The position numbers were made by a program, and so were the translations under genes. This document shows positions 1-64,000 of a stretch of 64,000 bases of DNA, in pieces; the stretch's first letter is position 1, and the number at the start of each line of letters is the position of its first letter. Source of the DNA: Clostridia bacterium (GTDB lineage: Bacteria > Bacillota > Clostridia > JAAYHZ01); NCBI GenBank assembly GCA_050950825.1, contig JBMNIH010000002.1:1-64000 (forward strand). Reading direction: 5' to 3'. The notes beneath the pieces are model-generated. The model ran no database searches, had not been told where the DNA came from, and worked only from the letters and a program-made list of their open reading frames with translations.

Positions 1-192
1 CTCGAATTTATTAACGACAACAAATTTACCTTTCCCGTGTTTTATGATATGAATCTGGAAGCTTCCATTGGTTTAGGCATCTTTTCTTATCCCGTGTCCT
101 TGTTTTTAGACGAAGAAGGCTACCTCATCACCGGTGCCGTCGGTTCCATAAACGAAGAACTCATACGAAAAGGAATTGATATGAGTCGCTAA
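1..192 (+). CDS. C-terminal fragment of a TlpA/thioredoxin-like redoxin (runs off the window start)
   Basis: Frame 1 reads LEFINDNKFTFPVFYDMNLEASIGLGIFSYPVSLFLDEEG...*, resembling the TlpA/ResA C-terminus (FPVxxD ... YP.S.FLD..G). Confidence 0.65.
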   Translation, partial: LEFINDNKFTFPVFYDMNLEASIGLGIFSYPVSLFLDEEGYLITGAVGSINEELIRKGIDMSR

Positions 193-195
193 TCT

Positions 196-1212
196 TTAAT
201 CGATGAAGGACTTAAAAGGCGTCAATGCATCGCGTTTTATCCACATGCGGTTTTCCATTGTAATGGCAACGATACACAGGATCGATATGAGAATAAGTAT
301 GACAAAGGAACGTTCCGTAACCGGAATAAATATTCCGAAGGTATTGAGGGACGCACTGAAAAGCGCGACATGAAACAAACTGCCTTTTGTTTTCATATAC
401 AGCCAAGTAAAAGGAATGGCCAGCGGAATATTGATTATGAATTGCGATAAAAATCCCGCGAGTCCTTCTTCGAACAGACCGGTTATGTACAACGGAGCCG
501 TCCACAATGAGTATAAAGAGCCAACGATAATGCTTGATACCAGCGGGTTGTATTGTGTCAACAATCGATGCAAGGCAAAACCTCTCCACCCGGGTTCTTG
601 ACCCAGACAGCTTCCGTATAAAGTAAATACGGAAAGGTATAATATCAATCCTCTGTATATTTCAACATAAAAAGGTTGCGAATAATATACGCCTGACGGT
701 TCTCCTCCTAATAAAAGATCGATGAGAAGTCCTATGCCTGCCAATACGGGAACGCTGAAAAAAGCGACCAAGTGCCATTTCCAATGAACATTGGCCTTTT
801 TAACATAGCGGAGCAATCTCCGGATTCCTCTGTTTTTGGATACGGGACCGGACAAAACCATGGCTGCAGGTATGGCGATAACGGCCATCAATGCGATTGT
901 AGCGGAATTACGTACGATTCCGAGGACATCCAACGAGAGAAGATTGATTAAAAAGACGATACTAAAAAAAGCGATAAATGTAATCCAATACCGAAGACCG
1001 GGAGCCGGTTGGTTATTTAGTCCCAACAGTCCGGCAATCATGATCGCAGCTAAAGCCGGACCGTAATATCCGATATATTGCATCAATGCACGAATATCGG
1101 GATCCTCGGTTAAGACAGGAGCCATAAACCAAATTGTCCATGAAATTAGAAACGTCAATAAGTAAAAACAAAGTACCTGCTTCTCTTTCGCCAATTGAAT
1201 AAGCTTTTTCAC
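196..1212 (-). CDS. CPBP/Abi (CAAX protease-like) intramembrane protein with degenerate catalytic motifs
   Basis: Multi-TM protein with a GQEPGWRGFAL motif. GTG start chosen downstream of an AGAGG RBS. Confidence 0.8.
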   Translation of the reverse strand: MKKLIQLAKEKQVLCFYLLTFLISWTIWFMAPVLTEDPDIRALMQYIGYYGPALAAIMIAGLLGLNNQPAPGLRYWITFIAFFSIVFLINLLSLDVLGIVRNSATIALMAVIAIPAAMVLSGPVSKNRGIRRLLRYVKKANVHWKWHLVAFFSVPVLAGIGLLIDLLLGGEPSGVYYSQPFYVEIYRGLILYLSVFTLYGSCLGQEPGWRGFALHRLLTQYNPLVSSIIVGSLYSLWTAPLYITGLFEEGLAGFLSQFIINIPLAIPFTWLYMKTKGSLFHVALFSASLNTFGIFIPVTERSFVILILISILCIVAITMENRMWIKRDALTPFKSFID

Positions 1213-1310
1213 GATATGATTTCCTCTCTTCATCACCGTATACAAAGGATGAGTCCGGCACGGATAATTTACGTTTATTATACCATTCCCGGTTAATTAG
1301 TAAATACGCA

Positions 1311-2381
1311 TTACGATGCTTTTTCCTTTTTGTATTTTGCGAATACAAGACTCGCCAACATAAGCAAGCCGCCGTACCCCACCAAAGGGTATAAATATTT
1401 GATGATATTCGAAAATCCGAATTGACCGGCAATAAACGCACCGACGGTGGTTAAAATGATAATACTTTTATTCTTTCCTTCCGTCTTTGGTTTTCGTCTG
1501 CCGCCAATACGGACCGCAAAACCGTAAAGAGATCCTACTGCCGTCGTATAAATTTCCGCTATCAGGATAACGGCATATAGGATTTGAACGGCCGGTCGGA
1601 TTTTCCCCGCTATATATATCATGGGTACTTCAAGATGAGAAATCTCCGAAAGATTGGAGGACAATGCCAAATAAATAAATAAAGATCCTAAACCTAATCC
1701 CAACCCGCCGAAAACGGATCCTCGTCGAATCATTTTACGATCTTTGGCCTTAGCCCCTAACGGTCCTAAAACCGAAATGGATATGACGGTGTTATAGGAT
1801 ACGTAAAGTATTGCCGCAGGCAGCCACCCATTCACCAAACCGCTTTTCGCCGCTTCCACGGCGGTAGCATTAAATGCAGGAAAATTACCTATAACGGTAT
1901 ATAAGCTTATTCCCGTAACCGACAATAAGAGAAAAGGAACCACAAAACTGATGGAATTGATCACGGCTTCGAAACCAATGAGTACCGTAACGGCCGTCAA
2001 AACGGCCATAACAACATTTCCGATCCATTCTTTTATTCCGAACTGCTGGGAAAACAAAGCTCCCGTACCCGCAATCATAGCGGCAAATGCTCCGAATAAG
2101 AAGAACGTGATTAAAAGGTCGGTAAAACCGGTAACAATCCCTTTTCCGGCAAATCGTATCACGTCCAAGTGAGATTCCGCTTTCACTTTATGACCGAGGA
2201 ACATAATCACGTAACCGAAAAATGCGAACAAAAGGGCGGATACCGCAAGTCCAAGAATACCCGGTTTGCCGTAGCATGCAAAAAACCGGAGTATTTCTTG
2301 TCCCGTGGCAAAACCCGCCCCCACAATGGTTCCAATATATGCGGCTGCAATTTTAAACGTGGATATCTCTTTTCTTTCCAT
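1311..2381 (-). CDS. YkvI-family membrane transporter
   Basis: N-terminal AYIGTIVGAGFATGQEI signature, C-terminal YLYPLVGYGG, about 10 TM segments. Confidence 0.85.
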   Translation of the reverse strand: MERKEISTFKIAAAYIGTIVGAGFATGQEILRFFACYGKPGILGLAVSALLFAFFGYVIMFLGHKVKAESHLDVIRFAGKGIVTGFTDLLITFFLFGAFAAMIAGTGALFSQQFGIKEWIGNVVMAVLTAVTVLIGFEAVINSISFVVPFLLLSVTGISLYTVIGNFPAFNATAVEAAKSGLVNGWLPAAILYVSYNTVISISVLGPLGAKAKDRKMIRRGSVFGGLGLGLGSLFIYLALSSNLSEISHLEVPMIYIAGKIRPAVQILYAVILIAEIYTTAVGSLYGFAVRIGGRRKPKTEGKNKSIIILTTVGAFIAGQFGFSNIIKYLYPLVGYGGLLMLASLVFAKYKKEKAS

Positions 2382-2464
2382 AATAAATCGGTTTCATCTT
2401 TTCATTTTGCCGTATTTTTGATGTACCTTTTTATTATGGTTCAACGACAGGGTTTTGATAGCTG

Positions 2465-3223
2465 TTATTTACCGGTAAAGATTAAAATGGCATCTCGTAA
2501 GAATTCGGCGGCACCCGGCCGAATCTTGTCGTAGTAAGCTTTGAATCTTTCGTCTTCCGTATACATGCGGGCAAGCCCTGCATGGGCTTCTTTGCTGTAG
2601 GACGGCCAATAAAAGCCCAGCCATTCTTTATGAAGACGTGCCGCTCTTTGCCCCGCTTCTCCTCCCGGATCCTTTTCAGCCATCCCATCTTGTATGGCTT
2701 GGATCATTTCCTTTTCAACGGCTTGCATTTTATTAAAGTCTTCCTCGCTCATGCTCATAAATTTGCGATTCGACTCTTCAACCGTCTTTTCACCGTATCT
2801 TTCCCTGGTTTCTTTTCCGTATTCCTTTTCGTTTTGTTCCAATAATTGCTTTTTAAAGCCGTAAAATTTTTCTTTGTCGCTCATGTCCATTCTCCCTTCC
2901 GCCGATTCAATGGTTTTTTTAACATTTTCAATCAGCATATCCAGCTGCATTCTTTTTTCCATTAATCGCTCTTTGTGTTCTTTTAGTGCCTTTAATCGAT
3001 TAAAGTCCGGTGAATTCAAAATTTTACCGATGTCTTCAAGGCTCATCCCCATTTCCTTGTAGAACAAAATCTGCTGCAATCGATCGACTTCTCGGGTGCC
3101 GTATATACGATACCCGGTAGAGCTTATTCTTTTCGGCGTGAGCAATCCGATTTGATGATAATATCGTAAAGCCCTTGTACTGACACCCGATATTTGAGCC
3201 AATTGATTTACGGTATACTCCAT
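2465..3223 (-). CDS. MerR-family regulator with TipAS effector domain (Mta-like)
   Basis: YTVNQLAQISGVSTRALRYYHQIGLL HTH; C-terminal GLARMYTEDERFKAYYD...GAAEFLRDA. Confidence 0.9.
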   Translation of the reverse strand: MEYTVNQLAQISGVSTRALRYYHQIGLLTPKRISSTGYRIYGTREVDRLQQILFYKEMGMSLEDIGKILNSPDFNRLKALKEHKERLMEKRMQLDMLIENVKKTIESAEGRMDMSDKEKFYGFKKQLLEQNEKEYGKETRERYGEKTVEESNRKFMSMSEEDFNKMQAVEKEMIQAIQDGMAEKDPGGEAGQRAARLHKEWLGFYWPSYSKEAHAGLARMYTEDERFKAYYDKIRPGAAEFLRDAILIFTGK

Positions 3224-3245
3224 TGTTTTCACCTCTTCGAAAAAG

Positions 3246-3276
3246 ATCATAAACCTTTACGTAACGTTAATGTCAA
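3246..3276 (-). promoter_or_regulatory. MerR/Mta-type promoter-operator with 19-bp spacer
   Basis: Minus strand reads TTGACA-ttaacgttacgtaaaggtt(19 nt)-TATGAT with an imperfect dyad, directly upstream of the MerR gene. This is the classic autoregulatory arrangement. Confidence 0.8.
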
Positions 3277-3397
3277 TAGCTTTTATTTAAAAATTTAAAA
3301 TTTTATGACGAACGAGATTACATAATTTTGAATTACAAAAAGTTATCCACTATTTTTCTCAAAGTTATGCACATTATTAACATTTTTTCCTAAACAA

Positions 3398-3420
3398 AAA
3401 GGGCGAATCAATCGCCCTTT
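3398..3420 (-). terminator. Intrinsic terminator
   Basis: AAAGGGCGA-atcaa-TCGCCCTTT hairpin with a T-run on the minus strand, after 3440..4303. Confidence 0.65.
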
Positions 3421-3439
3421 AGAAACGGTAAAAATATTT

Positions 3440-4303
3440 CTAGGATTCCTGTGCGGAACCGACCTTCAAAGCATCAATAAGGGGACTGACATCCGAATAA
3501 TATACGCGGTAGTCAACCACACTCATGCCATACTCTTTCAAAAGCTTTTTAACCAGATTTCGTATTAGATTCGCCCCTTGGTTCAATTCCACGTACATTT
3601 TACCGCCTATCAATTTTGCTCTTTTGGTCATATCATCCGGGTTACTGGAGAAATATTTTTTCGTCGCTCCGTTCATATGCGGTTTGTGTTCAAGGGTCAA
3701 GAACAATTTCTCATCCTTTTCAAATAAGTATTCGCATGTTTTCACCAGCATCTGCTGCCAAGTATCTACGCGGATGATGTTTTCCTCGATTTTGAAAGCA
3801 CAAGGCTTTTTATGTAAATAGTTTTCATACAACGAATGGCTTTCAATCTCTTCCTCTTTAACCGGATCCGGTATCCTTTTCGGCGAAATTAGACTCAAAT
3901 CCTTCAAAGGATTATTCGGACTGATCTTTTGAATAACGGGATAAGGCTTGCTCAAACCGTTCTCGGTATTCGCTTTATTGTTTGCATCCGAAACGTATTC
4001 GCTGCGTTGTATACCTTCTCCGTTAAGAACGTCGGCATCCTCCTCTTGATTCGATATGCTATTATTGTAAATTTTTAACAGGCCGTCGATAACTTTGATA
4101 TATTCTTCAATTTCCTCATTGATACCGATATAATAACGAAGCTTTTGAAAATCCTTCTCTTTGCGGTATCGGTCTACATAAGCCCAGAAAGCCTCTTGGG
4201 CTTCTCCCAGCGAACCTTTTAGCAGTTTGATATGCTCGACAATATGTAACGCTTTTTCCGGCACATCCGTAATAACTTGCTTAAATAACATGTCACAACC
4301 CAT
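3440..4303 (-). CDS. Hypothetical protein with putative SeqA-like C-terminal DNA-binding domain
   Basis: Helical N-terminus, low-complexity linker, then W..ML....EYL...NGATKKYFS....M...KLIGG.MYVELN...NLVKKLLKEYG, which resembles the SeqA C-domain pattern by eye. Confidence 0.55.
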   Translation of the reverse strand: MGCDMLFKQVITDVPEKALHIVEHIKLLKGSLGEAQEAFWAYVDRYRKEKDFQKLRYYIGINEEIEEYIKVIDGLLKIYNNSISNQEEDADVLNGEGIQRSEYVSDANNKANTENGLSKPYPVIQKISPNNPLKDLSLISPKRIPDPVKEEEIESHSLYENYLHKKPCAFKIEENIIRVDTWQQMLVKTCEYLFEKDEKLFLTLEHKPHMNGATKKYFSSNPDDMTKRAKLIGGKMYVELNQGANLIRNLVKKLLKEYGMSVVDYRVYYSDVSPLIDALKVGSAQES

Positions 4304-4506
4304 TTTTGATCACCCTTTTTATATTTATTTATAATTTATATAATAAATTACAATTTTGATTATCGACGTTAACTTTTTACTTTTAACGGATTTTATTTTA
4401 TATTTATTGGACTTATTTACATATTACCATATTTTTATTTCTATCAATATGATATTTTATAAAATTTCTACATATTTTTTTGATTTTCTTGCGATTTTAC
4501 ATATAA

Positions 4507-5676
4507 TCAACGAAACACTTTTTCAATTCTATCAAGAGCTTCTTCCAAAATTTTTCGGGGTGATGCAATATTCATACGTATAAATCCGCTGCCTTCGGCC
4601 CCGAATCCGCTTCCCTTATTTACATGTACTCCGGCTTTTTTTAGTAAAATTTCGTATACTTCATCATCCGAAAGACCGGTACCGCGAAAATCCGTCCAAA
4701 GCAAATACGTGCCTTCCGGGTTGATAACCCGTACGTTCGGTATGTTCTGATGAATATAGGATACGACATACTCTTTATTCTCGTATAGATATACAATCAA
4801 TGAATCCAACCACTCCCGTCCCGTTTCATATGCCGTTTTACAAGCTAAATTTCCCATCAAGGACGGTTCTCCTAATGCCAAGCTTTCCATAAAGGTTTTA
4901 AACTTCTTACGCATATCGGGATTCTTTATAATAATGTTTGCAATCTGCAAGGCGGCCAAATTGAATGTCTTGCCGGGGGAAGTACATGTAATGCAAATGT
5001 CGGCATATTCGTCTCCGAGAGAAGCGATCGGGTAATGCCAATGTCCCGGATAAACAATATCGTGATGTATTTCATCCGATACAATAATCACTTGATGTTT
5101 TACACATATATCGCCGATTCTTTGTAATTCTTCTTTCGTCCATACACGACCTACAGGATTGTGAGGGCTGCATAAAATAAAAAGCTTCACTTGATTTTCA
5201 ACGATTTTTTTCTCAAAATCCTCAAAATCGATACCGTATCGCCCGTTTTCCAAAACCAAAGGGGAATTCACCAATTTTCGATTGTTTCTTGTAATGGCAC
5301 TGATAAAGGGACTGTATACCGGCTGTTGAATTATCACGCCGTCGCCTTCCTTCGTAAAGGTTCGTATGGCAAAATTAATGGAGGGTACGACACCTCCGGT
5401 AGGCACAATCCATTCTTTTTCAATATTCCACCGATGTCTTTCGGCCATCCACCGGATGACAGCATTGTAGTAGCTTTCATCAAAAAACGTGTATCCGAAT
5501 ATTCCATGCTCCGCTCTTTTTGTCAAAGCCTCGACCACACTTATCGGAGACATAAAATCCATATCGGCAACCCATAAAGGAATCAAATCATCCCTTTGGC
5601 TTCTTACTTTCATACCGTCCCAATCCCATTTAATAGATCCCGTGTTTCTTCGGTCGTAAATTCGATTAAAATCCAT
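4507..5676 (-). CDS. MalY/PatB-family PLP-dependent C-S lyase
   Basis: SIKWD, LWVADMDF, LCSPHNPVGRVW, SDEIHHD and SPGKTFN motifs. Confidence 0.92.
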   Translation of the reverse strand: MDFNRIYDRRNTGSIKWDWDGMKVRSQRDDLIPLWVADMDFMSPISVVEALTKRAEHGIFGYTFFDESYYNAVIRWMAERHRWNIEKEWIVPTGGVVPSINFAIRTFTKEGDGVIIQQPVYSPFISAITRNNRKLVNSPLVLENGRYGIDFEDFEKKIVENQVKLFILCSPHNPVGRVWTKEELQRIGDICVKHQVIIVSDEIHHDIVYPGHWHYPIASLGDEYADICITCTSPGKTFNLAALQIANIIIKNPDMRKKFKTFMESLALGEPSLMGNLACKTAYETGREWLDSLIVYLYENKEYVVSYIHQNIPNVRVINPEGTYLLWTDFRGTGLSDDEVYEILLKKAGVHVNKGSGFGAEGSGFIRMNIASPRKILEEALDRIEKVFR

Positions 5677-5893
5677 AACATTTCGCCTCATGTAAAAAAT
5701 AGTTTCATATATTTTGCATATAATAGAACATCTATATAACATATGCTCATTTAAAGCATTGTACCATAATATCGTTATATATTTCAATTTTCAAACTTAC
5801 GTTTGGTATAATAAAGCTGTCCGAAATCTAAAAGCTTACCGATTTCGAATGGTTCTTTGTCTTTTGGTAAGCCTCGAAGGGAGATTGATTCTT

Positions 5894-7045
5894 ATGATGA
5901 CATCAAGAGAGAGGATATTATGTGTTCTTGAAGGTGGAATCCCCGATACCGTTCCTATTTCTCCTCGAATTGCTTATTGGCTGTTGGAGCAAAAAATGAC
6001 CGACTTGGAATTAAAAAAAGTATTCGATTACGACCCCATTATCTGTGTCGGCTGCGGCTTGCCGGGAACATGGTCCGCCATTTATCATTACATGCAGAAA
6101 AACTTCCCCGATTCACCCTATTGTAAAAACGTAAAGCTGACGGAAACTTACGAAACCAAACCCGGTGATCCGAAGCAATACCTGACACGCACCTTCGAAA
6201 CACCGGCAGGGTCGTTGACGGAAAAACTGGCTATCGCCCCCGGCGGCCGTGAATACGGGATGGCACCGAACCCTCATTATATCGAGCATATGGTCAAGGA
6301 TCGGAGCGATTTGGAAAAAATGAACTACCTTCTCCTTGATAAAAAATACTTCCCAAAAGGAAAGCTGAAGCAAATCGACGAAAGCATCGGTCAAGAAGGG
6401 CTATATATGTTTCGTCCTCACCAGGGTGTTGATGCCATGCTGGCGGACACAATCGGCGTTGTCAATATGCTGCTTTTATACTACGACGACAGAGAACTAT
6501 TAAAGGATGCCATTCAATTCTATCAGAACTTTTATAGAACCTATTTGGAATATACATTAGAGCAAGGAATCACCATGTTGTTCGAAGCTTGGTACAACGC
6601 AAGCTTAAGTACCGGCTGGTCGCCTGACATGTACCGTGAGCTCTTCCTTCCCCACATTCGCGACAACGTCGAGCTGACCCATCGCTACGGAGCCTATTAC
6701 CATTTTTATGACGACGGGAAGGTTATGCCGGTCATCGAAGATCTTGCCGATGCGGGAATCGATATGATTACCACATTGACTCCCCCGCCTACCGGAGACG
6801 TCATACCCGAAATCGTAAAAGAAAAAATCGGGGACCGAGTCGTGTTAAGCGGATACGTGGATTTGGTTAAAATGCGATTCGGAACCGTGGAAGAAACCAT
6901 ACAAATGACGAAATATGCCATCGAAGCCATGGCGGAGGGCGGAAGGTTCATACTCGGTACAAGCGATTCCATAAGAGACGGTACGCCTTTTGAAAATGTC
7001 AAAGCCTATTTCGAAACCGGAAGAAAGTACGGCAGATACAAATAG
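5894..7045 (+). CDS. Uroporphyrinogen decarboxylase / MtaA-CmuA-like family protein
   Basis: MTSRERIL..LEGG.PD.VP N-terminus; SP.MYRELFLP; GGRFILGTSDSI...TPFENV C-terminus. Confidence 0.82.
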   Translation: MMTSRERILCVLEGGIPDTVPISPRIAYWLLEQKMTDLELKKVFDYDPIICVGCGLPGTWSAIYHYMQKNFPDSPYCKNVKLTETYETKPGDPKQYLTRTFETPAGSLTEKLAIAPGGREYGMAPNPHYIEHMVKDRSDLEKMNYLLLDKKYFPKGKLKQIDESIGQEGLYMFRPHQGVDAMLADTIGVVNMLLLYYDDRELLKDAIQFYQNFYRTYLEYTLEQGITMLFEAWYNASLSTGWSPDMYRELFLPHIRDNVELTHRYGAYYHFYDDGKVMPVIEDLADAGIDMITTLTPPPTGDVIPEIVKEKIGDRVVLSGYVDLVKMRFGTVEETIQMTKYAIEAMAEGGRFILGTSDSIRDGTPFENVKAYFETGRKYGRYK

Positions 7046-7048
7046 ATA

Positions 7049-8961
7049 ATCGGGTAGGAGACTACTCATTAATTGAGTAGCCGTCCTCCCACACCACCGT
7101 ACGTACCGTTCGGTATACGGCGGTTCAACAAGAGTTCAATTTCTTAAGCAAGTTCAGCTATAAAGCCAGTGTATCCGCGCTTCTGAAGGCGCTCGTTCGT
7201 AATGGTTTGTGAAAGTATGGGGCTATTGGCAATTCTCCAGTAGCCTTTTCTTGTATTGGCAAATTTCCATGCTTTCTGTCTGTCCAATCCCAGTTTCACT
7301 AGATTTTGAAAACGGGTACGGATTTTCTTCCATTGTTTCCAGATACACATTCGCAGTCGCCTGCGTGTCCATTCATCCAGTGAACGTGCGAGAGATTTCA
7401 TGTCCGCAATTCTGAAGTAGTTGACCCATCCTTTGATGAGTTGCTTTATCTTCTGCAGGCGAACGTCTATACTCACCCCGTTGCTCCTTGATGTTATGTT
7501 GCGTATCTTTTCCTTTAATCTCTCTACGGACTTTTTGTGTACCCGGATTCTCACGCCTTCTTTCCCGTGATAGAATGAGAATCCAAGGAACTTTCTCTTC
7601 CACGGTCTGTCAACCGCGCTCTTCTCGCGGTTAACTCTTAACCTCAGTTTTCCTTCCAGAAATTTAGTGACACTCTGCATCGTGCGTTCAGCCGCTTTCC
7701 TGCTTCTCACATAAATATTGCAGTCATCAGCATAACGGCAGAATTTATGTCCCCTCTTCTCCAGTTCTTTATCCAGTTCGTTCAGCATAATGTTGCTTAA
7801 CAGGGGACTGAGTGGTCCGCCCTGTGGGCATCCTTCTTCAGTTTCGATTACGACCCCGTTTATCATGACGCCCGCTTTCAGATATTCCCGGATAAGCTTC
7901 AGTACCCTCTTGTCTTTTACCCTCCTTGCCACCAGCGCCATGAGTTTATCATGGTTCACAGTATCAAAATATTTCGCAAGGTCGATGTCCACTACCCAGT
8001 CATACCCTTCATTTATATATCCCTGTGCTCTTTTTATTGCTTGGTGAGCACTTCTTCCCGGCCGAAATCCAAAGCTGTTCTCCGAGAATTCAGGGTCAAA
8101 TATGGATGCAAGTACTTGGGCAATGGCCTGCTGAACCATCCTGTCGACTACCGTGGGAATCCCCAGTAACCTGACTCCTCCGTCCGGTTTCGGTATCTCC
8201 ACTCTCCGAACGGGCTTGGGACGATACGTCCCTGCCTTCAATTCCCCGATTAGATTATTGCCCTTCTCTTTCAGGTATGGCAGAAGTTCATCCACCTTCA
8301 TACCGTCAATTCCATGGGAGCCTTTGTTCCTTACCACCTGTTTATAGGCAGCGTTCATGTTGTTTCTACTCAATATCTTCTCGAGCAAATCAAAGGTACT
8401 TACTTCTCCATTGTCCTGTCCGTTTGTTTCCGCCGGAAGGGTTCTCCGCACTCCTGCCATATCTCGGGGTTCCACCCCTGCCTCTGGCAGGTAGTCTTCA
8501 TATGAAGTTGTCTGCTCTCTACAAATCCTTCCCGAGTCCTTCAATCTTTCAGAACCTCCTGTTGTTCGGCCCTTCCGCTCCGTTCATGACCGCTGCGTAC
8601 TATGGCCTCTGCTGACTTCTGACCGTTCAGCCGTACATTGCTGCACGGGTTGCCTTGTGGAAGTTCATCCGACTCAGCGTACCGGTCAGATCTCCGCGGG
8701 TAAGCGCGCGCCCCTTCATCCCATATACCTGCTTCATTTACACCGCAAGCCTCGGATAGCATTGGACTTCGTTTTGTTATGCAAACTCGTCCGACTTGCA
8801 TATGCCTCATATGAAGTTCCTGTTCGTCAGGCCGGGATTTTGCCTCCGACTTCCTTCAGATTCCACCTCACGATGGACACCCTTGTCTTTGGCTAACGGT
8901 TGGTGCTATCAACCCCCGTAACGGACTTTCACCGTCAAGGTCGCGCGCATGCCGCGCGCAC
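7049..8961 (-). mobile_element. Class IIC group II intron (1913 nt)
   Basis: Minus strand starts GTGCGC at 8961 and ends with domain V GAACCGCCGTATACCGAACGGTACGTACGGTGG and domain VI ...CTCCTACCCGAT at 7049. Inserted immediately after a terminator hairpin. Confidence 0.92.
7144..8544 (-). CDS. ltrA: Group II intron reverse transcriptase/maturase, no endonuclease domain
   Basis: PVRRVEIPK, RLLGIPTVVDR, GCPQGGPLSPLL, RYADD, maturase X domain; GGAGG RBS before the TTG start. Confidence 0.95.
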   Translation of the reverse strand: MKDSGRICREQTTSYEDYLPEAGVEPRDMAGVRRTLPAETNGQDNGEVSTFDLLEKILSRNNMNAAYKQVVRNKGSHGIDGMKVDELLPYLKEKGNNLIGELKAGTYRPKPVRRVEIPKPDGGVRLLGIPTVVDRMVQQAIAQVLASIFDPEFSENSFGFRPGRSAHQAIKRAQGYINEGYDWVVDIDLAKYFDTVNHDKLMALVARRVKDKRVLKLIREYLKAGVMINGVVIETEEGCPQGGPLSPLLSNIMLNELDKELEKRGHKFCRYADDCNIYVRSRKAAERTMQSVTKFLEGKLRLRVNREKSAVDRPWKRKFLGFSFYHGKEGVRIRVHKKSVERLKEKIRNITSRSNGVSIDVRLQKIKQLIKGWVNYFRIADMKSLARSLDEWTRRRLRMCIWKQWKKIRTRFQNLVKLGLDRQKAWKFANTRKGYWRIANSPILSQTITNERLQKRGYTGFIAELA

Positions 8962-8996
8962 ATAAAAAACGGAGCTTTGAAGGCTCCGTCTTTTTT
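8962..8996. terminator. Bidirectional intrinsic terminator (intron target)
   Basis: AAAAAACGGAGC-tttgaag-GCTCCGTCTTTTTT. Confidence 0.85.
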
Positions 8997-9906
8997 ATGC
9001 TTCGTTGAAAATGGCTTTTGCCATGGCCAAGGATATTTGAGTACCTCTTTCGCACTCTTCCATACCTTCGAATTCCAAGGACACGTATCCGTTAAATTTC
9101 GAATTTTTAATAAGACGTACAATCGCCCATATGTCCAAATCCCCTTGGCCTAATATGGATCCTCTAAGCATTTTGCCTCCTAAGGTTTCAAACCAGCTTC
9201 CGCCGCTGCAATTGAACATTTCCGTTTGACCCGGCAGCTTGGATTTGTCGCGGATGTAAAAGTCTTTGAGGTGGATGATATCGGCATAGGGAAGACATTT
9301 TTTAACCGCCGCTTCGCTGTACTCGTCCACACACAAAAAGTTCCCAACGTCCATTGTAAGTCCCACGGGACGGTCCACTGCTTCTAAAATTCTTAAAATC
9401 CGGTCGGATCCGTTGCAGAAAAATCCGTGGTTTTCCAAGGTCGTTTTAATGCCGAAGCAAGCCGCGTAATCGGCTAAAATTCGGGTGTTTTCAACCATTA
9501 ACGGGAATTCTTTCTCAAAATGCCGAACCGTATTCATTGAGAAGGGACGACGGTAGGATGCTATATCATGGCGCATACGGCTAATCCCTAAACGGCATGC
9601 AGCTTGGATATGAAGCTTGACACGCTCCATCTCCGATTCTCTGACCTTCGGATCTTCATTGATAATATCCGCATTTACCGAGTAGGTAGATATTTCCAAG
9701 TTAACGGATCTGCATTTATCACGAACACTGTCGATTAAGGAATAGTTTAATACCTTTTTTTCTTCATCAACAAAAGGTAAATAAAACGGTACGAATTCAA
9801 TATGTTCACAGCCGTTTTCCACGGCAAAATCAATAACATCGTAAATTGTTTTTCTGCCTTCCTTCATGGCGGGCGTTAAACAATAACTGCTCATTCCTAA
9901 TTTCAA
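8995..9906 (-). CDS. Sugar phosphate isomerase/epimerase (xylose isomerase-like TIM barrel)
   Basis: LENHG, MDVGNF, HLKD and SLEFEG motifs. Confidence 0.88.
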   Translation of the reverse strand: MKLGMSSYCLTPAMKEGRKTIYDVIDFAVENGCEHIEFVPFYLPFVDEEKKVLNYSLIDSVRDKCRSVNLEISTYSVNADIINEDPKVRESEMERVKLHIQAACRLGISRMRHDIASYRRPFSMNTVRHFEKEFPLMVENTRILADYAACFGIKTTLENHGFFCNGSDRILRILEAVDRPVGLTMDVGNFLCVDEYSEAAVKKCLPYADIIHLKDFYIRDKSKLPGQTEMFNCSGGSWFETLGGKMLRGSILGQGDLDIWAIVRLIKNSKFNGYVSLEFEGMEECERGTQISLAMAKAIFNEA

Positions 9907-10022
9907 TTCGCATTACCTCCATAAAAATTCATCGCCGAATTTGATTTCACAAATACGGGCTATGTAATCTTCTCCACATTATATCGTACTTCTTAGAAGA
10001 AGTCATTAGATTAATTTAGGAA

Positions 10023-11444
10023 TCACCGGGTAATTCCGCAGGATGCCAATAATTCCATTAAAGCGTTCGCCAAATTTTCCGCCGTTTTCGGGCCGATTGA
10101 ATTGGTTTCTTCATAATGCCTACGCCCGTATTTGTCGACGGCATTCTCGATATAAGGAAGCTTTTCATCGAGTAAAAAGTTATTCGGAGGTAAGATGTAA
10201 CCGATTTCGTCGTTGCTAAGACCAAATACCAAAAAGTTGCTGTCACCCAGCATCTCGGCAAAAGTCTTTGGATTTTGAACGGATTCGTGTACGGGAATGA
10301 AAGCTTCATCTCCTCCGTAAGCCAATTCCGGGAACAATTCACCGGGAACAAATATCGCCTTGACATCTCCGATTTCCGCATAAGTGACTTCCGTTCTTAC
10401 CGAAAGGTTAAAAGGTTCTCCGCCTCCTTTAACGGCCTTGGTGGAAAGAATACCTAAAAACTTTTCTATTAAATAAACGGGATTCTCCAAAGGGGATTCA
10501 AAAACTTTGGTTTTAATATTAAAAGACGGCATAAGTACACGTTCATTGTCAATGGACAAAGCGGCATCCGCTAAGATTTCTCCGGTTTTCTCCGTGCTCT
10601 TATACACATCAAGCTGTCTTCCCGATTCGTCCGAAAGGCGTTTGGTATTGATTAATCCGCCGATAGCTCCGGTAAAATATACAAACTCGTCATTGGTCAT
10701 TTCCATTATGCGTTTTCCCATATAAGCCGGAAAATCGGCACTGACCAATGTGTTCTCGGAACGAAGGGCTTCGGGATGTGCTCCAAAATGAATCATTTGA
10801 AGACCTCGAGAGTTGTCGTAGGGTTCGAAACGGAAGCGAAAAAGAGTTTTGCTATAGACTTGCGGATCTCTGCTGTCGTTTAAGATTCCTTCAACTTCAA
10901 CGGAACCTCCGAATAATACACCGTCTTTCCTGTTTTGCCAAGCTCCGACAACCGCATCCACCGTGTTTTTATACAGCATTTCCATAAACTCTTCATCTTT
11001 TCCCGATTGAAGTAACGGTCCCCATATTCCTAACGTATCAATTCCGGCGTGGGTGTGGGTACTGAAAATATTGATGGAGCGGCATCCGCTCTTCTTTTGA
11101 AAATCCTTCAAAAGGCTTCGAATATGCTCCACATCGGTCCGAGTAAGGCCGATACAGTCAATGACTGCCATGACCACACCTCCTCGTCCGGAGTTATCGT
11201 CCATCCAAACGGCACGGACATATTGGGGATCCAATATACCGGTAGCAGGTTTATCAATGTCGTAACCGGCAATATAGTAAGTTTTTGCGGTTATATCCTC
11301 GGGAACAATCTCTCGCTTATCAAAGCCTACCGTCCAATGGGTACCTGTTTTTCGAAATTCATCTTGAGTTTGGCAGGCGGTGAATAAAAGTAAAAACAAA
11401 AATAACATAACAATTGCGACTTTATACTTGAGAATCCGATCCAT
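10023..11444 (-). CDS. Lipoprotein, neutral ceramidase-like family
   Basis: Lipobox FTAC; STHTHAG, HPE, SADFP, PGELFPE, NDEIGY and HYEETNS motifs. Confidence 0.72.
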   Translation of the reverse strand: MDRILKYKVAIVMLFLFLLLFTACQTQDEFRKTGTHWTVGFDKREIVPEDITAKTYYIAGYDIDKPATGILDPQYVRAVWMDDNSGRGGVVMAVIDCIGLTRTDVEHIRSLLKDFQKKSGCRSINIFSTHTHAGIDTLGIWGPLLQSGKDEEFMEMLYKNTVDAVVGAWQNRKDGVLFGGSVEVEGILNDSRDPQVYSKTLFRFRFEPYDNSRGLQMIHFGAHPEALRSENTLVSADFPAYMGKRIMEMTNDEFVYFTGAIGGLINTKRLSDESGRQLDVYKSTEKTGEILADAALSIDNERVLMPSFNIKTKVFESPLENPVYLIEKFLGILSTKAVKGGGEPFNLSVRTEVTYAEIGDVKAIFVPGELFPELAYGGDEAFIPVHESVQNPKTFAEMLGDSNFLVFGLSNDEIGYILPPNNFLLDEKLPYIENAVDKYGRRHYEETNSIGPKTAENLANALMELLASCGITR

Positions 11445-11468
11445 CGTAAAAACTCCCTTCCAAATCGT

Positions 11469-11930
11469 TTACAACACTTCTTGTAATGCTCCGCTTTTTA
11501 TTAAAGGCAGCAGTATTTTTACGATATGCCTTACTTGAATCTCGTTTACCGTTGTAAAATAGACGCTTGCTGCAATCGTTACCGCAAAAAGAATAACAAG
11601 AAGCAGAACAATAACGACGATCACCCGTTTTTTATTCTTCGACTTGCTATAATTTTGAACGGTTAATATACTTGCGATGGCGGAAAACAAAAGGGGAATA
11701 ATCCAAGAAGGCCGAATATCCGCCGTTTTTAACTGTTGAAAGATTTCCGCCAATTCCGAAGATCCGCTAACCTCGAACATGAACCGGGACAGATTCATAA
11801 CCGCCAAACGAACAATAATCCTTGTTACAAGAGTAAAAAGAATAAAAACAAGAGCTCTTTTAATGTGCGGCGAAAAATCGGTCGCCGGCTTTGATTTGTA
11901 TACACCGATCGAAACATCCGAATCTTTCAT
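11469..11930 (-). CDS. Hypothetical membrane protein (about 3 TM)
   Basis: Hydrophobic segments; co-oriented just upstream of the ceramidase-like lipoprotein. Confidence 0.65.
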   Translation of the reverse strand: MKDSDVSIGVYKSKPATDFSPHIKRALVFILFTLVTRIIVRLAVMNLSRFMFEVSGSSELAEIFQQLKTADIRPSWIIPLLFSAIASILTVQNYSKSKNKKRVIVVIVLLLVILFAVTIAASVYFTTVNEIQVRHIVKILLPLIKSGALQEVL

Positions 11931-12122
11931 TTTAATTCACCTACCCTGTCGTTATTATTTAATTCAAATATATGCCTCGGTTCTTTTATTTACGGATGTT
12001 TAAAATATTCGAAACGTGTTTTATGGGAAATAAATAACTTTTTTCGTCAATTAGATTATACCATATTCCTTTTATTATTCTCCAATGAAAAAAGCCTTCC
12101 CGAAGCCTTATCTTGCTTTTGC

Positions 12123-14261
12123 TTACAACGTTAATTCCGCTTTCGCTCCGGTTAGCGCTTCTTGCTCGATAATTCTTTCATACAGCTGTATTTGCCAGCT
12201 TGCGGCTGCCAAGCTGTCGAAGAACATCCGTTCGCTCTTGTATCCCTTCAAAGCCCAATGGATGGCGGTACATTGCTCGTTCAAATCTTTCATCTCTTTT
12301 GCAATTTTTTTGCAGCTTTCATTTTCGCCTTTATTGTGCGCTTGGGAATACAGCAATATCAAACGATAAATGGTGTAAAGGTCCGTTCCGTATTCCAAAT
12401 GGGTCTTCAATTGCCAAAGCCGCTCTTTAACGGCACCTTCCTTTTCGCCTTCATAGAGCATGACGGATTCGGCATATGCTTCCTTCAACATTGCATAGCC
12501 CGATTCAAAGTCAATTCCGGCATTGGGATCGTCCAATATTTTATCGAATTGCACGTGTTTCGAAACGAAGGGTTTGTCCTTGGTAATGTTTCTCTTCAGA
12601 GCGTTAATGACGCCGTCCACAAATTGGTAATGGAATATATATTTGCAGTTTTCCAATGCTTTTTCGACTTTCTTTAAAATGCTCTTCACGTCCGCCGCTT
12701 TTTGTTCATAAAATACATTCAGCATTTGGTCGATGAAGGCTTCAACGTCCAAATCGATATCCCATAATAAAGCGGCATACAGATTGTTGTTAATGATTTT
12801 TGCACCCCAGCTGTCGGAAATCATATGCATGAAATTAAAGTGTCTTGCTCCCCATTTATAGTAATCCGGCATATCTTTTGCTATACGATCCGCCAAAACT
12901 ACCGGTATGGATGCAAAGGAGCTGACGTTAAAGTATTCGCCGATCACCAAATCCCCTTTGTAATACCGATCCTCTTTCATCGTCCATTCCCTGATTCGAT
13001 CCGCTAAGATGGTATTGGCTTCCGTGCATCTTTCATCAAACAAATCATGAACATAGCAGCGCTCAATGGTAAATAGATTCACGGTGATCATGTCGTAATC
13101 GAAATCCTCCGGCAGAGGTTTGTCCGGACCCGGCAACGTTTCATGGTAAGCGGGCACAATCAATAGAATATCGCGTTTTAAATGTCCTTTCTTTTGTGCA
13201 TCTTTGATGGCTTTCATCAATTCGTATGCCACCAGCAGAATTTGGCGAGTATAGTTTCCCAGCTTGGCACATTCTTCGCATTCGCACCATTTGCCGTTGT
13301 CTAAAGGCCATACGTTAATAAAGTCCGCATCCTTTAATGACCCGCCTATAATGGAGTTCAAAAAGTTTTTGCAAAACTCTTTAACCGCATCCTTATTGGA
13401 CATGCAGAAATTATTGCCGGTATAGTAGCCTTTGGCGGCGGCATCCTTGTTAACGCCGGCTTCCCTCTTTCCGTTCCTCAGTGCGAACCATTCCGGATGT
13501 GTTTCGAAATAGGTTTTCGGAGGCTCTCCCGGAGCGGGTATATAATTCGGGTCCGGTTGATCGGCAGGTAAATACTCGTACATAGCTTTATGGCCTCCGC
13601 CGCTGATTTTGATTCCCAGCTTTTTCACGAAAGGAACGTTTTTCACTTCATGAAGCGACATATTATCCAAGCGATTGGCAATCATCCATTCCAAGAATTG
13701 CTCGTTGGTATCATCGGAATAGCCGCTCAAAAAACCTCTTGTTTTGTAGTCCGGCTCTTCGACAACGGTATCGTTTAACGGCGTCAATTTTTCAAGCTTG
13801 GGAATAACAAACCCGTACTCGTCCGGAGATATAAAGGCAAAGCCTTGTGTCTTCAAATAGTGATACATGGCATACAAGACGGCGATGCGGGAATTCCCGT
13901 ACAGCAGAATTCGCTTTTCAAGACCCGGGAGCTCCCGGATGATATAACCGTCCTTTGACGATAACGGGTTCGGCAGATCCTTTAAACCTAAATATGAGAA
14001 TATCTCCCGGCTTGAATTTTTCCCGGCAATAACAAAGGTCAAATCATTTGCTTCCGCATCCGAAAGATTATCGATTAATGATACATAATCAAGCTCCGCC
14101 TTTTTTAAGTAGTCGTAAAGCTTATAGGCTGCAAAGGATTCGGTACAAATGTCGCATAGAGGATTGCCGGAATCCAACCAATCAATGTTTGCTTCGGCAA
14201 AAGCCGCTTCACGGATCGTAGAAAAAGAACCGTGATATGCATAAACGTTTATTTTATTCAT
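12123..14261 (-). CDS. DUF4838-type putative glycoside hydrolase
   Basis: GH20/67-like N-domain (DGYII..., AVLYAMYHYL), YFETHPEWFAL, CMSN, DNGKWCECEEC. Confidence 0.72.
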   Translation of the reverse strand: MNKINVYAYHGSFSTIREAAFAEANIDWLDSGNPLCDICTESFAAYKLYDYLKKAELDYVSLIDNLSDAEANDLTFVIAGKNSSREIFSYLGLKDLPNPLSSKDGYIIRELPGLEKRILLYGNSRIAVLYAMYHYLKTQGFAFISPDEYGFVIPKLEKLTPLNDTVVEEPDYKTRGFLSGYSDDTNEQFLEWMIANRLDNMSLHEVKNVPFVKKLGIKISGGGHKAMYEYLPADQPDPNYIPAPGEPPKTYFETHPEWFALRNGKREAGVNKDAAAKGYYTGNNFCMSNKDAVKEFCKNFLNSIIGGSLKDADFINVWPLDNGKWCECEECAKLGNYTRQILLVAYELMKAIKDAQKKGHLKRDILLIVPAYHETLPGPDKPLPEDFDYDMITVNLFTIERCYVHDLFDERCTEANTILADRIREWTMKEDRYYKGDLVIGEYFNVSSFASIPVVLADRIAKDMPDYYKWGARHFNFMHMISDSWGAKIINNNLYAALLWDIDLDVEAFIDQMLNVFYEQKAADVKSILKKVEKALENCKYIFHYQFVDGVINALKRNITKDKPFVSKHVQFDKILDDPNAGIDFESGYAMLKEAYAESVMLYEGEKEGAVKERLWQLKTHLEYGTDLYTIYRLILLYSQAHNKGENESCKKIAKEMKDLNEQCTAIHWALKGYKSERMFFDSLAAASWQIQLYERIIEQEALTGAKAELTL

Positions 14262-14276
14262 GTGCACCTCCTAATG

Positions 14277-15557
14277 TTAATCCGATACATGAATCGGATT
14301 TCGAAAACCGATTAAATCGCATTGGTAATCTTTTTCATATCCGTCTTCCTTAGAAGCCGGAATCCAAGGGCATGTATAGATATAGCCGTTCGGATGTACC
14401 GCAATGGTTTGGGTATTTGTGGGATATCGTCCGTCGGAAAGCTTAATGACCCCGTGGTCCGTCAGCTTACCCGAAGACAAATCATAAGTGGTCAGTGACA
14501 AATACCCTCCTGCATGGACATTTTGCGGCTTGCTTTTTTGATCCGGCATTTCAAAACCGGAAATATAGTGCAGGATGTTGTCTTTTACGGGATCCTTCGT
14601 CAGCGTCATGTAGCCGTAACGGAACAGCTCGTACATTCCGTGTTTGATACACATCTCGTTGCATATCCGCGTAATGACTTCCAATTTTTGCTTGAGAGGA
14701 TCGAAGGTAAACAAATATCCGGATTTTCCGTGTACACCGTAGAACAAACGGTGACCTTCATGCCAGAATATGCTTCGCCAATTGTACCCTTGGTGTCCTC
14801 CCTTGTGCGGGTCCCAAGATCCGAAAATATCCTTTTTCATGGAAGCCCATTTAACGGTGTTAATTTTCTTCGTTTCATAATCCATGACGAATATTTCTCC
14901 GTCCGGGTTGGTGAAATAGACATCGCCGGTTCTCGGATCAATGGCGACCATGCGGCAGAGGCAGAAATAATTTTCTCCGAGGCCTACTTCTCCTCCGCGA
15001 GATACTTGCCCGTACACCTCGGTTGACCCCATTTTTATATCATAGGTCATCCATATGCCTTTCGGCCATGTTAAACAATAGATCATTCCTCTTTGGGCAT
15101 CCATACCGGACAAGATGATACCTTCCTCCGACGGAGCCGTTGCAAGAACGGTAAACCTTTTACTTTTTTTATCGTACTCTATAATCTTCCCTCCGGGATA
15201 AGGCGTATATCCTTCCGGAGGAGGCGCAGGTTCTTCTTTACCGTCGTTACCTTGGTAATATCCGTAATGAGTGGTGATATAGATTTTATCTTCGGTCTCC
15301 ATAAAAGGGGCGTGGGATTTCCCTTGTGGAAGAGACTTTTTCCCGGTCTCTCCCGTAACATCGCCTAGGTCTGCAAAAAGAGAAACATTCCCCGTTTCAG
15401 GATCGAAACGATAAACTCTCCCGTGGGTGTTCAGGTCGTGGGAGCTGATGGTGTAATAGACCAATCCGTCGCTCAAGACGGAAAGCGAATTAAAGTTGGA
15501 ATCTCCTTTTTTGAAACCGGAAGGGTATAACGTGGCGGTTATTTCTTTCTCAAACAT
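14277..15557 (-). CDS. Hypothetical beta-propeller protein
   Basis: Repeated xFDPxTG/YD blades and a QGKSH motif. Confidence 0.65.
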   Translation of the reverse strand: MFEKEITATLYPSGFKKGDSNFNSLSVLSDGLVYYTISSHDLNTHGRVYRFDPETGNVSLFADLGDVTGETGKKSLPQGKSHAPFMETEDKIYITTHYGYYQGNDGKEEPAPPPEGYTPYPGGKIIEYDKKSKRFTVLATAPSEEGIILSGMDAQRGMIYCLTWPKGIWMTYDIKMGSTEVYGQVSRGGEVGLGENYFCLCRMVAIDPRTGDVYFTNPDGEIFVMDYETKKINTVKWASMKKDIFGSWDPHKGGHQGYNWRSIFWHEGHRLFYGVHGKSGYLFTFDPLKQKLEVITRICNEMCIKHGMYELFRYGYMTLTKDPVKDNILHYISGFEMPDQKSKPQNVHAGGYLSLTTYDLSSGKLTDHGVIKLSDGRYPTNTQTIAVHPNGYIYTCPWIPASKEDGYEKDYQCDLIGFRNPIHVSD

Positions 15558-15581
15558 AGCGGACCCTCCTAAAATTTTAAT

Positions 15582-17057
15582 TTAACTTTGCACCGTACCG
15601 CTTGCGATACCATGGTATTCATCCAGAAACCATTCGGCTACTTTTCTCATGTAAATGGCAATGTCGTTGTTTTTAAACGAAAAAGTAATTTTCAAAGTAC
15701 CCAAATAGATATCGGTGATGTAAACCAGCATATTCAGCTTATGCTCTTCCACCCAAGCGGCGGATGCCAAGCATTTGTACGGAATTCCGGATTCCTTTCC
15801 GATTTGCTCCATGTAGTAATTGGTTTGCGGGAAATGCCCTGCTACTTTCTTGCCGATTCCGAATCTTAGGCTTTTGAATCCCGAAGCATTCTCATATTCC
15901 CAAACGCCTTCGTCGCCTTCAAAGATCAGTCTCGTTCTTGTGATATTCATAGGATTTTCATTGAGTTCATACCAAACGCCGTTGATTTTATCTACGTAAG
16001 AAGAGTGTAGCGCTCCGTATTCAGGCAAAATGTGAAGACTCTTTATTTTTTCGTTCAATTTCGCTAAGCTTTCCGGATCTTCAGGAAGCGGTTCGTCGGA
16101 TATTTTCTCAAAGAGCCGCTCGAAATGCTTTTGGATACCGAAACCGGTAGGTCCCGCTCCTTGGGTATCGGATATGCAAGCGAAAATGAAGTCTTTGTCG
16201 GGGAAGCAATAAGCCAATTGGCTTCCCATTCCTCGGAAGGAAAAGCCGTTGTTTTTTTCTCTCCATATTTGATATCCGTATCCTTCTCGGGTCTCGATGG
16301 CAATATTGGAATTGTCGATTTGCTTGGAGGTGGCCGCTTCGATATATTCTTTTGAAATCAATTGTTTGTCTCCCCATTTTCCTTTGTTTAAGCAAACGTA
16401 AGCCAATTTCGCCATATCTCTTAGCTTGCAAAGGACTCCGGAGCCTCCCCAAGACGTTCCTTCCGGCGTTTTGATACACCAAGCTTCTTTCGTAAAGCCG
16501 ATAGGATCCAAAAGCTTGGGCCGCATATACTCTAAGAAAGGCATACCGCTGATTCGTTCCACAATGGTGTTAAGAACGACGGTAGCGGCCGTATCATAGG
16601 AAAAGATCGTTCCCGACGGATGGGTAGGATTCATATGGAAAAAGGTAGCCGCCCAGTCCTTATCCCCACGTCCGTAAGAATTACGAGGATTTTGAGTCGC
16701 CATCATCAACAAATCTCTTACGGTTGCTTGTGCCGTATACGGATGAAGGTTTTCGGGGCATTTGTCGGGTAAAAATTTCGATACGGGATCGTTCAATGAC
16801 AGTTTCCCTTCGTCAATCATTAAACCTATAGCAAGAGATACAAAGCTTTTACTGACGGAATACATGCGATGCATGCTGTCTTTATGATACGGCGCCCAGT
16901 AGCCTTCTGCGGCAATAAGACCGTGGCGTACCAATAAAAATCCATGCATACAGGTGCGATCTCGGTCTATTCCTTCCAAAAATTCAAGAACGGCTTTCGA
17001 AGGAATGCCTACGCTTTCGGGTGAGTTTGCCGGCGAAAATAGTTTGTTCGTATTCAT
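15582..17057 (-). CDS. Serine hydrolase, beta-lactamase/NylB-like family
   Basis: YSVSKS (SxxK), DLLMM, FSYDT, GYGYQIW. Confidence 0.85.
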   Translation of the reverse strand: MNTNKLFSPANSPESVGIPSKAVLEFLEGIDRDRTCMHGFLLVRHGLIAAEGYWAPYHKDSMHRMYSVSKSFVSLAIGLMIDEGKLSLNDPVSKFLPDKCPENLHPYTAQATVRDLLMMATQNPRNSYGRGDKDWAATFFHMNPTHPSGTIFSYDTAATVVLNTIVERISGMPFLEYMRPKLLDPIGFTKEAWCIKTPEGTSWGGSGVLCKLRDMAKLAYVCLNKGKWGDKQLISKEYIEAATSKQIDNSNIAIETREGYGYQIWREKNNGFSFRGMGSQLAYCFPDKDFIFACISDTQGAGPTGFGIQKHFERLFEKISDEPLPEDPESLAKLNEKIKSLHILPEYGALHSSYVDKINGVWYELNENPMNITRTRLIFEGDEGVWEYENASGFKSLRFGIGKKVAGHFPQTNYYMEQIGKESGIPYKCLASAAWVEEHKLNMLVYITDIYLGTLKITFSFKNNDIAIYMRKVAEWFLDEYHGIASGTVQS

Positions 17058-17141
17058 GACGACACCTCTCTTTTTTTATTTGTTTTTTTATGTGAAAAAG
17101 GTAAAATCCTCAATGTGTTATTGAGGATTCGCATTTTTTAT

Positions 17142-17975
17142 TTATTCAATTCGGACGATCATACCGTCATAAGAAACCAAAAAACCTTCTTTTTCCGCAA
17201 GGGGTACAAGTTCGTCATAGATAGCCTTTCCGTTATGAGAAAAATGATGCAGGCAGAACCTAGTGTTCTCTTTGGTGCATCCCGTACAGATCAGCCGCTC
17301 CTTCACCTCGATGCATGTTGAAAAGCCCATATGTCCTCGGCTGCAGTCCAAAAGTCCGCAAGTACAGTCGAGAGATACAAAGTCGAACTTGATTTCATTC
17401 TTCTCCAGATATTCCCACGATACATCAGGGAAATATCCGGTATCGTTAGCGTACAGCAAAGTCTTGTCCTCTTTTTGAATTACATAAATAACAGGGTCCG
17501 ATGAAGCGGAATGATCGGCACGCAAAGGAATAACGGTATATTCTTCAACGGTGAAGGGATGAAAAGGCGTGATGACTTGAAAAGCTACGCGATTGTCTCT
17601 TTCCAGCCGGGCGTCTTCCATTTCTTTTTTAACGGGTACGCCTACGCCTTCCGTTCCGTAAAAGGTCAAACAAGCTTCTTCCGTAAAATGAGCAAACCCC
17701 GTTCTTCTCATTCCGATATCTTCAGGATACAAATGATCGCTGTGGTTGTGGGTAAGCAGGCAATGTTTTACGCTTGCCAAATCCAGACCTCCGTACAATA
17801 CATGCATATAGGTGTCCGGAGGAAAATCAATCAAAAGCTTATCGTCCACGATGGCTTGGGAACGGGTACGAATGTTTCTTCCGCCGGCTTTTATGGCTTT
17901 CTTGCAAAACTCGCATTGGCAAAATATCCCCGGCCAGCCTTCCGCCGCCGCTGTTCCTAGGTATTGAAATTTCAT
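17142..17975 (-). CDS. MBL-fold metallo-hydrolase (PhnP-like)
   Basis: LGTAAAEGWP..FCQCEFC, THNHSDH, DTG, HFSH. Confidence 0.85.
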   Translation of the reverse strand: MKFQYLGTAAAEGWPGIFCQCEFCKKAIKAGGRNIRTRSQAIVDDKLLIDFPPDTYMHVLYGGLDLASVKHCLLTHNHSDHLYPEDIGMRRTGFAHFTEEACLTFYGTEGVGVPVKKEMEDARLERDNRVAFQVITPFHPFTVEEYTVIPLRADHSASSDPVIYVIQKEDKTLLYANDTGYFPDVSWEYLEKNEIKFDFVSLDCTCGLLDCSRGHMGFSTCIEVKERLICTGCTKENTRFCLHHFSHNGKAIYDELVPLAEKEGFLVSYDGMIVRIE

Positions 17976-18240
17976 GATGAGTCCTCCTTGTTGTATTCCC
18001 ATTGATTATACCGCAAAATAATGAGGTTGGCATTAAATTGATTTATTCGTGTTTGTTTTTTTATTATACGTTTAAATCGTCATCTGTTCTATGATTTCAA
18101 AGCTCATCCCCTGCCGGTCTTCTTCGGTTCCTGCGTCTTTCACCGTCATCTTAACCCGGCGATCCGACAGTATTCCCCGAATCAAAAGACGGTTGTCCTC
18201 GATTGCCGTTATATATACATCTTTTGCTTATAATCATCGG

Positions 18241-19164
18241 TTATGTTTTCTGCAGTTTCCGGCGGTATTGCCCCGGTGAGCTTCCGGTTTCTTTTTTGAA
18301 TACTCTGTTGAAGTAAGTAATGTCGTTATACCCGCAGGATTGGCAAATTTCCGTTATGGTGTCTTTTGTTTCCGCCAAAAGCACCATGGCTTTTCGGATT
18401 CGCAAATGATTGATGTATTCGGTAAAGGTTTTTCCCGTCGATTGTTTGAAATAGTGTGAAAAATAGGTTTTGGACATGGCAGCGATTTTGCATATATCTT
18501 CGATATAGATTTTAGCCGAGTAGTGATTGTTAATATAATCAATGGCTTTGTTCATGTTTTCTTTGAAACTGTCATAAATTCGAATACGTAAGTTTTCCTC
18601 GCCGTCGGCGTTTTCCCGTGCGATAAGAATGAGCAATTTGATTAAATCGGATTTAATGTTGATATCGAAGTATTTGCGCTCGAAAGTAAACTCGTTAAGC
18701 ATATTCGTAAAAAGAGCTTCCGTTTCAACGGTGGCTTGTCCGGTCAGACAAAGATTGGGCTGCAGAACATTTGTAATATTAAAAATCGGTTTCATGTATT
18801 CGGCATTAAATTTCCCGGGACCGGAAACAATGCTTCGCATCGCTTCATCTGCAAAAGAAGGAGAAAACTCGCAACCGAAAATTTTCAAGCCGGTCTCTCC
18901 AAAGGGTAGGATTTGATGGCTGACAAAAGGAGGCAAGATAAAAAGACTGCCTTTGGTTAGTCGGTAGGTTGTCCCGTCTACAAAATGTCCGCAGCTGCCT
19001 TCTAATACATACCATATCTGCACATAATCATGGGTATGATAGGACGTTCCCGTAATGCTGCCGTAATCCAATAAATAGACCTTGTAGGGAATGGATTTGG
19101 TAAACGTGACTTCCGCTTTATTTATTTTAGCATTTTGAATTCTTTCATCTTCCATTAAAATCAC
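18241..19164 (-). CDS. AraC-family transcriptional regulator (cupin plus HTH)
   Basis: HTHDYVQIWYV cupin; C-terminal YFSHYFKQ...GYNDITYFNRVFKKETGSSPGQYR. Confidence 0.92.
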   Translation of the reverse strand: MILMEDERIQNAKINKAEVTFTKSIPYKVYLLDYGSITGTSYHTHDYVQIWYVLEGSCGHFVDGTTYRLTKGSLFILPPFVSHQILPFGETGLKIFGCEFSPSFADEAMRSIVSGPGKFNAEYMKPIFNITNVLQPNLCLTGQATVETEALFTNMLNEFTFERKYFDINIKSDLIKLLILIARENADGEENLRIRIYDSFKENMNKAIDYINNHYSAKIYIEDICKIAAMSKTYFSHYFKQSTGKTFTEYINHLRIRKAMVLLAETKDTITEICQSCGYNDITYFNRVFKKETGSSPGQYRRKLQKT

Positions 19165-19288
19165 ATACCTATAGCAATACCGAGGTTTCTTTGTTATAGC
19201 TTATCATAATTTAGTTTTTTTTCAAATCCTTCGCAACGTGAAAAAACACGCGGCAAAAGTCGGCATTCGATTCCCGCACCTTTATAAA

Positions 19289-19322
19289 AGCAACCGTCCG
19301 ATTTTCTGCTCGGACGGTTGCT
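19289..19322. terminator. Hairpin/terminator containing the REP core AACCGTCC
   Basis: AGCAACCGTCCGA-ttttctgc-TCGGACGGTTGCT downstream of 19336..20613. Confidence 0.65.
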
Positions 19323-19335
19323 CTTTAAAAATCTA

Positions 19336-20613
19336 TTACCAAATTTTTTTTGCCAATTCCAACAATCGATCTTGCATGATATATCCGGCATCGGGAATCA
19401 ATTGGCTGGTTACACAAAGCCTTGCTTCGTAAATTCCCGGTTTAAACAGCTCTTTGATGGGGATATAACCGACACATCCGTTTGCCAAGTTCGCAGACAT
19501 AACGAATTTACTCGGTGAATGTTTCTTAAGATAGTGAGCAAATTCCACGTAAATTTCCCCCGGCATGCCGTATAAGGCCAAATCGCCGATTCTTAAGGTT
19601 TGTATCACAACGGGAATTTGCTTTACGCCTTCCTTTTGGAATAGAAAAGCTTGTTCGGCATAGAATCGGTCTACGACCGACGGATTTTCCATTTGCCGAA
19701 CCTTTGCAGCCCATTTTAAAAGCTCTTCGTCCGGTTCTCTCGTGGGAATCGTAAAATATTCGTGAGCGCCGTCAATTTTCACGTTGTCGCACAACGGTGC
19801 CGTTTCTCGCGTACGAATAACTTCCGCCGCCAGCATCCTGCCCATCCGTTTATAATGCTCCGGAGCTTGATGAAATCCCTTTTCAAAATCCAAGTGGTTG
19901 ATGTTTCCGCAAAAACCGTTGATATATACGGGTATAAAGGAAGGGCCGAATACTTTTTTCAAGGTTTCTTTCATGGCGCCGGGATAGTCCGCCGAATACT
20001 TGGTTCCTCCTACGCAGTCGCAGTGGCATGTATAATTGACGATAGCACCGTAAGGCGTTCCGTCCGGAAGATCGATTCTTAAAACGCCAACCTCCGGATC
20101 AATGGGTCCGAAGGGTTTCTTATCTCCTCCCATGCCGGCATTCGTTCGATACGTACCGTCAGCGAAAACATAATCCCGGTAATAAGCGATTCGGTCTTCA
20201 TAGCCCTTTCCGTATCCGATCCGAACGTTTCTTTGGACTTGGTGTGCCATACAGGCGGCATCGACGATACGAGATCTTAAAAACTCAATATATCTCGGAT
20301 CCTCGTGAACAAAATCATCCCATGTTTCCACAGGTCCTCCGGTATGGGTATGGGTGGCAACCACCATAATACATTCTTTTTTCATATCCAATTTTTCGGC
20401 AATAGCAATTCTCGCCTCTTCCGCCGTCTTATCCGGTATTAAGATGGCATCGCAGGATACGATCACCGCTTTTTCTCCTTCGTTGTTGCACATATATACG
20501 GCATGAGCATACAGCTTATCCAGTATGCCGTCCGATATACGCATGTAAAATTGCCCGGGTATTTCCGATCCTAACGAAGGCGTAATATCCGTTTCATACA
20601 AACCGCATTTCAT
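19336..20613 (-). CDS. Neutral/alkaline ceramidase N-terminal-domain family protein (cytoplasmic)
   Basis: DITP, ATHTHTGGP, NYTCH, SADYPG, NGFCGNINH, PGEIY, GYIP...YE. Confidence 0.8.
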   Translation of the reverse strand: MKCGLYETDITPSLGSEIPGQFYMRISDGILDKLYAHAVYMCNNEGEKAVIVSCDAILIPDKTAEEARIAIAEKLDMKKECIMVVATHTHTGGPVETWDDFVHEDPRYIEFLRSRIVDAACMAHQVQRNVRIGYGKGYEDRIAYYRDYVFADGTYRTNAGMGGDKKPFGPIDPEVGVLRIDLPDGTPYGAIVNYTCHCDCVGGTKYSADYPGAMKETLKKVFGPSFIPVYINGFCGNINHLDFEKGFHQAPEHYKRMGRMLAAEVIRTRETAPLCDNVKIDGAHEYFTIPTREPDEELLKWAAKVRQMENPSVVDRFYAEQAFLFQKEGVKQIPVVIQTLRIGDLALYGMPGEIYVEFAHYLKKHSPSKFVMSANLANGCVGYIPIKELFKPGIYEARLCVTSQLIPDAGYIMQDRLLELAKKIW

Positions 20614-20628
20614 GAGAATCCCCCTTTT

Positions 20629-23600
20629 CTAAATCAAAACGATTTCATTACCGCATCCGATCCAAATTTCATCATCGCATTTTTCAAAGCATATGGGTTT
20701 CTCCGGCAAGCATCCGAAACCAAGGATTGATCCGTCCTTTGATAAAGTGCAAACTCTTCCGTTTTCGCATATCGCCGTGACGCTTTCACCCGCTTCGTAC
20801 AATTTCTTTACACTGTCTTTTACAAATACATGCCATAAACCGTTACCTTCCGAGTCGAACCCAAGAACCGATCCTTTTGAAGTTCCGGCATAAACAGCCG
20901 TTTGGTCTTTATTGATACAAACCGAATTCACCGTGCCTCCCAAATATTTCTCGGAAACTACGGTGACTTGGTCTTTTTGAATGCGGAAAATCTTAAAATT
21001 CTTCGAATAATTCATGCCCGTTACCAAGATATAGCCGTCATCCCTTTTTCTCAACTCGTGAGATCGAATATTGCACAGCCATCCGCTCACGGCGATATTT
21101 CGTTTCGGATTTCCCTTTATGTCATGAACATAGAAGGTTCCCGAAGAGGATTCGGTTTTCCCTGCCGCCATTACTTCCGTCACACCGTCACCGTCAATAT
21201 CCGTTACTTCCACGGCATCCGGAACAGTGGCATAGGTATAATAGGCATTTAACAGGTGGCCCTTCGCATCATAGGTACGGATTTGATTATCTCCGCATCC
21301 GACAATGAGGACGGTTTCCCCGACTTCCTGCGTATAACGAAGAGAAACGACTTTCGGATAAGGCAATTCCCAGCTCGGGAACAGCGTAGGTATTCTAACG
21401 GTATCCTGCTTCCACAACACTTGGCCGGTCATGCTGACAACGGTTAAATGATTATTGCCGTGGCCTACCGCTAAAAAGTTTTCAGGTCGTACGTACTCGA
21501 TGGCATGGATTTCCCCTTCCATCGGGATCTCCCAAACCGAACTGTCTTTTTTGTATAACATCAATTTTCCTTTTCCCAATGCGCAAGCAAAAGTATCCTT
21601 GTCGATGACCTTTAAGAGATTTACACGATCGGGGAACACAAACCGCTTTTTAAAAGACAAGGAAGCTTCCTCGATGGAATCCCGTTTTCCATTTGATGAA
21701 TCGAGCTTTTTCGATACCGTATAGGTTAAAGGACATGTGAAGGTACGGTCTTTTTGAGTAAGCACCAGGGTTTGTCCTACGATTTCCATTCGGATATCTT
21801 CCTCCCCTTCCGCCGCAGGATGAACCAAATGAGTAAAGGACAGCATATCATTTTTGCAAAGCGGCAGAGATGCCAAGGAGGTTATGGCGGAAACGACGAC
21901 TTCATCCGTATTGTACCTTAGCTTCCACATGGCGTTACGGGCGGAACCCCGATTCTTATGATCTTTTTCCTTCTTGTCGTACATCCCTCCGTACGAGAAC
22001 AAACGCTCTCCATAAGGAATTTCTTCGATGTTTATGCTGACATCCGTTGAGCCTTTGCATGTTAACCTTAACTCGTACGTTTTTCCTTCCGGATTTGTTC
22101 TTTTGGATTTAACCGTATTACCGTCAAGGTAAGCTTTTGCGGGAGTACGGAAATGAGCTCCGATTACATACCTGCCGTCTTCTTCGATTAGAACGGTATC
22201 ATGAAAAACGACACAAAATCCTTTTACTAAAAAGATTTCTCGGATCCATCGAGTTTGGTTGTACCGGTCTGTGCGCATTCGGATGTAGTATTGGTCTTTA
22301 CCTATGATTTTCTGTTCTTCGATCAAGGCGTATCCCGGAAGGTCGGAAGCATAACCGTCCCTAGCAATCGTTAAAATCGAGCAGTTTTCCGGTTCCGGCC
22401 ACCGATAATCGTTTTCTTCCACCAACCAAACAATACCCTTGCTTGTGTAATCCAGAATTCCCATACAATCGCTGTAGGCGTGAATGCCGGCACTGCCTAA
22501 TCCGTCTATCAGCAGATAATCATCTTTGATTTCATCCCATCCTGTCCTTACGGACAATTTATCAAAGCATTGGGTTTTCGGTCCGTATGGAGGAGAACCG
22601 GTCAATCGCATTCCCTCATGCGGATTCTCGGACCAAATGTCGTAAATATAGCTGTCGATAGGGATTCGTTTCATTCCGCTTTCGGAAGGGACTTTCGGTT
22701 CGACACCGGAGTCAAACAATCGCGTTTTCCCGATGCCCAAAGTGGTTTTTGGTCCCTTAAAACAATCGAGTATATAGCGAAGCTCGCCGTCTTCAAAATA
22801 ATGGGACAAAAAGGAAGTTAGGAAAACGGGAAAAGATACGGAACCGTCCCCGTAAGAAGGCACAAACATGTTTTGCCCGATGATCACTTTAAGCCAATCG
22901 ATAACCTTTCTTGCGTTCTTCTTTATGAAGATCGGATCGTCTTGAAAAATGGAATAGGAAAAAACCAACGGAAGAGATACCTGATTGGAATAGGTCGAAT
23001 CGTCACAATAGGGTTTCCATCCGTTCCGGTTAAAGGAATAAAAGACGTCATCGGCGATTTTTTTCCATTTTGCCGGCTCTTCCATTTCCGGATACCGTTT
23101 TCCGAAATAATCGGCAAGATAACTCAGGGAAAGACCGCAAAACATGGTGTGGTTGTGAGACGGAAGATTCTTGTTTTTACTGTGGGCTACGGCATATCCT
23201 ATTCCTTCGGAGCTTTCGGCCCAACGGAATAAGCACTCTTCGATGTCTTGTCGTATATCGTCCGGAATCATTCCGGAAAATTCCAATAAACGCCAAGGCT
23301 CGATATGCTGGGTCATATATAAATGTGTATTAATAATTAATCGATCGTTTTTCTTGGAAATCTCCCTCATCTTACGCCACCCTTCGAGATAGGTGCCGAA
23401 AGAATCCATGTTACCGGTAATGTAGCAGGCGGTACCTAATTGCCACCAGTTGGTCGCTCCGCTTGAAGGGATCAAATCGATTTTCTCAGGCAACGTGGCT
23501 TGCATGATACCGGAAATATATTCTTCGTCGAAAGCCAACCGAGTATAGTAGACTTCATTGATATACGGTAAGGGATTTTGAATTTTATCGAGAAAGGCTT

Positions 23601-24030
23601 TCACACCGTTTTTGAGACCGTCATCGTCGGAATAACCGATGTGGATGATATTATGCCCCGTTGCAAAGGGGTCGACAAGGGTTCGAATATTATAGCCTTC
23701 TTTGCCGGGATAGCTTTTATCGGTTAAACATAAAAACTTGTAGTACAAGTATTTCACACAACGGCTGTTGGCAAGATTTCCCATTGCAATCACCGGCATT
23801 TTGTTTCTAAATAGTATTTCATGCTCCGGATTGTGCAAAACTTGAACTTGACAACCCAAGCTTTCCAATCTTTCTTGTATGGATTGTGCCGCCATCAAGC
23901 ATTCCTCCCCTTCGGCCGCTGCGATAATCACGCCTTTTCCGGGCGGCAGGGGTGTTTGTCTAAATATGGGTTTTCCGAACGTTACTTTCTTTTCGGTTCG
24001 GTCCAAGGGCTTTTCGGTACTTATCTCCAT
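20629..24030 (-). CDS. Large hypothetical protein: heparinase/lyase-like core plus C-terminal PQQ/FG-GAP beta-propeller
   Basis: HNH, PSYGDG, RTGW, H.YSD pattern; DIDGDGVTEV repeat in the propeller region. Confidence 0.6.
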   Translation of the reverse strand: MEISTEKPLDRTEKKVTFGKPIFRQTPLPPGKGVIIAAAEGEECLMAAQSIQERLESLGCQVQVLHNPEHEILFRNKMPVIAMGNLANSRCVKYLYYKFLCLTDKSYPGKEGYNIRTLVDPFATGHNIIHIGYSDDDGLKNGVKAFLDKIQNPLPYINEVYYTRLAFDEEYISGIMQATLPEKIDLIPSSGATNWWQLGTACYITGNMDSFGTYLEGWRKMREISKKNDRLIINTHLYMTQHIEPWRLLEFSGMIPDDIRQDIEECLFRWAESSEGIGYAVAHSKNKNLPSHNHTMFCGLSLSYLADYFGKRYPEMEEPAKWKKIADDVFYSFNRNGWKPYCDDSTYSNQVSLPLVFSYSIFQDDPIFIKKNARKVIDWLKVIIGQNMFVPSYGDGSVSFPVFLTSFLSHYFEDGELRYILDCFKGPKTTLGIGKTRLFDSGVEPKVPSESGMKRIPIDSYIYDIWSENPHEGMRLTGSPPYGPKTQCFDKLSVRTGWDEIKDDYLLIDGLGSAGIHAYSDCMGILDYTSKGIVWLVEENDYRWPEPENCSILTIARDGYASDLPGYALIEEQKIIGKDQYYIRMRTDRYNQTRWIREIFLVKGFCVVFHDTVLIEEDGRYVIGAHFRTPAKAYLDGNTVKSKRTNPEGKTYELRLTCKGSTDVSINIEEIPYGERLFSYGGMYDKKEKDHKNRGSARNAMWKLRYNTDEVVVSAITSLASLPLCKNDMLSFTHLVHPAAEGEEDIRMEIVGQTLVLTQKDRTFTCPLTYTVSKKLDSSNGKRDSIEEASLSFKKRFVFPDRVNLLKVIDKDTFACALGKGKLMLYKKDSSVWEIPMEGEIHAIEYVRPENFLAVGHGNNHLTVVSMTGQVLWKQDTVRIPTLFPSWELPYPKVVSLRYTQEVGETVLIVGCGDNQIRTYDAKGHLLNAYYTYATVPDAVEVTDIDGDGVTEVMAAGKTESSSGTFYVHDIKGNPKRNIAVSGWLCNIRSHELRKRDDGYILVTGMNYSKNFKIFRIQKDQVTVVSEKYLGGTVNSVCINKDQTAVYAGTSKGSVLGFDSEGNGLWHVFVKDSVKKLYEAGESVTAICENGRVCTLSKDGSILGFGCLPEKPICFEKCDDEIWIGCGNEIVLI

Positions 24031-24282
24031 ATCGAATCCTCCCAAAATCTTTTTTTAGATTCTAACACTAATTTCCTTAAGATGCAAAAGCCTTTGATTC
24101 ATTACCGAATATATTCTTATGCAATACATTCTTTTTGCAATCCGGATAAATCAAGATAATATCTATCGTCCATTACTCTTTTTCTCTTTCCGATCTGTCG
24201 AATAACATGACGGTCTTTTTCGGTAATAAATCCGTTGATTTTAGGGAATTATGCAATTAACAAGGGATATGAGGGATATTTT

Positions 24283-25536
24283 ATGGAGAAAATTCAAAAA
24301 TTCCTAATGAACGGCGGATTTCATGATTCGGCAGCTTACGGCGTTGCCGTTTTTCTAACCTTTTTATTGATTGCATTGTTAAGTTCCGTTGCGTATATAA
24401 TGGCAAATCAATTCATAACAAAGTTATTAACGCAATATATGTCCCATACAAAATCTCGTTGGAATCATGCTTTGTTGAATCGTCGCTTTTTTCATAAAGC
24501 CAACAGACTGATACCGGGTATCGTTTTTTATATTTTCGCAGAATCCTTTAATAAATTTGAAGCATTGGTACAGCGGGGAGCCGTTACATACATTCTTATA
24601 ATGTCCGTTTTTGCTATCAATTCCTTTATCGATTCCATTGATGATTATTACCGAACCCTCCCTATATCAAAGAACCGCCCTATAAAAGGCTTTTTGCAAG
24701 TCATTAAAATCATTACATTTATTGTATTGGGTATCATCATCATCGCTACCATATTGGACCGGAGCCCCGTTCTTTTGCTGAGCGGCATCGGCGTCATGTC
24801 GGCTGTTCTTACGCTGGTATTCCGAGATTCCATTTTGGGATTTGTGGCGGGTGTTCAACTGTCTGCTAACGATATGCTTCGGATCGGAGATTGGATTGAG
24901 ATGCCGAAATACGGTGCAGACGGATATGTGATCGATATCACTTTAAATACCGTTAAGGTTCAAAATTGGGATCAAACCGTCACCACAATACCGGCCTACT
25001 CTTTGGTATCCGACTCCTTTAAAAATTGGCGAAGTATGTTTCAAACGGGCGGCAGGCGCATCAAACGAGCCATATACATTGATGTTAACAGCATCAAGTT
25101 TTGCGACAAGGAGATGCTGGAGAAGTATAAGAAAATAAAGTATATCCGTGAATACATTCAAAAAAAAGAAGAAGAAATATCACGTTACAACAAAGAGCGA
25201 AATATTACCGACGACGACCTGATCAACGGACGACACTTGACTAATATCGGCACTTTTCGTGCTTATGTGACAAGTTATCTGGAAAATAATCCATATATAC
25301 ACCGATCCATGGCCATCGTCGTTCGTCATCTTGCTCCGGGAGAAAACGGATTGCCGTTGGAGATTTACGCTTTTACGAACGACACCGCCTGGGTCAACTA
25401 TGAACGAATACAGGCGGATATATTCGATCATATCTTTGCCGTTGTCCATGAATTTGACTTAAAGATTTTCCAAAGTCCTACAGGGTCGGATTTCAGGCAA
25501 TTACACCATCGGCCGGATGATAAACTAATGCGATGA
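24283..25536 (+). CDS. mscS: MscS-family mechanosensitive channel (YbdG/MscM-like)
   Basis: The plus strand at 24283 reads ATGGAGAAAATTCAAAAA (MEKIQK), so the track's minus label is wrong. Motifs DSILGFVAG, GDWIEMPKYGADG, KVQNWD, GGRRIKR. Confidence 0.92.
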   Translation: MEKIQKFLMNGGFHDSAAYGVAVFLTFLLIALLSSVAYIMANQFITKLLTQYMSHTKSRWNHALLNRRFFHKANRLIPGIVFYIFAESFNKFEALVQRGAVTYILIMSVFAINSFIDSIDDYYRTLPISKNRPIKGFLQVIKIITFIVLGIIIIATILDRSPVLLLSGIGVMSAVLTLVFRDSILGFVAGVQLSANDMLRIGDWIEMPKYGADGYVIDITLNTVKVQNWDQTVTTIPAYSLVSDSFKNWRSMFQTGGRRIKRAIYIDVNSIKFCDKEMLEKYKKIKYIREYIQKKEEEISRYNKERNITDDDLINGRHLTNIGTFRAYVTSYLENNPYIHRSMAIVVRHLAPGENGLPLEIYAFTNDTAWVNYERIQADIFDHIFAVVHEFDLKIFQSPTGSDFRQLHHRPDDKLMR

Positions 25537-25566
25537 ATCGTTAACATTATAAAAATAAAAGGTTAA

Positions 25567-25605
25567 AAAGACTGCACGAAAGGTTCATTCTTCGGTGCAG
25601 TCTTT
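25567..25605. terminator. Bidirectional terminator between convergent mscS and dehydrogenase genes
   Basis: AAAGACTGCAC...GTGCAGTCTTT. Confidence 0.7.
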
Positions 25606-25636
25606 CTTATATTTTTATTCTTCTTTATAATATTCT

Positions 25637-26800
25637 TTAATATGCCAACTCATAGATTTTAACCAAGTCTTCGTCCTCCAATTTTAAAATATTCCCCAGC
25701 TTCCCTCGTGAGTTCGCTTTTTTAGCCATTTCGGGGAATAAGGAAGGATCAACGTTTAATTCTCTTAAACGTGTTTTCAAACCTAAGGACTTATAGAAAT
25801 CTTCCAATCGCTCAATTCCCCTCAGGACGGTATTTTCCGGCCGGAAGAAGTCGTATTCCACGTCAAATACCCTGTTGAAAAACTTAGCGAACATAGCCGT
25901 ATCATGCTTGTACACATACTTCATCCAAGCAGGGAACATAATGGCCAATGTTTCGCCGTGGGTAGCACCGTAAAATGCGCTGATTTCATGCCCCATTCTA
26001 TGAGCAACCCATTCTTCCGTTCTGCCAAGTCCTAAATAACCGTTATGGGCCAAGGACCCCGAAAACATGATTTCCGCTCGGGCTTCATAATTATTCGGTT
26101 CATTCAATACCGTATGGGCATTGGAAATCACGGTTTTTAAAACGCCTTCGCATAACCTGTCGGTCAGTTCTACATTCCTTTCGGTGGAAAAATACCGTTC
26201 CATAACATGAGCCATAATATCCACGACACCACATGCGGTTTGGTAAGCCGGCAGCGTATAAGTGAGCTCCGGATTCATGATTGCAAAAACCGGTCTGTTA
26301 CAGTCAAAGGCGGCTCCTCGTTTTGTTAATGTTTCTTCATTTGTGATAACCGTATTTTTACTGGTTTCGCTTCCCGCAGCGGCAATCGTCAAAATGACAC
26401 CTAAGGGAACGGTTTTTTCCGGTGCTTTTCCTTCGAAAAAGTCCCAAACGTCACCGGTGTACGGGACTCCCATACCGATAGCCTTCGCACTGTCGATGAC
26501 GCTTCCTCCTCCTACCGCCAGTATGAAATCTACGTTTTCTTGTCTGCAAAGATCAATTCCCTTTCGTACCGTTGACAGAACGGGATTCGGTTGTACGCCG
26601 CCTAATTCCACCGACTGTATACCCGCTTCATTTAACGATTCGACAACTTGATCATATAGACCGGTTTTTTTTATGTGTTGCATACCGTAGTGAATCAGGA
26701 CCTTCTTGTATCCGTAAGAACGTATAACGGATCCGACTTGTTTATGTGTTTCCTTGCCGAATATGATTTTCGTAGGACTTAGAAATTCAAAATTACGCAT
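25637..26800 (-). CDS. Iron-containing NADH-dependent alcohol (butanol) dehydrogenase
   Basis: PTKIIFG, AVGGGSVIDSAK, AAAGSE, DIMAHVMERYF, H.MGHE.SA, HG.TLA. Confidence 0.92.
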   Translation of the reverse strand: MRNFEFLSPTKIIFGKETHKQVGSVIRSYGYKKVLIHYGMQHIKKTGLYDQVVESLNEAGIQSVELGGVQPNPVLSTVRKGIDLCRQENVDFILAVGGGSVIDSAKAIGMGVPYTGDVWDFFEGKAPEKTVPLGVILTIAAAGSETSKNTVITNEETLTKRGAAFDCNRPVFAIMNPELTYTLPAYQTACGVVDIMAHVMERYFSTERNVELTDRLCEGVLKTVISNAHTVLNEPNNYEARAEIMFSGSLAHNGYLGLGRTEEWVAHRMGHEISAFYGATHGETLAIMFPAWMKYVYKHDTAMFAKFFNRVFDVEYDFFRPENTVLRGIERLEDFYKSLGLKTRLRELNVDPSLFPEMAKKANSRGKLGNILKLEDEDLVKIYELAY

Positions 26801-26982
26801 TGTATCTACCACCTTTCATCGTAAATTGGCCTATTGTTTTCGAATCGCTTCTAATAAATAGTATACCGGGAATTGTAAAAGGAATCCGGCCGTCTATCTT
26901 TTCTTGTCCGTTCATTATCCTATTCTCTCTTGCGTATAATTTTTTTCTTCTTGTTCATAATTAATGAAAAAAGGGTGTTTGT

Positions 26983-27081
26983 ATGAACGACGATCTTCGC
27001 TTTTTTATAGGATTAATAAACGGTATTCTCCTTAGTATCCCCCTATGGATTTTTATTCTCATTCTTATTTTCATCTTTTAA
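26983..27081 (+). CDS. Putative 32-aa single-pass membrane peptide (below the track cutoff)
   Basis: AAAGGGTG RBS, then MNDDLRFFIGLINGILLSIPLWIFILILIFIF*. Confidence 0.55.
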   Translation: MNDDLRFFIGLINGILLSIPLWIFILILIFIF

Positions 27082-27094
27082 AATACCATGGGTA

Positions 27095-27439
27095 TTACTT
27101 ATATTCTTCGGGAAATCTTTCTTTCATTGCGGCCAATGCTTTTTTCATTATTTCTTCGTCCGCGTATTCAGAAACCGTTTTCCATGTTTGCATGATTCGA
27201 TCCATATCATCGTTATATCCTACCGCCGGAGCAAAGTCAGGAATTACATCATACGGACAGATGAAATAGCCTAATGCTTCTTTAATTTCTTCTTTTATGC
27301 TTTTCGGTACAAGCTCACGCTTGAGTATATAGAAAAGGATAAAAGCTTTATGGCACAGTTCGGTTCCTGCATTTCTTCCTTCTTGCCGAATCTTTTCCCA
27401 AAACGCTTCTTCCGAATAATAGCTTGCATATTTATCCAT
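27095..27439 (-). CDS. YkvA/DUF1232 family protein
   Basis: YSEEAFWEK and ALGYFICPYDVIPDFAPAVGYNDD; GGAGG RBS before the ATG at 27439. Confidence 0.85.
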   Translation of the reverse strand: MDKYASYYSEEAFWEKIRQEGRNAGTELCHKAFILFYILKRELVPKSIKEEIKEALGYFICPYDVIPDFAPAVGYNDDMDRIMQTWKTVSEYADEEIMKKALAAMKERFPEEYK

Positions 27440-27515
27440 ATACTTCCTCCTGTTCATCTCATCATTTTTTTCAGGTTTTCTCTTTTTCCTGCAGAAAATA
27501 AAGAATCGGATCGTT

Positions 27516-30500
27516 TTAAACACTTTTAATCCTGTTTCTTATATAAAATCGATCGGAAGGGATGACATCCGCCAGCACTTTCAGTCCTTCGAATTCTACG
27601 GATGCTTTACCCTGCTGCACCAATGCTTTTTCCGATCCCTTCCAGCCTTCTTCGCCTCGAATCAACGTTATATCCGTGTGAAAGACCATTTTTTCGCCGT
27701 CGATCTTCACGTCTCTCAGATAATACGGCGAAGGTTTTTTATACCGATCGCTCGTTATGAATCCTACCCGGTTAGCAATATCGGAATCCTTTGGAGCTTC
27801 TCCATTAAAAGAAACGGTGATTTTTCTTTCCTTTAAAGAGACATCTTCTACGGTTCCCTCCCATACGGGGCTTATTGCAGTCAATTCCAAATCGCCGCTT
27901 TGTATTAAAGTATAACCGATGGCTTCGTAATATACAATTTTATCTCCTTCATATCGAATCAGCAAGGCAACGGCATCGCTTGTATGGAGGATTCCCGACG
28001 AATCTTTAAAGCATGCAGGATATCCTTCCGGACTGCAAAGAATGATATCTCGATGAATATCATCGGTATATACAATTTCGATACCGGTAGGGGCAAAGCC
28101 TGCAGCGATACAAGGACTATTTTGAATTCTTTCCATCGAAAGAATGCTACGTATGAAAGGCTGTCCCTGATACGGTTCCATGATTGTCGTAAACATCGCT
28201 TTACGAGACGGGTCGTTTTCATTTTCATCTCGTATTAAGACATAGCTGTCCCAAGGAGACTTTTTCATTTCATAACCGCCTTTTTCACCAAGACAGTAAT
28301 AAAGCTCCCGCTTATTTCCGTTGTCCAAGGACGTTATTTTCAATGAGCAATTTTCATACGGATATTCCCAAGTAATTGTGCCCTTGATATTTGTTTTTCG
28401 AATCGCTTGCATCCAGCCGTAGCCCGGCTGACCGTATAATGGAACATCTTCGCCTGCTAAAGTTCCTTTAAGCAGAGTCCAATCATGCTTTCCGTGGAAC
28501 AGGACTTGATCTATGCCTACATCCAGTCCGTGAGTATTGTAATCGAAGGTTTTTCCTCCCGAAACCATGAAACGGTCAAGAACATATGCATTTTCTCCGT
28601 CCGGTGCCGTTGCAAGCATACTCCATCTTTCATAATGACTGCCGGGATAGGCTTCTTTGTTTTCCATTCCCGCTAATTGAAAGGCTTGGCCTTCATAATG
28701 CTCTAGCTGTATGGATGACGAAGACGATTGGTTTTTACCGTCGATGAGCACCACGTTGCATGATGCGGAGTGGGTTTCCCAACCGCTGATTTTCGGACCG
28801 ATCCAGATAAACGGATAATGTCCGCCGAAGGCTAACAAATGGGTACCGTATGCTCCTAACCATAAGCCCAATTTATCTCCGTGTTGATGCGGTAAAGTCG
28901 GCTGTCCGTATAGCATCAAATGTTTGCAGTTTGAAGGAGCGGTACCGGAACGCAATATGCTGATTTCCGAATCTTCCGCCAAATAGGATGACTGAATTTG
29001 TATATTATTTGTACGATACGGCTCCAATTCTTCTTTTGACAAACCGTGGGCTAACAATGGAAAAATGGAAAGAATCCAACTTCCTCTACCGATTTGAGCG
29101 CGATGTTTGTTTAATTCCTCTTCCGTATATACCGCTAAAGCGGGACCGATCAGTTTTCTCATGGACGGCATGCGACGATACAGCATTTCCGATTCCGAAA
29201 CGTAAGGTATCAGACCTCTTTTTCTTTCATCCGAAAGAGGTGACAAATTGTCTGCCGGTGTATCTCCTACGGCAGCAGACAGAGCACCGCATTTATAGCG
29301 GTAATAAAACATGATGCCTTCGGATAGACTGAATCGCTTATCTTCAAATAGATTCAACGGTTCTTTAAAATACTCATCGTCTTGGAACAGATAGATCCAA
29401 TCCGCATAGCCCATCATGGCAATAGACATGCCTTCCACGTAGCTTGAAGAGTCATATGCATATTTACCGTCCCGATAATAACTGTTTATCAGCTTCGAGA
29501 AAAAGCTGAATTTCGAGTCGAATAAAATACGGTGCAGCAATTCTCCGTTTTGTATCAATCCGGCAACGATTAACTCCAGCTCCAATAGGCGCATGGACCA
29601 ATCGCTTGCCGAGCTCCTCTCCAATTCGCAGGAATAAATGACGTAAGGAATCATTTCTTTTTCTACGGTTTGTTTTAAGTCAAAAGGCGTTTCTCTTTTC
29701 TTGCTTAAAGGATCCGGTTTTCCATTGAAAAACTCTTGCAGTTTATCATGAAATTGATCAATACCGTCAAAGATAAGATCGTAGGCTTCAAAAAAGCTTT
29801 TTTTCCATTCGGTTCCTGTCGTTGAGGGTTCCAAAATGTGCACGGTATCCGAGTAACTTCCGTCATGATATCCGCCATTCATATAGGGATACAACTCGGC
29901 TATACGGCCGATAAGAATCGCCGCTTTATACGCATAGCGTATATCGTCCGATAAAACATAGGCGTAAGCCAAGTGAGGAATGGCTCCCGCATAGCGTAGA
30001 CCGCTTGTGTTCGGAACAACATTCGTATCGGTTATAACGGGACAATACGGCTTGGACATTAACATTCCGAGTATAAAGGATCGATAAGCTGCCACGAGCA
30101 TACAACGAGTATTGGGATTTGCAAAACCTTCCGGAAGCAAAAAACCTTCTCCGTTGTCCTCTACAATAATCTCTTCTTTAGTCAAAGGATTCACGACCTT
30201 TTTGCCGGGATACCACCATTCTTTCGTTTTTTGGTTGTACCATCGGTACGGAGTTTCCAAACAAGTTGTCAATGTACCTCTGTTACCACCGGTTAAAGGA
30301 TCACCGAAAAATTGGCTAGGCGTTAAGGCTCTCGGATTTCCGACGGGTACCAAATCAAACAATTCGTCATCGCTCTTCGACGCCCAGTAGTCTGCAACTT
30401 CGAAAATATGATCCTTTGTTGCTTTTCCCCACAAAGTATGCTCGGCATTGTACCTTGCCGATTCCACATCGCTCTTTTTGATTCTTAAGCTGAATCCGCT

Positions 30501-31169
30501 TTTCTTCGGCCGGTAATATCGATAAAGCTCTTGCGGAATGCTCTGTTTTTCCCATCGGGTATGATATAAATTACGATCTTCCGTAATCTTTTTTACAAGC
30601 TCGTCAACTTCCTTGTCGCTTAAACCATCCGTAAATATCAAATCTCCGCATCCTTGTAACGTATGGATACACAACTCGCTGGGGTATCCCGACCACTTTG
30701 CAAGCTCCCCTCGAGCAGAGCGATACATATTGAAGCCTATGGCTTCCGGTTTTCCTTGCGGATGCAATAACAAAAGAGGGACAGTCACCGTTATATCCAA
30801 GGTGGAATCTCCCTTTTCAATATTGGCAAAGATACCGTCTACCGGTTTTAGATGGACAATATCGTATTCCATCTTTCCTGCATTGCATCTTCCGTCGCTA
30901 TGAATTCGGACTTGCAGCAGATTATGAGGTCTTCTTGCCGATCGGGCGGGGTCGAACACCAAACGAAAATATTCCGGTTGATCGGGATGATAGTCCGCGC
31001 ATTTTATTCGGATAAACAGTAAATCGTCTTTCTTGTATGCCGCAAACTCGGTCTTCAGTTTCGAAGGATTCCGACTTGTATCTTGGGTAAAATTTCCGGT
31101 GTAAACCGGTTCAAAAGAATCACAATTGCCACTGATGCTTTTAACTAAGCAATAAGGATAACTATTCAT
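27516..31169 (-). CDS. Heparinase II/III-like protein with N-terminal CBM9-like domain
   Basis: ILRSG, H.HGDKLGL, THSASCNVVLIDG C-terminal lyase-fold motifs; N-terminal LFIRIKC.D...IGFNMYR. Confidence 0.7.
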   Translation of the reverse strand: MNSYPYCLVKSISGNCDSFEPVYTGNFTQDTSRNPSKLKTEFAAYKKDDLLFIRIKCADYHPDQPEYFRLVFDPARSARRPHNLLQVRIHSDGRCNAGKMEYDIVHLKPVDGIFANIEKGDSTLDITVTVPLLLLHPQGKPEAIGFNMYRSARGELAKWSGYPSELCIHTLQGCGDLIFTDGLSDKEVDELVKKITEDRNLYHTRWEKQSIPQELYRYYRPKKSGFSLRIKKSDVESARYNAEHTLWGKATKDHIFEVADYWASKSDDELFDLVPVGNPRALTPSQFFGDPLTGGNRGTLTTCLETPYRWYNQKTKEWWYPGKKVVNPLTKEEIIVEDNGEGFLLPEGFANPNTRCMLVAAYRSFILGMLMSKPYCPVITDTNVVPNTSGLRYAGAIPHLAYAYVLSDDIRYAYKAAILIGRIAELYPYMNGGYHDGSYSDTVHILEPSTTGTEWKKSFFEAYDLIFDGIDQFHDKLQEFFNGKPDPLSKKRETPFDLKQTVEKEMIPYVIYSCELERSSASDWSMRLLELELIVAGLIQNGELLHRILFDSKFSFFSKLINSYYRDGKYAYDSSSYVEGMSIAMMGYADWIYLFQDDEYFKEPLNLFEDKRFSLSEGIMFYYRYKCGALSAAVGDTPADNLSPLSDERKRGLIPYVSESEMLYRRMPSMRKLIGPALAVYTEEELNKHRAQIGRGSWILSIFPLLAHGLSKEELEPYRTNNIQIQSSYLAEDSEISILRSGTAPSNCKHLMLYGQPTLPHQHGDKLGLWLGAYGTHLLAFGGHYPFIWIGPKISGWETHSASCNVVLIDGKNQSSSSSIQLEHYEGQAFQLAGMENKEAYPGSHYERWSMLATAPDGENAYVLDRFMVSGGKTFDYNTHGLDVGIDQVLFHGKHDWTLLKGTLAGEDVPLYGQPGYGWMQAIRKTNIKGTITWEYPYENCSLKITSLDNGNKRELYYCLGEKGGYEMKKSPWDSYVLIRDENENDPSRKAMFTTIMEPYQGQPFIRSILSMERIQNSPCIAAGFAPTGIEIVYTDDIHRDIILCSPEGYPACFKDSSGILHTSDAVALLIRYEGDKIVYYEAIGYTLIQSGDLELTAISPVWEGTVEDVSLKERKITVSFNGEAPKDSDIANRVGFITSDRYKKPSPYYLRDVKIDGEKMVFHTDITLIRGEEGWKGSEKALVQQGKASVEFEGLKVLADVIPSDRFYIRNRIKSV

Positions 31170-31234
31170 AGAGTAATATTCCTTTGCCTATACAACCAAA
31201 GATTTTTATATGCGACCATTATACCGGATATATG

Positions 31235-31250
31235 TGAGAACCGTCCCCCT
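31235..31250 (+). repeat. REP-like motif copy
   Basis: TGAGAACCGTCCCCCT, intergenic. Confidence 0.75.
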
Positions 31251-31333
31251 TTCTTTTCTAACTTATTGAATTTAAAGGATGATTGATGTAAAATAACATC
31301 ATTTAAATGAAAAAAATCCGCAGGAGGAATCTT

Positions 31334-32122
31334 ATGATACTATCGATTGACGTTGGAAATACCGGTATCGCTTTCGGATTTTACAAAGAAAAATCGATCG
31401 TACATCATAGCAAGGTTTCATCGAGACCTTATAAAAGCAAAGATGAATTTGTTATGTTGCTGAATAATATATGCAATCATAAGAAAATTCAACCTGCAGA
31501 TGTGGAAGGCTGCGCCATTTCATCGGTAGTACCCCCATTGACCGAACAGATAAGACAAGGGGTTGAAGAGTTTTTTTCTTGTAAACCTTTGTTGATTACA
31601 CCCGGCATAAAAACGGGGCTAAATATTCGAATCGATGTTCACACGCAGCTTGGGTCGGATATCGTTGCTAATAACGTTGCAGCCGCCGCAATTTTACCTA
31701 AACCGTTTGCCGTTGTCGATTTGGGAACGGCAACCACCGTTTCGGCGGTTAACAAAGCGGGCGAACTCATCGGAGTCATCATTGCGCCCGGAACACGTAT
31801 AGCCGTTGATGCTCTATCTGCAGCCGCTGCGGAATTGCCGTATATATCCTTAACAAGACCAAAAGCCTTGTTAGGCAAAAATACTCAAGATTCCATGGTT
31901 AGCGGATGCATTTACGGTACGGCATGTATGATTGACGGTTTTATTGAGAAACTAAAGGTAGAATTGGAAACGGATAAACTGAACGTCATTGCTTGCGGCG
32001 GATTAGCGGATATTATAATCCCCTATTGTAGGGAGTCGATCTCCGTGAACCGTTATTTGACTCTTGACGGATTGGTTCATTTGTACTATATGAATGCAGG
32101 AAGATCAAGATCGTATATTTGA
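31334..32122 (+). CDS. coaX: Type III pantothenate kinase
   Basis: IDVGNT, SSVVPP, LGSD, VVDLGTATT, TLDGL. Confidence 0.93.
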   Translation: MILSIDVGNTGIAFGFYKEKSIVHHSKVSSRPYKSKDEFVMLLNNICNHKKIQPADVEGCAISSVVPPLTEQIRQGVEEFFSCKPLLITPGIKTGLNIRIDVHTQLGSDIVANNVAAAAILPKPFAVVDLGTATTVSAVNKAGELIGVIIAPGTRIAVDALSAAAAELPYISLTRPKALLGKNTQDSMVSGCIYGTACMIDGFIEKLKVELETDKLNVIACGGLADIIIPYCRESISVNRYLTLDGLVHLYYMNAGRSRSYI

Positions 32123-32166
32123 TCGCCGATAATTCTATTCATCTGCGATCTTTATAAATAAATTAC

Positions 32167-32190
32167 GTTGCACCTGCAAAGCAGGGCGAC
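32167..32190 (+). ncRNA. Putative pan RNA motif (hairpin with bulged A)
   Basis: GTTGC-A-CCTGC-AAA-GCAGG-GCGAC sits directly before the AAGGAG RBS of the PanT-like gene. Confidence 0.5.
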
Positions 32191-32206
32191 AGTAAGGAGT
32201 GATATT

Positions 32207-32815
32207 ATGGAAAGCGAAAAAAGAAACAAGACTCTGCAGCTGACCCGGCTGGGGATCTTAAGTGCCATCATTATCATAATGGCCTTTACTCCTCTGGGCT
32301 ATTTGAAAATCGGGCCTTTGTCCATCACCTTCTTAACCGTACCGGTTATTTTAGGAGCAATGCTGCTAGGACCGTTAAATGGTGCCATTCTTGGAGCGGT
32401 ATTCGGGCTTACAAGTTTTGCGCAATGCTTCGGGTTGGATCCTTTCGGAACAACACTGTTAAGCATTAACCCGATATATACGTTCCTCATGTGCATAGTG
32501 CCTCGAGTTCTTATCGGTATTGTCGCCGGTTATTTAATGATTCTCTTTGATAAGAAGACTTCAGGCAAGATATATGGCTATGCCATTACCGCCCTAGCCG
32601 GTGTATTGACAAACACGGTATTCTTCGTCGGTTTCTTGTTATTGATGTTTGGTAATACCGACTACATACGGTCCTTCGGTGAGAATACCATTGCCATACT
32701 TGGTATTTTGGTTTCTACCAATGCCATTGTGGAAATAATTGTTTGCACATTGGTAATAACGGCTCTAATAAAACCGATTCGTGTAGCGGTAAGAAAATTC
32801 AATCGTCAAGGCTGA
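32207..32815 (+). CDS. panT: ECF transporter S component, pantothenate-specific (PanT-like)
   Basis: FTPLGY, T.LTVPVILG, FGLTSF, IVPR.LIG, TNTVFF; adjacent to coaX. Confidence 0.8.
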   Translation: MESEKRNKTLQLTRLGILSAIIIIMAFTPLGYLKIGPLSITFLTVPVILGAMLLGPLNGAILGAVFGLTSFAQCFGLDPFGTTLLSINPIYTFLMCIVPRVLIGIVAGYLMILFDKKTSGKIYGYAITALAGVLTNTVFFVGFLLLMFGNTDYIRSFGENTIAILGILVSTNAIVEIIVCTLVITALIKPIRVAVRKFNRQG

Positions 32816-32827
32816 TGCGAAAAACCT

Positions 32828-32865
32828 AAAGCCGAGTGAATGTATTCTATTCTCTCGGCTTTTTT
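32828..32865 (+). terminator. Intrinsic terminator
   Basis: AAAGCCGAG...CTCGGCTTTTTTT after panT. Confidence 0.7.
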
Positions 32866-33344
32866 ATAATATTTATAATGTAATTATAAGTTAATTTATA
32901 CTTAACTAAGGCATTTTTAAATGTTTTTATGATTTTCTTTAATTATTATTGAATTTATTTTAATTATTCATTATGATTAAATTAACGGATTGATTTGACA
33001 AGACTTTATCCCTCTTTCTTGTCAAGTTGCCGATTTCTTTGAATATATTTAAGTATATAACCGGAAATATCGCTAAATCATGAATATCTTAACCGGGATA
33101 GAACCTTGATAATTGCATAGGTTCAAATGATATAGCAAAATTGGTTGTAGAATAATTACCTTATTAAATTCATCATGTTCAATTATTCCATTTCGTCATT
33201 TTTAATTCATTAGGCTGCGAAATAAAAAACGCTCGGATAACGAAGATATAAAATGTCTTTTCGAACAATATTGAGCTAATGCTTGGTAATAGGATTTATG
33301 AGGCCTTTTGCATCATAAATACAATAATACAAGGAGGGATATGA

Positions 33345-33584
33345 ATGAATAAAAACCCGGAGGATTACAAAGTTTTGGGATTATCCGTAGATGCCGATAT
33401 AGAACAAGTAAAAAAAGCCGGCACTCTATTAATGAAGAAATATAAGGATGATCCTGAAAAATTAGACCAAATCAACACGGCCTATAATCGAATCATGGGG
33501 TTCACTACCGATGAAAAACAAGAAGAAAAACAAAAATCCGGTGCATTTAAATTCATTGACAAGATCTTTAAAAAAAGCAAATAA
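33345..33584 (+). CDS. Small J-domain-like protein lacking HPD
   Basis: YKVLGLS.DA..EQVKKA...LMKKY...QINTAYNRI; strong AAGGAGG RBS. Confidence 0.7.
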   Translation: MNKNPEDYKVLGLSVDADIEQVKKAGTLLMKKYKDDPEKLDQINTAYNRIMGFTTDEKQEEKQKSGAFKFIDKIFKKSK

Positions 33585-33601
33585 CACTATTACATATTGA
33601 C

Positions 33602-33634
33602 AACCCCTGTAACATATGTCAGGGGGTTTTTTTT
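33602..33634. terminator. Intrinsic terminator
   Basis: AACCCCTG...CAGGGGGTTTTTTTT. Confidence 0.7.
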
Positions 33635-33677
33635 GATTGTAAACTAAAGAGTCATCTTTTAGAGGAGGAAACAGCCT

Positions 33678-35795
33678 TTATAGGCTGTTTCCGTCAAGCT
33701 CAATAATTTCAAGTTCCTTTAACTTGTTAACCGTAATACGACAAGTGTCTCCCTTTTGATCAAACTTGCAGTTATCCTTCAAGAATAATGTTCGAGCATT
33801 GGATACCGGATAATCGACATCTATAACGACATTTAGAAATTCCACCATCTCTGTTATAGGTCGCATCATGTGGCCGGTATAGTTCAATAAGTAGATTAAC
33901 GTTTTTCCCTGTCCGTTCCTTCTTATATTAATGCTCATGGAAGCAGGCCCTTTGACAACGCGTACTTTATCTTTTGAACAATCCTTGATTATTTTTCCCG
34001 TTAAAGCGATATACTCGGGAAAATGCAGCTCGATTAGCAATTGCCCTATCGTCCCGGCAAAATAGATGGACTTGCCTTTTCCGTATTTATTAATATAGCA
34101 AAATCCGTTCGCACTTCTCGGCGGTTGTCCGTCATAGGAGCCTTTTAAAAATTCCGCCAGATCCAATATTCTTTCACCGCTTGTATTAACCGTCTTTTTC
34201 ACGTATTGCGGTGCAGGTATATAACGGTATGTTTTTAATTGATCGGTATACGGCGCATCGTAAACAGGCATTACATAATCGAATCGCAAAGGACCGAAGC
34301 TTTCTTTGGTCGTCAAAGTAACGCCGAAGCAATCCTCCAACCCGAACCGGTCCCTCATTTCACCGTATTCGTTATACATAGACGTTTCAAAAGAGGCTAT
34401 CAATGTTCCTCCGTTATATACAAATTGATTGACAGCTTTAATTTCTTCATCCGACATGCAAGCAATATTGGGTAAAATGATGGTATCGTATCGATTTATC
34501 AATCCGTCCGTAAGCGAAACTTCATCGATGACATCTACCGGCACGTTGTTTCTGAAGCATGTTTCATAGAACCCTTCAAACTCCTTGTGCAAGTCGCCGA
34601 TGTTCGTGAATACGGCTTCTTGTGTAAAATCGGTTTTACGGATACTGCCGCCTTTATAATAGTCCGCATTAACATTTGACCACACAACGGCAGTCTTCGC
34701 TAAAGATTCCGTCGGATAAAGGGTTTTTTCGTTTTCTTTGATAAACCGGTATACACTATAAATGTTTTCTATCAATCCCTCAATGTTGTTTTGGGGAGAA
34801 GACATTCCGGAATAAATGTGAGAACCGGACACAATTGCTTCATACATCATAAGTTTATACTCGGCCGGTGGCAGCTGATACCAATTCCAGCTTTTATGGT
34901 CTATCGCCATTCCACTGATAACCGGTTTTCCACCGCTTTGGGTCATGCAAAGCTTATCTTCGCATTCGGTTCTCCATATGGGAGTTAAATTGATATTGTT
35001 GTATAAGAATCCGCCTTCGGCCAAAAGCATGTCCTGTACTTCCATAAGACGTCTGTTTTGCCTTCCTGTCGGCCAGTTAGCCGTTCGCAAACCTGCATTA
35101 CAGTAAAGTAAAGCTTGGGGTCTTTTTTCTTTTAAAGCGTTGTACAAATGTCCAACGTATTCGGTCAAAGAGTCTATCTGGAATTCTCTTACATACTTCC
35201 AGTTGGGATTGGCACGATCTTGTTTGGAAGGAAGCTCAAATCCGTATTTTTCTTTAAATTTACTCTTGCAAGTAGTACAAAAGCAGGTTTTTTGAAAAAA
35301 GATATCTCCGTCTAAAAATACTCCGTCGATTTCATATTGGCATAGGTCTCTTATAACGTCGGCTTGCCATTTTCGATATTCCGAGTTATTGGGACAAGCC
35401 GATATTCCCGTTCCGTAAATATCTAAAGCCGGTGTTCCGTCTTCGTATACTTGTACCCAGTCGGGATGGTCTTTATAGAACTGCGGAACAAAAGAATGGC
35501 CGTTAAAATAGATAATTATTCGAATGCCATGCTTATGAAACTCTTCTATGAAAATACGTAGTAAGTCCGGATCCATACCGGCCCTGCCGGTCATATTAAA
35601 GATCGGTTTGGTATAGTCGGTTCCGCAACCTTCGCCTACTTGCATGGCACCAAAGTGCACGGTATTCGCTCCTGTTCTCCTGTATTTATCGACGATCTCG
35701 GGAATTTCTTCCGGTTTTACGGAATACAAATTCCACATGGAAACGAATCCTTCGGAGATTAAAATTACACCTTCTTCCCACCATTGTTTCATCAT
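33678..35795 (-). CDS. Putative glycoside hydrolase (GHL6/GH42-like TIM barrel plus trimerisation domain)
   Basis: HPDW, CPNNS.Y, DGVFLDG, CFC.TC, YDTIILPN..CMS, GGTLIASFETS. Confidence 0.75.
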   Translation of the reverse strand: MMKQWWEEGVILISEGFVSMWNLYSVKPEEIPEIVDKYRRTGANTVHFGAMQVGEGCGTDYTKPIFNMTGRAGMDPDLLRIFIEEFHKHGIRIIIYFNGHSFVPQFYKDHPDWVQVYEDGTPALDIYGTGISACPNNSEYRKWQADVIRDLCQYEIDGVFLDGDIFFQKTCFCTTCKSKFKEKYGFELPSKQDRANPNWKYVREFQIDSLTEYVGHLYNALKEKRPQALLYCNAGLRTANWPTGRQNRRLMEVQDMLLAEGGFLYNNINLTPIWRTECEDKLCMTQSGGKPVISGMAIDHKSWNWYQLPPAEYKLMMYEAIVSGSHIYSGMSSPQNNIEGLIENIYSVYRFIKENEKTLYPTESLAKTAVVWSNVNADYYKGGSIRKTDFTQEAVFTNIGDLHKEFEGFYETCFRNNVPVDVIDEVSLTDGLINRYDTIILPNIACMSDEEIKAVNQFVYNGGTLIASFETSMYNEYGEMRDRFGLEDCFGVTLTTKESFGPLRFDYVMPVYDAPYTDQLKTYRYIPAPQYVKKTVNTSGERILDLAEFLKGSYDGQPPRSANGFCYINKYGKGKSIYFAGTIGQLLIELHFPEYIALTGKIIKDCSKDKVRVVKGPASMSINIRRNGQGKTLIYLLNYTGHMMRPITEMVEFLNVVIDVDYPVSNARTLFLKDNCKFDQKGDTCRITVNKLKELEIIELDGNSL

Positions 35796-35895
35796 ACCTA
35801 TGACCTCCAAGATATTGTAGTATTCATGTTTATAGATATTTTGCTTATGTGAAGCAAAATCAGTCGGGTACAAGTGCGTCTTGGATAAATGAACC

Positions 35896-36774
35896 CTATT
35901 TGTTCAATAATGCTTTGGCGATCGGTGAATCGGGTCCTAATATAACGGTTTTACCGGAGCCTTCTAAAGAGGCTTTAAGAGCATCCAATGCCAGGATAAA
36001 CTCGTAGAATTCTTGTTTGTCTAATGTATTATAGGCTTCCGCTAACCGTCTCATGTATTCTTGCTCTCCTTCTGCAACTAAAACCGCAGCTTTGGCTTCG
36101 GCATTGGAGATAATAATATTTACTTGTTTGTCCGCATCGTTACGAATAATGGAGGATTCGTATTCTCCGTCGGCTAAATATTTATCGGCCATTTGCTTTC
36201 TTTCCGATATCATTCTTGCATATACGGCTTGTTCGTTTGTTGTCGGTAAATCGAATCTTTTAATTTTTACGTCAACAACTTCAATTCCATAATTAGGAAC
36301 CAAACCTTGAACAGTAGCGGTAATATCGTCGTAGAGCTTTTTCCTGCCGCCGATTTGATCCTCGGTGATAATTTGAGTCAATGAAACCGTACCCATTGTA
36401 TTCTTCAAGGTATTGTAAGTTAAGGCATCCAGACGTTGTTCCGCAATTGCTATACTGCCTAAGGAGCGGTAAAATAGCAGCGGATCTGTTATACGCCATA
36501 AAACATAACTGTCAATTGTCATGTTTTGCTTATCTGACGTCAGAACTTCCGAAGGTTGAATATCATAAACCATAACGGCTTTCGGGAATGACTTCACACC
36601 ATCGATGAAAGGAACTTTGAAGTGAAGACCTGCTTTGTCAGTTATATTAATAATTTTTGAAAATCTTACCGTTGCCATATATTCATTTTCGGCCACAATA
36701 TAGACCGAAGAAGATAGCAAAATTATAACAGCAAGACCGATGATAGAGATCAATAACACCTTTTTCTTATTCAT
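35896..36774 (-). CDS. hflC: FtsH modulator HflC
   Basis: SPFH domain; GIEVVDVKIKR.DLP, VY.RM.SER; paired with hflK. Confidence 0.9.
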   Translation of the reverse strand: MNKKKVLLISIIGLAVIILLSSSVYIVAENEYMATVRFSKIINITDKAGLHFKVPFIDGVKSFPKAVMVYDIQPSEVLTSDKQNMTIDSYVLWRITDPLLFYRSLGSIAIAEQRLDALTYNTLKNTMGTVSLTQIITEDQIGGRKKLYDDITATVQGLVPNYGIEVVDVKIKRFDLPTTNEQAVYARMISERKQMADKYLADGEYESSIIRNDADKQVNIIISNAEAKAAVLVAEGEQEYMRRLAEAYNTLDKQEFYEFILALDALKASLEGSGKTVILGPDSPIAKALLNK

Positions 36775-37832
36775 TATTCCGCACCTCCTGCCGTATTGTT
36801 TGAAAGAGACGAGCTTGCAGTATCGTCTTGTAAAGTACTTGCCGAATCATCGCCGATAAAGTTTTCTAAAGGCAACAGTTTTTGAACACCGCCTTCCGAC
36901 AAGTCGATATACAATTTGACTCCGGGTAAGACCTCGGTGATTACTTCATAATACATTCGTGACCGAGTAATTCCGGGATTCAGCTTGTATTCGGAATACA
37001 TGGCTTCAAACATGGCTACGTTTTCGATTGCCTGATTAATTCGTTTTTGTTTTAGATATTCGGCATTTTGGATTAAGCTGTCTGCTTTTGCATTGGCCGC
37101 AGGCAATCTGGAGTTTGCGTATGCTCTGGCTTGATTTATTAGAGTTTCGGCATTTTGCTTCGCAGTTTCCACCGATTTAAATGCTTCAATAACCTCAAGC
37201 GTAGGCGGTTCGCTGTCTTGGATCTTGACATCGGTTAACATAATCCCGATATCGTATGTCTCCAAGGTTTCGGTAACAAATTCTCGTACCATCCTTTGTA
37301 TCGCTTCCTTACCGTCGGTTAAGACCGCATCTACATTGGTTGAACCGACAACACTGCGCACTTGGCTTTGAACAAGGTTGCGCAAAATGTCTTCGGGATC
37401 ATACGATGCGAACAAATACTTGACAGGATCTTCGATTTTATATTCAATAAAGAACTCCACATTCACGATATTGTAGTCGCCTGTAATCATTTTACTTTCA
37501 TTATCAACAACCGTGTATCCTGAGGGCTTAGTAGGATCCGTACGATACCCCAATTCCATACGCTGAAATACATTGACTTCAACTTTATGCACCTTTTGTA
37601 TGCCAAAAGGCAATTTAAAATGCACACCGGCATCATTAACGGATGTTACCTTGCCAAAGGTTGTAATAACCGCTTGGTGTTTTTCGTCTACCGTGTACCA
37701 ACAGGTGGATGCAATCAGTAAAACAATAACGATTATCGCAGCGATCGTGAAATATTTCATGATTTTCTTTGCATCCGGTTTTACAGAGTTCCCTGTTTGT
37801 CCCGATGATCCGAAATTATTATAAAAACTCAT
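36774..37832 (-). CDS. hflK: FtsH modulator HflK
   Basis: MITGD.NIV.V, PP.EV.EAF..V..A, P.ITR.RMY.E. Confidence 0.9.
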   Translation of the reverse strand: MSFYNNFGSSGQTGNSVKPDAKKIMKYFTIAAIIVIVLLIASTCWYTVDEKHQAVITTFGKVTSVNDAGVHFKLPFGIQKVHKVEVNVFQRMELGYRTDPTKPSGYTVVDNESKMITGDYNIVNVEFFIEYKIEDPVKYLFASYDPEDILRNLVQSQVRSVVGSTNVDAVLTDGKEAIQRMVREFVTETLETYDIGIMLTDVKIQDSEPPTLEVIEAFKSVETAKQNAETLINQARAYANSRLPAANAKADSLIQNAEYLKQKRINQAIENVAMFEAMYSEYKLNPGITRSRMYYEVITEVLPGVKLYIDLSEGGVQKLLPLENFIGDDSASTLQDDTASSSLSNNTAGGAE

Positions 37833-37884
37833 CTTTGTCTAATACCTCCTATCATTTAACATTATATCTATCATATCACGGTTA

Positions 37885-37899
37885 AAGGACAGTTCTCAA
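37885..37899 (-). repeat. REP-like motif copy (1 mismatch)
   Basis: Minus strand TTGAGAACTGTCCTT. Confidence 0.6.
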
Positions 37900-37918
37900 C
37901 AAAAATATACCTTGACAT

Positions 37919-38740
37919 CAGTTCTCAAGATCCACTGTCTCAGATCTTTGCAAGAAGTTAGATCCCATCGTGGAGGCTTTTAGAACTCGTCCTCTGCAGT
38001 GCCACTATCCCTTTCTCATAGTGGATGCCATCTTTGTAAATGTGCGGGAAAATGGTCGCGTACAATCAAGTGGTTTGTTGATAGCCACTGCAGTGAATGA
38101 GGAAGGCTATCGCGAAATCATAGGGTTTCAATTAGCCAACAGTGAATCCGAAAGCAGCTGGGGTGAATTCTTTTCCTCTCTTAAAGAAAGAGGGCTAAAG
38201 AATGTTGATTTGGTTACCTCTGACGACCATAAAGGGTTGGTCAAAGCTGTTAGAAGGCACTTTCAAGGCGCTGGTTGGCAACGCTGTCAAACACACTTTT
38301 CCAAGAACATTTTGGATCATACACCGAAGGCGCTGCAACCTGAAATTAAAGAAGAGCTACGCCGGCTTTATGAGGCCGTTGACCTTGAGAGTGCTCGTAA
38401 CATCAGAGATGGGATAATCCAAAATTATGAAGCCAAGGCGCCGAAAGCCACGGCTATTCTGGACGAGGCATTTGACGATATCACTGCTGTTCTGGCCCTG
38501 CCCTTAAGGTATCGAAAACGGCTTCGTACTACAAATAGTGTGGAAAGACTCAACCAGGAAATTCGTCGTCGTGAACGGGTTATTCGAATCTTTCCCAATG
38601 CATCATCAGCCATACGGCTTATGGGTGCTTTATTAATGGAACAGCATGAAAAGTGGCAAACAGGACACAAATATTTCAATATGCAGTTGTATTACCAGAT
38701 GCGGAAAGAGAACGATTCGAAGTCCGGTACTGCTGCCTAA
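37919..38740 (+). pseudogene. IS256-family transposase, N-terminally truncated
   Basis: SRSTVSDLCKKLD, DAIFVNVR, SDDHKGL, WQRCQTHF, RTTNSVERLNQEIRRR; no start and the N-terminal third is missing. Confidence 0.88.
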
Positions 38741-38745
38741 GATCG

Positions 38746-38907
38746 CATTTATTCCACGGTCTGTTGACAACGAGCCTCTCATGGCATGTTTTCCGGCATC
38801 GGGGCCATCCCCCACAGTAACAGGGATGGGCTTCATAGAAGGTGGATGATGCCCGGCTATCAGCCTAACATGCCATGTAACTCATTGTCAACAGCTTTCG
38901 CGGCATA
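38746..38907 (-). other. Structured non-coding element, copy 1
   Basis: Nested inverted repeats 38761-74/38881-94, 38780-90/38867-77, 38793-800/38848-56; ends CATTTATTCCACGGT and CTTTCGCGGCATA. Confidence 0.75.
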
Positions 38908-39088
38908 GATAGCGTCAATATACATTCGGAAATAAAAAGAGAGAGTTCACCCTTATGATAAGATTAAATCTTGTCTGTATCATATATCATTTCCATCAAT
39001 TTTTCCACATTTGTTTTTTTAATTGATTATTACACATCACCTATTTAAGAATTCATGAAGACAATAGCAAATGCACAAGTAAAGTACT

Positions 39089-39252
39089 CATTTATTCCAC
39101 GGTTCGCTTTACGACGAGCCTCTGCCGGCATGTTTAGTGGCCTCTGCGGCATCTTCCTACAGGGTGAAGCCGGATACGGCTTTGTGTGTTTGATGCCAGG
39201 CAGACAAGCCTAACATGCCGTCTACTCATCGTAAAGCGACTTTCGCGGCATA
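39089..39252 (-). other. Structured non-coding element, copy 2
   Basis: Same terminal motifs as copy 1; stems 39104-18/39225-39, CGGCATGTT/AACATGCCG, GGCATC/GATGCC. Confidence 0.75.
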
Positions 39253-39297
39253 AAGCCTACCGTCACACGGTTACAAAGTCATAGCGGTTCAAGCTGC

Positions 39298-40434
39298 TTA
39301 TGCGTCCCAAGCCAGTGTGGTCATATTCTTTAGCCACTTCATACTGCTCCTTTCCAAACCATGTATGTGACGTCTGGTATCTTCCGCATACGTCCATTTT
39401 GAATGTCTTCTTCTCAGATCTCTTATCAATTCTTCTTGTGCTTCACGCCTTTCCTTTTGCTTTTTTCGTTGTTTTTGATATTTTAGCAAGTCAAGAATCT
39501 TACCGCCGTTTCTTTTGTACGCTCTGAGCCTTGCCATGCGGTCGCAACCCAATTCGCTCCATCCCATTGGTCTGCTGCTCATTCTTGCCGACAATACATG
39601 GCTTATTTGCCCTTCTATGCAATATGTCCAGCCGCTTGTTTCTTCCACTCGGGTTTTTATCCCTTGCCAATGATTTAGAAAATATCTTAACGCATCTTCC
39701 ACTTCTTGCTTCTTGTTTTCACTTTCCGTAACCTTCAGGATCTGCTCATAGATATTCTTCAATTCCTTTTTGTCCAAACGATTCAAGGCTCCCCAAATCC
39801 AGTCTTTCACCTCGTCCGCGCTATCGTAAAGATGCGCCACTGACCTGTTTATATATTTCATCATATGGTATTTATCAAGGACATATTTGCTGTTCTCCAA
39901 ATATTCGCATCCTTTTTTTATCCACGAAGCTCCGTCTCCGACTACGTATATTCTCTCAAGATAGTCCGTATCGTATGTTTTTTCTATGTATTCGGCAACC
40001 TCCATCCAAAGCTTTTCGTTGCCTTTGCCACCCTCGTAAATACCGCAAAAGTATTTTTTTCCGATCAGCTTATATCTGGGATTCTTGGATGCTTCCCCCG
40101 ATTCATTGATAATATCCTCGAATACACAAACAAGCTTAGGCATCAGGGTATTAATCTTATGGCCCCTCGCATCTCGCTTCAAATCGCCCTTTTCATTCCA
40201 AAACTGTGCCGCCACATGATCTTCATCGGCCATGACATGAAGCCTTTTTATCTTCTTCTTTCCTTCCGGTTCCGGCATCGGCATGTCCGCCTCAATCTCA
40301 TGTACCAGATCCATTACGGCTTGTTTGCTAATGCCTTCTTCCGCTTTTATGCTCGCATTCTCTCCGCCTTTGCGGTAACTGCTGTCTATACTTTCTTCTA
40401 AGGCTCTCGCAGCTGCGCCTAGCGTTACCTTCTG
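39298..40434 (-). pseudogene. ISLre2-family transposase, N-terminally truncated
   Basis: SYRK, ADEDHV, GDGASWI, LDKYH, EGQISHVLSARM..RPMGWS; the frame is cut near 40434. Confidence 0.85.
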
Positions 40435-40512
40435 GTCGCGGCATAAACGCTTGCGACCATAGGCTGATTGCTACATTTAAAATGCCGAGGTAATTTACAC
40501 ACTAATTTGGAC

Positions 40513-40541
40513 TTGACTTCAATAAACCATAATCATATAGT
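40513..40541 (+). promoter_or_regulatory. IS256-end hybrid sigma-A promoter
   Basis: TTGACT (IS end), 17 nt, TATAGT, upstream of the rhodanese gene. Confidence 0.6.
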
Positions 40542-40585
40542 CATATTAAATTTTAAGATAAATAGGGATTAATAGAGAGTTTGGC

Positions 40586-41035
40586 ATGACAAAGGGTATT
40601 ATAACGATTTCTTTATCGGTTTTGCTTGTATTTTTATTTTTCGGCTGCACGAGCAAAATCATTGACGAAGAGTCTTTCGACAAAACGAAAACGGTACATG
40701 AGACGAATGATACCGAAGAAAAAACGGAGTATGTCCGAATATCAAGCGAGGAAGCAAAACGAATGATGGAAGAGCCGGAGAGTTATATTATTCTTGATGT
40801 TCGAACAGAAGCCGAATTCTCGGAAGGACATATTAAAGGAGCCGTTCTTATTCCTCACGATAAAATCAAAGAGCATGCCGGTGATTTGCTTCCCGATAAA
40901 GATCAAATCATACTGATCTATTGCCGATCAGGCAACCGAAGTGCATATGCTTCTTTGGAGCTGATAGAATTAGGCTATAAAAATGTATATGATTTCGGTG
41001 GTATCATCGATTGGCCTTATGATATAGAAAAATAA
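40586..41035 (+). CDS. Rhodanese-like lipoprotein
   Basis: Lipobox FFGC; DVR..E..EGHI.GA, YCRSGNRS, GGI..W. Confidence 0.88.
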   Translation: MTKGIITISLSVLLVFLFFGCTSKIIDEESFDKTKTVHETNDTEEKTEYVRISSEEAKRMMEEPESYIILDVRTEAEFSEGHIKGAVLIPHDKIKEHAGDLLPDKDQIILIYCRSGNRSAYASLELIELGYKNVYDFGGIIDWPYDIEK

Positions 41036-41047
41036 CGGACAACTATA

Positions 41048-42001
41048 TCATAGATAATGGATTCTTTGCTTGATCTCACTTTTCCTCAGCAAATTTCTCA
41101 TAATTTCTTTGCATTTTGGCATGTTCATCATTTGAAATCCTTTTTTGTTTAGCCGTGCTATTTGCGACAAAGTCAGATTACCGATTATTTTACCGATTTC
41201 CTTGTATCCTAAGTTGCATAAGCATCGAATTAAGAAAACGGCAACGGCTTTTATAGGAGCAAGGCTTCGATCGTATTTCACCTTGATTAAATCCGTATCC
41301 GGTATGCCGAATTCTTCGGCAACGGTGTGCAAAACGGTTTCCGGATCCAAATCACGCTTGTATACGGTTCGTTCGCTGCGATACTCGTAGGCAGGTTTAT
41401 GTATAAATTCATCAATCCTTTCAAAAAGCTTTTGGTCGATTACAACTCTTCCAAGTCTCGACACGAATTCTACGTACCGCTTTAACGCCTCATCGGGCTT
41501 ATGATGAAACTTTGACAAAATGTATTCTTTATCGATCAGTCCGAATTCGTCTTCCTTTTGTCCGATGTATATGCCGTAAGAGGAAAACGGATAGTCCCGG
41601 ACACAATCACGATATCGTGATATGTCTTTCGGATTGTTATGAATGTACGCAGATACTACCAATTCATAACGCTCGTTCTCAATCACAACATTTTTATATC
41701 GGTCTTGAAACAAGGGACCTAAGCGTTTGTATTTCCGATTGTAGTACAGAACATAGCTTAAGTTGAGGCCTTGCATAAATTTGGACATGTCACAGCCTTG
41801 AGGATCAAAATGAATGTGCACGTGAGTGTCCATAAGACAATAAGCCAAAATTTTGCATTGGTATTTTCTTTGGTATTTTGCCATGCGTTTTAAATATTCT
41901 CTTTTGTCTTCATCGTCTCGGAACAATTTTATCTCGCTGATACTCCTGCACATAATGTGATGATTCGCTTCGGGATTTTTCTTTCGTGCCGTTCTTGCCA
42001 T
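41048..42001 (-). CDS. REP-associated tyrosine (Y1/HUH) transposase (RAYT) with C-terminal DnaA-C-like HTH
   Basis: MAR..R, LF.D.ED, AYCLM.THVH (HUH), YN.KY.R.G.LFQDRY, YIH.NP, Y.FSSY; helical C-terminus LGYKEIGKIIG. Confidence 0.85.
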   Translation of the reverse strand: MARTARKKNPEANHHIMCRSISEIKLFRDDEDKREYLKRMAKYQRKYQCKILAYCLMDTHVHIHFDPQGCDMSKFMQGLNLSYVLYYNRKYKRLGPLFQDRYKNVVIENERYELVVSAYIHNNPKDISRYRDCVRDYPFSSYGIYIGQKEDEFGLIDKEYILSKFHHKPDEALKRYVEFVSRLGRVVIDQKLFERIDEFIHKPAYEYRSERTVYKRDLDPETVLHTVAEEFGIPDTDLIKVKYDRSLAPIKAVAVFLIRCLCNLGYKEIGKIIGNLTLSQIARLNKKGFQMMNMPKCKEIMRNLLRKSEIKQRIHYL

Positions 42002-42132
42002 ATTCTTTCACACTAAAACAACCGTTTTCCTCATTATATAGCAAGCGTTAAACATTAAGTGAGTTTCATAGCAAATGAGATTCATCTTCTTGTATTTTGA
42101 CGGTTTCTGTCGAAGAGTATTTATAAATAGGA

Positions 42133-42177
42133 AGGGGACGTTCCTTCAATTCGGATGAGAATTCGGTACCGTCCCCT
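42133..42177. repeat. Degenerate inverted REP doublet upstream of the RAYT gene
   Basis: AGGGGACGTTC...GGTACCGTCCCCT. Confidence 0.6.
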
Positions 42178-42186
42178 ACCCTTACG

Positions 42187-43770
42187 TTATTTACATCTGT
42201 CAGCAACCTTTTGCATATTTCCGGCAAGAATCATCAATTTCTGATCAATAGGAACATCAGCGTAAACCACCCATCCCAATTGCTGTCTCGGATCTCTCAT
42301 GGGTGCATCCGTACCGAACATGAATTTTTCGGGTCCGATTTTTTCAGATAAATATTCCACCATACCCCACGGAACCGTTGTATAGGTCAATTGCAAATAG
42401 ACATTCGGATTTGCCAATGCAACCTCCGAATAATCATCCGCCACTTCGTAGGACCGTCCTCCATGATCCATAAAGAAGGAAACGTTCGGATATCTCTTTG
42501 CCAATTCATCGATATCTTGCATGTATTGACCGTGGTTATACCCTCCGGGGTCGGCTAAGCAAAAGAGGTGTTTATCATTTGCCAACTCCCACCACTTTTC
42601 ATATCTTTTATCCGTATATCGGAGATGAGAAAGGTTATAAAAAGGCTTTAATCCTTTAAATCCATACTGAACATGCCATTTATAGACATCGGCAGCAACG
42701 TCTTCCGAATAATTGGGGTCGATATTGGCATAACCTAGAACTCTATCAGGATACTTTTTCATAGCATTTAAGGTAATATAATTACCGCCTTCATAATCGG
42801 CAAAAATTGTGAGCCATGCGGCTATGGTCATTTTATCGATTCCCAAGCAATCGTATGCTTTAACCATATTGTCAATGTCCGATTTCAACATCGGTCTTCC
42901 TGTACCGTGACAACCTCCGTCTTCAATCAGATGAGTATGCGAATCAAAAACCGGTACACTGATAGGTTTTCCCAACGCGGCTTCGGTCATCAGAAAATCA
43001 CCGTCCGGTAACTTAACGGCTTTCGGTTCTATACCGGTTAGTCTTGCTATGTTTTTGTAAGCGATCATATCCTTCTCTTCTTCGGATATTCTTGCATAAT
43101 CAATAAGTGCTCTATGAGCTCCCGGACTTTTGAAAGGCATATTGGTTCCGAATACAAAGCGATGGGCACCGAACTTTTCGCACAAATACTCGATGTTTTC
43201 ATTGCTTTGGAATGAAGTAAAATCCGTGTATGTATTCGGGTACTTGGTCATTATGCTGTATAAGTACCTTTCTTGTCCCCATGATGCCCCCTGAAGAATA
43301 ACATGCAAACCGGGATGATGAGATAAAACGGCATTTAAGTCGTTATACGAAACTTCATACCAATCTATCAAAAGAGGAATCCCTGCTTTCTCTAAACCCG
43401 TAAGTTGTTTTCCTACCGTATCTTCATCAAATGAATAAAAATGCTTGCTTGGAAACATCTTTGCTAAACGAATATTGTTTTCTTTCATTTGTGTAATAAA
43501 CGTGTCAATATCGGGGAAATCACCGCATCCATCCGGTAATAACACCCAACAACCGTATAAACGATCACTTTTCTTCAGTTCGTCAAGTAAAAGACGGTTT
43601 CCGTATTCAGGCGAATAATGTTTTGCCAATCCATGATATGCAAATGCAGCGGCAATTCCCGTACGATCCATTTCACGCAAGATATCTTCTGTTTTCCATT
43701 TTTGCGCGGGATGCTTGTAGGCATACTTACCGAGACATAAATCACTATCAATATATATTCGATTTTTCAT
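42187..43770 (-). CDS. Amidohydrolase family protein with two tandem TIM-barrel domains
   Basis: Two repeats ending FGTNMP and FGTDAP; DSHTH in the second. Confidence 0.8.
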   Translation of the reverse strand: MKNRIYIDSDLCLGKYAYKHPAQKWKTEDILREMDRTGIAAAFAYHGLAKHYSPEYGNRLLLDELKKSDRLYGCWVLLPDGCGDFPDIDTFITQMKENNIRLAKMFPSKHFYSFDEDTVGKQLTGLEKAGIPLLIDWYEVSYNDLNAVLSHHPGLHVILQGASWGQERYLYSIMTKYPNTYTDFTSFQSNENIEYLCEKFGAHRFVFGTNMPFKSPGAHRALIDYARISEEEKDMIAYKNIARLTGIEPKAVKLPDGDFLMTEAALGKPISVPVFDSHTHLIEDGGCHGTGRPMLKSDIDNMVKAYDCLGIDKMTIAAWLTIFADYEGGNYITLNAMKKYPDRVLGYANIDPNYSEDVAADVYKWHVQYGFKGLKPFYNLSHLRYTDKRYEKWWELANDKHLFCLADPGGYNHGQYMQDIDELAKRYPNVSFFMDHGGRSYEVADDYSEVALANPNVYLQLTYTTVPWGMVEYLSEKIGPEKFMFGTDAPMRDPRQQLGWVVYADVPIDQKLMILAGNMQKVADRCK

Positions 43771-43870
43771 TGAAAACCTCCAATAATAGAGTCGGTATAA
43801 CTATACTGGAATGATTGTAGCACAGTATGGGTATAAGCTTTCCGCGTATTTTTGGTTTATTTAGAATTAT

Positions 43871-43884
43871 TGAGAACCGTCCCT
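43871..43884 (+). repeat. REP-like motif copy
   Basis: TGAGAACCGTCCCT. Confidence 0.75.
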
Positions 43885-43910
43885 TCCAAAAAAAATATCC
43901 CTTCCTAATA

Positions 43911-43958
43911 AAACGACACCTCTCCGATTCAATTGTATAAGTCGAAGAGATGTCGTTT
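43911..43958 (-). terminator. Hairpin after the solute-binding protein gene
   Basis: AAACGACACCTCT...AGAGATGTCGTTT. Confidence 0.55.
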
Positions 43959-44000
43959 ACTTTGCTTATGGATAACTCCGTTTATAGAGCAGTTTTTATT

Positions 44001-45836
44001 TTATTTTTGTTGTCTATAATAATTGTAAGTCTTAATGTCATCGCTGTTCCAGAATTTTACCCACTCGCTTAACCCTGCGGCATAAATCTGATCGATGTAC
44101 TGTTCCCATTCAGAGTCAATATTGGATATTTGTCCGCCCCAAACTCTTTTTGTAAATTCACTATGGACGGTATTGATCTGGCTGTTCGTTTCGTTTCGGA
44201 GCTCCGTAAATTCTTCATATTTATCTGCCGGCATCGTATATTGGCTGTACAATTTATCGGGCAATATCCATAAGCTGTCACCAAACCAGCCGTCCGGACT
44301 ATACTGATTCCAGTATTCGATAAACTGTATGTAGAAGGCATCAAAATTGAAGTACACGTTAATATTATCAATAAAGTTCAGATTTCCGAATTGACCGAAC
44401 GCAGTCGTTCCTTTACCTGCATATTTCGGCGGGATCTTCTCCGGATCCGTAAATATAATGGGGCTGTTCATAGGTTCACCGGACCATTGGTAATGCACAC
44501 CTTCGATCCCCCATTTATAACGCATCCAATCTTCTCCGAAGTATGCATATTCAATCATTTGGAAGATTCGAGCGAGTTTTTCATCCGAAACGTTACCGAC
44601 AAGATACATCATGGTGCTCCAGTTAAACGCTTGGTGAGGACGGAAATTACCGTTTTCTCCGGGAACAGGAGTAATAACAAAAGTAGCATTCGGGTCCACA
44701 TTGTTCAAGATGTTTGCAGGAGGCCATTCGTTTCCGTCGCTATATCCTAAACCTAAAACTCTCGGCGCGCCTAAAGTATTCATAAAGCCCACTTTACCTG
44801 TATTCCAAATGGCCCTCAATTCCAAATGATAAGCCAATTCTCCGGGAATCCATCTCATATACCCTTTGTCAAGCATTCTCATTAAAAAGCTTAAATTGTC
44901 TTTGTATGGCGTATAGGCGAAATACGGAACATAATCACCCGTCACAGGATCTTTATAAAAATGAGAAGCGTCTTGGTCAAAACCGAACATGTTGTATGAT
45001 ATGTATCGGTCGTACGCGGAGTTTGCAAAGGGCGATCCGTAGGTATCATCGACTCCGTTTCCATCGGGATCGTCTTCTGTAAAGGCTCTTAATAATTCCT
45101 CGACTTCATCGACGGTAAATTTCGTTGTTGAAAAGTATACGCGGTCATTCCATCTATCCGGATTTAAGGCGCTTACCATTACCGTGAGATTGTCCATTTC
45201 ATATCCTAAGTTTTCAAGCCAATCCAGTCTCCACATCGGTACCCATCCGGTATGGCGGGATAACGGTGTGTACAAGGCTAATCCGTAATACTCGTCGGTA
45301 GTACCCTCTACCAAGTTAAAGCTTAAGCCTAACGGATCCTCTTGAATGAGCTTGTAATAACTGGGATAATACTGCTGAATCATTTTTAACGGTATTGTTC
45401 TTCCAAGTCCGTTGTCATACATGTATTTTCCCGTCGTATAGTAAAAACCATAATCGGGAACGTCACCGGCTGCCAACATCATTTGGACTTGCTCCATATT
45501 GTTCGAGTCAACGAGGATATTCCACATTTTAATGTCTACATTGAATTTCTCCTCTAACTCCAGTTCATCCCATCTGCCTTCCTCATATAAATGGGATGAA
45601 TAGGTGCCAACCAACCAATTAATCGTCATTTTCTCTGCAAAAGGATTTTGAACTTCCGTTGTTGCATCTGCTTTTGTAGTTGTAGTCGTTGCCGCAGCCG
45701 TTGTCGTGACAGCCGAAGTTTGAGCCTTCGTTGTTATCGCCCCTGTTGTTGTCTGAGCAGGAGCTTCGCTTTGGGAGGAACAAGCCACAAACGAGACAAG
45801 CATTACAAAAGCAAGAACTATTGATAACTTTTTCAT
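44001..45836 (-). CDS. ABC-type oligosaccharide-binding lipoprotein (LplA-like)
   Basis: Lipobox VACS, Thr/Ala linker, AAGDVPD, R.DWLENLG, DPDGNGVDDTYG, WG.EG.HY. Confidence 0.85.
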   Translation of the reverse strand: MKKLSIVLAFVMLVSFVACSSQSEAPAQTTTGAITTKAQTSAVTTTAAATTTTTKADATTEVQNPFAEKMTINWLVGTYSSHLYEEGRWDELELEEKFNVDIKMWNILVDSNNMEQVQMMLAAGDVPDYGFYYTTGKYMYDNGLGRTIPLKMIQQYYPSYYKLIQEDPLGLSFNLVEGTTDEYYGLALYTPLSRHTGWVPMWRLDWLENLGYEMDNLTVMVSALNPDRWNDRVYFSTTKFTVDEVEELLRAFTEDDPDGNGVDDTYGSPFANSAYDRYISYNMFGFDQDASHFYKDPVTGDYVPYFAYTPYKDNLSFLMRMLDKGYMRWIPGELAYHLELRAIWNTGKVGFMNTLGAPRVLGLGYSDGNEWPPANILNNVDPNATFVITPVPGENGNFRPHQAFNWSTMMYLVGNVSDEKLARIFQMIEYAYFGEDWMRYKWGIEGVHYQWSGEPMNSPIIFTDPEKIPPKYAGKGTTAFGQFGNLNFIDNINVYFNFDAFYIQFIEYWNQYSPDGWFGDSLWILPDKLYSQYTMPADKYEEFTELRNETNSQINTVHSEFTKRVWGGQISNIDSEWEQYIDQIYAAGLSEWVKFWNSDDIKTYNYYRQQK

Positions 45837-45981
45837 AATATATCCCTCCAATTTTATCTATTAAAAATGTTATCTAATATCAACCTTACATTAATAGTTA
45901 ATCGGAGTAAATATAACAAATGGACATATCATTTATTTATATGTCCGGATATTTACAACTGTTTAGTTACTTCATTCTTTG

Positions 45982-45998
45982 AAGGGACGGTTCTCAAT
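45982..45998 (-). repeat. REP-like motif copy
   Basis: Minus strand ATTGAGAACCGTCCCTT. Confidence 0.75.
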
Positions 45999-46096
45999 TT
46001 TTATTGTTTTCACTCATTAAATTTGCTACATTATAGAAAATACGGCCTTGCTTTTGTTACATATATCATGCAGTAAATGCATGAAAGGAGGACAGC

Positions 46097-47905
46097 ATGA
46101 AATATCAAGAATTAGGATACCCCTGCAGGAATTTCTGCATCATGGCATCGGAAAGGTTTTTAGATCCTTTGGATCAAAAACAAAAATTCGCACTTTCAAG
46201 CTTCGTTGCAGGAGGAACAGGAATCATCGCAATTATCGATATTGAATCCGGTAATGGCGAAAGAATTGAAATTCCCGCCGATGAGGGCGCTTGGGCTTTA
46301 CTATGTTGGAATAATGAAAGACTCTTGGTCGGTACGTGTTCAAGATACGGATATTTACATTGTTTGGATCTGAAAACGAGAACATGGTTGCCCTCATTAA
46401 AAGATGAGCATGAAAAGTATTTTTGGAACCTTGTAGAAGGGTCCGACGGACGTATTTACGGCGGAACTTGGCCGGGAGGAGTATTGCTTCGATACAATCC
46501 GGTTGAGCACAAACTTGAAAACATGGGCAGAATGTCTCCTTATGAAGGAAACAATTATACACGTCCTTTATATAATGGGGTTACGGGGAAAATATTCTTA
46601 ACATCCGGATATAAAAACACACATATGGTGTCTTGGGATATTGAAGGTGAAAAGTATACGAAGTTCGGTAACGAAGGAACAATGGTCAAAGAAGCAAATG
46701 AACATTTTGTATGCGGAATTAACGATAAAAGCAAAGAATTGTATTTTTACGATCCCTATACACTGGAACAAATCGAAGATGTTGTGAATTATGAAAAAAT
46801 GAATTTGGCAAATATTAAAAACCCTTATATTTTGGATTATCTTCGCAATTTTAAATACACCGGTGAGCACGGAGGTCCCAATGTTCGAAAGCCAAAATGG
46901 GATCCCGCTGAAGTGAAGTGCGGTGTTGCAGGACAAAGCTATTATATCGAACAACCGGACGGAAGTCGTGAATATAAGAGGATTCCGGTGGAAGCTCCTC
47001 CTACAGCTATTTTGACAGTAGCTTATGACGGGAAAGATACAATTTGGGGATCCAGCGGATTGGGCCAAACGATTTTTTCATACAATATAAATACAGGAGA
47101 ATATAACAATACACTGGAGGTTTCTACCTTCGGAGGCGAAGTATACGGAATTTGTCCTATTGAAGATCGTCTTTACTTAACAAGCTATTGCGGAGGAGAT
47201 CACACCGTATATTATCCCGACCGCCCGTGGGAACAAGGAATCAATCCTAAATCTATCGAAGTATTGAATCCTCGCTATATTCGACCTCACACTCGAAGCG
47301 TGATCGGGGCTGACGGTAATGTGTGGACCGGTTGGATGGCCAATTACGGTACCTACGGTGGAGCCATCAGCAAAATCGATGTAAAAACCGATCATGTTTC
47401 CGTCTATGAAAATATTATTCCCGAACAAGGAATTGAATCTATAGTTGCAGGGAAAAATGCCGTTTTCTTCTCTACAACCGGCCAAGGCAACGGCCTTCCC
47501 TATCGAAACATCCCGGTTTGGCTTGTAAAAATGGATTACGAAGGCAATGTTTTGTGGAAGGAAGAGTTTGATACTGAACACAAACTCGGTTCGATGGCTA
47601 TAATTGATGATTTATTGTTTGTTAAAACCGGCAACGAAATTACGGTATTCGATGCGAACAGTATGAATCGAATAACGGTATTAAACTATCAGGTTACCGA
47701 CAACGGTCCTCCTTTAACAGGATTGCTTGCTTACGACCATGAAACTCTTGTTGTTTTCCACTGCCGAGAAGCTTTATTTGTGAAGGTTCCCGGGTTCGAA
47801 ATCATAAAAAAAGTAGAAACCGGAAGCGATATTCGATATGCTATTGTCGGCGATAAAAAACAGATCTATTTTGCCAAAGGTTCTTTGCTGTGTAAGTTAG
47901 GTTAA
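46097..47905 (+). CDS. Hypothetical double beta-propeller protein
   Basis: Repeated DG.IYGGT.P / Y...TG blades; no signal peptide. Confidence 0.65.
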   Translation: MKYQELGYPCRNFCIMASERFLDPLDQKQKFALSSFVAGGTGIIAIIDIESGNGERIEIPADEGAWALLCWNNERLLVGTCSRYGYLHCLDLKTRTWLPSLKDEHEKYFWNLVEGSDGRIYGGTWPGGVLLRYNPVEHKLENMGRMSPYEGNNYTRPLYNGVTGKIFLTSGYKNTHMVSWDIEGEKYTKFGNEGTMVKEANEHFVCGINDKSKELYFYDPYTLEQIEDVVNYEKMNLANIKNPYILDYLRNFKYTGEHGGPNVRKPKWDPAEVKCGVAGQSYYIEQPDGSREYKRIPVEAPPTAILTVAYDGKDTIWGSSGLGQTIFSYNINTGEYNNTLEVSTFGGEVYGICPIEDRLYLTSYCGGDHTVYYPDRPWEQGINPKSIEVLNPRYIRPHTRSVIGADGNVWTGWMANYGTYGGAISKIDVKTDHVSVYENIIPEQGIESIVAGKNAVFFSTTGQGNGLPYRNIPVWLVKMDYEGNVLWKEEFDTEHKLGSMAIIDDLLFVKTGNEITVFDANSMNRITVLNYQVTDNGPPLTGLLAYDHETLVVFHCREALFVKVPGFEIIKKVETGSDIRYAIVGDKKQIYFAKGSLLCKLG

Positions 47906-47912
47906 ACCGATG

Positions 47913-47951
47913 AAAAAAGCGGCTTCATCTCCTCAATGAAGTCGCTTTTTT
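47913..47951. terminator. Bidirectional terminator
   Basis: AAAAAAGCGGCTTCAT...ATGAAGTCGCTTTTTT. Confidence 0.75.
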
Positions 47952-47953
47952 GT

Positions 47954-49342
47954 CTATTGTTCATTTTTGCTCTCTTTTTTTGACATGCTTTTACCTGCAA
48001 AAGAAACGAATATTCCGGAAAAGCAAAGTGCGGATATAACGGTAAATATTACTTTGATGGAAGACAACAATTCCGGAGCATGGTCGACAGCCATTTGAGC
48101 GGAGCCGATAGAGATGGTAATGATGGATGTCGCTAATCCCATACTTAATGTTTGCCCGATGGTTCGAGCTGAACCTAAAATACCCGACGCAACACCGTAA
48201 TACCGGTTTTCTACGGAGCTCATAATAGCGTTTGTATTCGGAGAGGTGAAGAATGCGAAACCAAAACCGATCACGACCAATGCACTCACTATATAAACAA
48301 TACCGGTTTGCAATTGTAAAAAGATAAAAAGCGTAAGGCCTAAAGTTGTAATGGCCATTCCCATCGAAGCTACCTTAATCGGGTGAATCCTGTCCGATAC
48401 TATTCCTGCAAGGGGCGATAATATTGCCATAACAACCGGTTGAGCCATTAATACCAGACCGGCTTGTGCCGGGTCATAACCTTTTATAATTTGTAAATAC
48501 AAACTTAGTAAATAACTAACGGCAAAGGTAGCGCTGTAATTAATTAATGCGGCTAGACTCGAAAAGAACAAAACCCTGTTTCCTTTAAGCAACTCTATAT
48601 CAAGCACAGGTTGTTGAACCTTTTTTTCGATAATTACAAATAAAAAGGCGGCAGCAATACCAAGTAAAATTAAAAGCCATCCAAAGCTTGTACTTATCCA
48701 TGAAAATCCCGTAATGATTAACAGAACCGATAACGCAAAAATAGCCGAACCTACGCCGTCAAATTTTTCAACGGTTGCAACCTTCCAATCTTGTTTTACG
48801 GTTAACAGAGATACGATTACGATTAAGCCGATGAATGCGATAAAAGTAAAAATACTTCTCCATCCAAAGTATTTCGTCAAAAGGCCGCCTAAATAAGGTC
48901 CGGTAGATAGTCCTACGTATGTCATTGCCACATTTAGCCCCAAAGCCTTTCCTCTTTTACCGGTAGGATAAACGGATGTCAGAATCGATACAACGGTCAC
49001 CGTTATGGTAGCGCTGCTTATTCCTTGAAATATCCGGCCGGCTATTAGCATATTAGCACTGTTTGAAATACCGCAGATAATGGAAGCGGCGGTAAATAGG
49101 ATTAGACCGATTAGAAGCAGTTTTTTCCTGCCTAAGATATCTGCCAATTTACCAAAAGGTAATACAAAAATAGCCATAAAAAGGGTATAGGACAAAGCGA
49201 CCCGGTTTAATAATATGGAATTCATAGGCAAATCATTGCTAATCGCAGGCAAAGCAATATTTACCGATGAAGTCATAAAAGGAATGATAAAAGCCCCTAA
49301 GCTCGTTGTAAACAATATAATCTTTTTATAGCTATCTTTCAT
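47954..49342 (-). CDS. MFS transporter, DHA2 (EmrB/QacA-like, 14 TM)
   Basis: NIALP.I, GKLADILGRK, GP.LGGLL....GWRSIF, SPNTNAIM. Confidence 0.9.
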   Translation of the reverse strand: MKDSYKKIILFTTSLGAFIIPFMTSSVNIALPAISNDLPMNSILLNRVALSYTLFMAIFVLPFGKLADILGRKKLLLIGLILFTAASIICGISNSANMLIAGRIFQGISSATITVTVVSILTSVYPTGKRGKALGLNVAMTYVGLSTGPYLGGLLTKYFGWRSIFTFIAFIGLIVIVSLLTVKQDWKVATVEKFDGVGSAIFALSVLLIITGFSWISTSFGWLLILLGIAAAFLFVIIEKKVQQPVLDIELLKGNRVLFFSSLAALINYSATFAVSYLLSLYLQIIKGYDPAQAGLVLMAQPVVMAILSPLAGIVSDRIHPIKVASMGMAITTLGLTLFIFLQLQTGIVYIVSALVVIGFGFAFFTSPNTNAIMSSVENRYYGVASGILGSARTIGQTLSMGLATSIITISIGSAQMAVDHAPELLSSIKVIFTVISALCFSGIFVSFAGKSMSKKESKNEQ

Positions 49343-49590
49343 ATCAACCTCCATTAATACCGCTATTGCTAAAAGCTCAATAAACAAAGAAAATGAGATT
49401 TCGATTCTCTTCTTTGAGTAGCTTGTAGAAGCAAAAAATTGTTCCGACAAAAAAGATATTGCTGCGATGTAATAACTTTTTTCATAATTGTAACACAATC
49501 AGGATTTTTCAATCGAAGAAAATGTAATTGTAACAATGTTAACATAACGGAAATATACTATTGTAGCAATAAAATTTTGGAGAATATGAA

Positions 49591-50289
49591 ATGAATTACA
49601 TACCATATAACGGAAGATGCCCTGCAGATTTTATCACATATACAATCCGGCCCGGAGATACACTGTACAGCATTGCACAACAATTCAATGTCACTGTAAA
49701 TGATATTATGGCTGTTAATCCCGGTTTGCTACCGGAAAGCTTACAAGTTGCAAGAATTATTTGTATTCCGAAAAGCGATTCGCTCCAACCGCCTTGCAAT
49801 ACATCAAATTATTATGTTATTCAAAGCCAAGATACATTGTATGCCATTGCACATGCCTTTAATATTTCTCTGCAAAGCTTGATGGATGCAAACCCCGGAA
49901 TAAAGCCTGAATCTCTTCGCATTGGACAAATGATTTGCTTACCCGTTCAGCCTCTTCCCTATTTAATTACTATAAGTCTAAATGCGAAAACATTATCTTT
50001 CTATAGACAAGGAACATTCGTCAAAACATATCCCGTAGCCGTAGGAAAACCTTCAACACCAAGTCCAATCGGAACATTTGTAATCATAAATAAAGCAATG
50101 AATCCCGGCGGGCCATATGGAACAAGATGGATGGGATTGTCTGCAAGAGGATACGGTATTCATGGAACAAATAATCCTAGTTCGATAGGTACAAAAGCTT
50201 CTAACGGCTGTATTCGAATGTTTAACGATGATGTCAATGAACTTTATTCACAAGTGCCTATCGGAACAACCGTAATTATTTATAAATAA
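49591..50289 (+). CDS. LysM x2 plus L,D-transpeptidase (YkuD-like)
   Basis: Two LysM repeats; YGIHGT..P.SIG..ASNGCIRM. Confidence 0.92.
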   Translation: MNYIPYNGRCPADFITYTIRPGDTLYSIAQQFNVTVNDIMAVNPGLLPESLQVARIICIPKSDSLQPPCNTSNYYVIQSQDTLYAIAHAFNISLQSLMDANPGIKPESLRIGQMICLPVQPLPYLITISLNAKTLSFYRQGTFVKTYPVAVGKPSTPSPIGTFVIINKAMNPGGPYGTRWMGLSARGYGIHGTNNPSSIGTKASNGCIRMFNDDVNELYSQVPIGTTVIIYK

Positions 50290-50376
50290 CCGATAATCAT
50301 GACGATACAATTAAAAAATAAGCGGAATATCATCTCGCTCCGCTTTTTTAGCTTTTACAGATCGATGAATAGCTTA

Positions 50377-50868
50377 TTAAATTATAGAAGACCGGGTATC
50401 CGTGTCCTTTAAATTTACATTAATTGTATTTAAATCGAAAGATTGATTCGCTGCAATAAAAATACTAATGTGGTCTTGGATGTAATTGCCGCCTATAACT
50501 TCGTCACCGGTCGGTATATTAGAAAAATTAATGGTTCCTTTGTTTACCGAACCGTTAGGTTGACTTATTTGCTCCCATACATTTGGCAATTTTATGGTAA
50601 CCGGTGCATTTTCGCTTAAAATCGAATCTTTATATGTGATTTCCAATGAACAACGTGTAAAAACAATATTTTTATTCTCCGAGGAATAATGAATAGATAT
50701 ACGATCAACTTCATTTAAATATCGATTTGCAACCGATCTTTGAATACCGTATTGCAAATCGAAAACTTTCGCTTCGGATTTATCAGTCGAACCGGATTTT
50801 ACATATGATACGGTCCATCCGGGAGGAGTGTATATTTTAGGATTGGTTTTATTATCCACCGTTCTCAC
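50377..50868 (-). CDS. Hypothetical protein, possibly sporulation-related
   Basis: GAGGTG RBS/start; sigma-K-like promoter upstream. Confidence 0.55.
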   Translation of the reverse strand: MRTVDNKTNPKIYTPPGWTVSYVKSGSTDKSEAKVFDLQYGIQRSVANRYLNEVDRISIHYSSENKNIVFTRCSLEITYKDSILSENAPVTIKLPNVWEQISQPNGSVNKGTINFSNIPTGDEVIGGNYIQDHISIFIAANQSFDLNTINVNLKDTDTRSSII

Positions 50869-50975
50869 CTCATTGTCTTTAGCACATAGCCGTTTTGTAT
50901 AATGACAATATATGCTAATAATAAAAATCGGTGATTCGGGACGAATTTTTAATATCGCTTCGTAAGTTCAAAATA

Positions 50976-51016
50976 AATGAGAACCGTCCGATTTAAAAAT
51001 GGGGACGGTTCTCATT
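50976..51016. repeat. Inverted REP doublet (REPIN-like hairpin)
   Basis: AATGAGAACCGTCC-gatttaaaaatgg-GGACGGTTCTCATT, a perfect 14-bp stem. Confidence 0.85.
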
Positions 51017-51038
51017 CATTATTGAATTTAACAATGAT

Positions 51039-51440
51039 TTACCCCGGTATTACTTTTACAAAAAACTTTCTGTTTCTAGGACCGTCAAACTCGCAAAAAT
51101 AGATACACTGCCAAGTACCCAATTTGAGTCTGCCATTTTCAATAATGACTGTACAAGACGATCCTGTCAAAGAGGCTTTTATATGTGCATGAGAATTACC
51201 TTCAAAATGAAGGTGTTGTCTGCTGAATGGAAATACACGATTAAGATCGGATAAAATATCGGTAACTACATCCGGATCGGCTTTTTCATTTATGGTTATT
51301 CCTGCTGTTGTATGCGGAACGAAAACCACGGCAAATCCTTCTTTAACGCCCTTCTCATCTATTGCCCTTTCGACAAAGGACGTTATATCATAGAAAGCTT
51401 GATCTTTTGTTGTTTTTATTTGAAACTCCATAAAATTCAC
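51039..51440 (-). CDS. yjbQ: YjbQ/UPF0047 family protein
   Basis: PHTTAGITINE, H.EGNS.AHIK, LGTWQ.IYFCEFDGPR. Confidence 0.9.
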   Translation of the reverse strand: MNFMEFQIKTTKDQAFYDITSFVERAIDEKGVKEGFAVVFVPHTTAGITINEKADPDVVTDILSDLNRVFPFSRQHLHFEGNSHAHIKASLTGSSCTVIIENGRLKLGTWQCIYFCEFDGPRNRKFFVKVIPG

Positions 51441-51480
51441 CTTTTACCATTACTCTTTGTAGCGACATAATCCATAAATA

Positions 51481-51495
51481 TGAGAACCGTCCCCC
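51481..51495 (+). repeat. REP-like motif copy
   Basis: TGAGAACCGTCCCCC abutting the CE15 stop codon. Confidence 0.75.
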
Positions 51496-51496
51496 A

Positions 51497-52582
51497 TTAT
51501 GTCCTTTTTATGTATTCCATATACCGATGCCAATCATAACGACTGAAGTAATGGGTACCGGCACGAAGATGATATGCAATGTTTCCTTCGTGAAATTCAT
51601 CTCCGCCTTTTGGGTATTCATTCGGATGAATAAAACCTTTTAAGCCCAATAACTCAAATACGGGACCGGCCGCAACACAAGAAAGATATTCCGAATAGGG
51701 ATCAGCCCATTGGTCTAGTGTTGCGCTTCCTACATACACCTTTCTAGGTGCCGACAAAGCCAGTAAAAAATGCTGATCAAAAGGCAAAAGATGTTCCTTC
51801 TCGGCATACCGGGTATAATTCTCGCAAAACCAATGCGGAAATGTTCTCGTAATGTGCAGAATATGTTCTCCGGTCTTTTCCCGGGTTATAGCAGCACCGG
51901 AACATCCGGAATCATTGGAAATCACATAAGAAAACCTAGGATCGAGACCTCCGGCTAACAAAGCGGTTTTCCCTAATCTGGAATGTCCAACAACCGCAAT
52001 TTTCGAACGATCAATTGAATCTATTGTTTGGACATAATCCATAACGCGAGACGCCGCCCAAGCCCACAATGCAATGGCTCCGCAATCTTCGGGATTTCTT
52101 TTTCTACCCTGAAAGATAAGACCTCCTAATCCTTCCGATAAACCTTCCTTCTTGTCCGGAACAATATCTTGATAGCAGAATGCAAAGATTGCAAATCCGT
52201 TATCACAGATCTCCTCCACAGGCATGTATTTATCGGGTATATTATCTCTAAAGCAAATATGAACAAAAGCAGGAATCTTTTTTTCTACCCTGTTCGGTAT
52301 GGCACTGTACATCGGAAATTGATAATTGCCTTCTCTTAATTCAAGATTCAGCATAATTTTTGATAATGTGACGGTTCCGCCGCAATAATTTTTATCTTCG
52401 CTTTCGATTTCGGCCGACCATTTTTCCGGTATCGCCGGAGGGAAGCCATATTCCTGTGAACACAAAAGATGTATGATTTCTTTTCTCCGCGCAGCCCAAT
52501 CGTCTTTCGTTACGACTTTCCTACCGTCATTAAACTGCAGAACATCCGGTACCATTCGTTTTTTTAATTCTTCTTGTAACAT
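51497..52582 (-). CDS. CE15 glucuronoyl-esterase-like hydrolase
   Basis: WAWAASRVMDY, GHSRLGK, SGCSG, PFDQH.L.AL.APR. Confidence 0.85.
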   Translation of the reverse strand: MLQEELKKRMVPDVLQFNDGRKVVTKDDWAARRKEIIHLLCSQEYGFPPAIPEKWSAEIESEDKNYCGGTVTLSKIMLNLELREGNYQFPMYSAIPNRVEKKIPAFVHICFRDNIPDKYMPVEEICDNGFAIFAFCYQDIVPDKKEGLSEGLGGLIFQGRKRNPEDCGAIALWAWAASRVMDYVQTIDSIDRSKIAVVGHSRLGKTALLAGGLDPRFSYVISNDSGCSGAAITREKTGEHILHITRTFPHWFCENYTRYAEKEHLLPFDQHFLLALSAPRKVYVGSATLDQWADPYSEYLSCVAAGPVFELLGLKGFIHPNEYPKGGDEFHEGNIAYHLRAGTHYFSRYDWHRYMEYIKRT

Positions 52583-52631
52583 ATTACTACCCTCCAATTA
52601 CACATTTGGATACAAAAACATCCGCTTGTTA

Positions 52632-53744
52632 TCATTCCGCTGCTTTAAAGTTATAAATGGGCTTTATTATTTCCTCTATAATTGCAGTATCTTGTATGTT
52701 CTTAAAGATTTCTTCTGCAGGCTTATATGCCAAAGGGCATTCGTCCAAGGTATCTTTATTAATACAAGTAGAAAAAATGCCTTCCATTGTTGCCTTGTAT
52801 TGGGTTAAGGTCAATTTTTCTTTTGCTTGTGTTCTGCTCATTAAACGTCCGGCTCCGTGCGGTGCCGAATAATTCCATTCCGAATTTCCTTTACCGATGC
52901 AGATAAGACTACCGTCTCGCATATTCATAGGGAGCAAAAACCTTTCTCCTTTTTTCGCAGATACGGCTCCTTTTCTTAAAATCATACTGTCGGTGTCTAT
53001 ATAATTGTGGATGGTTGTAAATCGATCAACAACGGTTAAATTCATACCCTCTACGATTTCTAGAACCATGGCTTTTCTATTCAGCATAGCAAACTGTTGT
53101 ATTATCTTCATATCATGAAGATAGTCATTGAATAATTTACCGGAAACATAAGCTAAAGTTTTCGGGATTTTACTTCCGGTTTTTTCACTTCTAAGTGCTT
53201 CGTATCCTTTTCGCTGATAATGGTTCGCCACTTCCAGCCCTAATTGTCGGCTTCCGCTATGAACCACAAGATAAAGCCGGTCTTGCTTGTCCTTATTGAC
53301 TTCAATAAAGTGATTACCCCCACCTAAGGTTCCGATACTCAACCTTGCACGCGATAAGTTAACGTGACCTTTACACCTTAATTCATAAAGATCAATTCTC
53401 TCATTATATGCATGAGCATTTCTTCGAACATCAAAACCGGAAGGAATATTTGCACGGATATATTTGTCCAATTTATGTAAATCCAATGATTTCTCCTCTA
53501 ATCGGACGACTTCCATACCGCAGCCAATATCTACACCTACTAAATTCGGTACGATCTTGTCCGTTATCGTCATGGTGGTTCCGATGGTACATCCTGCACC
53601 GCTATGAACATCCGGCATGATTCTTATCTTGCTACCTTTAACAAACTCTTGGTCACACAGTGTCTGTATTTGTTGAATGGCACCGTCATCAACAAGGTCG
53701 GTAAAAATAATGGCATTTGCATATTTTCCTGTTACCTCTATCAT
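52632..53744 (-). CDS. rtcB: RtcB-family RNA ligase
   Basis: MPDVH.G, GVDIGCG, GTLGGGNHF, HSGSR, HNY, RKGA, HGAGR, DE.P.AYK. Confidence 0.9.
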   Translation of the reverse strand: MIEVTGKYANAIIFTDLVDDGAIQQIQTLCDQEFVKGSKIRIMPDVHSGAGCTIGTTMTITDKIVPNLVGVDIGCGMEVVRLEEKSLDLHKLDKYIRANIPSGFDVRRNAHAYNERIDLYELRCKGHVNLSRARLSIGTLGGGNHFIEVNKDKQDRLYLVVHSGSRQLGLEVANHYQRKGYEALRSEKTGSKIPKTLAYVSGKLFNDYLHDMKIIQQFAMLNRKAMVLEIVEGMNLTVVDRFTTIHNYIDTDSMILRKGAVSAKKGERFLLPMNMRDGSLICIGKGNSEWNYSAPHGAGRLMSRTQAKEKLTLTQYKATMEGIFSTCINKDTLDECPLAYKPAEEIFKNIQDTAIIEEIIKPIYNFKAAE

Positions 53745-53814
53745 GTCACTTCCTTTCCTTTCTTTTTTATATTGAAATCGCTAAAGGGAGTATTGGCGAA
53801 CCTCTGCAACCTGC

Positions 53815-54807
53815 TTATAAATTTGTCTTTCTTTTTAAGGTTTCCTCGTTGTTCTCAAAAAATCCTTTTTTCAATCCTTTTTGGTAACGTTCCGGTCCGG
53901 CACATCCCTTCCACTGGTATGCCGAAACGTATTCATAATCACAAATACCAAAGTTGGACGGAATATTTTCATAAATACGTCGAATGATTTCAACGGCAGG
54001 TAAAGTTTCTCCCGGCAACATATCCAGCTTTTGCAGCGTATCAACATCTTTTTTACGGTCTCTCAAATGACATCCGACAAAACATAGTTTTCGATCGTTA
54101 TCAAAACCGTAGCAAGGAGGGCATACCATGCAATCTCCGGGTCCTTCAATTAAGGTTACCGGAATATCGGGATTATTCCTCATTTTCATCCATAATTCAT
54201 ATAAATTATCTTCTGCAAGAGGCTCGTAAACATCTCTTGATATATAGCATATGATACAGAGTAAATGATGAGCTCGGATTACCAGTCGGTCGGCTTTTTC
54301 AATTTCCTTACAAGAAATCTCTTTCCAATACTTCATTAAATCTTTGTCTTTTAGCTTATTGAGTCCTTTGCTTCCTTTGGCATAAAACTCTTTATCCGCT
54401 AAAGGGCAAACGGGCCAATTATTGCCTTCCTTCCCGTTATACCCGCATATTTCTTTAACATCTTTAATTCTTAGGTCAATCATTTCATAAAGGTCGCGAG
54501 CAATTCGAATATCTCCCGGCAATAAGCCCAGCTTTTGCAAAACATCCAAATCCCTTTTTCTCTCTTGAACGCTTTGTCTAAAGAACATTAAGGTTCTGGC
54601 TCCCATATCATCAAAAGATGTTTCCAGCTTAATATGTACTTGAGGATTTTCTTTGATTAATTTAAGCTTTTCATCAAGCTTTTCTTCTTCCATAAAGGGA
54701 AGACATCCTCCGCCGTTCAGACATTTCAAGCAGAGCAATCTACCCGGTCTTATGGCAACACAATTAACATCCCGATCGCTTAATTCAATACTACACGAGT
54801 TACACAT
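53815..54807 (-). CDS. Cys-rich protein with tandem DUF1284-like domains
   Basis: RPGRLLCLKC and RAHHLLCIIC repeats, DCMVCPPC, D...L.KL...PG. Confidence 0.65.
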   Translation of the reverse strand: MCNSCSIELSDRDVNCVAIRPGRLLCLKCLNGGGCLPFMEEEKLDEKLKLIKENPQVHIKLETSFDDMGARTLMFFRQSVQERKRDLDVLQKLGLLPGDIRIARDLYEMIDLRIKDVKEICGYNGKEGNNWPVCPLADKEFYAKGSKGLNKLKDKDLMKYWKEISCKEIEKADRLVIRAHHLLCIICYISRDVYEPLAEDNLYELWMKMRNNPDIPVTLIEGPGDCMVCPPCYGFDNDRKLCFVGCHLRDRKKDVDTLQKLDMLPGETLPAVEIIRRIYENIPSNFGICDYEYVSAYQWKGCAGPERYQKGLKKGFFENNEETLKRKTNL

Positions 54808-54932
54808 CGCGGCACCTCCCATTCAGGTATGAATCCTTACGTTACAATTATACCTTGTCATCACAACCTAATTACAATATATATTAAATGCTTACAGCGG
54901 AATATGCAAATAGTGATTAGGGACAAATAAAT

Positions 54933-54976
54933 TGAGAAATGTCCCCTTTTTATAGTTTTGATGAGAACCGTCCCCC
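54933..54976 (+). repeat. Two tandem REP-like copies (one degenerate)
   Basis: TGAGAAATGTCCCC at 54933 and TGAGAACCGTCCCCC at 54962. Confidence 0.7.
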
Positions 54977-55067
54977 TTTATTCCTTAAAAAAAGTTTCCG
55001 CATCGTAAGAAAACACGACCGGAACTTTTTTAATTCAAATTTGTATGCAAAATTTTCTTTATGCCAA

Positions 55068-56162
55068 TTACCAAACAACGGAAGGTTCTCCATGGAGATT
55101 CGGCAATCTGTTAGGACGTACCAAAGCGCCTCCTTCTTCATAAGAAGTAATGGCGGCAAAGGTATATTCCAGTGTTGCCAATGCATCTCTTCCTGATGCA
55201 CGAATAAATTCTTTTGGAACATTGTTTGTTATATCTTCTAAGAATGCATGGATTCTTGTGGGGAATGTGGTGTTAAAATCGGAAATTCCCGTGTCCATAA
55301 CAACGGGTGCAGGTGCACTTTCACCTTTTTTAGGAGATTCCCAGTAAGTAAGCTTTTGTACGCAGTTTTCTATGCAAAACGCGCCCTTGGTTCCCGACAT
55401 TTCAAAGCTCCACCATCCGCCTAAACCGAACATGGCATCTCCTCTTTGAGACAGCAAGTATCCCACGCTACCGTCTTCGAAACGAACATGGATGCTGTTT
55501 ATCGAAAGCATTAAATCGTTTTTGCTTTTTCTGACTCCCGGTTTGTTTAAAAATGCTTGAACATGAGTAATGTCTCCGCAGAAGTATCGCATAACGCTAA
55601 ACGGATGCGCAAGGAAAGCCTTTACGTGAGAATACGGACGCTGCCATCTCGGACTGGCAACACCTTGGTATAGATCCTCTCCTCCGTTAAAACCTACTTT
55701 ATGCAAGCAGTAAACTTGTTCGCCGATTTTACCTTGTGCAATGTATTCTTTTGCTTTATCCGCAGGCTGAGTAAAGTAGTGGTTGAGGTTGCATCCAAGA
55801 TAAACATTCTTCTTTGCAGCATATGCTACCATTTCACGGGCTTCAAGGATGTCATTGGATATGGGTTTTTCTACCAAAACATTTTTACCTGCATCCAATG
55901 CCTGCATTACGGGTTCGTAATGCCAGCTGCCGTTTTCATAACCGCTGGTCGTCACATCGACGATATCCAATTCCGGACATGCGGCTAACATATCTTTTAA
56001 GCTGTAAAAAGCTTTTACGCCAAACCTCTCCGCCGCTTTGTCTGCCTTTTCCTTAATGATATCGCAAACAGCTACAAGCTCGGCTAAGGGGTCGTTCTTA
56101 TAACAAGTAGCATGAAGGTTTCCGATACCTCCCATACCGACAATTCCAACTTTTAAAGTCAT
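55068..56162 (-). CDS. Gfo/Idh/MocA-family oxidoreductase
   Basis: VGIVGMGGIG Rossmann motif; GKNVLVEKP. Confidence 0.9.
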   Translation of the reverse strand: MTLKVGIVGMGGIGNLHATCYKNDPLAELVAVCDIIKEKADKAAERFGVKAFYSLKDMLAACPELDIVDVTTSGYENGSWHYEPVMQALDAGKNVLVEKPISNDILEAREMVAYAAKKNVYLGCNLNHYFTQPADKAKEYIAQGKIGEQVYCLHKVGFNGGEDLYQGVASPRWQRPYSHVKAFLAHPFSVMRYFCGDITHVQAFLNKPGVRKSKNDLMLSINSIHVRFEDGSVGYLLSQRGDAMFGLGGWWSFEMSGTKGAFCIENCVQKLTYWESPKKGESAPAPVVMDTGISDFNTTFPTRIHAFLEDITNNVPKEFIRASGRDALATLEYTFAAITSYEEGGALVRPNRLPNLHGEPSVVW

Positions 56163-56274
56163 TATGCATCCCTCCAAAAATTCTCTGTATATTTACAATT
56201 ATATCATTTAAATTCGTTATGCAACTTGTATTCTACATATGTAATTATGCAAAATCCGATATAGTTTCATAATA

Positions 56275-57810
56275 TCAAAGCAGCGGGATCAAAACTCTTA
56301 ACAGCGATTGTATGATTTTTAAGTGCAGAGGTCTGTGTTTCCATTTTTCTAAAGTTATTTCATCGCTTATTAAAAACAAAGATTCTATATCTTGGCGAAT
56401 ATCCTGCAATACGGAAGCACCGCATATCCAAACACCGTTTTCAAAATGCAAATAAAAACTTCGGTAATCCATATTAATACTGCCGGTAACCGCATGGATA
56501 TCGTCGCTGATAATGGTTTTGGCATGGATATAACCCGGTGTGTATTCATATATTCGGACTCCGTTTTCCAACAGGCGTCCATAATTCGAACGCGTGACCA
56601 TGTGCACATACCAACGGTCCCATACTCTAGGCGTTATTATGCGCACGTCTATCCCGCTGCTTGCGGCAAGGCATAGAGCATCGGTCATACTGTCTTCCAC
56701 AACAAGATATGGTGTCGTAATGTATACGTAATCATGAGCGGAATAGAGAATTTGACGATAAACGGATTCGGCGGGATTACTGGGATGATTCACCGGGCCG
56801 TCGTTAAAGGGCTGGTAAAACCCGTGATCAGGAATCGGCTCATTGAGTACGGGACGGTAAGCCTCGTAATCTTCTTTTTGATTGCTTTCGGTCTCCCACA
56901 TCTGCAAAAAAGTGACCGTTAAGCTGTAAACCGCTTCACCCTCCAAGCGGATTGCCGTATCCTTCCAGTGACCGTATCTTTCATACAGATTCGCATATTC
57001 ATCCGCCAAATTGGTTCCCCCCGTATATCCGATTATCCCGTCTATCACGGCAATTTTTTGATGGTTTCGATAATTGATATACAGTCGAGACAAACTGCTG
57101 TAAACCGGGTTAAAACGATAAACTTGGATATTTTCGTCTTTCAAGGTTTTTATCAAATTATCGGGAACGGTTAATATACTTCCGAAATCATCGTATAGAA
57201 GTCTTACCTCCACTCCTTCTGCCGCTTTTTCCTTTAAAATGGCATGAATCTTATCCCATAAATATCCCTTGGATAATATATAGTATTCCAGAAAGATGAA
57301 TTTTTGAGCCTTCTTTAAATCTTCTATCATCGCTTCAAATTGCAATTCTCCCAAGGGATAATAAGTGCACCGAGTATTTTTATACAGAGGGAATCCTTCC
57401 TTCTCTAAATATACCGATATCTTGTTGTAATTTGGATACCGCTCTTGTAATTCAAGACGAAGCTCCGAACCATGTGTGAATCTTTTTAGACTTTCCGACA
57501 TGATATTACGAATGCGCCTGCTCTTTTTTGTATTGGTGCCGCTTCTACCCCACATGATATAGATAATACTTCCGTATATAGGCATGATAAGGATGATAAT
57601 AACCCAAGCAAGGGTATAAGCGGAGTTTTTATGCTTCTCGATAATGGAAAAAGCCATGATTAATCCAAAGACCTCGAAAAACGCATAAGCATAAAAAGCA
57701 AAATGTCGAAGCCACATTGCAAAATACGCGAACAATACCAGTTGAGCCAAGATGGCAAGGACGACAATAAACAATCGTATGCCGCCTGTATTATTTCTTC
57801 TCGGTTTCAT
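56275..57810 (-). CDS. cls: Cardiolipin synthase
   Basis: Two HKD motifs (RNHQKIAVIDG; HAKTIISDD...GSINMDYRS), N-terminal TM segments. Confidence 0.92.
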   Translation of the reverse strand: MKPRRNNTGGIRLFIVVLAILAQLVLFAYFAMWLRHFAFYAYAFFEVFGLIMAFSIIEKHKNSAYTLAWVIIILIMPIYGSIIYIMWGRSGTNTKKSRRIRNIMSESLKRFTHGSELRLELQERYPNYNKISVYLEKEGFPLYKNTRCTYYPLGELQFEAMIEDLKKAQKFIFLEYYILSKGYLWDKIHAILKEKAAEGVEVRLLYDDFGSILTVPDNLIKTLKDENIQVYRFNPVYSSLSRLYINYRNHQKIAVIDGIIGYTGGTNLADEYANLYERYGHWKDTAIRLEGEAVYSLTVTFLQMWETESNQKEDYEAYRPVLNEPIPDHGFYQPFNDGPVNHPSNPAESVYRQILYSAHDYVYITTPYLVVEDSMTDALCLAASSGIDVRIITPRVWDRWYVHMVTRSNYGRLLENGVRIYEYTPGYIHAKTIISDDIHAVTGSINMDYRSFYLHFENGVWICGASVLQDIRQDIESLFLISDEITLEKWKHRPLHLKIIQSLLRVLIPLL

Positions 57811-57967
57811 GTTTTTATTTGAATTTCCTTTACCTTTATATAACATCATCTATAATATCATCTTATTTATATTGATTGGGAACAAATTATTGTATAATGA
57901 TATCATAACCCGGAACACGGTTATCAACAGAAAATCAACAATTTTACAATGAGAAAGGATACTTCTT

Positions 57968-60448
57968 ATGGAGTTTCAACATTCGAAGGAAGTGTGGAAC
58001 ATCTCTCCGATTGCTTGGGAAAAAGCCGTCGAGAACGAAATGTCCGAAAGGATCTATAACATCTTGTTAAAGTGGATTCCTTTCGCCGATTCGCAATTCA
58101 GCAGTCGCTGGAATACCCGACCGAACTGCGGCCACTTTTTCGGCGGTTCCTATTGGTACGGCTCGGAAACCGCACATACGGCGGCCGTTTATGCCGCTTT
58201 GGCCACATTAGGTCCTTATCGGGAGGATATAACCGGAATCCCCCGTAACGAAGTCAAGGAAAAAGCCATTAAAGCGATTCGTTATCTCGGATTTACCCAT
58301 GATACCGGACCCGAGGATTGTGTTCGCGATGTAGGTCCTAATCCTCACTGCAGCGAGAAAAAATGGGGTAGCAAGAACGACGGATTTTTCATGGCCTCCC
58401 AAACGGGCAGAACCGTGGCTAATTTTGCCCTCGCCGCATGGCTACTTTGGAATGATTTGGATGATGAGACCAAAATGTTGGTTCAAGATGTGGTAGCGTG
58501 GTACGCGGATCGTTGGTCCGTAGAATCTCCTCGAGACGGCTCATTCTTCGACACCCAATGCGAAGAAAACGCATGGACCGCCCAAGGTATCTGTGTCGCA
58601 TTGGCAATGTTCCCGGACCATCCGCACCGTAAGGTTTGGGAAGACGGTTTTATCCGATGGTCAATCAATGCGTGCACCACACATGACGATCGTTTTAACG
58701 AAGAACTCTATAAAGAGAAAGCCATTCGTTATTGGGTCCATTGCGTAACTTTGTTCCCGGATTATACGACGGAGAACCACGGATTTGTTCATCCGAGTTA
58801 TCTTAGCGCGGGGATTAATTTAAGAGCATTGCATGCTTTATTGAGCATCATGAGTAACCAGGAAATCCTTGAAAGTGCTCTGTACAAGAATGAAAAAATA
58901 TATGAAAATGCATTAAAAATATTCACGCAATTTGACGGGCTGGTGATTCCGATCCAAGGACAGGATTGGTGGTACAACAGGCAGCATGAACGTCAGCTCA
59001 CCCATACCGTTTTAAATGTAATGCACAACAATAGCGATGCCGCAAGGTTATGCCGCAACGCCTTATCAAGCATAGAAAAAATTCAAGACAGCAATTCCAA
59101 GGGATGCTTGCTGGAGGAAAGAGGCGAAGAATGTGTCATTCGGCCGCGCTTACAATTTGCAAAAGATATGGAACACGGCTCGGCAGCGGACCTTTTGTTT
59201 TCCTATCTGTTTTATCTGTTCGGAGGAATCGGTGCCGAACCTTCGGATCAACACGAAATGATGGAAAGATTATCCGGGGTGTACTACTTCCCCTTCGGCA
59301 GTTTGATTGTACACAGAAGGCGTGACAGTTTTGCAAGCTTCAGTTGGAGAAACAATTGCATGGGATTATGTCTTCCGGAGGCCGGCATGTGGAACATCAC
59401 GCCGATATTCTCTAGCTTTACAGGTCATATTGTCTTTTCCGATAAAAAGGGCGTTCAAGGATTATCGAACGAAACCTTCATACGAAATACGCTGCGTCAC
59501 AACCAAACGGTAAAATCGGACGGTTTTGCGGCTTGTGCCACAATCTCTCGAGGTGATAATGAAATATTGCAGGATGTAGCTTTTGTATCTCTTCCTTCCG
59601 GCGAAGCGGTTTATATCGAACAGTTGAATATTAAGAAAGATTGTGAAAATGTTACAATCGAAACCGGTTTAATCGGTATTCGTAACGAAAACCTGCCGGC
59701 GGCACCGGACCTTGGCCCGGGAGAAGTGCAATTTTATACCGACAGCACAAAGAGAAGTTATCCCGGTTTTTACGGTAACGAGCCGGATGTGATCGAAGAT
59801 TTCAAACCCTCCAAGTTCGTAAATGTGAATAATACCATGGGATACATCTTAAGCGGATCTTCCGGTATTCGGTATATCAACAAGCATGTCTATCCTCACT
59901 GGAAGGGCGTTGAAGACCGGTTGATTCTTAATTATGTCGGAAAAAAGAGCTTTATGGAAAAAGATTCAATTCCTCCTTTTGTGGTTATGGCTATGCCGAA
60001 TAAGACATACCAAGAAACGGCGATGTCCGTTAGCGATTTGACGGTAATGAATTCGAAATGCCCGAATACGATTTTATTAATTGCAAAAGAATATCTGGTG
60101 GTTTCGAATTTTAACGATTCCGTCACGGATGCGGCAGGTGTATTCGAAATCAAAAAGGGAAGCGTGAAAATATTCAAAGGAATAAATCGAATTATAAACA
60201 AGCATTATGTATGGCATGGTGAGCTACCTAAATTCTCTTCCGATTATTATCCTTGCTTGTATGAAATCAAATCGGTTGATTTCTTGCGGTTTAATCTTCA
60301 TGTATTTGCAACGAAAGAAAAAGTATACTTCGAAAACATATCGGATCGCAAAATCGAATTTACTCTATGCAACAGCTACGGTGAAGATCTTAAAAACATT
60401 CGATTAGATGCAAACAGTATTTACGTGTGGAATTCATCGAAATCATGA
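57968..60448 (+). CDS. Large hypothetical protein, possibly alpha/alpha-toroid plus beta-sandwich lyase-like fold
   Basis: DTQCEENAW and ENHGFVHPSY in a helical N-half; beta-rich C-half. The fold is a guess. Confidence 0.55.
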   Translation: MEFQHSKEVWNISPIAWEKAVENEMSERIYNILLKWIPFADSQFSSRWNTRPNCGHFFGGSYWYGSETAHTAAVYAALATLGPYREDITGIPRNEVKEKAIKAIRYLGFTHDTGPEDCVRDVGPNPHCSEKKWGSKNDGFFMASQTGRTVANFALAAWLLWNDLDDETKMLVQDVVAWYADRWSVESPRDGSFFDTQCEENAWTAQGICVALAMFPDHPHRKVWEDGFIRWSINACTTHDDRFNEELYKEKAIRYWVHCVTLFPDYTTENHGFVHPSYLSAGINLRALHALLSIMSNQEILESALYKNEKIYENALKIFTQFDGLVIPIQGQDWWYNRQHERQLTHTVLNVMHNNSDAARLCRNALSSIEKIQDSNSKGCLLEERGEECVIRPRLQFAKDMEHGSAADLLFSYLFYLFGGIGAEPSDQHEMMERLSGVYYFPFGSLIVHRRRDSFASFSWRNNCMGLCLPEAGMWNITPIFSSFTGHIVFSDKKGVQGLSNETFIRNTLRHNQTVKSDGFAACATISRGDNEILQDVAFVSLPSGEAVYIEQLNIKKDCENVTIETGLIGIRNENLPAAPDLGPGEVQFYTDSTKRSYPGFYGNEPDVIEDFKPSKFVNVNNTMGYILSGSSGIRYINKHVYPHWKGVEDRLILNYVGKKSFMEKDSIPPFVVMAMPNKTYQETAMSVSDLTVMNSKCPNTILLIAKEYLVVSNFNDSVTDAAGVFEIKKGSVKIFKGINRIINKHYVWHGELPKFSSDYYPCLYEIKSVDFLRFNLHVFATKEKVYFENISDRKIEFTLCNSYGEDLKNIRLDANSIYVWNSSKS

Positions 60449-60469
60449 AATAGATCCTACGATTACACG

Positions 60470-60501
60470 AAAAAACCGGTTGAATACAGCAACCGGTTTT
60501 T
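60470..60501. terminator. Bidirectional terminator
   Basis: AAAAACCGGTTG-aatacag-CAACCGGTTTTT. Confidence 0.75.
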
Positions 60502-60524
60502 GTTTTCATAAAAATCCGATAAAT

Positions 60525-60965
60525 TTAAATGCTTTGCGAAAGATTTTTCGACATCTTGTAATGGGGAATTCCCACCTCCGTAAATTCATCGCTTAAAATA
60601 TCGTAAAACAGCTTTCTATAGAAAGGAACCGCCGTTTTTCTTGCGTTAAGTACGATTCGTTTAAATCCTTGCTTTTTTGCAATTTCTTCCGCAAAGCGAA
60701 CCATCCGGGTACCTATTCCCTTACCTTGGAAATCCTCTCTTACGGCTACTTGCCTCATCTTAACCGTATCCGCACTCAAAGGCGTTAAAATTAATATTCC
60801 AATAATTTGACAATCTAAAAATACACCGATGTGAATATCATTGACTTCATTATCTAGATTTTCGTTAAACAAGCTTAGTCCTAAAGGTTTGCGAAGAATA
60901 TTATCTCTGAGTTCCAAAGATTGTCGGTATTCTTCGGAAAGCGGCTCAATAATCCGAATGTCCAT
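60525..60965 (-). CDS. GNAT acetyltransferase (ElaA/YjcF-like)
   Basis: RQVAV...QGKGIG, LNAR..AV.FY, E.GIPH..M. Confidence 0.88.
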   Translation of the reverse strand: MDIRIIEPLSEEYRQSLELRDNILRKPLGLSLFNENLDNEVNDIHIGVFLDCQIIGILILTPLSADTVKMRQVAVREDFQGKGIGTRMVRFAEEIAKKQGFKRIVLNARKTAVPFYRKLFYDILSDEFTEVGIPHYKMSKNLSQSI

Positions 60966-61118
60966 AACTCACCTTCTTTGTATCTTTTCAATAGAAAGAA
61001 AAATCGGTAATGCATCCCGGCTATTCGATATTTCAGTAACCGATAAAACGCAAAATAGCCGATCAATCCGATTGATTTTTTAAATACGGTTGAACTTCCA
61101 CCAAACTTATATCCTCCG

Positions 61119-61724
61119 CTAAGAATTCTTTAGATAACCTTGTTCAACCGATTCTTCGACGATTTTTTCAATATATTCCCATAAAATTTTGGAGCCTTCT
61201 TGTACATGCCTGTTTTTTATCAACACTTGTTCTTTGGTTACATTAAACCGCTTCCACTGTGTTCCGTCGGTTCTATAGTTATGGTAAATAGGCATAAAGC
61301 GATCTAGAGCATTTGCAAATTTGGATTCATTTGTTTTTCTTTCGTCATATTCGATCCATAGGTCATAAAAAAGCTTTCGTTGATCTTCCGGAAGCAAGCC
61401 AAAAATTCTTTCGGCCGCCTTTCGCTCTTCTTTTGCCCGCAATTCGGGATCAACGATGCTATATGCAAACACATCTCCTGCATCGATTTCCACGATATCA
61501 TGGAGTAAAATCATTTTGAAGACTCTTACCATATCCATATCTTCAAAATTGGCGTATTCCCATAAAACAAATGCAGCGACAGCCATATGCCAAGAATGTT
61601 CCGCATCGTTTTCTTGTCGAGATTTATCCAGTAACAAAGTGTTTCTTACGACTTGCTTTGCTTTGTCAATTTCAGCCAGAAAATGTAATTGTCGCTCCAG
61701 TTTATTTAGCAAATTTGAATCCAT
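61119..61724 (-). CDS. HD-domain phosphohydrolase
   Basis: ENDAEHSW, LLHDIVEIDAGD, LDR..P. Confidence 0.88.
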   Translation of the reverse strand: MDSNLLNKLERQLHFLAEIDKAKQVVRNTLLLDKSRQENDAEHSWHMAVAAFVLWEYANFEDMDMVRVFKMILLHDIVEIDAGDVFAYSIVDPELRAKEERKAAERIFGLLPEDQRKLFYDLWIEYDERKTNESKFANALDRFMPIYHNYRTDGTQWKRFNVTKEQVLIKNRHVQEGSKILWEYIEKIVEESVEQGYLKNS

Positions 61725-61742
61725 TCCCGAATCTTTAGTCCT

Positions 61743-62222
61743 TTATTTTGATATGTCGTCACTAATACTACAATAAACCTTATCATTCTTCAACAGAATA
61801 ATTCCATACGATGCGGAATTGCCTGAAGCTCTTATGGACCCGGGATTCATGACCCAAACATGGTCTTCCGGGTGTTCCAATAAGGGAGAATGTGTATGTC
61901 CAAAAAGTATGATATCGGCTTTTTCGCTTAATCCTTTAAAAAAAAGACGGGCAAGACCAAAATTTACATCATATCGGTCCCCGTGTGTGATGAATATTCT
62001 TTTTCCATTCCATTCGATAATTTTATCGGAAGGATACCCGGTTACTGCATCCGTATTTCCGGGTACCATTTCTATGCGAAGATCCGGAAATATTTTTTGC
62101 AATCTCTTTCCATCGGTGATATGGTCACCTAAATGGATAACCGTTTGCGGTTTCTCCTTTTTTATAACCGCTTCCATGGTTTTAACATCTTTATGCGAGT
62201 CGGCAAATACAACGATTTTCAA
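61743..62222 (-). CDS. YfcE-like metallophosphoesterase
   Basis: DSH, HLGD, GNTD, THG, FGHTH, NPGS. Confidence 0.9.
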   Translation of the reverse strand: MKIVVFADSHKDVKTMEAVIKKEKPQTVIHLGDHITDGKRLQKIFPDLRIEMVPGNTDAVTGYPSDKIIEWNGKRIFITHGDRYDVNFGLARLFFKGLSEKADIILFGHTHSPLLEHPEDHVWVMNPGSIRASGNSASYGIILLKNDKVYCSISDDISK

Positions 62223-62251
62223 GCCTCATTCCCCTTCCCTTTACAATTAAT

Positions 62252-62265
62252 TGAGAACCGTCCCT
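62252..62265 (+). repeat. REP-like motif copy
   Basis: TGAGAACCGTCCCT between co-oriented genes. Confidence 0.75.
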
Positions 62266-62274
62266 TCACTTTTA

Positions 62275-62646
62275 TCATAACTTATGACCGCAAATGGGAC
62301 AGAATATAAAGCGATCATCATCGGTTACATATCCGCAACTTAAGCATTTTCTCTGTTGATTAGAAGAGGTATAGGCTTCGCGAAGATCCTCTCTATTAAT
62401 TGAATTTTTCTGTCCTCTTTCCAAAGCTTGTCCAAGCTCCTTATCAATTAAGAAAACGGTATTGCAGCAGGATGTTTTTACATAATACCGTTTATTCCAT
62501 CGGAAAAGAGGAATAAAGAACAGACTGAAATAGGTATATGTTACGAAAACTTCATAACTACCGTATCTGCCGCATCGCGGACATATATCCGGTTGACGAA
62601 ACTCAAGCTGTTTTTCTCCTTGATTAATGCCCATGATTAAAAACAT
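62275..62646 (-). CDS. Zinc-ribbon domain protein
   Basis: CPRCG, FSLFFIPLF, C..CG...FCPICG. Confidence 0.82.
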   Translation of the reverse strand: MFLIMGINQGEKQLEFRQPDICPRCGRYGSYEVFVTYTYFSLFFIPLFRWNKRYYVKTSCCNTVFLIDKELGQALERGQKNSINREDLREAYTSSNQQRKCLSCGYVTDDDRFIFCPICGHKL

Positions 62647-62671
62647 TTTTTCTCTACCCTATTACAAAGGT

Positions 62672-63118
62672 TTAAATTTTTGCCGTCTCAATTCTTGCTT
62701 TTTCGGCCTTTTTTATGCTCTCTATAAGCCATTCCGGAGAATCCGTACAAGAAAGAATCTCAGGATATGTCATCCAATAGGCCTCGCTAACTTCATTATT
62801 ATCCGGTTTTAATTCTCCCGCAAGATATTCACACATGAAAACCATATCCACAACCGGTAGTTCGGGATTTACGTAGAATAGCTTGCTTTCCAAATAATAC
62901 ATGGTACTCGAAACCGTAATACCGACTTCCTCGGCGATTTCTTTTTTTAAAGTCTCTTCAAGGATATTAGGCGTAAAGGAATCGGCCTCTACCTTCCCTC
63001 CGACCAATGACAATAAACCGGGGGCATGGTCCTCCTTATCGCTCCTCCTAATAATCAACCACCTATTACCCTTATAGATCGCAGCCTCCACATTAACAAT
63101 GTAAAGCTTGTTCTCCAT
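62672..63118 (-). CDS. NUDIX hydrolase
   Basis: GGKVE....EETLKKEIAEEVG box. Confidence 0.85.
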   Translation of the reverse strand: MENKLYIVNVEAAIYKGNRWLIIRRSDKEDHAPGLLSLVGGKVEADSFTPNILEETLKKEIAEEVGITVSSTMYYLESKLFYVNPELPVVDMVFMCEYLAGELKPDNNEVSEAYWMTYPEILSCTDSPEWLIESIKKAEKARIETAKI

Positions 63119-63130
63119 GATCTTCTCCTT

Positions 63131-63685
63131 TCATCCCGTGGAATTCTCCTTGACTTTCTTTCGATAATCCTCTCGGGTTAAAGAATAACAGACATCGTCA
63201 TAGATATTTCCGTTGAATATAACCGATGCGCGCTTTAGTGTCCCCTCGTATTGGAAACCGCATTTTTCAATCACTCTTTTGGAACGAATATTGCTCGGGT
63301 AATGGTAGACCGAAATCAAATCCAATCCCATGTCTTCAAAAGCATAACGTATAACCTCTCTGGCTGCTTCGGTCATTAACCCTTTGCCCCAATAATCCTC
63401 TGACAAAACATAACCTAACATTCTGACATTATCATTATTCCGCTTTCTATCTATATGCAAGCCAATGGATCCTATCACTTTACCCGTGTTTTTATCGGTT
63501 ATTGCCCACACATCGTTATTCTCTATAAACATTTTCAGTATATCGAACGATACTTCCTTGCTTTCATGTGGACGCCAACCTGCATTCGGACCGACTCTCG
63601 GGTTTTTTGCATATTCATAAAAATCATCCAAATCACTTTCACGAAATTTCCTTAATATCAAGCGCTCGGTTATTAATGTTTTCAT
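63131..63685 (-). CDS. RimJ/RimL-type GNAT acetyltransferase
   Basis: TERLILR, YWGKGLMTEA, N.RS.RV.EKCGF..EG. Confidence 0.9.
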   Translation of the reverse strand: MKTLITERLILRKFRESDLDDFYEYAKNPRVGPNAGWRPHESKEVSFDILKMFIENNDVWAITDKNTGKVIGSIGLHIDRKRNNDNVRMLGYVLSEDYWGKGLMTEAAREVIRYAFEDMGLDLISVYHYPSNIRSKRVIEKCGFQYEGTLKRASVIFNGNIYDDVCYSLTREDYRKKVKENSTG

Positions 63686-63811
63686 GGTTTTCCTCATCAA
63701 TATGCTACATCCGTTGTGATTGTATATTATATCACTAGATACATTCTATGGCAAATTTATCTTATGTTTCAAAAACACAAGCTATTCTCGTACTTTCTTT
63801 CCTAACTCCAA

Positions 63812-63842
63812 TAAAAAAAGAAGGCAGGATTAACCTACCTTC
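63812..63842 (-). terminator. Intrinsic terminator
   Basis: Minus strand GAAGGTAGG-ttaat-CCTGCCTTC-TTTTTTT. Confidence 0.75.
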
Positions 63843-63867
63843 AAGAGCTAGGGAGTATTTATGAATA

Positions 63868-63999
63868 TCAACCTTTCGGTTGAATGTGTATGAGGTCAAA
63901 TACGGTTCCCGTAATCTCGATGTCATCGACGGTATATACGGCACATTTGTCTCCTTTATACGCGTATACCGTCATGACATACGGGGACTTTGCTCTTCT
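63868..63999 (-). CDS. C-terminal end of a gene entering from beyond the window
   Basis: ...KSPYVMTVYAYKGDKCAVYTVDDIEITGTVFDLIHIQPKG*, followed by a terminator. Confidence 0.5.
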   Translation of the reverse strand, partial: RRAKSPYVMTVYAYKGDKCAVYTVDDIEITGTVFDLIHIQPKG

Positions 64000-64000
64000 T

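Follow-up and report, generated by a model that had tools for sequence, protein, structure and literature searches.

Results

Two nested insertion sequences and their modules

The window, by which we mean the whole stretch of 64,000 nucleotides that was analysed (positions 1-64000 of contig 2, in a genome of 3.55 Mb and 11 contigs), contains a 5′-truncated insertion sequence (IS) of the IS256 family, IS-A, interrupted by a partial element of the ISLre2 family, IS-E (Table 1). The IS-A open reading frame (ORF) matches Pfam Transposase_mut (E 3.5e-82, profile positions 148-378) and scores 257.7 bits against the NCBIfam IS256 family model, for a cut-off of 150. The segment 37920-38907 corresponds to positions 493-1480 of the full 1.55-kb IS-A and is 100% identical to the full copies. 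IS-E starts at 38908 with its left inverted repeat (GATAGCGTCAATA...), and its right 460 nt are absent. Because this copy is truncated, its transposase reaches only 188 bits against the NCBIfam ISLre2 model, under the cut-off of 200; the full-length homologue in the elements of type D (see below) scores 254.5. Positions 1471-1480 of IS-A are present on both sides of IS-E, and the empty site is provided by a contig of DNA run X5, which joins 37917 directly to 40519.

Next to each transposase gene lies one of two related copies of a non-coding element of ~163 nt, hereafter the module. The initial annotation had placed these copies at 38746-38907 and 39089-39252, the first starting 5 nt after the end of the IS256-family ORF (38740) and the second lying 45 nt past the end of the ISLre2-family ORF (minus strand, 39298); coordinates and distances are both confirmed by the sequence. 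Alignment of the two copies, which are 71% identical over 170 columns (BLAST), also recovers the common ends that had been reported, CATTTATTCCACGGT ... CTTTCGCGGCATA, together with the listed internal blocks. The extent needed a small revision, as conservation reaches slightly past these bounds, to a CG preceding CATTTATT on one side and to an AACGCT following GGCATA on the other. These flanking CG and AACGCT are not duplications.

The two copies are neighbours because IS-E landed inside IS-A. Indeed, IS-E inserted in a box at the base of the module carried by IS-A (the RSB box, described below), leaving a 9-bp duplication and cutting off the tail of copy 1, AACGCT on the plus strand. Of the 6 type-A modules of the genome, 4 are identical to copy 1. 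A target preference of IS-E for this kind of site was considered and rejected: the 9-bp duplications of the other IS-E copies are unrelated, and the hit on module A was therefore a matter of chance.

Table 1. Features of the IS-A/IS-E locus, in window coordinates.
Feature	Coordinates	Strand	Remarks
IS256-family transposase gene, 3′ part, of the 5′-truncated IS-A	37920..38740	+	ORF 37970-38740
ssoA-like module, copy 1 (type A)	38744..38907	− (presumed functional strand)	last 6 nt lost to the IS-E insertion; stem base damaged
TTGACA, -35-like hexamer of copy 1	38886..38891	−	TG-n-TAGGCT 18 nt downstream
RSB-like box of copy 1	38895..38907	−	minus strand TATGCCGCGAAAG; pattern TTATGCCGNGAAA
Left target-site duplication CGCGGCATA, 9 bp	38898..38907	.	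right copy 40437-40445; from the IS-E insertion into IS-A
Partial ISLre2-family IS, IS-E	38908..40441	+	positions 2-1536 of ~1999; 99.5% identity to full copies
ssoA-like module, copy 2 (type E)	39087..39258 (core 39089-39252)	−	intact; 181 nt inside IS-E
RSB-like box of copy 2	39240-39252		within module 39087..39258 (−)
ISLre2-family (UPF0236) transposase gene of IS-E	39298..40314	−	338 aa, against 516 aa in full copies; PF06782 E 6e-38
IS-A right end, including right inverted repeat	40436..40518	+	IS-A positions 1471-1553; 100% match over 83 nt

The module as an accessory segment of IS in this genome

There are 29 full-length modules in the genome, which fall into five sequence types (A, six copies; B, four; C, five; D, one; E, thirteen, all of them 100% identical). 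Every one of the 29 is inside an IS, next to the transposase stop codon (IS256-like, 10; ISLre2-like, 14; IS3-like, 5), and holds a fixed place in a longer repeat of 1.55-2.0 kb. Comparison of the flanks distinguishes five or six IS species, and the carriers from the three families are multi-copy and near-identical in the genome. Types A and B reside in IS256-family elements of ~1.55-1.59 kb, where the module directly follows the stop codon and has a further 73-92 nt of the element beyond it, and type C resides in an IS3-family element of ~1.9 kb. In the ISLre2-family elements of ~2.0 kb that carry types D and E, the module is 132-183 nt from one end, adjoins the stop codon and is on the strand opposite to the gene.

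Elements devoid of the module are also found in the same genome. Within the families known to carry it, here or elsewhere, these are seven IS256, six IS3, four ISLre2, three IS110 and three IS30-like elements, and the presence of such relatives shows that the module is dispensable. Furthermore, in the IS256 and IS3 elements that lack it, the stop codon is followed by 54 and 25 nt, respectively, up to the end of the element, and the module is thus an added accessory segment. Other families have no module at all: two IS1182-like elements (13 and 7 copies), an IS4-like, an IS701-like and an IS91 element (four copies each), as well as a group II intron (five copies). No module was found within 400 nt of the four Y2_Tnp copies, that is, the IS91 elements, which leaves the earlier suggestion of an HUH substrate without support. 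The RSB strand of the modules lies on the G-rich strand of the chromosome in 13 cases and on the C-rich strand in 15, one case being ambiguous; there is no orientation bias, and a role in chromosome replication was rejected on this split.

Likeness to the plasmid single-strand origins ssoA/palA

At the base of the rod that the module forms (see below), the minus strand of both window copies bears the box TTATGCCGcGAAA. In its context (..GCGTTTATGCCGCGAAAG..), 12 of 13 positions agree with the RSB sequence, given as 5′-TTATGCCGAGAAAATTT-3′ in PMC4598088. In PMC5703833, a review, the RSB is located in palA/ssoA of pT181 and is reported in ssoU, ssoT and ssoW too; it therefore marks single-strand origins (sso) generally, and not ssoA alone. 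According to the same review, ssoA is a region of ~160 nt that takes up its fold in the single-stranded state; RNA polymerase makes the primer on it, and only one of its two orientations is active.

A covariance model (R1) built from 10 sequences, all from this genome, was run on pE194 and pT181 with filters off. It matches one site per plasmid, in both cases over model positions 1-177: 3765-3935 of pT181 with 37.4 bits (E 6.9e-10) and 635-804 of pE194 with 32.9 bits (E 1.3e-8), the E-values being rough as the calibration was shortened. The next best score on these plasmids is 10.2 bits, and both matches include the RSB of the plasmid. When both are read along the RSB strand, the module resembles palA of pT181 in its 5′ GC.TTTATGCCG.GAAA, its 3′ TGGAATAAA.GC, a small side hairpin after ..TGTTAG.. 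and a length of ~160-170 nt. More generally, the ssoA/palA of pT181 and pE194 and the module are alike in forming a ~160-170-nt rod from an imperfect palindrome, with a basal RSB box (TTATGCCG.GAAA) that pairs with ..TGGAATAAA.. at the opposite end. They differ in the interior blocks of the module, GGCATGTTAGGCT and GGCATCA/TGATGCC, which are specific to the clostridial group, and in their residence, ssoA/palA being found in plasmids whereas the module is found in chromosomal IS and serine-recombinase elements.

The canonical hallmark of ssoA is the hexamer CS-6 (TAGCGT/TAGCGA) in the terminal loop, the site where the primer RNA ends. CS-6 is present in pE194 (position 74) and pT181 (position 60), in neither of the two window copies, and on the RSB strand of 10 of the 93 distinct homologues assembled below (4/93 have it on the other strand). 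Since CS-6 is lacking, we term the element an ssoA-like subtype and not a canonical ssoA. A BLAST search in distant mode with copy 1 against 72,556 plasmids returned no match at E ≤ 1e-5, and the link with plasmid sso is therefore made at the level of profile and motif. Rfam, in which the initial annotation had proposed to look for a known family, gave no match at E ≤ 1 for either strand of the interval 36000-42000; ssoA/palA, as a DNA element, has no entry there. The view of the module as a conserved structured family shared by unrelated IS families has held, and the element, which the initial annotation had not recognised as a named family, turns out to be a relative of a named one, the ssoA/palA sso.

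Conservation of the fold and choice of the strand

Both copies fold into rods on either strand, with RNA-fold z-scores of −4.75 and −6.25 for the plus strand and −6.65 and −7.20 for the minus strand (0/200 shuffles as good). The folds agree with two features already pointed out in the initial annotation: the outer stem differs in sequence between the copies and keeps its pairing, and a C.A mismatch of the plus strand corresponds to a G.U or G.T pair in the uninterrupted stem of the minus strand. As single-stranded DNA (ssDNA), copy 2 folds at −43.5 kcal/mol on the minus strand (z −7.07), with the basal RSB stem formed, and at −36.0 kcal/mol on the plus strand (z −4.50), without this stem. That one strand folds better is a further trait in common with ssoA/palA, whose orientation dependence is described in PMC5703833. 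The modules are imperfect palindromes of ~160 nt giving a long hairpin as ssDNA, and folds with DNA parameters range from −41.5 to −44.4 kcal/mol for them, against −36.5 for pE194 and −39.7 for pT181.

The covariation alignment drew on 100 sources, namely 80 loci of the pattern scan described in the next section and 20 other loci, which yielded 97 matches, 93 of them distinct, at a cut-off of E ≤ 1e-13 set to shut out opposite-strand matches. Among the 93 distinct homologues, double changes occur in 40 of the 52 model pairs. Pairing is found in 93.3% of the cells, against 72.1% when shuffled (none of 500 shuffles equals the observed figures) and 36-47% when partners are slid, in an alignment of related sequences that was fitted to the model, which favours structure. 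The fold is strongly conserved via compensatory changes, and the structure is under selection. One-sided (wobble) changes are few compared to double changes, and the pattern therefore fits DNA pairing better than RNA pairing.

Within the model pairs, G.T is counted 154 times on the plus strand and 112 times on the minus strand, a single invariant pair contributing 70 of the 154. At the basal A.C positions, conserved in 62 and 90 sequences, and at the C.A position of 35 sequences, the minus strand has G.T throughout, so that the tally favours the minus strand once they are added. Of the two strands, the minus strand is the better supported as functional: the RSB box is on it, its fold as ssDNA is the more stable one, its conserved mismatches are G.T, and its choice agrees with the orientation of the RSB. 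The strand assignment of the initial annotation is in line with this, and so is the ssDNA reading that it had listed among others.

A consensus scan called no promoter inside the modules. The arrangement TTGACA-N16-19-TAnnnT is present in 36 of the 93 distinct homologues, and the -35/-10-like pair is perfect in some subtypes only, copy 2 carrying TTTACG. The TG-n-TAGGCT of copy 1 is the complement of the conserved block AGCCTAACATGCC at 38862-38874. A terminator-like hairpin was called at the apex of copy 2 (39164-39185), which we take as part of the rod.

Distribution and carriers across Clostridia

Of 100 further genomes from this class, 15 contain a match to R1, and the neighbours there are IS256, ISLre2, IS110 (two loci), IS630 (one), IS30 (one) and ISNCY transposases, or contig ends. 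A scan for the exact ends of the module in one genome per species found at least 111 stretches, almost all from Clostridia among the matches listed, and 80 of these loci were analysed. Their carriers were typed by clustering the neighbouring ORFs of at least 150 aa within 400 nt and by naming the representatives with Pfam and NCBIfam.

A mobile-element gene adjoins the module, within 400 nt, in 50 of the 80 loci. The most frequent is a large serine recombinase (20/80), with the module 11-24 nt past its stop codon and on the same strand in 19 cases, followed by IS256 (17/80), IS3 (7/80), ISLre2 (3/80) and IS30-like (2/80) neighbours; ISNCY/DDE_Tnp_1, a Mob_Pre relaxase and an IS6/IS66-like neighbour are found at one locus each of the 80. 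These assignments add up to 52 for 50 loci, one locus having both IS256 and IS3 neighbours and another both a serine recombinase and an IS30-like one. The remaining 30 loci have housekeeping neighbours or contig ends, and many of them are at contig ends. They contribute most of the 42 singleton neighbour ORFs, which belong mainly to housekeeping families and include one IstB_IS21 and one phage integrase.

At most loci, the start of the module is within ~5-37 nt of the point where the neighbouring transposase or recombinase gene stops, and the orientation of the module relative to the transposase varies by carrier family. The module tree groups by carrier family, with 9 changes against a shuffled mean of 27.8 (0/200 shuffles as low; 41 group-less rows were left uncounted). 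This clustering indicates that the module is mostly inherited with its carrier and that switches of carrier are only occasional. The ends are the most conserved part of the homologues, and the interior is sometimes replaced altogether.

Discussion

We consider it likely, at a probability of roughly 70%, that each of these ~163-nt elements is an RSB-bearing sso closest to ssoA/palA, built into an IS in the interval that separates the terminal inverted repeat from the end of the transposase gene. The sso is a textbook part of rolling-circle plasmids, where it signals a phase of single-stranded DNA that has to be copied into duplex, and an sso has also been shown in one ICE. In a literature search that reached only a minority of the subscription papers, sso were described in plasmids and ICEs and none as a component of an IS. 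The element kind is already known; the present analysis adds that, across Clostridia, it recurs as a regular module, passed on vertically, in several IS families and in serine-recombinase elements, in the form of a distinct subtype devoid of CS-6. The insertion of an IS5-family element near an sso, which alters the host range of a plasmid (PMC12016507), is a different phenomenon.

What would such a module do? By analogy with the plasmid sso, its function may be the priming by RNA polymerase of the second strand on ssDNA. The RSB (minus) strand, once single-stranded, would fold into the rod; the host RNA polymerase would bind the RSB/-35 region and make a short primer RNA, whose extension by DNA polymerase would turn the ssDNA of the IS, or of the replicon that carries it, into duplex. 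According to PMC4595007, the sso of ICEBs1 serves second-strand synthesis both after excision and after transfer. The ICEBs1 sso and the IS module are alike in that a plasmid-type sso resides on a chromosomally integrated mobile element, and the serine-recombinase loci (20/80) may represent the same situation as an ICE-borne sso. For these elements, and for the locus with a Mob_Pre neighbour, the usual rationale of transfer or replication as ssDNA would apply.

For the IS themselves the need for an sso is less obvious. Rolling-circle replication and conjugative transfer give ICEs a documented single-stranded stage, unlike the IS256, IS3 and ISLre2 elements, which lack a relaxase and an oriT and for which no such stage is accepted; nor is any IS known to require an sso. 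In copy-out-paste-in transposition, one IS strand is displaced as a circle during re-replication of the donor. It is conceivable, although we regard it as a doubtful proposal at present, that the IS-borne sso primes the second strand of this strand-displaced circle, much as a plasmid sso does for the strand displaced in rolling-circle replication. A second reading is that the sso may help the replicon that carries the IS to establish itself after single-stranded entry into a cell.

The distribution of the module bears on the first of these two readings. A preprint (bioRxiv 10.1101/2023.06.07.543989) lists the IS256, IS3, ISLre2, IS30, IS110 and IS21 families as forming circular intermediates, and the carriers IS256, IS3, ISLre2, IS30 and IS110, along with the single IstB/IS21 neighbour, all belong to families on that list. 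In this genome the module is restricted, on small numbers, to families listed there as circle-forming, and the IS1182-like, IS4-like, IS701-like and IS91 elements (32 copies) have none. One IS630 neighbour and one IS6/IS66-like neighbour are counter-examples to this pattern. An enrichment in circle-forming families relative to background family frequencies is only suggestive, because there were few independent acquisitions (~9 changes on the tree).

Other explanations of the module have to be weighed against an sso that serves its carrier. It could be a mere passenger: illegitimate or RSB-mediated recombination would have taken an sso cassette from a plasmid or conjugative element and placed it between the stop codon and the inverted repeat, the only permissive spot of the IS, where it is tolerated without benefit to its carrier. 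The RSB is a known plasmid recombination site, according to PMC5703833, and the homologues that keep only the ends around a wholly different interior are what cassette exchange via conserved ends is expected to give; besides, the module occurs in either orientation relative to the transposase, and the module-less IS of the same families are also multi-copy in this genome. However, the clustering by carrier family, together with motifs and pairing that are kept by compensatory change, points to selection within IS lineages and not to decay, and the most successful IS of the genome, with its 13 identical copies, is one that bears the module. We hold passive capture to be on the unlikely side, while granting it appreciable weight. 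The module also recalls the long-hairpin repeats of the MITE type, such as BOX, RUP and Correia-type elements, with which it shares imperfect inverted-repeat ends (GCATTTATTCCACG versus the reverse complement GCGTTTATGCCGCG), a variable or replaceable interior and many copies per genome. Unlike these repeats, it has no solo copy in this genome (0/29) and no target duplication of its own, and its copy number tracks that of the carrier IS; a MITE or other free non-autonomous transposon, one of the possibilities raised in the initial annotation, finds no support in this genome on these grounds, while the 30 of 80 loci elsewhere that have no identified carrier may include solo copies.

A role at the RNA level is harder to reconcile with the data. 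A hairpin in the 3′ UTR of the mRNA for the transposase or recombinase, acting as terminator, insulator or 3′ stabiliser and resembling an sso by ancestry only, would suit the position of the module shortly past the stop codon in most loci and the stable RNA rods obtained from both strands. Contigs of RNA libraries cover the IS-A gene and its module, and not the nearby interval 40618-41000, which is present in the DNA run; this is a weak point in its favour, as these contigs show neither transcript ends nor strand. Yet the strand found in the mRNA is not constant, being the plus strand behind IS256 transposases and serine recombinases and the minus strand behind those of ISLre2 and IS3, the unpaired motifs are nonetheless conserved in sequence, no T-run follows the rod, and few of the compensatory changes come with a one-sided G.U intermediate. 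Such a hairpin seems to us improbable. Even more so is a non-coding RNA by which the IS would be guided or regulated, comparable to bridge RNA, seekRNA or omega RNA. A guide or regulatory RNA had been among the initial proposals, and it is brought to mind by a structured element that measures ~160 nt, adjoins transposases and has conserved blocks on either side of a variable stem, in which the specificity would reside. This stem, with up to two mismatches allowed, has no counterpart in the ends or flanks of IS-E and of the IS3-family element of type C, and only chance-like internal matches in IS-A; moreover, the variable part is paired throughout as a stem and is not a loop. IS-E inserts at unrelated 9-bp targets, the carriers are mechanistically unrelated enzymes (DDE, DEDD and serine recombinases), and the Rfam search reported above was negative. 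We give this last explanation very little credence.

If the module is an sso, as we favour, its conserved and covarying presence in IS suggests either that these IS have a single-stranded stage of their own or that it is a host-adapted priming site. In the former case, the second-strand step of copy-out-paste-in would become directly testable. In the latter, the module would help any replicon on which it rides to become established after conjugative transfer. On the practical side, the covariance model lets annotators recognise these elements rather than call them novel RNAs.

The nested insertion sequence block and its empty site

One contig assembled from DNA sequencing run X5 lacks the entire nested block, the type A module-bearing IS256-family element (IS-A) with the ISLre2-family element (IS-E) inserted in it, and joins window position 37917 straight to 40519. 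IS-A is missing its first 492 nt, and the truncation point lies flush with this empty-site junction, so that the left boundary of the insertion falls inside the insertion sequence. The right 460 nt are missing from IS-E, yet its 9-bp target duplication is intact at both sides. The deletion joint shows a 6-nt overlap, from which the loss of the right end looks like a microhomology deletion. The genome as a whole is very repeat-rich (table below).

Coordinates and copy numbers of the nested block, the module interior and the repeats of the genome
Feature	Position	Size or copies
Nested insertion sequence block	window 37918-40518	2601 bp
Target duplication flanking IS-E	window 38898-38907 and 40436-40445	9 bp
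Module A interior, diverged in run X5 record 26	window 38790-38861	
Examples of repeats	C6:120722-122380; C7:241253-242878; C3:222894-224330	
IS1182-like		13 and 7
Second IS256		7
Second IS3		6
Group II intron reverse transcriptase		5
IS91, with tyrosine recombinase (4)		4
rve and AAA_22 pair		3

Other carriers and variants of the module

Among the 80 pattern-scan loci, fetched from at least 111 stretches, 20 carry the module behind a large serine recombinase gene (L065, L079, L082-L086, L093, L098, L105, L110, L114, L115, L119, L124, L135, L136, L138 and others) encoding Resolvase, Recombinase and Zn_ribbon_recom domains. In 19 of these 20, the module shares the strand of the recombinase gene and begins 11-24 nt beyond that gene's stop codon. 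Each of these loci probably represents one end of an integrative, conjugative or mobilisable element. Three exact-end matches (L094, L127 and L134) lie in metagenome-assembled genomes labelled Treponemataceae, Absconditabacterales and Sumerlaeota, and could reflect either horizontal transfer or mis-binned contigs.

Six loci, three of them in a single genome, G085 (L049, L055 and L057), together with L088, L041 and L044, retain the two conserved ends as well as the TTGAC stem; their interior hairpin is wholly different, being AT-rich or unrelated. With its ends kept and its interior replaced in this way, the module looks as though its inside could be swapped. Among the DNA contigs of run X5, record 26 (160 nt) agrees with module A at both ends but has a diverged interior of equal length. 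This contig is a B-type module variant, and several module subtypes are thus present in the community.
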